From Thermofilaceae archaeon (lineage in GTDB: Archaea > Thermoproteota > Thermoprotei > Thermofilales > Thermofilaceae), in contig JAVYWK010000043.1 of assembly GCA_038727095.1 (NCBI GenBank), forward strand, positions 1 through 12,715: 12,715 bases of DNA. Direction: 5' to 3'. Every line of letters starts with the position of its first letter. Positions within the stretch are counted from its first letter, which is position 1. The position numbers were made by a program, and so were the translations under genes. Shown in pieces: positions 1-12,715 of the stretch. Below the pieces are notes generated by a model. That model saw nothing but the letters and a program-made list of their open reading frames with translations, was not told where the DNA came from and did not search any database.

Positions 1-1
1 A

Positions 2-94
2 CAGTACGCTGACGTGTGCGCGCTGAACGAGCTGGCCAGAAAGGACTTGCTGGTTCGCACGCCAAGACCACCTTCTGCGAACCCTCTGCCCTAG
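2..94 (+). CDS. Possible 3' end of an upstream CDS (partial, product unknown)
   Basis: Frame 2 is the only + frame open from the window edge (QYADVCALNELARKDLLVRTPRPPSANPLP*, TAG at 92-94). No family is recognisable. Confidence 0.3.
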   Translation, partial: QYADVCALNELARKDLLVRTPRPPSANPLP

Positions 95-142
95 CGACAC
101 CGCAGATACATCCACTCAGTCTTCACGAGTGCGATTCTAGTT

Positions 143-172
143 TAGATACCCCATGGCGGAGGAGGGTATCTA
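143..172. repeat. 9-bp perfect inverted repeat (TAGATACCC-N12-GGGTATCTA), possible hairpin or terminator
   Basis: The arms at 143-151 and 164-172 are exact reverse complements. They lie about 20 nt downstream of the vapC-1 stop (minus strand). Confidence 0.45.
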
Positions 173-191
173 TCTTTCGTAGCTTCCATCT

Positions 192-613
192 CTACTGGAG
201 TTTGGAGATGTGGAGCACGCATCTGCCGTACTCCCTGCCGGCTTTCTTCACGATCTCATCGTCGGCTGTGTACAAGATCGTATCGAGGGTCACGGCTAGT
301 GCCACGTAAGCGGCGTCGTAGATCGTTAAACGGGTCCTGGAGGCGACTTCGACGGTTTTCTCAGCGAGCGGCTTGCTCAGCTGGTGCCGCTCTATCCTGT
401 AGTTCAGAAGCGAGTTTGCAGCCATTTTGAGCTCCTCCTCGGTGAACAGGCGACTCGCTCTCAGAGCGTTGAGTACCTCGAAGAAGAGGAGCTCCGGTGC
501 CGCAACTGTTACCTGCCCGCTTACATGCATGTCCCTGAGCTTCAAAGCTCAGACCACTTCTCCTCGATGAACCACTTCACCACCACACTCGCGTCGCTAA
601 CCACCCTCGCCAT
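192..613 (-). pseudogene. vapC: PIN-domain VapC-type toxin 1, split by a frameshift near 548
   Basis: ATG at 613 gives MARVVSDASVVVKWFIEEKWSEL* (TGA at 544-542). The rest (LKLRDMHVSG...FFEVLNAL...IYDAAY...TADD) continues in the -1 frame to 192. The joined protein has all four PIN acidic positions (D, E, D, D). The ATG overlaps the antitoxin 3' end by 17 nt. Confidence 0.85.
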
Positions 614-839
614 AGCGGCCATCCCTCCATCGTCTCAAGAACTCCGTGCTATCCCATCCCTCAGGCGCCTTCTTGCGGATCCTCTCGTTCAGCAAGACCG
701 CTAGAGCGAGATTCCTCCCTTCCTCCTCCTCTAAAATCCTGACAATAGCCTGTCTTAAAACCTCGCTCCAGTTTACGTGCCTGAGCTTCTCCATCCGCCT
801 CTTCAACTCGTCACTGACCCTAACACTCACCACAGCCAT
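597..839 (-). CDS. vapB: VapB-type antitoxin 1 (ribbon-helix-helix/CopG-like N-terminus), 80 aa
   Basis: MAVVSVRVSDELKRRMEKLRHVNWSEVLRQAI is a typical archaeal RHH antitoxin start. ATG at 839 lies about 23 nt from TTTATA (867-862). It is directly upstream of and overlaps a PIN gene. Confidence 0.85.
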   Translation of the reverse strand: MAVVSVRVSDELKRRMEKLRHVNWSEVLRQAIVRILEEEEGRNLALAVLLNERIRKKAPEGWDSTEFLRRWRDGRYGEGG

Positions 840-851
840 GCAAGGCAAAAG

Positions 852-876
852 TGTAATACAGTATAAATCATACTGT
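852..876 (-). promoter_or_regulatory. TATA box (TTTATA, 867-862) inside an inverted repeat, the likely vapBC-1 operator
   Basis: ACAGTAT-N5-ATACTGT (858-864 / 870-876) plus an overlapping TGTA-A-TACA (852-860). TA operons are typically autorepressed at such sites. Confidence 0.65.
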
Positions 877-1245
877 TGACACGCGAACCCTCCGGTCGTC
901 ACAGCAGACGGGCGGGCACCATTGATAGAGGTGCCCTTACCTCCATGCCCACCTATGGATACTCCCACTACACCTGCACAGTAAGCATTAGCTTCACGGC
1001 TTGATTCGATTTCAGATAGGCCATCGACGAATATGGTACAACCCTCTAAAGAAAGTAAGTCGTATCATTGCCATAGAGAACTTTAGGTTATGTCGGACTG
1101 TGCCCGCGTAGGGGATGCTGTCGATATTATTTCATGACCTAGCGCGTATAGCCTTAAGGCCATCCTTAACTGGTAACATTCGCTGCTCCAGAAAGCCTTG
1201 GCTTAAGCGCCGTCAGACATTTTAAGCAGGCGTCCGTGAGAAGAT

Positions 1246-1746
1246 GTGCCGTTCACACCCTTCCACCTCGGCCCGGTTTTGGGGCTTGGAGTCCCGCTGA
1301 GGAAGTACATCCACCTCCCGACTCTGCTGGTGGCGAGTGTAGTCAATGACGTGGAACCGTTTCTCGTACTCCTGCTGGGCCTCAACTCCCCGTTGCACGG
1401 GCTTTTGCACACGTTTCTCCTAGCGGTGCCCGCCGGCTTCGTGTTAGGGGTCATCATGCTCGCGCTTGAACCCGCGCTCGCTCCACTGCTGAAGGCATTG
1501 CTCCTCGAGCCGAGGGAGGGAGTCGGTCTTCGCGGCTTCCTCCTCGCTGGAGCTATTGGAGCAGCGTTGCACGTGCTGCTGGATGCGCCGCTGTACGGTG
1601 ACATTAGGCCTTTCTACCCGCTGATCGTAAACCCTCTATACAATCCATCACTCACCAGGGGCGTGTACGCGCTTTGCATCGGACTCGGCCTCCTAGGTTT
1701 AATTGAGTATGTAGCTCTCGCAAAAGCCCCTTCATCGACGCGCTGA
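1246..1746 (+). CDS. Membrane-bound metal-dependent hydrolase-like protein (YdjM/DUF457- or DUF4184-like)
   Basis: N-terminal PFTPFH, D-x-E-P, HGLLHT and LHVLLD...DIRPFYP His/Asp motifs lie between hydrophobic segments. The GTG start is about 20 nt after TTTTAAG (1220-1226). Confidence 0.75.
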   Translation: MPFTPFHLGPVLGLGVPLRKYIHLPTLLVASVVNDVEPFLVLLLGLNSPLHGLLHTFLLAVPAGFVLGVIMLALEPALAPLLKALLLEPREGVGLRGFLLAGAIGAALHVLLDAPLYGDIRPFYPLIVNPLYNPSLTRGVYALCIGLGLLGLIEYVALAKAPSSTR

Positions 1747-1828
1747 TAGGTTGGGCTAAACCGGTCTACCTACTGGTCTGATCTATTTCTCTTATCTTAC
1801 CGCAGCAGATTCCTGCTTCCGAACACTG

Positions 1829-1834
1829 TTTTTT
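1829..1834 (+). terminator. Oligo-T tract, probable archaeal terminator of the hydrolase gene
   Basis: T6 run followed by more T-rich sequence about 80 nt after the stop, preceded by a small AGCAG/CTGCT hairpin (1804-1817). Confidence 0.4.
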
Positions 1835-1859
1835 CAATCGGTTTTCTTTGCCATAAAGC

Positions 1860-1878
1860 TTATAATATGGTATTATAA
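1860..1878 (+). promoter_or_regulatory. TATA box within an 8-bp perfect inverted repeat (TTATAATA-TGG-TATTATAA), the likely vapBC-2 operator
   Basis: The arms at 1860-1867 and 1871-1878 are exact reverse complements. The ATGs at 1886 and 1889 follow at leaderless spacing. Confidence 0.7.
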
Positions 1879-1885
1879 TTTGTGC

Positions 1886-2134
1886 ATGATGGTTGAGGTT
1901 GTCGAAGTGGATGCTAACGGCCGTATTTACCTGCCGGCAAGCGTGCGGAGGATCATCCCGTGGAGGCGATTTATTGTGCGTGTAGAGGGCGATAGGATCG
2001 TTCTGACCCCAGTGAGGCCAGCCGTGGAGAAGTACTACGGCGTCGCGGGGAGGGCGAAGTACACTACGGCGGAGGAAATCGATGAGGCGGTGGAGAGTGA
2101 GGCGAGGCGAATACTCGAGGAGGATCTACGTTGA
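1886..2134 (+). CDS. vapB: AbrB/MazE/SpoVT-family antitoxin (VapB-type 2)
   Basis: VEVDANGRIYLPASVRR...VRVEGDRIVLTPV is the swapped-hairpin AbrB signature, followed by an acidic C-terminal helix. It overlaps a PIN gene. The start is ATG 1886 or 1889 rather than TTG 1880. Confidence 0.88.
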   Translation: MMVEVVEVDANGRIYLPASVRRIIPWRRFIVRVEGDRIVLTPVRPAVEKYYGVAGRAKYTTAEEIDEAVESEARRILEEDLR

Positions 2135-2480
2135 TGTGAACGTCCTCTACTACTACCTAACCGCCCACCCAGTGTACGGTGAAATCTCGAAGAGGTACCT
2201 GGAGGAGTACGGCGGCCAGCTGGTCACCTCCTCGTTAACAGCTTGGCTCCTCTACGTGCTCACACGCGTTGAGAACGTAGCATCGATTCTCGACGAGATT
2301 GGGGTAGAGCTCGCACCCTTTGACAGCAGTCTGTTAAAGGAGGCTGCAAGATTGAAGAAGCCAAAGGACTTTGAGGATCGCATTCACTTAGCCACTGCCT
2401 TGCGGCTCGGTGTTGCAACAATACTCTCGAACGACAGGGATTTCGACGGGATACCTAGGATCAGGAGGATCTTTGAGTAG
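2082..2480 (+). CDS. vapC: PIN-domain VapC-type toxin 2
   Basis: PIN motifs IYVDVNVLYY, DFEDRIHLATA and ILSNDRDFD. The start is uncertain (ATG 2082 with GGAGG at 2071-2075, or GTG 2097). Confidence 0.85.
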   Translation: MRRWRVRRGEYSRRIYVDVNVLYYYLTAHPVYGEISKRYLEEYGGQLVTSSLTAWLLYVLTRVENVASILDEIGVELAPFDSSLLKEAARLKKPKDFEDRIHLATALRLGVATILSNDRDFDGIPRIRRIFE

Positions 2481-2544
2481 CGCCTGCGGCAACGCCTGAG
2501 AACGAGTAGTACTACAGGCTGCCTTTTTGGAGAGGAGAAGGGCG

Positions 2545-2699
2545 GCCGGGCGGAAGGGCATGGATCTTGGGTTCTCAACTATGCGTTGTTGGGGCCTCCA
2601 ACACGAGTACGCCCGCGAGCCTGCGCTCGTGGGTTTTCCCGTGCTGGTTGCCTCAACCTCGCATGGTTGAGGCCCAAGGCCCGTGCTCTTCCGCCCGGC
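2545..2699 (+). ncRNA. Unclassified highly structured 155-nt element (long stem plus multibranch head), candidate ncRNA
   Basis: 2545-2585 pairs with 2660-2699 (34 Watson-Crick, 5 G.U, 1 A.C, 1 bulged U when read on +). It encloses hairpins at 2587-2603, 2606-2645 and 2646-2658. It is intergenic between convergent vapC-2 and MFS genes. The strand is inferred from G.U bias only. Confidence 0.6.
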
Positions 2700-2771
2700 A
2701 ATAAAGGGTACGCAGGGAGGGTTAATATTGCTGGTGTTGAATGAAGTAAGTTTCGGGGAGGTTAAACTTCT

Positions 2772-3989
2772 TTAATTCGGCCGTTCTCTCCCTCTTCCTC
2801 CCTTTATTATCTGCCTCACGCTGGCTAGGCCGGCTAGGGGGATCAGTGCAGCTGCTCGTAGGGCTGCGGAGAGGGCTAAGCCGTACCTTACTCCGCTCCA
2901 CCCGCTCGCCTCAACTAGGCGGTCTGTGATTAAGCCCCCGAGCGCTGAGCCTGCAGAAGCCGCCAAGCCTTGAGCCAGGTTGTAGTACGAGAGGTAGCTT
3001 GCCTTCAGCTCGGGTTCCGCGACCTCTATCACGTAGAGCGGGATTACGACTGCGCCGAGAGCGGTGAAGGGGCCTGACAGCGCCTGCCAAATGAAGATCG
3101 GTGCGGGGCTGGGGGAGAGGGCGTAGACGGTGGGGAACATGATGAGGCCCGCCCTGCTGATGAGCGTCAACTTGAGCAGTTTCCCGTTCTGTATCCGCTT
3201 CGCGAGCGCGTACTGGGAGATCGTGGTGGAGGTGGTGGAGAGGAGGTTGAGCAGAGCGAGGTCCGCGACGCTCATGCAGAGGACATACTTCTGGGCCAGC
3301 GGGAAGAGGGGCCAGGCGATGGCCATCGCGAAGGTGTAGAAGCTGTTCGCAGCCGTGAACTTCAGGAAGGCCTTGTTCTCGATCAGCCTCCCGTTGATGG
3401 GCCTGCTGCTCTGCCTAGTTCCTCCCACTTTGATGTGGAGCATCGTTAGCCACGTGGCTGACGCTGCGAGGCTGAGAAGCCCCGAGGCGATGAAGATGAG
3501 GCGGAGCGTTTCAAGGCTGGGGTTGATGGCCATCGTCGCGAGGAAGACGGGTATAGCCGTCAGCTGGGCGGCCAAGTTTAGGTAGCTCAGCACCTCCCCC
3601 CTCTCTCGGCTGTTGTACAGCTCTCCCACGAGCGATGTTAGAGCGAGGCCCGCGACACCCACGGCGACAGCTCTCGCCGTGATGAGGGCGACGAGCGCGT
3701 TGGCATCGACGATGAGGGAGGCGAGGAGCCAGAGGGTGGAGGCGAGCAGGGATGAGGCGAGAAGCAGCTGCACGTGCCTCCCGGTCCTATCGAGCCACCT
3801 CCCCGCCAGCACTTGCGTAACCGTGGGGAGGGAGTTGACGGACATCTGCAGTATGCCTTGAAGCGTGCCTGAACCGCTCAATGAAGCCAGGTAGTAGCCG
3901 AGGTAGGGTGCGGACAAGTTGTCGGCAAGCGAGGCCATTGCTTGCCTTGCCACTAGAACGCTCTTAGTCCTGCGCTCCTTCTCGCTCAC
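2772..3989 (-). CDS. Major facilitator superfamily (MFS) transporter
   Basis: 405 aa with about 12 hydrophobic segments, MFS motif A-like GRWLDRTGR, and ELYNSRERG / EVAEPELKA loop motifs. Confidence 0.9.
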   Translation of the reverse strand: MSEKERRTKSVLVARQAMASLADNLSAPYLGYYLASLSGSGTLQGILQMSVNSLPTVTQVLAGRWLDRTGRHVQLLLASSLLASTLWLLASLIVDANALVALITARAVAVGVAGLALTSLVGELYNSRERGEVLSYLNLAAQLTAIPVFLATMAINPSLETLRLIFIASGLLSLAASATWLTMLHIKVGGTRQSSRPINGRLIENKAFLKFTAANSFYTFAMAIAWPLFPLAQKYVLCMSVADLALLNLLSTTSTTISQYALAKRIQNGKLLKLTLISRAGLIMFPTVYALSPSPAPIFIWQALSGPFTALGAVVIPLYVIEVAEPELKASYLSYYNLAQGLAASAGSALGGLITDRLVEASGWSGVRYGLALSAALRAAALIPLAGLASVRQIIKGGRGRERPN

Positions 3990-4130
3990 AGCCGTGACGG
4001 GGGTCGGTTATTACCGTAAAAACGTTGCTAAACGCAAGAAGGTTTACGCTAGAACACGCTGCGTCGCATGCTCGGCGCGGCGAGCCGCACAGTCTGCCGC
4101 GTACCGGGGTCCTGACGGAGTACCCGCTAC

Positions 4131-5264
4131 CTAGAAGTAAAGGAGCATGTAGAGGCAGGTGATCGCTAGGGCTGCACCAGCTACAGCCTGCAGGTACGCG
4201 AGCTTCCTCTCGCTGAGCTGGTGGCGGAGGAACCAGGAGGACGCTGCGGCGATCGCTGCGAGCGGTGCAACGAAGATCACGTTGTAGAGCGCGAGAAGCG
4301 CCAGCTGCGTACCGAGGTGGGGGACCCTGGAGAGGAGCGCTGCTGAGACGAGGAGGGGGCCGCCGGCGCAGGGTATGAGCGTCACGCTAACCAGCGCCCC
4401 CGTGGCTGCACCGCCGATTACTGCGGCGTACTGCAGGGGTGCGCGCTCCGCCGTGTCTAGAGCCACTTTCAGCAGCCTCCTTGGCACAAGGGAGCGGAGC
4501 CTACCCCGGGCGTTGGCAGCTGCCAGGTAGACTCCGAGCGCGAGACCGGCTGACGCCACCACCTTGAGCAGGACGGGCGAGGCCGTTGAAGCGGCTGTGA
4601 CGAGACCGAGACCGAGCAGATAGTAGCTGATGTACACGGCCGCGATGAACCCGAGCGAGGCGTAGAGCGCCGTCCTCCTGCCGCCCACCGCGGCAACGCC
4701 AAGCAGCATTGTTGCGAAGACGATGAAGGTGCAGGGTTTCACGCTGTCCACCCAGGCTAGAGACACTAGGACGGGTAGAACCTCCGAGACGGTTAAACCG
4801 GGCGGTTGCAACCCCACGCCGGATAGCCGCGCCTCGATAGCCCGCTCCGCCTCCGCTACAGCCTCCCTATCCGTGAGGGCTCTCACCCCCTTCGGCGTGC
4901 TCACGAGAACCTCCCCCCTCCTCCGGGCCTGCTCAACCAGCTCCACCAGCTGCTGCGGTGCATGGTAGTCGACAGCGACCACCACCAGCTTCCCACCGTC
5001 GCAGACGAGCGTGAAGGGGACTAGGGGGGTGTCACCGACCAAACGCGTGTAGAGGTTGTAGAATTCGGCTGCAACCGTCCGGTTCGACAGATCCAGGTAG
5101 ATGATGTAGGCGCCCCGGGCGGCCAGCTCCTGCAGGGCCTCCTTCTGCCTAGCGCAGACAGGGCAGAACTCCTGGCCGTAGAGTATCACAGTCAACTGGG
5201 GTGCCGCGAGCGTGACAGCCAGAACGGCGGGGAGGAACAGGGGGATGACGGCGGCCTTCCTCAC
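4131..5264 (-). CDS. Exported thioredoxin/glutaredoxin-fold domain (CPVC) fused to a CcdA/DsbD-type transmembrane domain
   Basis: Signal peptide, then YGQEFCPVC and a cis-Pro-like VPFT. The C-terminal multi-TM region has the paired membrane cysteines DSVKPC and LIPCAGG, plus LYNVIFVAPL, typical of CcdA/DsbD-beta. Confidence 0.82.
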   Translation of the reverse strand: MRKAAVIPLFLPAVLAVTLAAPQLTVILYGQEFCPVCARQKEALQELAARGAYIIYLDLSNRTVAAEFYNLYTRLVGDTPLVPFTLVCDGGKLVVVAVDYHAPQQLVELVEQARRRGEVLVSTPKGVRALTDREAVAEAERAIEARLSGVGLQPPGLTVSEVLPVLVSLAWVDSVKPCTFIVFATMLLGVAAVGGRRTALYASLGFIAAVYISYYLLGLGLVTAASTASPVLLKVVASAGLALGVYLAAANARGRLRSLVPRRLLKVALDTAERAPLQYAAVIGGAATGALVSVTLIPCAGGPLLVSAALLSRVPHLGTQLALLALYNVIFVAPLAAIAAASSWFLRHQLSERKLAYLQAVAGAALAITCLYMLLYF

Positions 5265-6064
5265 TCTACCACCTTCGTCCAGCGATGGTAGAGGTCGAGC
5301 TTTAAAAGTTGCCGCACGGGGACCGCTCTGCGGGCCTGCTCAACCTCGCCCTTCTCAACGTCGACCTCCGCGAACGCCTCGCTCTCGCCCAGCTCGGCCA
5401 AGGGGCAACCCCAGGGGCTCACCACCACGCTGTGGCCCGTGAAGCTCTCACCCACCTGGTTGGCAGCCACCAGGTAGGCGAGGTTCTCGTGAGCTCTAGC
5501 GGCGGTGAGAGCCCTCCACTGCTCCAGCTTGTAGGGCCCCTTGTACCAGGCGGCTGGTACGAGGAATAGGTCTACGCCCCTCAGCATCATCGCCCTAAAC
5601 ATCTCTGGGAAGCGCAAGTCGAAGCAGACGGCTAGCCCAGCCGTGAACTCGCCGATCCCCGCTACGGCGAGCTCGGAGCCTGGTGAGAAGATCCTGGACT
5701 CCCTGTAGCCGTACGCGTCGAAGAGGTGGATCTTCCTGTACACGGCGGCCACCCTGCCCCGGTCCGCGAGAACTGCAGCGTTGTAGACCCCGTCGCCCTC
5801 CTGCAGGTACATCGTGAAGGCAACGGCAAAACCCCTCTCCCTCGACTTGTCGATCAGGCTGCCCGCGAACTCCCCGTCCAGGGGCTCGGCCAGCGAGCGA
5901 ACGTAGGTGGCCGTCACTCCCTCGCTGCCGACTCCCATCAGGTACTCGGGGAAGACGTTTAGGTCTGCGCTCGACTGGTCGAGCAGCGATAGTGCGCGCT
6001 TCAGGTTCTCCCTCTTGTCGGGCTTCACAGCCACCTGAAAGACGCGGATCCTCATCGAGCGCAC
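5261..6064 (-). CDS. Carbon-nitrogen hydrolase (nitrilase superfamily, Nit1/omega-amidase-like)
   Basis: Catalytic triad motifs VFPE, YRKIHLFD and VCFDLRFPE, plus ARAHEN and GHSVVVSPWG. The start is GTG 6064 or ATG 6055. Its stop overlaps the next start (GTGA at 5264-5261). Confidence 0.92.
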   Translation of the reverse strand: MRSMRIRVFQVAVKPDKRENLKRALSLLDQSSADLNVFPEYLMGVGSEGVTATYVRSLAEPLDGEFAGSLIDKSRERGFAVAFTMYLQEGDGVYNAAVLADRGRVAAVYRKIHLFDAYGYRESRIFSPGSELAVAGIGEFTAGLAVCFDLRFPEMFRAMMLRGVDLFLVPAAWYKGPYKLEQWRALTAARAHENLAYLVAANQVGESFTGHSVVVSPWGCPLAELGESEAFAEVDVEKGEVEQARRAVPVRQLLKLDLYHRWTKVVE

Positions 6065-6065
6065 C

Positions 6066-7049
6066 CTAGACTCTCCGGCTATATCGTTTGCCCGGCAGGC
6101 CCCTCCTAGCGAGCTCGTAGAGCATGCCGGCAGCCATCGTCGAGTAGAAGGCCATGTCGAACAGCGGGTATGCGAGCGAGCGAAGCCCCCTACCCTTAGC
6201 CAGGTAGAGGGCAGCCAAAGCTAGGTAGGCTAGCGGCGGGATCAGGAGGAGGTGGGGTAAGCCGATCACCGCCAGGAGCGCGGCCGACGCGTAGAAGGAG
6301 TAGAGGGCGAGCGCGCCGAGCAGCCCGTAGAGCGCGAGGGGGGCTTTCCTATGCTTCAGGAAAAACATCGTGTGGCCCCGCCCGTAGCTGAAGGCTCTCT
6401 TGAGCATCTTGCCCAACCCTCCCCCGTGGAAGTGCTCCACCCTTATCGTTGGGGACACGTAAACCCTGTAGCCGGCCCTGCAGAGCCTCCAGAGCAGCTC
6501 CACCTCGTCGTAGCCGCCCTTGATCCCCTCGTCGAACGGGTTGCTCAGCAGGACCTCCCGCTTGAACGCCATGTTGTTCCCGTTTGGGACTCTCACCCTG
6601 TGGAAGTTCCGGGCCGTGATCTCCAGCTCCCGCTCATAGATCGTCATCATCGGCCAGAGAGCCTCGTTGTAGTACAGCGCGGTAGTGCTTCCCGATATTT
6701 CCCTCGCGGTCAGGACGGAGCCCCCGACCGCCACAGCGTCGGGGTGCTCCTCGAAGAACCGCCTTACGCTCTCGAGCCAGTCGGGAGGGGCTCTGCAATC
6801 ACCGTCCGTGAAGGCGACGATCTCGCCCCTAGCCGCCCTCAAACCCGCGTTCCTCGCCACGTTGATGCCCGCCGGCGGAACCCTTACGACTCTCACGAAC
6901 GGGTAGCGCGAAGCGATCTCAGGCGTCCGATCGCTCGAGCTGTCCGCAACGATGACCTCGAAGTCCCCCAAAGTTTGGCGGGCTAGCGACTCGAGAAGCT
7001 CCACGATTGTACCCTCGTTGTTCCTCGTCGGAACGACGACGGAGATCAC
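6066..7049 (-). CDS. Family 2 glycosyltransferase with C-terminal membrane helices
   Basis: ISVVVPTRN, EVIVADSSSD, ARNAG, AFTDGD (DxD) and GYDEVEL motifs. The start is trimmed to GTG 7049, about 21 nt from CTTAAAAG. The longer ORF-track start would run antisense through the C/D sRNA. Confidence 0.9.
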   Translation of the reverse strand: MISVVVPTRNNEGTIVELLESLARQTLGDFEVIVADSSSDRTPEIASRYPFVRVVRVPPAGINVARNAGLRAARGEIVAFTDGDCRAPPDWLESVRRFFEEHPDAVAVGGSVLTAREISGSTTALYYNEALWPMMTIYERELEITARNFHRVRVPNGNNMAFKREVLLSNPFDEGIKGGYDEVELLWRLCRAGYRVYVSPTIRVEHFHGGGLGKMLKRAFSYGRGHTMFFLKHRKAPLALYGLLGALALYSFYASAALLAVIGLPHLLLIPPLAYLALAALYLAKGRGLRSLAYPLFDMAFYSTMAAGMLYELARRGLPGKRYSRRV

Positions 7050-7069
7050 ACCCGAGTAAACCCTCAAGG

Positions 7070-7077
7070 CTTTTAAG
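7070..7077. promoter_or_regulatory. TATA-like element, probably bidirectional (GT2 operon on -, C/D sRNA on +)
   Basis: CTTTTAAG lies about 21 nt from the GT2 GTG (7049) and about 23 nt from box C (7100). Confidence 0.55.
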
Positions 7078-7099
7078 TGGACATCGCCCCAATTAGCCA

Positions 7100-7148
7100 G
7101 TGATGAGGGTTTCTGGTTCAGAGGTGTGAAGAGAGCTTGATTGGCTGA
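7100..7148 (+). ncRNA. Archaeal box C/D 2'-O-methylation guide sRNA
   Basis: Box C GTGATGA (7100-7106), 12-nt guide GGGTTTCTGGTT, box D' CAGA (7119-7122), box C' GTGAAGA (7126-7132), 12-nt guide GAGCTTGATTGG, box D CTGA (7145-7148). This is canonical archaeal 12/12 spacing, and the element is intergenic. Confidence 0.9.
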
Positions 7149-7253
7149 TACATCGGGAAAATCCACTTGCCCTCGGCTTTTAACCTGCAGGTGGGTTCAG
7201 GAGCTCCAGCGTTGCTATCGTCGAGTAGCCGTCCTGCTGGGCCTCAATCGCAG

Positions 7254-7829
7254 CTAGCGCCAGTGGGCTGCGACGGCGATGAGAGCGCCCACTGCGATCA
7301 CGACGGCCCCCGCGTACTCGGCTACGGCTACCGACGGCCAGCGGACTGTAGCCTCAACCAGGTAGCCGAGCGGTACTGGAAGGAGGCCTAGCAGGAGGAG
7401 GATTATGCCCGGTGTACGCCTCTTCTCCGCGAGCATTGCGAGGCCGAGCGCTGCTATGGCTAGGAAGGATTGGACGTAGAACCAGGTGGATACGAAGACG
7501 TGCGGCCTCGTCCCACCCGGGTAGACACCGATGAGGGCCAGGAAGATTCCGGCAACGAAGTAGAGGCCGCAGGCGAAGGCGGCACCCCTGCTCCTCGACG
7601 CCAAAAGGAGGCCCAGTGAGTAGAGGCACATCATCGCACCAAGCACAATTAAGCCGTAGTTGTAGATCCACGGGTCCGTAGCCCCCGGTGCACCCAGATC
7701 GCTGAACGCGTGCCTGTAGAAGTCAAACCAGGGGTTTCGCGCCACAGAGGCTAGCACAACCACGTGGAAGGCTGGGAAGGCTAACGGGCCCAGCAGCATC
7801 AGAAATCTCGAGAGATTCCTTGTGTCCAC
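7254..7829 (-). CDS. DUF998-like multi-pass membrane protein
   Basis: NPWFDFYRHAFSDLG, IYNYGLI, FLALIGVYP and HVFVS motifs, with about 6 hydrophobic segments. Confidence 0.8.
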   Translation of the reverse strand: MDTRNLSRFLMLLGPLAFPAFHVVVLASVARNPWFDFYRHAFSDLGAPGATDPWIYNYGLIVLGAMMCLYSLGLLLASRSRGAAFACGLYFVAGIFLALIGVYPGGTRPHVFVSTWFYVQSFLAIAALGLAMLAEKRRTPGIILLLLGLLPVPLGYLVEATVRWPSVAVAEYAGAVVIAVGALIAVAAHWR

Positions 7830-8117
7830 GCCCTCCCGATTCGGGCATGTAAATGAACTTGGCGTTAGGCGAAGCCGCCAGCCTAGACGACGATGGAAAT
7901 GTGGGGTAGAGATGGGGTTCGATCGTATCGTGGCTTTTACGATTCGAGCGGGCCTCGGAGTCGGTGGAGGGCGCTCACCGGTCGCCGACGTGCAACTTCC
8001 TCACGGGCCGGCCTTAACCACCCGCGGTGGCTTATGAAGTTCGCGGGGCCGGATGTCAAGGGTCTCCCGATACGCCTTTACGGTGTTATTCCCAACCCGA
8101 AGACCTAGACGCCTACA

Positions 8118-8191
8118 CAGCTAGCCCATTAAGCTAGCTGATAGTGTGATGCATCATATAGCTCTTAAAGCTAGATTTTTTAAGCTAGCTG
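8118..8191 (+). promoter_or_regulatory. vapBC-3 promoter/operator with repeated AGCTAG sites
   Basis: 12-bp direct repeat TTAAGCTAGCTG at 8129-8140 and 8180-8191 (containing the palindrome AGCTAGCT), further AGCTAG at 8119 and 8169, palindrome TGATGCATCA at 8147-8156, and TATA-like TTTTTAAG at 8177-8184, about 20 nt before the GTG. Confidence 0.65.
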
Positions 8192-8204
8192 TAGCAGCTG
8201 CAGT

Positions 8205-8447
8205 GTGGCGAAGGTTCAAGTGAACTTGAAGCTTGACGCGGAGCTTGTGCGAGAGGTGGAGCGCCTCGTCAGTGAGGGGTACTTTCCGACGAAGACGGAA
8301 GCTTTCACTCAAGCGTTAAGGATGCTAATCAGGCAGTACAAGGCTGAGGAGTTGAAGAGGAGGTTGAACAGGGTTAGGGAGGGCACTGAATCTTTACCCA
8401 GCGCGTCTGCTGCCGTGGTGGCTCTCCACGAGGAGGAGGACGCCTGA
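8205..8447 (+). CDS. vapB: Ribbon-helix-helix (CopG/MetJ-like) antitoxin, VapB-type 3
   Basis: KVQVNLKLDAELVREVERLVSEGYFPTKTEAFTQALR is an RHH pattern (GYFxxxxEA). It overlaps a PIN gene. Confidence 0.87.
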   Translation: MAKVQVNLKLDAELVREVERLVSEGYFPTKTEAFTQALRMLIRQYKAEELKRRLNRVREGTESLPSASAAVVALHEEEDA

Positions 8448-8895
8448 AAGGTTAGCCGTTGACTCGAGTGTTTTTGTCAAGTGGTTCAAGAAGGGTGAGG
8501 AGTATGAGGGTGAGGCTCTACAGCTCTTCGAGGATGCGGTGAGCGGCGGGCTCCAGCTGGTCTGCTCGGAGTGGGCGCTGCTCGAGGTTGCACGCGCCCT
8601 CCGGAAGGCGGGTTTCCCGCCGGATAAGGTGGAGGAGAGCTACCTTCTTCTGAAGGACTTGGTGGGCCTAGGTTCGATCGAGCTGGTCCCCGTGTCGGAG
8701 GTGCTCGATCTAGCGAAAACCCTGGTTGTCGAGTTGAACCTCTACGCTTCGGACGCTGTGCACCTGGCGGCGGCTATAACGCGTTCCGCAGACCTCCTGA
8801 CGGAGGATGCGCACCTCCTGCGCCGCGAGATCATCGAGTACGCGGGAAAGAGGGGGCTCAGGGTTCTCCAGCTCAAGAGTCTGCGTGAAAGCTAG
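8440..8895 (+). CDS. vapC: PIN-domain VapC-type toxin 3, whose expected start codon is ACG (non-canonical start or start-loss pseudogene)
   Basis: The frame of ORF 8539-8895 extends upstream as (T)PERLAVDSSVFVKWFKKGEEYEGEALQLFED, which carries the first PIN Asp. There is no ATG/GTG/TTG between the in-frame TGA at 8365 and 8539. ACG at 8440 follows GAGGAGG. LLEV, ASDAVH and TEDAH motifs are intact. Confidence 0.8.
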   Translation, partial: TPERLAVDSSVFVKWFKKGEEYEGEALQLFEDAVSGGLQLVCSEWALLEVARALRKAGFPPDKVEESYLLLKDLVGLGSIELVPVSEVLDLAKTLVVELNLYASDAVHLAAAITRSADLLTEDAHLLRREIIEYAGKRGLRVLQLKSLRES

Positions 8896-8904
8896 GTTCT
8901 TGAA

Positions 8905-9567
8905 TTGGCGCCCCGCCACTCGCATGTGCTCGGCGAGGAGTTCTTCGAGAGGTTGAGGAGGGCGGTTGAACCCTACTACCGGCACTCCCACCACGACAGG
9001 GATCACGTTGAACGAGTGTACAGGTTGGCTCTCAGGATTGCCAGCGAGCTCGGCGAGCCGGTGGATCTCGACGTTCTGAAGGCTGCAGCACTGCTACACG
9101 ATGTGGCGAGAGCGATGGAGGATGAGGGGCTCGTCGACGACCACGCTAAAGAGGGCGCGGTGATCGCTCGCAGGATCCTCTCCGAGCTCGGCTTCCCCTC
9201 CGATAAGGTGGAGAAGGTCTGCCGATGCATTGAAGCCCACAGGTTCAGGAGCGGGGTTAAGCCGGATAGCATCGAAGCGATGATCCTCCAGGACGCCGAC
9301 CGGCTCGACATGCTGGGGGCTATCGGCGTGGCTCGCGCCTTCGCGAGGGGTGGTTGGGCGAACACCCCGTTCTACGACCCCTCAGTGCCACCGAAGGAGA
9401 GCTACGACGGCCGCTCGGAGACGGTCATCAACCATTTCTACGAGAAGATCCTTAGGATCAAGGATACGCTCAACACGGAGCCCGCGAAGAGGATCGCTGA
9501 GGGCAGGCACAAGTTCGTGGAGGAGTTTATCGAAAGGTTCATGAAAGAGTGGGAGGGAGAGTTGTAG
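8905..9567 (+). CDS. HD-domain metal-dependent phosphohydrolase (YedJ-like)
   Basis: HDRDHVERV, AALLHDV, DHAKEGA, IEAHRF, ILQDADRLDMLGAIGVARAF and HFYEKIL motifs. The start could be GTG 8926. Confidence 0.92.
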   Translation: MAPRHSHVLGEEFFERLRRAVEPYYRHSHHDRDHVERVYRLALRIASELGEPVDLDVLKAAALLHDVARAMEDEGLVDDHAKEGAVIARRILSELGFPSDKVEKVCRCIEAHRFRSGVKPDSIEAMILQDADRLDMLGAIGVARAFARGGWANTPFYDPSVPPKESYDGRSETVINHFYEKILRIKDTLNTEPAKRIAEGRHKFVEEFIERFMKEWEGEL

Positions 9568-9581
9568 CCCCTACACTGTGG

Positions 9582-10874
9582 CTAGCGAACGAGCGTGGCT
9601 CCCGCGCCCGCAAGTTCATCGGCCCGTGCTCGAAGCAGCTCCCTCAAGGCTCTAGCCTCCTTCGGTATTCTGATAGCTACAAGCGTGAAGAACGCGAAGC
9701 ATAGCAGCCAAGTGGATACTCCGATCCAGAGTATCGCTTCGCCCAAGCTCCACCTTGCAGCTAGGTATCCCGCGATAGCGGGGGCGAAGCTGCTCCCAAT
9801 GTTCTCGAAGAAGGCTTGGAAGGAGGCCGCGCTAGAGCGCAGCTCTGGCTCCACAATGTCGCCCCACATCGCTGAAACCTGGGGTCCGGCCTGCGGTATC
9901 ACGAAGGCTGTCGCGATGCCGAAGATGAAGAACTCCCACTCCGATCTGGCCCTCATCGTCAGGAGGATCAGCACGGCTGAGAGGAAGACGATGATGGCCC
10001 CGTAGATCGCCCTCCCCCGGATCGTCCTCCTGTACAGAGCGTCCCCCATATACCCTGCGAATAGGTTCCCGGCGGCCATCATTACCAACCAGGCGACCAT
10101 CGTTACCATGATGGCTTCAGGGCTCATGCCGCGCTCGTTCTGCATGTAAGTTATGATCCAGTACGTTATCGCGGCCCACGGGAACACGCCCCAAAAGCCC
10201 TGAAGGTAGAGGAGCAGGAGGGACTTGTTCCTCGTCAGCTTCACCAAGTCTGAAACTTTAGCCTTAAAGACGTCCTTTGACAGCAGGCCCTTAAGCTCCG
10301 GCTCGCTGCTCCCGCGCGGCACGTCCCTCACGAACAAGTAGAGTAGGAGACCGGTGACGATGCCGATCGAGCCGGTGATGTAAAACGCGTACCTCCAGGA
10401 AAGGCCGGCTGAGACGAGGCTAAGGGAGAGAACGGTGCCTAGAATGGCGCCGAGGGGGCCTGTCGTGTTGAGGATGCCCATGGCTCTGGCCCGACGCTCG
10501 GGTTCAAAGTAGTCGAGGACAAGGCTCGACATGCCCGGTGGAGCAGCGTCATCGACAGCCGTTGAGAGACGGGTTGCGAAGAACTCCGCGAACGACCTTG
10601 ATAGTGCGTTGATGAGCGAGGTGAAACCCCAGACGACTGCAGCCAAGCTGACGAGGAGCCGCCTCGAGTACCTGTCGTAGAGGAAGCCCCAAACGGGGTA
10701 GAGGATCGCTGCTATGAAGCCCGTCAAGGAGAAGACGAGGCCCAGCTCGAAGTACTCCACGTGAAAGTCCTCCATCACTTGCGGCGCGACAGCTGATATC
10801 ACGAAGCGGTCGGCTTGATGGAATAGGAGGAACAGCACGAAGATGGCTAGAACCAGCGCTCTATGCTTCGCCAC
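9582..10874 (-). CDS. Major facilitator superfamily (MFS) transporter
   Basis: 430 aa with about 12 TMs, ADR in TM1, GFLYDRYSRR motif A and DYFEPERRARAMG. TTTTTA lies about 23 nt upstream of the GTG. Confidence 0.92.
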   Translation of the reverse strand: MAKHRALVLAIFVLFLLFHQADRFVISAVAPQVMEDFHVEYFELGLVFSLTGFIAAILYPVWGFLYDRYSRRLLVSLAAVVWGFTSLINALSRSFAEFFATRLSTAVDDAAPPGMSSLVLDYFEPERRARAMGILNTTGPLGAILGTVLSLSLVSAGLSWRYAFYITGSIGIVTGLLLYLFVRDVPRGSSEPELKGLLSKDVFKAKVSDLVKLTRNKSLLLLYLQGFWGVFPWAAITYWIITYMQNERGMSPEAIMVTMVAWLVMMAAGNLFAGYMGDALYRRTIRGRAIYGAIIVFLSAVLILLTMRARSEWEFFIFGIATAFVIPQAGPQVSAMWGDIVEPELRSSAASFQAFFENIGSSFAPAIAGYLAARWSLGEAILWIGVSTWLLCFAFFTLVAIRIPKEARALRELLRARADELAGAGATLVR

Positions 10875-10954
10875 GGCTCGGGTCCTATAACAGCGATAAA
10901 AAGAGTGTCGCCGTAAGAACAGCTAACAGAAAAAGGGTTTACCGTAAAGGTTGT

Positions 10955-11443
10955 TCACTTCCTTTCAGCTAGCATTCTATCGAGCGCGAGGAGGCCGGCG
11001 GGGTGGTCTTTCACGAGCTTTACTCTTGCCAGTAGTTCGCTGGCGTTCTTCTCCTCTTCCACCTGTTCGTCAACGAACCACTTGAGGAAGCTTTCTGCAG
11101 CTTTATCGCCAGCCTGCCTCGCCAAATCCACCATTCTCCAAATCCTCTTCGTATTCTCGACTTCAGCGTTGAGAAAGTCCTCAGCTGCCTCCAGCACGCT
11201 GGCCCACCTTGTCTTCGGCTTCGGGACTTCCTGCAGCTCAACACTCCAACCCCGATCCACCATGAAGCGGTAGAACTTCATCGCGTGCTCAAGCTCCTCA
11301 CGAGCCTGCGCCGTGAAGTAGTGGGCAAAACCGGGTAGCGTAACGCTTTCGAAGTAGGCGGCCATCGATAGGTAAAGGTAAGCGTTCCTCAGCTCCTGGT
11401 TCAACTGCCTATTAAAATCGTTCACCAACTCGAGTTGACTCAT
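10955..11443 (-). CDS. ftn: Non-haem ferritin
   Basis: QLNQEL..AYLYLSMAAYF, QAREELEHAMKF, NAEVEN and FLKWFVDEQVEEE provide the ferroxidase-centre residues of prokaryotic ferritins. TTTAAA lies upstream at 11477-11472. Confidence 0.95.
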   Translation of the reverse strand: MSQLELVNDFNRQLNQELRNAYLYLSMAAYFESVTLPGFAHYFTAQAREELEHAMKFYRFMVDRGWSVELQEVPKPKTRWASVLEAAEDFLNAEVENTKRIWRMVDLARQAGDKAAESFLKWFVDEQVEEEKNASELLARVKLVKDHPAGLLALDRMLAERK

Positions 11444-11478
11444 ACTATCAAAAACCTTATGCCCTCGGCAATTTAAAC

Positions 11479-12570
11479 TTATCCTTCGTTGCCCCCCTCA
11501 CTCGCCGTTTTTACCGCCTTTGCCCTCCTCCTTAGCAGCATAGCTGCTACAGCAGTTATGGCGGCAGCGCCCACCGCTACGGACAGCTCGCGTAGGCCGA
11601 TGCCGTACCCCCCGATGGTTAAGATAATGTCCAGTGTCAGAGCTACCTCCGCGGCCTCCCCCTCGACAACTCTGGCTTCGATCGTGGACGATTTGCCAGC
11701 CTTTGAGGCGGAGAGAGCGTAGCTCCCTGCGGGTAGATCGGCGGTGATGGAGCCGTCGTTTCCCGTTTCCCCGACGAGCTCCACCCTACCTCTAATGAGG
11801 CTAACGCTAGCCTGGGGCAGCGGCCTGTTGAGGAGGTCTTGAACCCTGATGGTGAGCCTGCCAACACCCCCCACCGTCACGCTTGAACCCGGTCTCGCCG
11901 ATACGGTCCTGTTAATGGGGAGGCCCATCCAGTACAGGACGGTAATGTTGGCTTCACCGCAGGCCAGCTGAACGCGGCCGAGAGAGTCCGAAGTGCCGCG
12001 GTACTGCACGCCCCCGGGGCACGCGACCAGCACGTCTGCGGATGCCAACGGCGTCCCGAAGGGCGTCAGCAGCCTCGCTTCCCCTCGCAGCACGGCGCCA
12101 GGAAGCAGGATGACGGCGGGCGGGGGAGCTCTCCGGGTGACAGTTGCGTTTAGTGTCTCGATGAGGCGGCTATCCGTGATCCAGGTTTCATTCCCCCTCG
12201 CGGTGGAGAGGAGTAGGCCGGTGGCGTTGACGGCTACACTGAGGAGGCGGAGGAGCTCTGCGGCATCCCTATCCCCCACCACGGCCAGCTTGGCTGTACC
12301 GTTCACGATGAAGACCGTGAAGGGTACGTAGTACGTGCCCCCGACCAGCGCGCTGTACAAACTCATGTACTCCTCCGTGTCGGTTCGGTTCTCGTTCACG
12401 TCCACGAAGGTTAGGGGGATTCCCATCCTCGTCAGGGTCTCCTTGAGGTGGAGGCAGTGGGGGCATGTGCTCATACCGTACTCAACGGCGCAGACGCTGA
12501 TCGGTGTCGCGACGGCTGCACCTGCAGAAGCTAAGATTAGCAGCAGCGCCGCGATGACTTTGAAGCCCAC
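11479..12570 (-). CDS. Surface-anchored glycoprotein: thioredoxin/glutaredoxin-fold domain (CPHC), two carboxypeptidase-regulatory-like beta domains and a C-terminal TM anchor
   Basis: Signal peptide, YGMSTCPHC, VPFT, repeats GTPLASADV...GTSDSLG and NRPLPQASV...GETGNDG...LPAGSY, a C-terminal hydrophobic helix followed by RRRAK, and seven N-x-T sequons. Confidence 0.75.
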   Translation of the reverse strand: MGFKVIAALLLILASAGAAVATPISVCAVEYGMSTCPHCLHLKETLTRMGIPLTFVDVNENRTDTEEYMSLYSALVGGTYYVPFTVFIVNGTAKLAVVGDRDAAELLRLLSVAVNATGLLLSTARGNETWITDSRLIETLNATVTRRAPPPAVILLPGAVLRGEARLLTPFGTPLASADVLVACPGGVQYRGTSDSLGRVQLACGEANITVLYWMGLPINRTVSARPGSSVTVGGVGRLTIRVQDLLNRPLPQASVSLIRGRVELVGETGNDGSITADLPAGSYALSASKAGKSSTIEARVVEGEAAEVALTLDIILTIGGYGIGLRELSVAVGAAAITAVAAMLLRRRAKAVKTASEGGNEG

Positions 12571-12644
12571 ATCAATCCAGCGTTCACAGCAGCTTTAAGC
12601 CTAACTAACCACCCTCCCGGGAATCGCCGTGCACGCTGGGGCAA

Positions 12645-12658
12645 GCGATTTTTATCGC
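12645..12658 (+). promoter_or_regulatory. TATA box within a short palindrome (GCGAT-TTTT-ATCGC)
   Basis: 5-bp inverted repeat around TTTTTA, about 24 nt before GTG 12679. Confidence 0.45.
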
Positions 12659-12678
12659 AGCACTCCTTTGCTGATCGC

Positions 12679-12715
12679 GTGCAGCCGAGGGAGAGGTGCA
12701 TTCGAGCCATTGAGC
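12679..12715 (+). CDS. 5' end of a partial CDS, possibly uroporphyrinogen decarboxylase/MtaA-CmuA family
   Basis: GTG start giving MQPRERCIRAIE, which resembles the M-x-x-RER-x-x-x-A-I N-terminus of that family. Spacing from the TATA is leaderless. Only 12 codons are visible. Confidence 0.4.
   Translation, partial: MQPRERCIRAIE

Follow-up and report, generated by a model that had tools for sequence, protein, structure and literature searches.

A long hairpin between positions 2545 and 2699 of the window, the 12,715-nt stretch of Thermofilaceae DNA analysed here (assembly G000), is probably the body of a small, stand-alone RNA gene that is restricted to one archaeal family and read from the minus strand. 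Four observations lead to this reading. The element folds into a rod, it is maintained by compensatory change across nine lineages, it carries promoter-like geometry on one side only, and it is restricted to a single family. Its transcription, strand and ends, as described below, are those that the sequence predicts.

The hairpin sits within a 291-nt gap between two convergent genes. Directly upstream on the minus strand is an MFS transporter gene (2772..3989, minus strand; Pfam MFS_1) whose stop codon and the hairpin base are 72 nt apart. From the other side, on the plus strand, come a vapB-like gene (1880-2134; a MazE-like match of 20.7 bits, below the 24.7 cut-off) and a PIN/VapC gene (2082-2480; Pfam PIN at 53 bits, above the cut-off) that ends 64 nt before the hairpin. 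Both are convergent with the putative hairpin gene and are neighbours only, outside its unit. The hairpin body, assigned to 2545..2699 on the minus strand, is a 65-bp unbranched rod closed by a 4-nt loop, a description based on minimum free energy, z-scores, the pair list, covariation and homologs found by covariance models. Folded as the plus strand, the 155 nt reach -121.8 kcal/mol against -63.0 +/- 4.5 kcal/mol for 200 dinucleotide shuffles (z -13.0), and no shuffle was as good; the minus strand of the same interval folds at -106.9 kcal/mol (z -12.0). The base of the helix is GC-clamped (GCCGGGCGG.../...CCGCCCGGC), and all 65 pairs in the window are standard when read on the plus strand. 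An ungapped genome-wide scan for palindromes placed the hairpin among the top four of the genome with a score of 33/40, where anything below the top four is noise (350 sites score 30 or more). Two hot-spring DNA runs gave no strain differences inside 2545-2699 and seven in the other 346 bases covered, a pattern that is only a weak hint of a maintained hairpin.

The original prediction paired 2545-2585 with 2660-2699 to form an outer stem, and the pair list reproduces it exactly over 40 positions, with 34 Watson-Crick and five G.U pairs, an A.C opposition at 2564/2680 and a bulged T2573. The multi-hairpin junction that was proposed to cap this stem does not hold. Its pairs are legal, but the resulting fold is 13.7 kcal/mol worse than the straight rod (-108.1 versus -121.8 kcal/mol). 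Across five aligned lineages the junction-specific pairs are not conserved, being paired in 60% of cases versus 55% in shuffles (36 of 500 shuffles as high) and showing double changes in 4/17 pairs versus 3.2 in shuffles. The inner pairs specific to the rod, taken from the same alignment, are paired in 81% of cases versus 66% in shuffles and have double changes in 8/16 pairs versus 2.8, with none of the 500 shuffles as high in either comparison.

Homologs were traced by several routes. BLAST against 40 relatives and 22 family genomes returned a single ortholog, in G020, at 87% identity. A genome of the same genus as the window, G001, has downstream of its transporter ortholog a hairpin of different sequence whose ends and apex are alike. 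A covariance model, R1, built from these three lineages (window, G020 and G001), found copies in G002 and G014; a second model, R2, built from five lineages, found copies in G011, G003 and G009. The copy in G004 came from a scan for the upstream motif described below combined with the first five hairpin bases and was confirmed by R2 at 33 bits. In total the hairpin occurs in 9 of the 23 genomes of the family, at one or two loci per positive genome, giving ten copies altogether. By genus group the carriers are 5/5 in g1, 2/2 in g6, 1/1 in g8 and 1/8 in g7, with 0/7 in five other genera. All homologs come from one family, mostly from draft genomes, and part of the genomes are incomplete, so that absence from these is not proof of hairpin loss.

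Beyond the family, none of 97 other genomes of the class matched R1 or R2. In a phylum sample of 401 genomes the motif pattern occurred only in family members and at one site in G199 that R2 did not support; the reversed pattern, scanned as a control, matched twice. Eighty viral contigs contain the motif pattern and none of them contains the hairpin. BLAST of 120 class genomes with the G001 unit yielded, as remaining matches, chance similarities in coding DNA. A 17-mer scan of public collections produced two real loci among 45 from metagenomes (L041 and L043), on contigs that repeat the window and G020 hairpin types; none of 32 genome loci was real, nor was the single viral locus.

Within the window's own assembly one hairpin locus was found. 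The end of contig 38 (13745-14831) cuts a glycerol kinase gene and is 99.6% identical to G002:C5, which runs on into a hairpin copy about 420 nt further. As contig 38 ends where the G002 contig continues, the count of one is a lower bound, and a second copy, next to glycerol kinase, is probable for the window organism. G002, listed as another species of the genus, is 99-100% identical to window positions 4804-7424 and 9682-12715, while nothing in its assembly corresponds to window 1-4803.

Identity between the hairpin bodies of different lineages is only 49-59% (86% for the window and G020, the one exception), and in each of the nine the predicted fold is a single rod, with 51-65 or more pairs. 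In a MAFFT alignment of five lineages, 88.0% of paired cells are standard, versus 74.9% with shuffled partners and 32-47% when the partners are slid by one to three columns. Double compensatory changes affect 32/62 pairs in this alignment versus 12.8 +/- 2.7 in shuffles, none of 500 reaching the observed count, and 4-9 pairs when slid by one to three columns. The selection for structure that had been proposed from the window is thus borne out: the element is real and is kept paired by compensatory changes in its homologs, the very pattern that the proposal had named as its check. An alignment of eight lineages, whose middle degrades, shows changes on both sides in 32/47 predicted pairs. Interior alignments of the hairpin are uncertain, and counts across nine lineages overstate independence because the lineages are kin; the covariation figures describe a strong pattern among few related lineages and not a formal probability. 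There is no conserved reading frame, since each is interrupted by stops in at least one lineage and the length differences are not multiples of three.

The strand had originally been read as plus from an excess of G.U pairs. Counting 1x1 mismatches, the window does have eight such oppositions on plus versus three on minus, but over eight lineages the numbers are 43 versus 45. With the asymmetry gone in the homologs and the sole conserved promoter-like architecture on the minus side, plus polarity is not supported. Fold stability is evenly divided, four of the nine lineages being better as plus, four as minus and one equal. The window, G002, G014 and, marginally, G011 are more stable as the plus strand; G009 (-91.4 minus versus -54.4 plus) and G003 (-102.1 versus -90.9), the two members of lowest GC content, prefer the minus strand. 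Scores of R1 and R2 are no test of strand, because each model favours the orientation in which it was built. The apical stem-loop gives hints of the minus strand. It is conserved as CGAGC-GCAG-GCTCG on the window minus strand, with a family consensus YGGGC-N4-GCUYR, and one of its pairs (alignment columns 84/93) is G.U on minus in 7/8 aligned lineages and in G004 too, making 8/9. On the plus strand this conserved pair would read as an A.C mismatch. Over the apical 20 bp of eight lineages, G.U pairs number 22 on minus versus 6 on plus.

A TATA-like box on the minus strand (2722..2729, AATATTAA) occupies positions -30 to -23 relative to the hairpin base. Such an octamer is present on the minus side in 8/9 lineages, 21-22 nt before the first hairpin base, as AATATTAA in the window and as GTTTTATA, ACTTTAAA, TATTTTAA, CTTTTTAA, ACTTTTAC (twice) and TATTTAAC in the others. 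Counts of A/T over the nine lineages run 7, 7, 8, 9, 8, 8 and 7 from -29 to -23 and then fall to 2 and 0 at -22 and -21, and the plus-strand side of the same nine lineages has no A/T peak (2-6/9). As a control from the same genome, 50 tRNA genes predicted by ARAGORN have A/T fractions of 0.78-0.90 at -29 to -26 and of 0.24 at -21, and ATTTTAAG precedes the model start of the SRP RNA gene by 23 nt. The geometry of a stable-RNA gene promoter, in which a TATA-like box lies about 23-30 nt before the RNA 5' end, is therefore found in 8/9 lineages. The 22-nt spacer between box and hairpin base (2700..2721, minus strand) is kept in length (21-22 nt) and not in sequence. Transcription may start at or beside G2699; a T or C precedes the first hairpin G in 8/9 lineages.

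Further upstream lies a second conserved element, at 2746..2755 on the minus strand (-56 to -47), with the consensus CGAAASTTTC, part of the near-palindrome CCGAAAGTTTCGG. The copy in the window is degenerate (CGAAACTTAC). A regular expression for the motif matches at -56 +/-1 in 8/9 lineages, G014 having TGAAAGTTTC there, and CGAAASTTTC or a close variant of it is present in all nine, with its end 46 +/- 1 nt upstream of the hairpin base. Between motif, TATA-like box and hairpin the spacers vary freely in sequence and are fixed in length. In two of the genomes with a copy next to glycerol kinase the motif lies 32-33 nt from the kinase promoter, as read from sequence, and in the third about 20 nt; the motif thus belongs to the hairpin unit, since its distance is constant to the hairpin and not to the kinase promoter. 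We regard it as a candidate regulator-binding site. In G000 the motif occurs nine times versus 4-12 times for scrambled controls, which is chance level for a regulon. The palindrome TCGAAASTTTCGC has two further full copies in G000, on contig 11 near 55847 and on contig 13 near 50242. After the one on contig 11 comes ...TTAAGCAT..., which also stands upstream of the G002 unit; neither site is followed by a hairpin. On the other side of the hairpin, the 3' flank (2529..2544, minus strand; CGCCCTTCTCCTCTCC in the window) begins CGCC(C)TTCT and is pyrimidine-rich, a start that most lineages have in common. In the low-GC G003 the hairpin is immediately followed by CACTTTTT, with a T5 run; in G009 a T4 run lies 10 nt beyond the hairpin. 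This flank is a candidate 3' tail or termination region.

The genes around the ten copies differ. In 4/10 copies (window, G020, G001 contig 2 and G003) the next gene upstream, about 65-72 nt away and co-oriented, encodes a transporter, and a glycerol kinase gene pointing away lies upstream in 3/10 (G001 contig 76, G002 and G004; 662 bits versus a 498 cut-off). Downstream of the hairpin, on the same strand, is an HD-domain gene in G002 and in G001 contig 76. The other neighbours, including those of G014, G011 and G009, comprise an ABC-2 permease, a CAAX-protease-like gene and an unrelated PIN gene, and the flanking genes of G014 and G001 are not homologous. The vapBC pair adjoins 2/10 copies, those of the window and its G020 ortholog, which at 87% identity represent one lineage. 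Elsewhere in the window, a second PIN-domain ORF (8539-8895) is followed at once by an HD-domain ORF (8905-9567). Glycerol kinase does not correlate with the hairpin in occurrence, the enzyme scoring above cut-off in 18/23 family genomes. For the transporter substrate, a phosphoglycerate/organophosphate carrier model gives sub-threshold scores only (19.7-21.5 bits versus 407.75), and the protein has no sequence match in the PDB. A bidirectional terminator was considered and rejected, as the copies in G001 contig 76, G002 and G004 adjoin the start of a glycerol kinase gene pointing away and those in G011 and G009 also have divergent neighbours.

Two genomes suggest how the unit may have moved or been copied. 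G001 carries two copies of a unit comprising motif, TATA box, hairpin and tail (G001:C2:1549-1780, L091, and G001:C76:18813-19044, L095) that are 100% identical over 232 nt within unrelated flanks. Gene conversion or recent duplication would fit this identical pair, and we count the duplicated unit in favour of an RNA gene, as an element that appears to behave like a gene. In the G000/G002 lineage, the copies at the loci equivalent to the G001 pair differ by 41%. The G020 ortholog lies within a 2.4-kb block of about 88% identity that includes the vapBC pair. At L004 13479-16783 of G020, sequences about 88% identical to window 1079-3469 and 6946-7871 abut one another, so that about 3.5 kb (window 3470-6945) is missing. 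This stretch comprises the start of the transporter gene, which is thereby truncated, a 377-aa ORF without a known family, a carbon-nitrogen hydrolase and the greater part of a glycosyltransferase. Other genes common to G020 and the window are 67-83% identical, and G020 is the sole carrier among eight genomes of its genus, which suggests that the block was exchanged between the two lineages. Its hairpin has no TATA box (ATACTGCC), two broken pairs at the helix base and six non-standard pairs on plus. Given the TATA loss, the broken base pairs, the truncated transporter gene, the isolated occurrence in the genus and the block similarity, we infer that the G020 copy was transferred and is decaying. 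Conservation within the block is lowest from the vapC stop to the hairpin (window 2492-2533), a spacer with 40% identity and 14 gap columns versus G020; it also holds two of the seven hot-spring strain differences (2529 and 2533).

Known classes of RNA do not account for the element, in keeping with the original prediction, which had recognised none. No family reached Rfam 15 thresholds in the whole window or at seven homolog loci. A permissive scan of the window aligned the plant models MIR1437, MIR1858 and MIR904 at 56.2, 42.7 and 27.1 bits, far under gathering thresholds of 168, 137 and 80. These models align because they too describe long GC-rich hairpins, a likeness of shape and composition only, and the host here is an archaeon; permissive scans of the low-GC members G009 and G003 gave nothing relevant and no such hits. 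ARAGORN, which may miss multi-intron archaeal tRNAs, found no tRNA in the window, and the unbranched rod has no visible T-loop-like motif. The SRP RNA and RNase P RNA of the genome are on contig 7 (RF01857 at 98.3 bits and RF00373 at 162.3 bits, above their cut-offs), with no match to either in the window. They are encoded by divergent genes 143 nt apart, at 27162-27477 (minus) and 27621-27935 (plus). In the genome G000 the longest other match to the hairpin is 15 nt (E 0.23), offering no antisense target. The result listings and abstract openings returned by full-text literature searches describe no such RNA.

How firmly the stand-alone RNA gene can be preferred depends on how well other readings deal with the same observations, and its main rival is a palindrome that matters as DNA. 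This could be a cruciform or hairpin for a recombinase or replication factor, or a selfish quasi-palindrome whose arms template-switch repair keeps complementary, with the A/T box and motif serving as sites for DNA-acting proteins and not as a promoter. Long quasi-palindromes can stay complementary by templated repair without selection. The symmetry of G.U-type oppositions (45 minus versus 43 plus over eight lineages) is what such a palindrome would give, as is the finding that about half of the lineages fold better on either strand, and the unit is evidently open to copying or conversion, given the identical G001 copies at unrelated sites. What the DNA-level palindrome leaves unexplained is the promoter geometry, with its TATA-like box and motif at fixed distances on one side only as in the tRNA promoters of the genome, and the apical G.U retained on one strand in 8/9 lineages. 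No integrase or transposase was seen beside the examined copies, which number one or two per genome and hold syntenic positions, and the 80 viral contigs with the motif pattern are all devoid of the hairpin. We therefore consider it unlikely. The related notion of a miniature mobile element, one of the candidates named at the outset, has become exceedingly improbable. The hairpin is palindromic, non-coding and intergenic, the G001 pair is identical in different flanks, and the G020 block, about 88% identical versus 67-83% for other shared genes, suggests block transfer. In bacteria, the ERIC, REP and Correia-type MITEs are likewise imperfect intergenic palindromes, of about 130-170 bp, that would fold as long RNA hairpins. 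These, however, occur in tens to hundreds of copies without a promoter of their own, whereas the archaeal hairpin has one or two copies in each of nine genomes and a fixed TATA and motif module. The ends of the G001 232-nt unit, checked by eye, have no visible terminal inverted repeats or target-site duplications; neighbours recur and position is syntenic across several species, and copies that have diverged by 41-51% yet kept their position point to vertical descent. None of the genomes and metagenomes that were searched showed many copies with target duplications.

Two further readings would make the hairpin part of a messenger. As a minus-strand cis-acting element it could stabilise or terminate the transporter mRNA at its 3' end or form a structured 5' leader of a downstream gene, and the four copies that follow a same-strand transporter gene at about 65-72 nt, together with the two followed by a same-strand HD-domain gene, agree with this. 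In three copies, however, no gene of like orientation precedes the hairpin, as the glycerol kinase there faces away; the HD-domain gene apparently has its own A/T box between hairpin and start codon, as read from sequence, and downstream on the window minus strand there is only the convergent vapC. The unit duplicated in G001 consists of motif, TATA box and hairpin with no coding sequence, and we judge a cis-acting role quite improbable. It had also been suggested that the hairpin, which lies 64 nt past the vapC stop codon, is a plus-strand RNA that makes up the 3' end of the vapBC mRNA and either stabilises it or serves VapC as a substrate or decoy, and the window itself agrees in its more stable plus-strand fold (-121.8 versus -106.9 kcal/mol) and its 65/65 standard pairs on plus. 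The homologs do not bear this out. Adjacency to vapBC is confined to two of ten copies of one lineage, the rest lying beside other genes, no part of the shared block is less conserved than the intervening spacer, the plus side lacks a conserved promoter, and three copies have, upstream on plus, the start of a gene that is oriented away from them. A role within the toxin-antitoxin transcript is thus very improbable. The vapBC, cis-acting and mobile-element readings each fit fewer observations.

If the hairpin is a stand-alone RNA gene, as we favour, its expression can be pictured as follows. A regulator would bind the palindrome-like site at about -56 to -47, and the TATA box at -30 to -23 would drive minus-strand transcription from a start at or beside the first hairpin G (window 2699). 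The transcript, of 130-170 nt, would fold as a rod that is blunt and GC-clamped, about 50-70 bp long and topped by the conserved apical stem-loop, and transcription would stop in the short pyrimidine- or T-rich tail. A protein may then recognise the apex and ends of the double-stranded rod, so that the RNA would work by binding or titration of that protein instead of by base-pairing to mRNAs. A bound rod is preferred over an antisense guide because the interior varies, the base, apex (G.U in 8/9) and shape are kept, and the genome holds no complementary target. Protein binding or titration is the most likely mode of action, and it is the weakest step of the model.

The nearest known systems are rod-shaped protein-binding small RNAs of 100-190 nt, such as bacterial 6S RNA, 4.5S/SRP RNA, adenovirus VA RNA and the Y RNAs. 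These have their own promoter, their ends pair into a long imperfect helix, and their sequence drifts while shape, ends and one loop are kept. The archaeal hairpin resembles them in its putative promoter, predicted length, paired ends and drifting sequence. It differs from 6S RNA, which has a large central bubble; the folds of all nine lineages have small internal loops, of at most about 6 nt, and there is no match to a 6S model. Nor does it match helix 8 of SRP RNA, and the SRP RNA of the genome is encoded elsewhere. We know of no described pathway for such an RNA in these archaea.

Our results separate the hairpin from the toxin-antitoxin locus beside which it was noticed and show that a strand inference from the G.U pairs of a single sequence can mislead. 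It is possible, and here we are distinctly doubtful, that the family represents an undescribed class of archaeal regulatory RNA, a near-perfect blunt rod made from a regulator-controlled promoter that binds or titrates a protein, as 6S, CsrB and VA RNA do elsewhere, and that is linked to glycerol or organophosphate metabolism. If this is true, the placement of three copies by glycerol kinase and of four by a transporter that faintly resembles organophosphate carriers would tie the RNA to glycerol or organophosphate use. To our knowledge, hyperthermophilic archaea have yielded few structured RNAs other than the universal ones, the fate of long double-stranded RNA in them is little known, and a classical RNase III/Dicer route is lacking. 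A gene for a 50-70-bp rod, with a recognisable promoter and a candidate operator, would offer a concrete and testable entry point to this biology.
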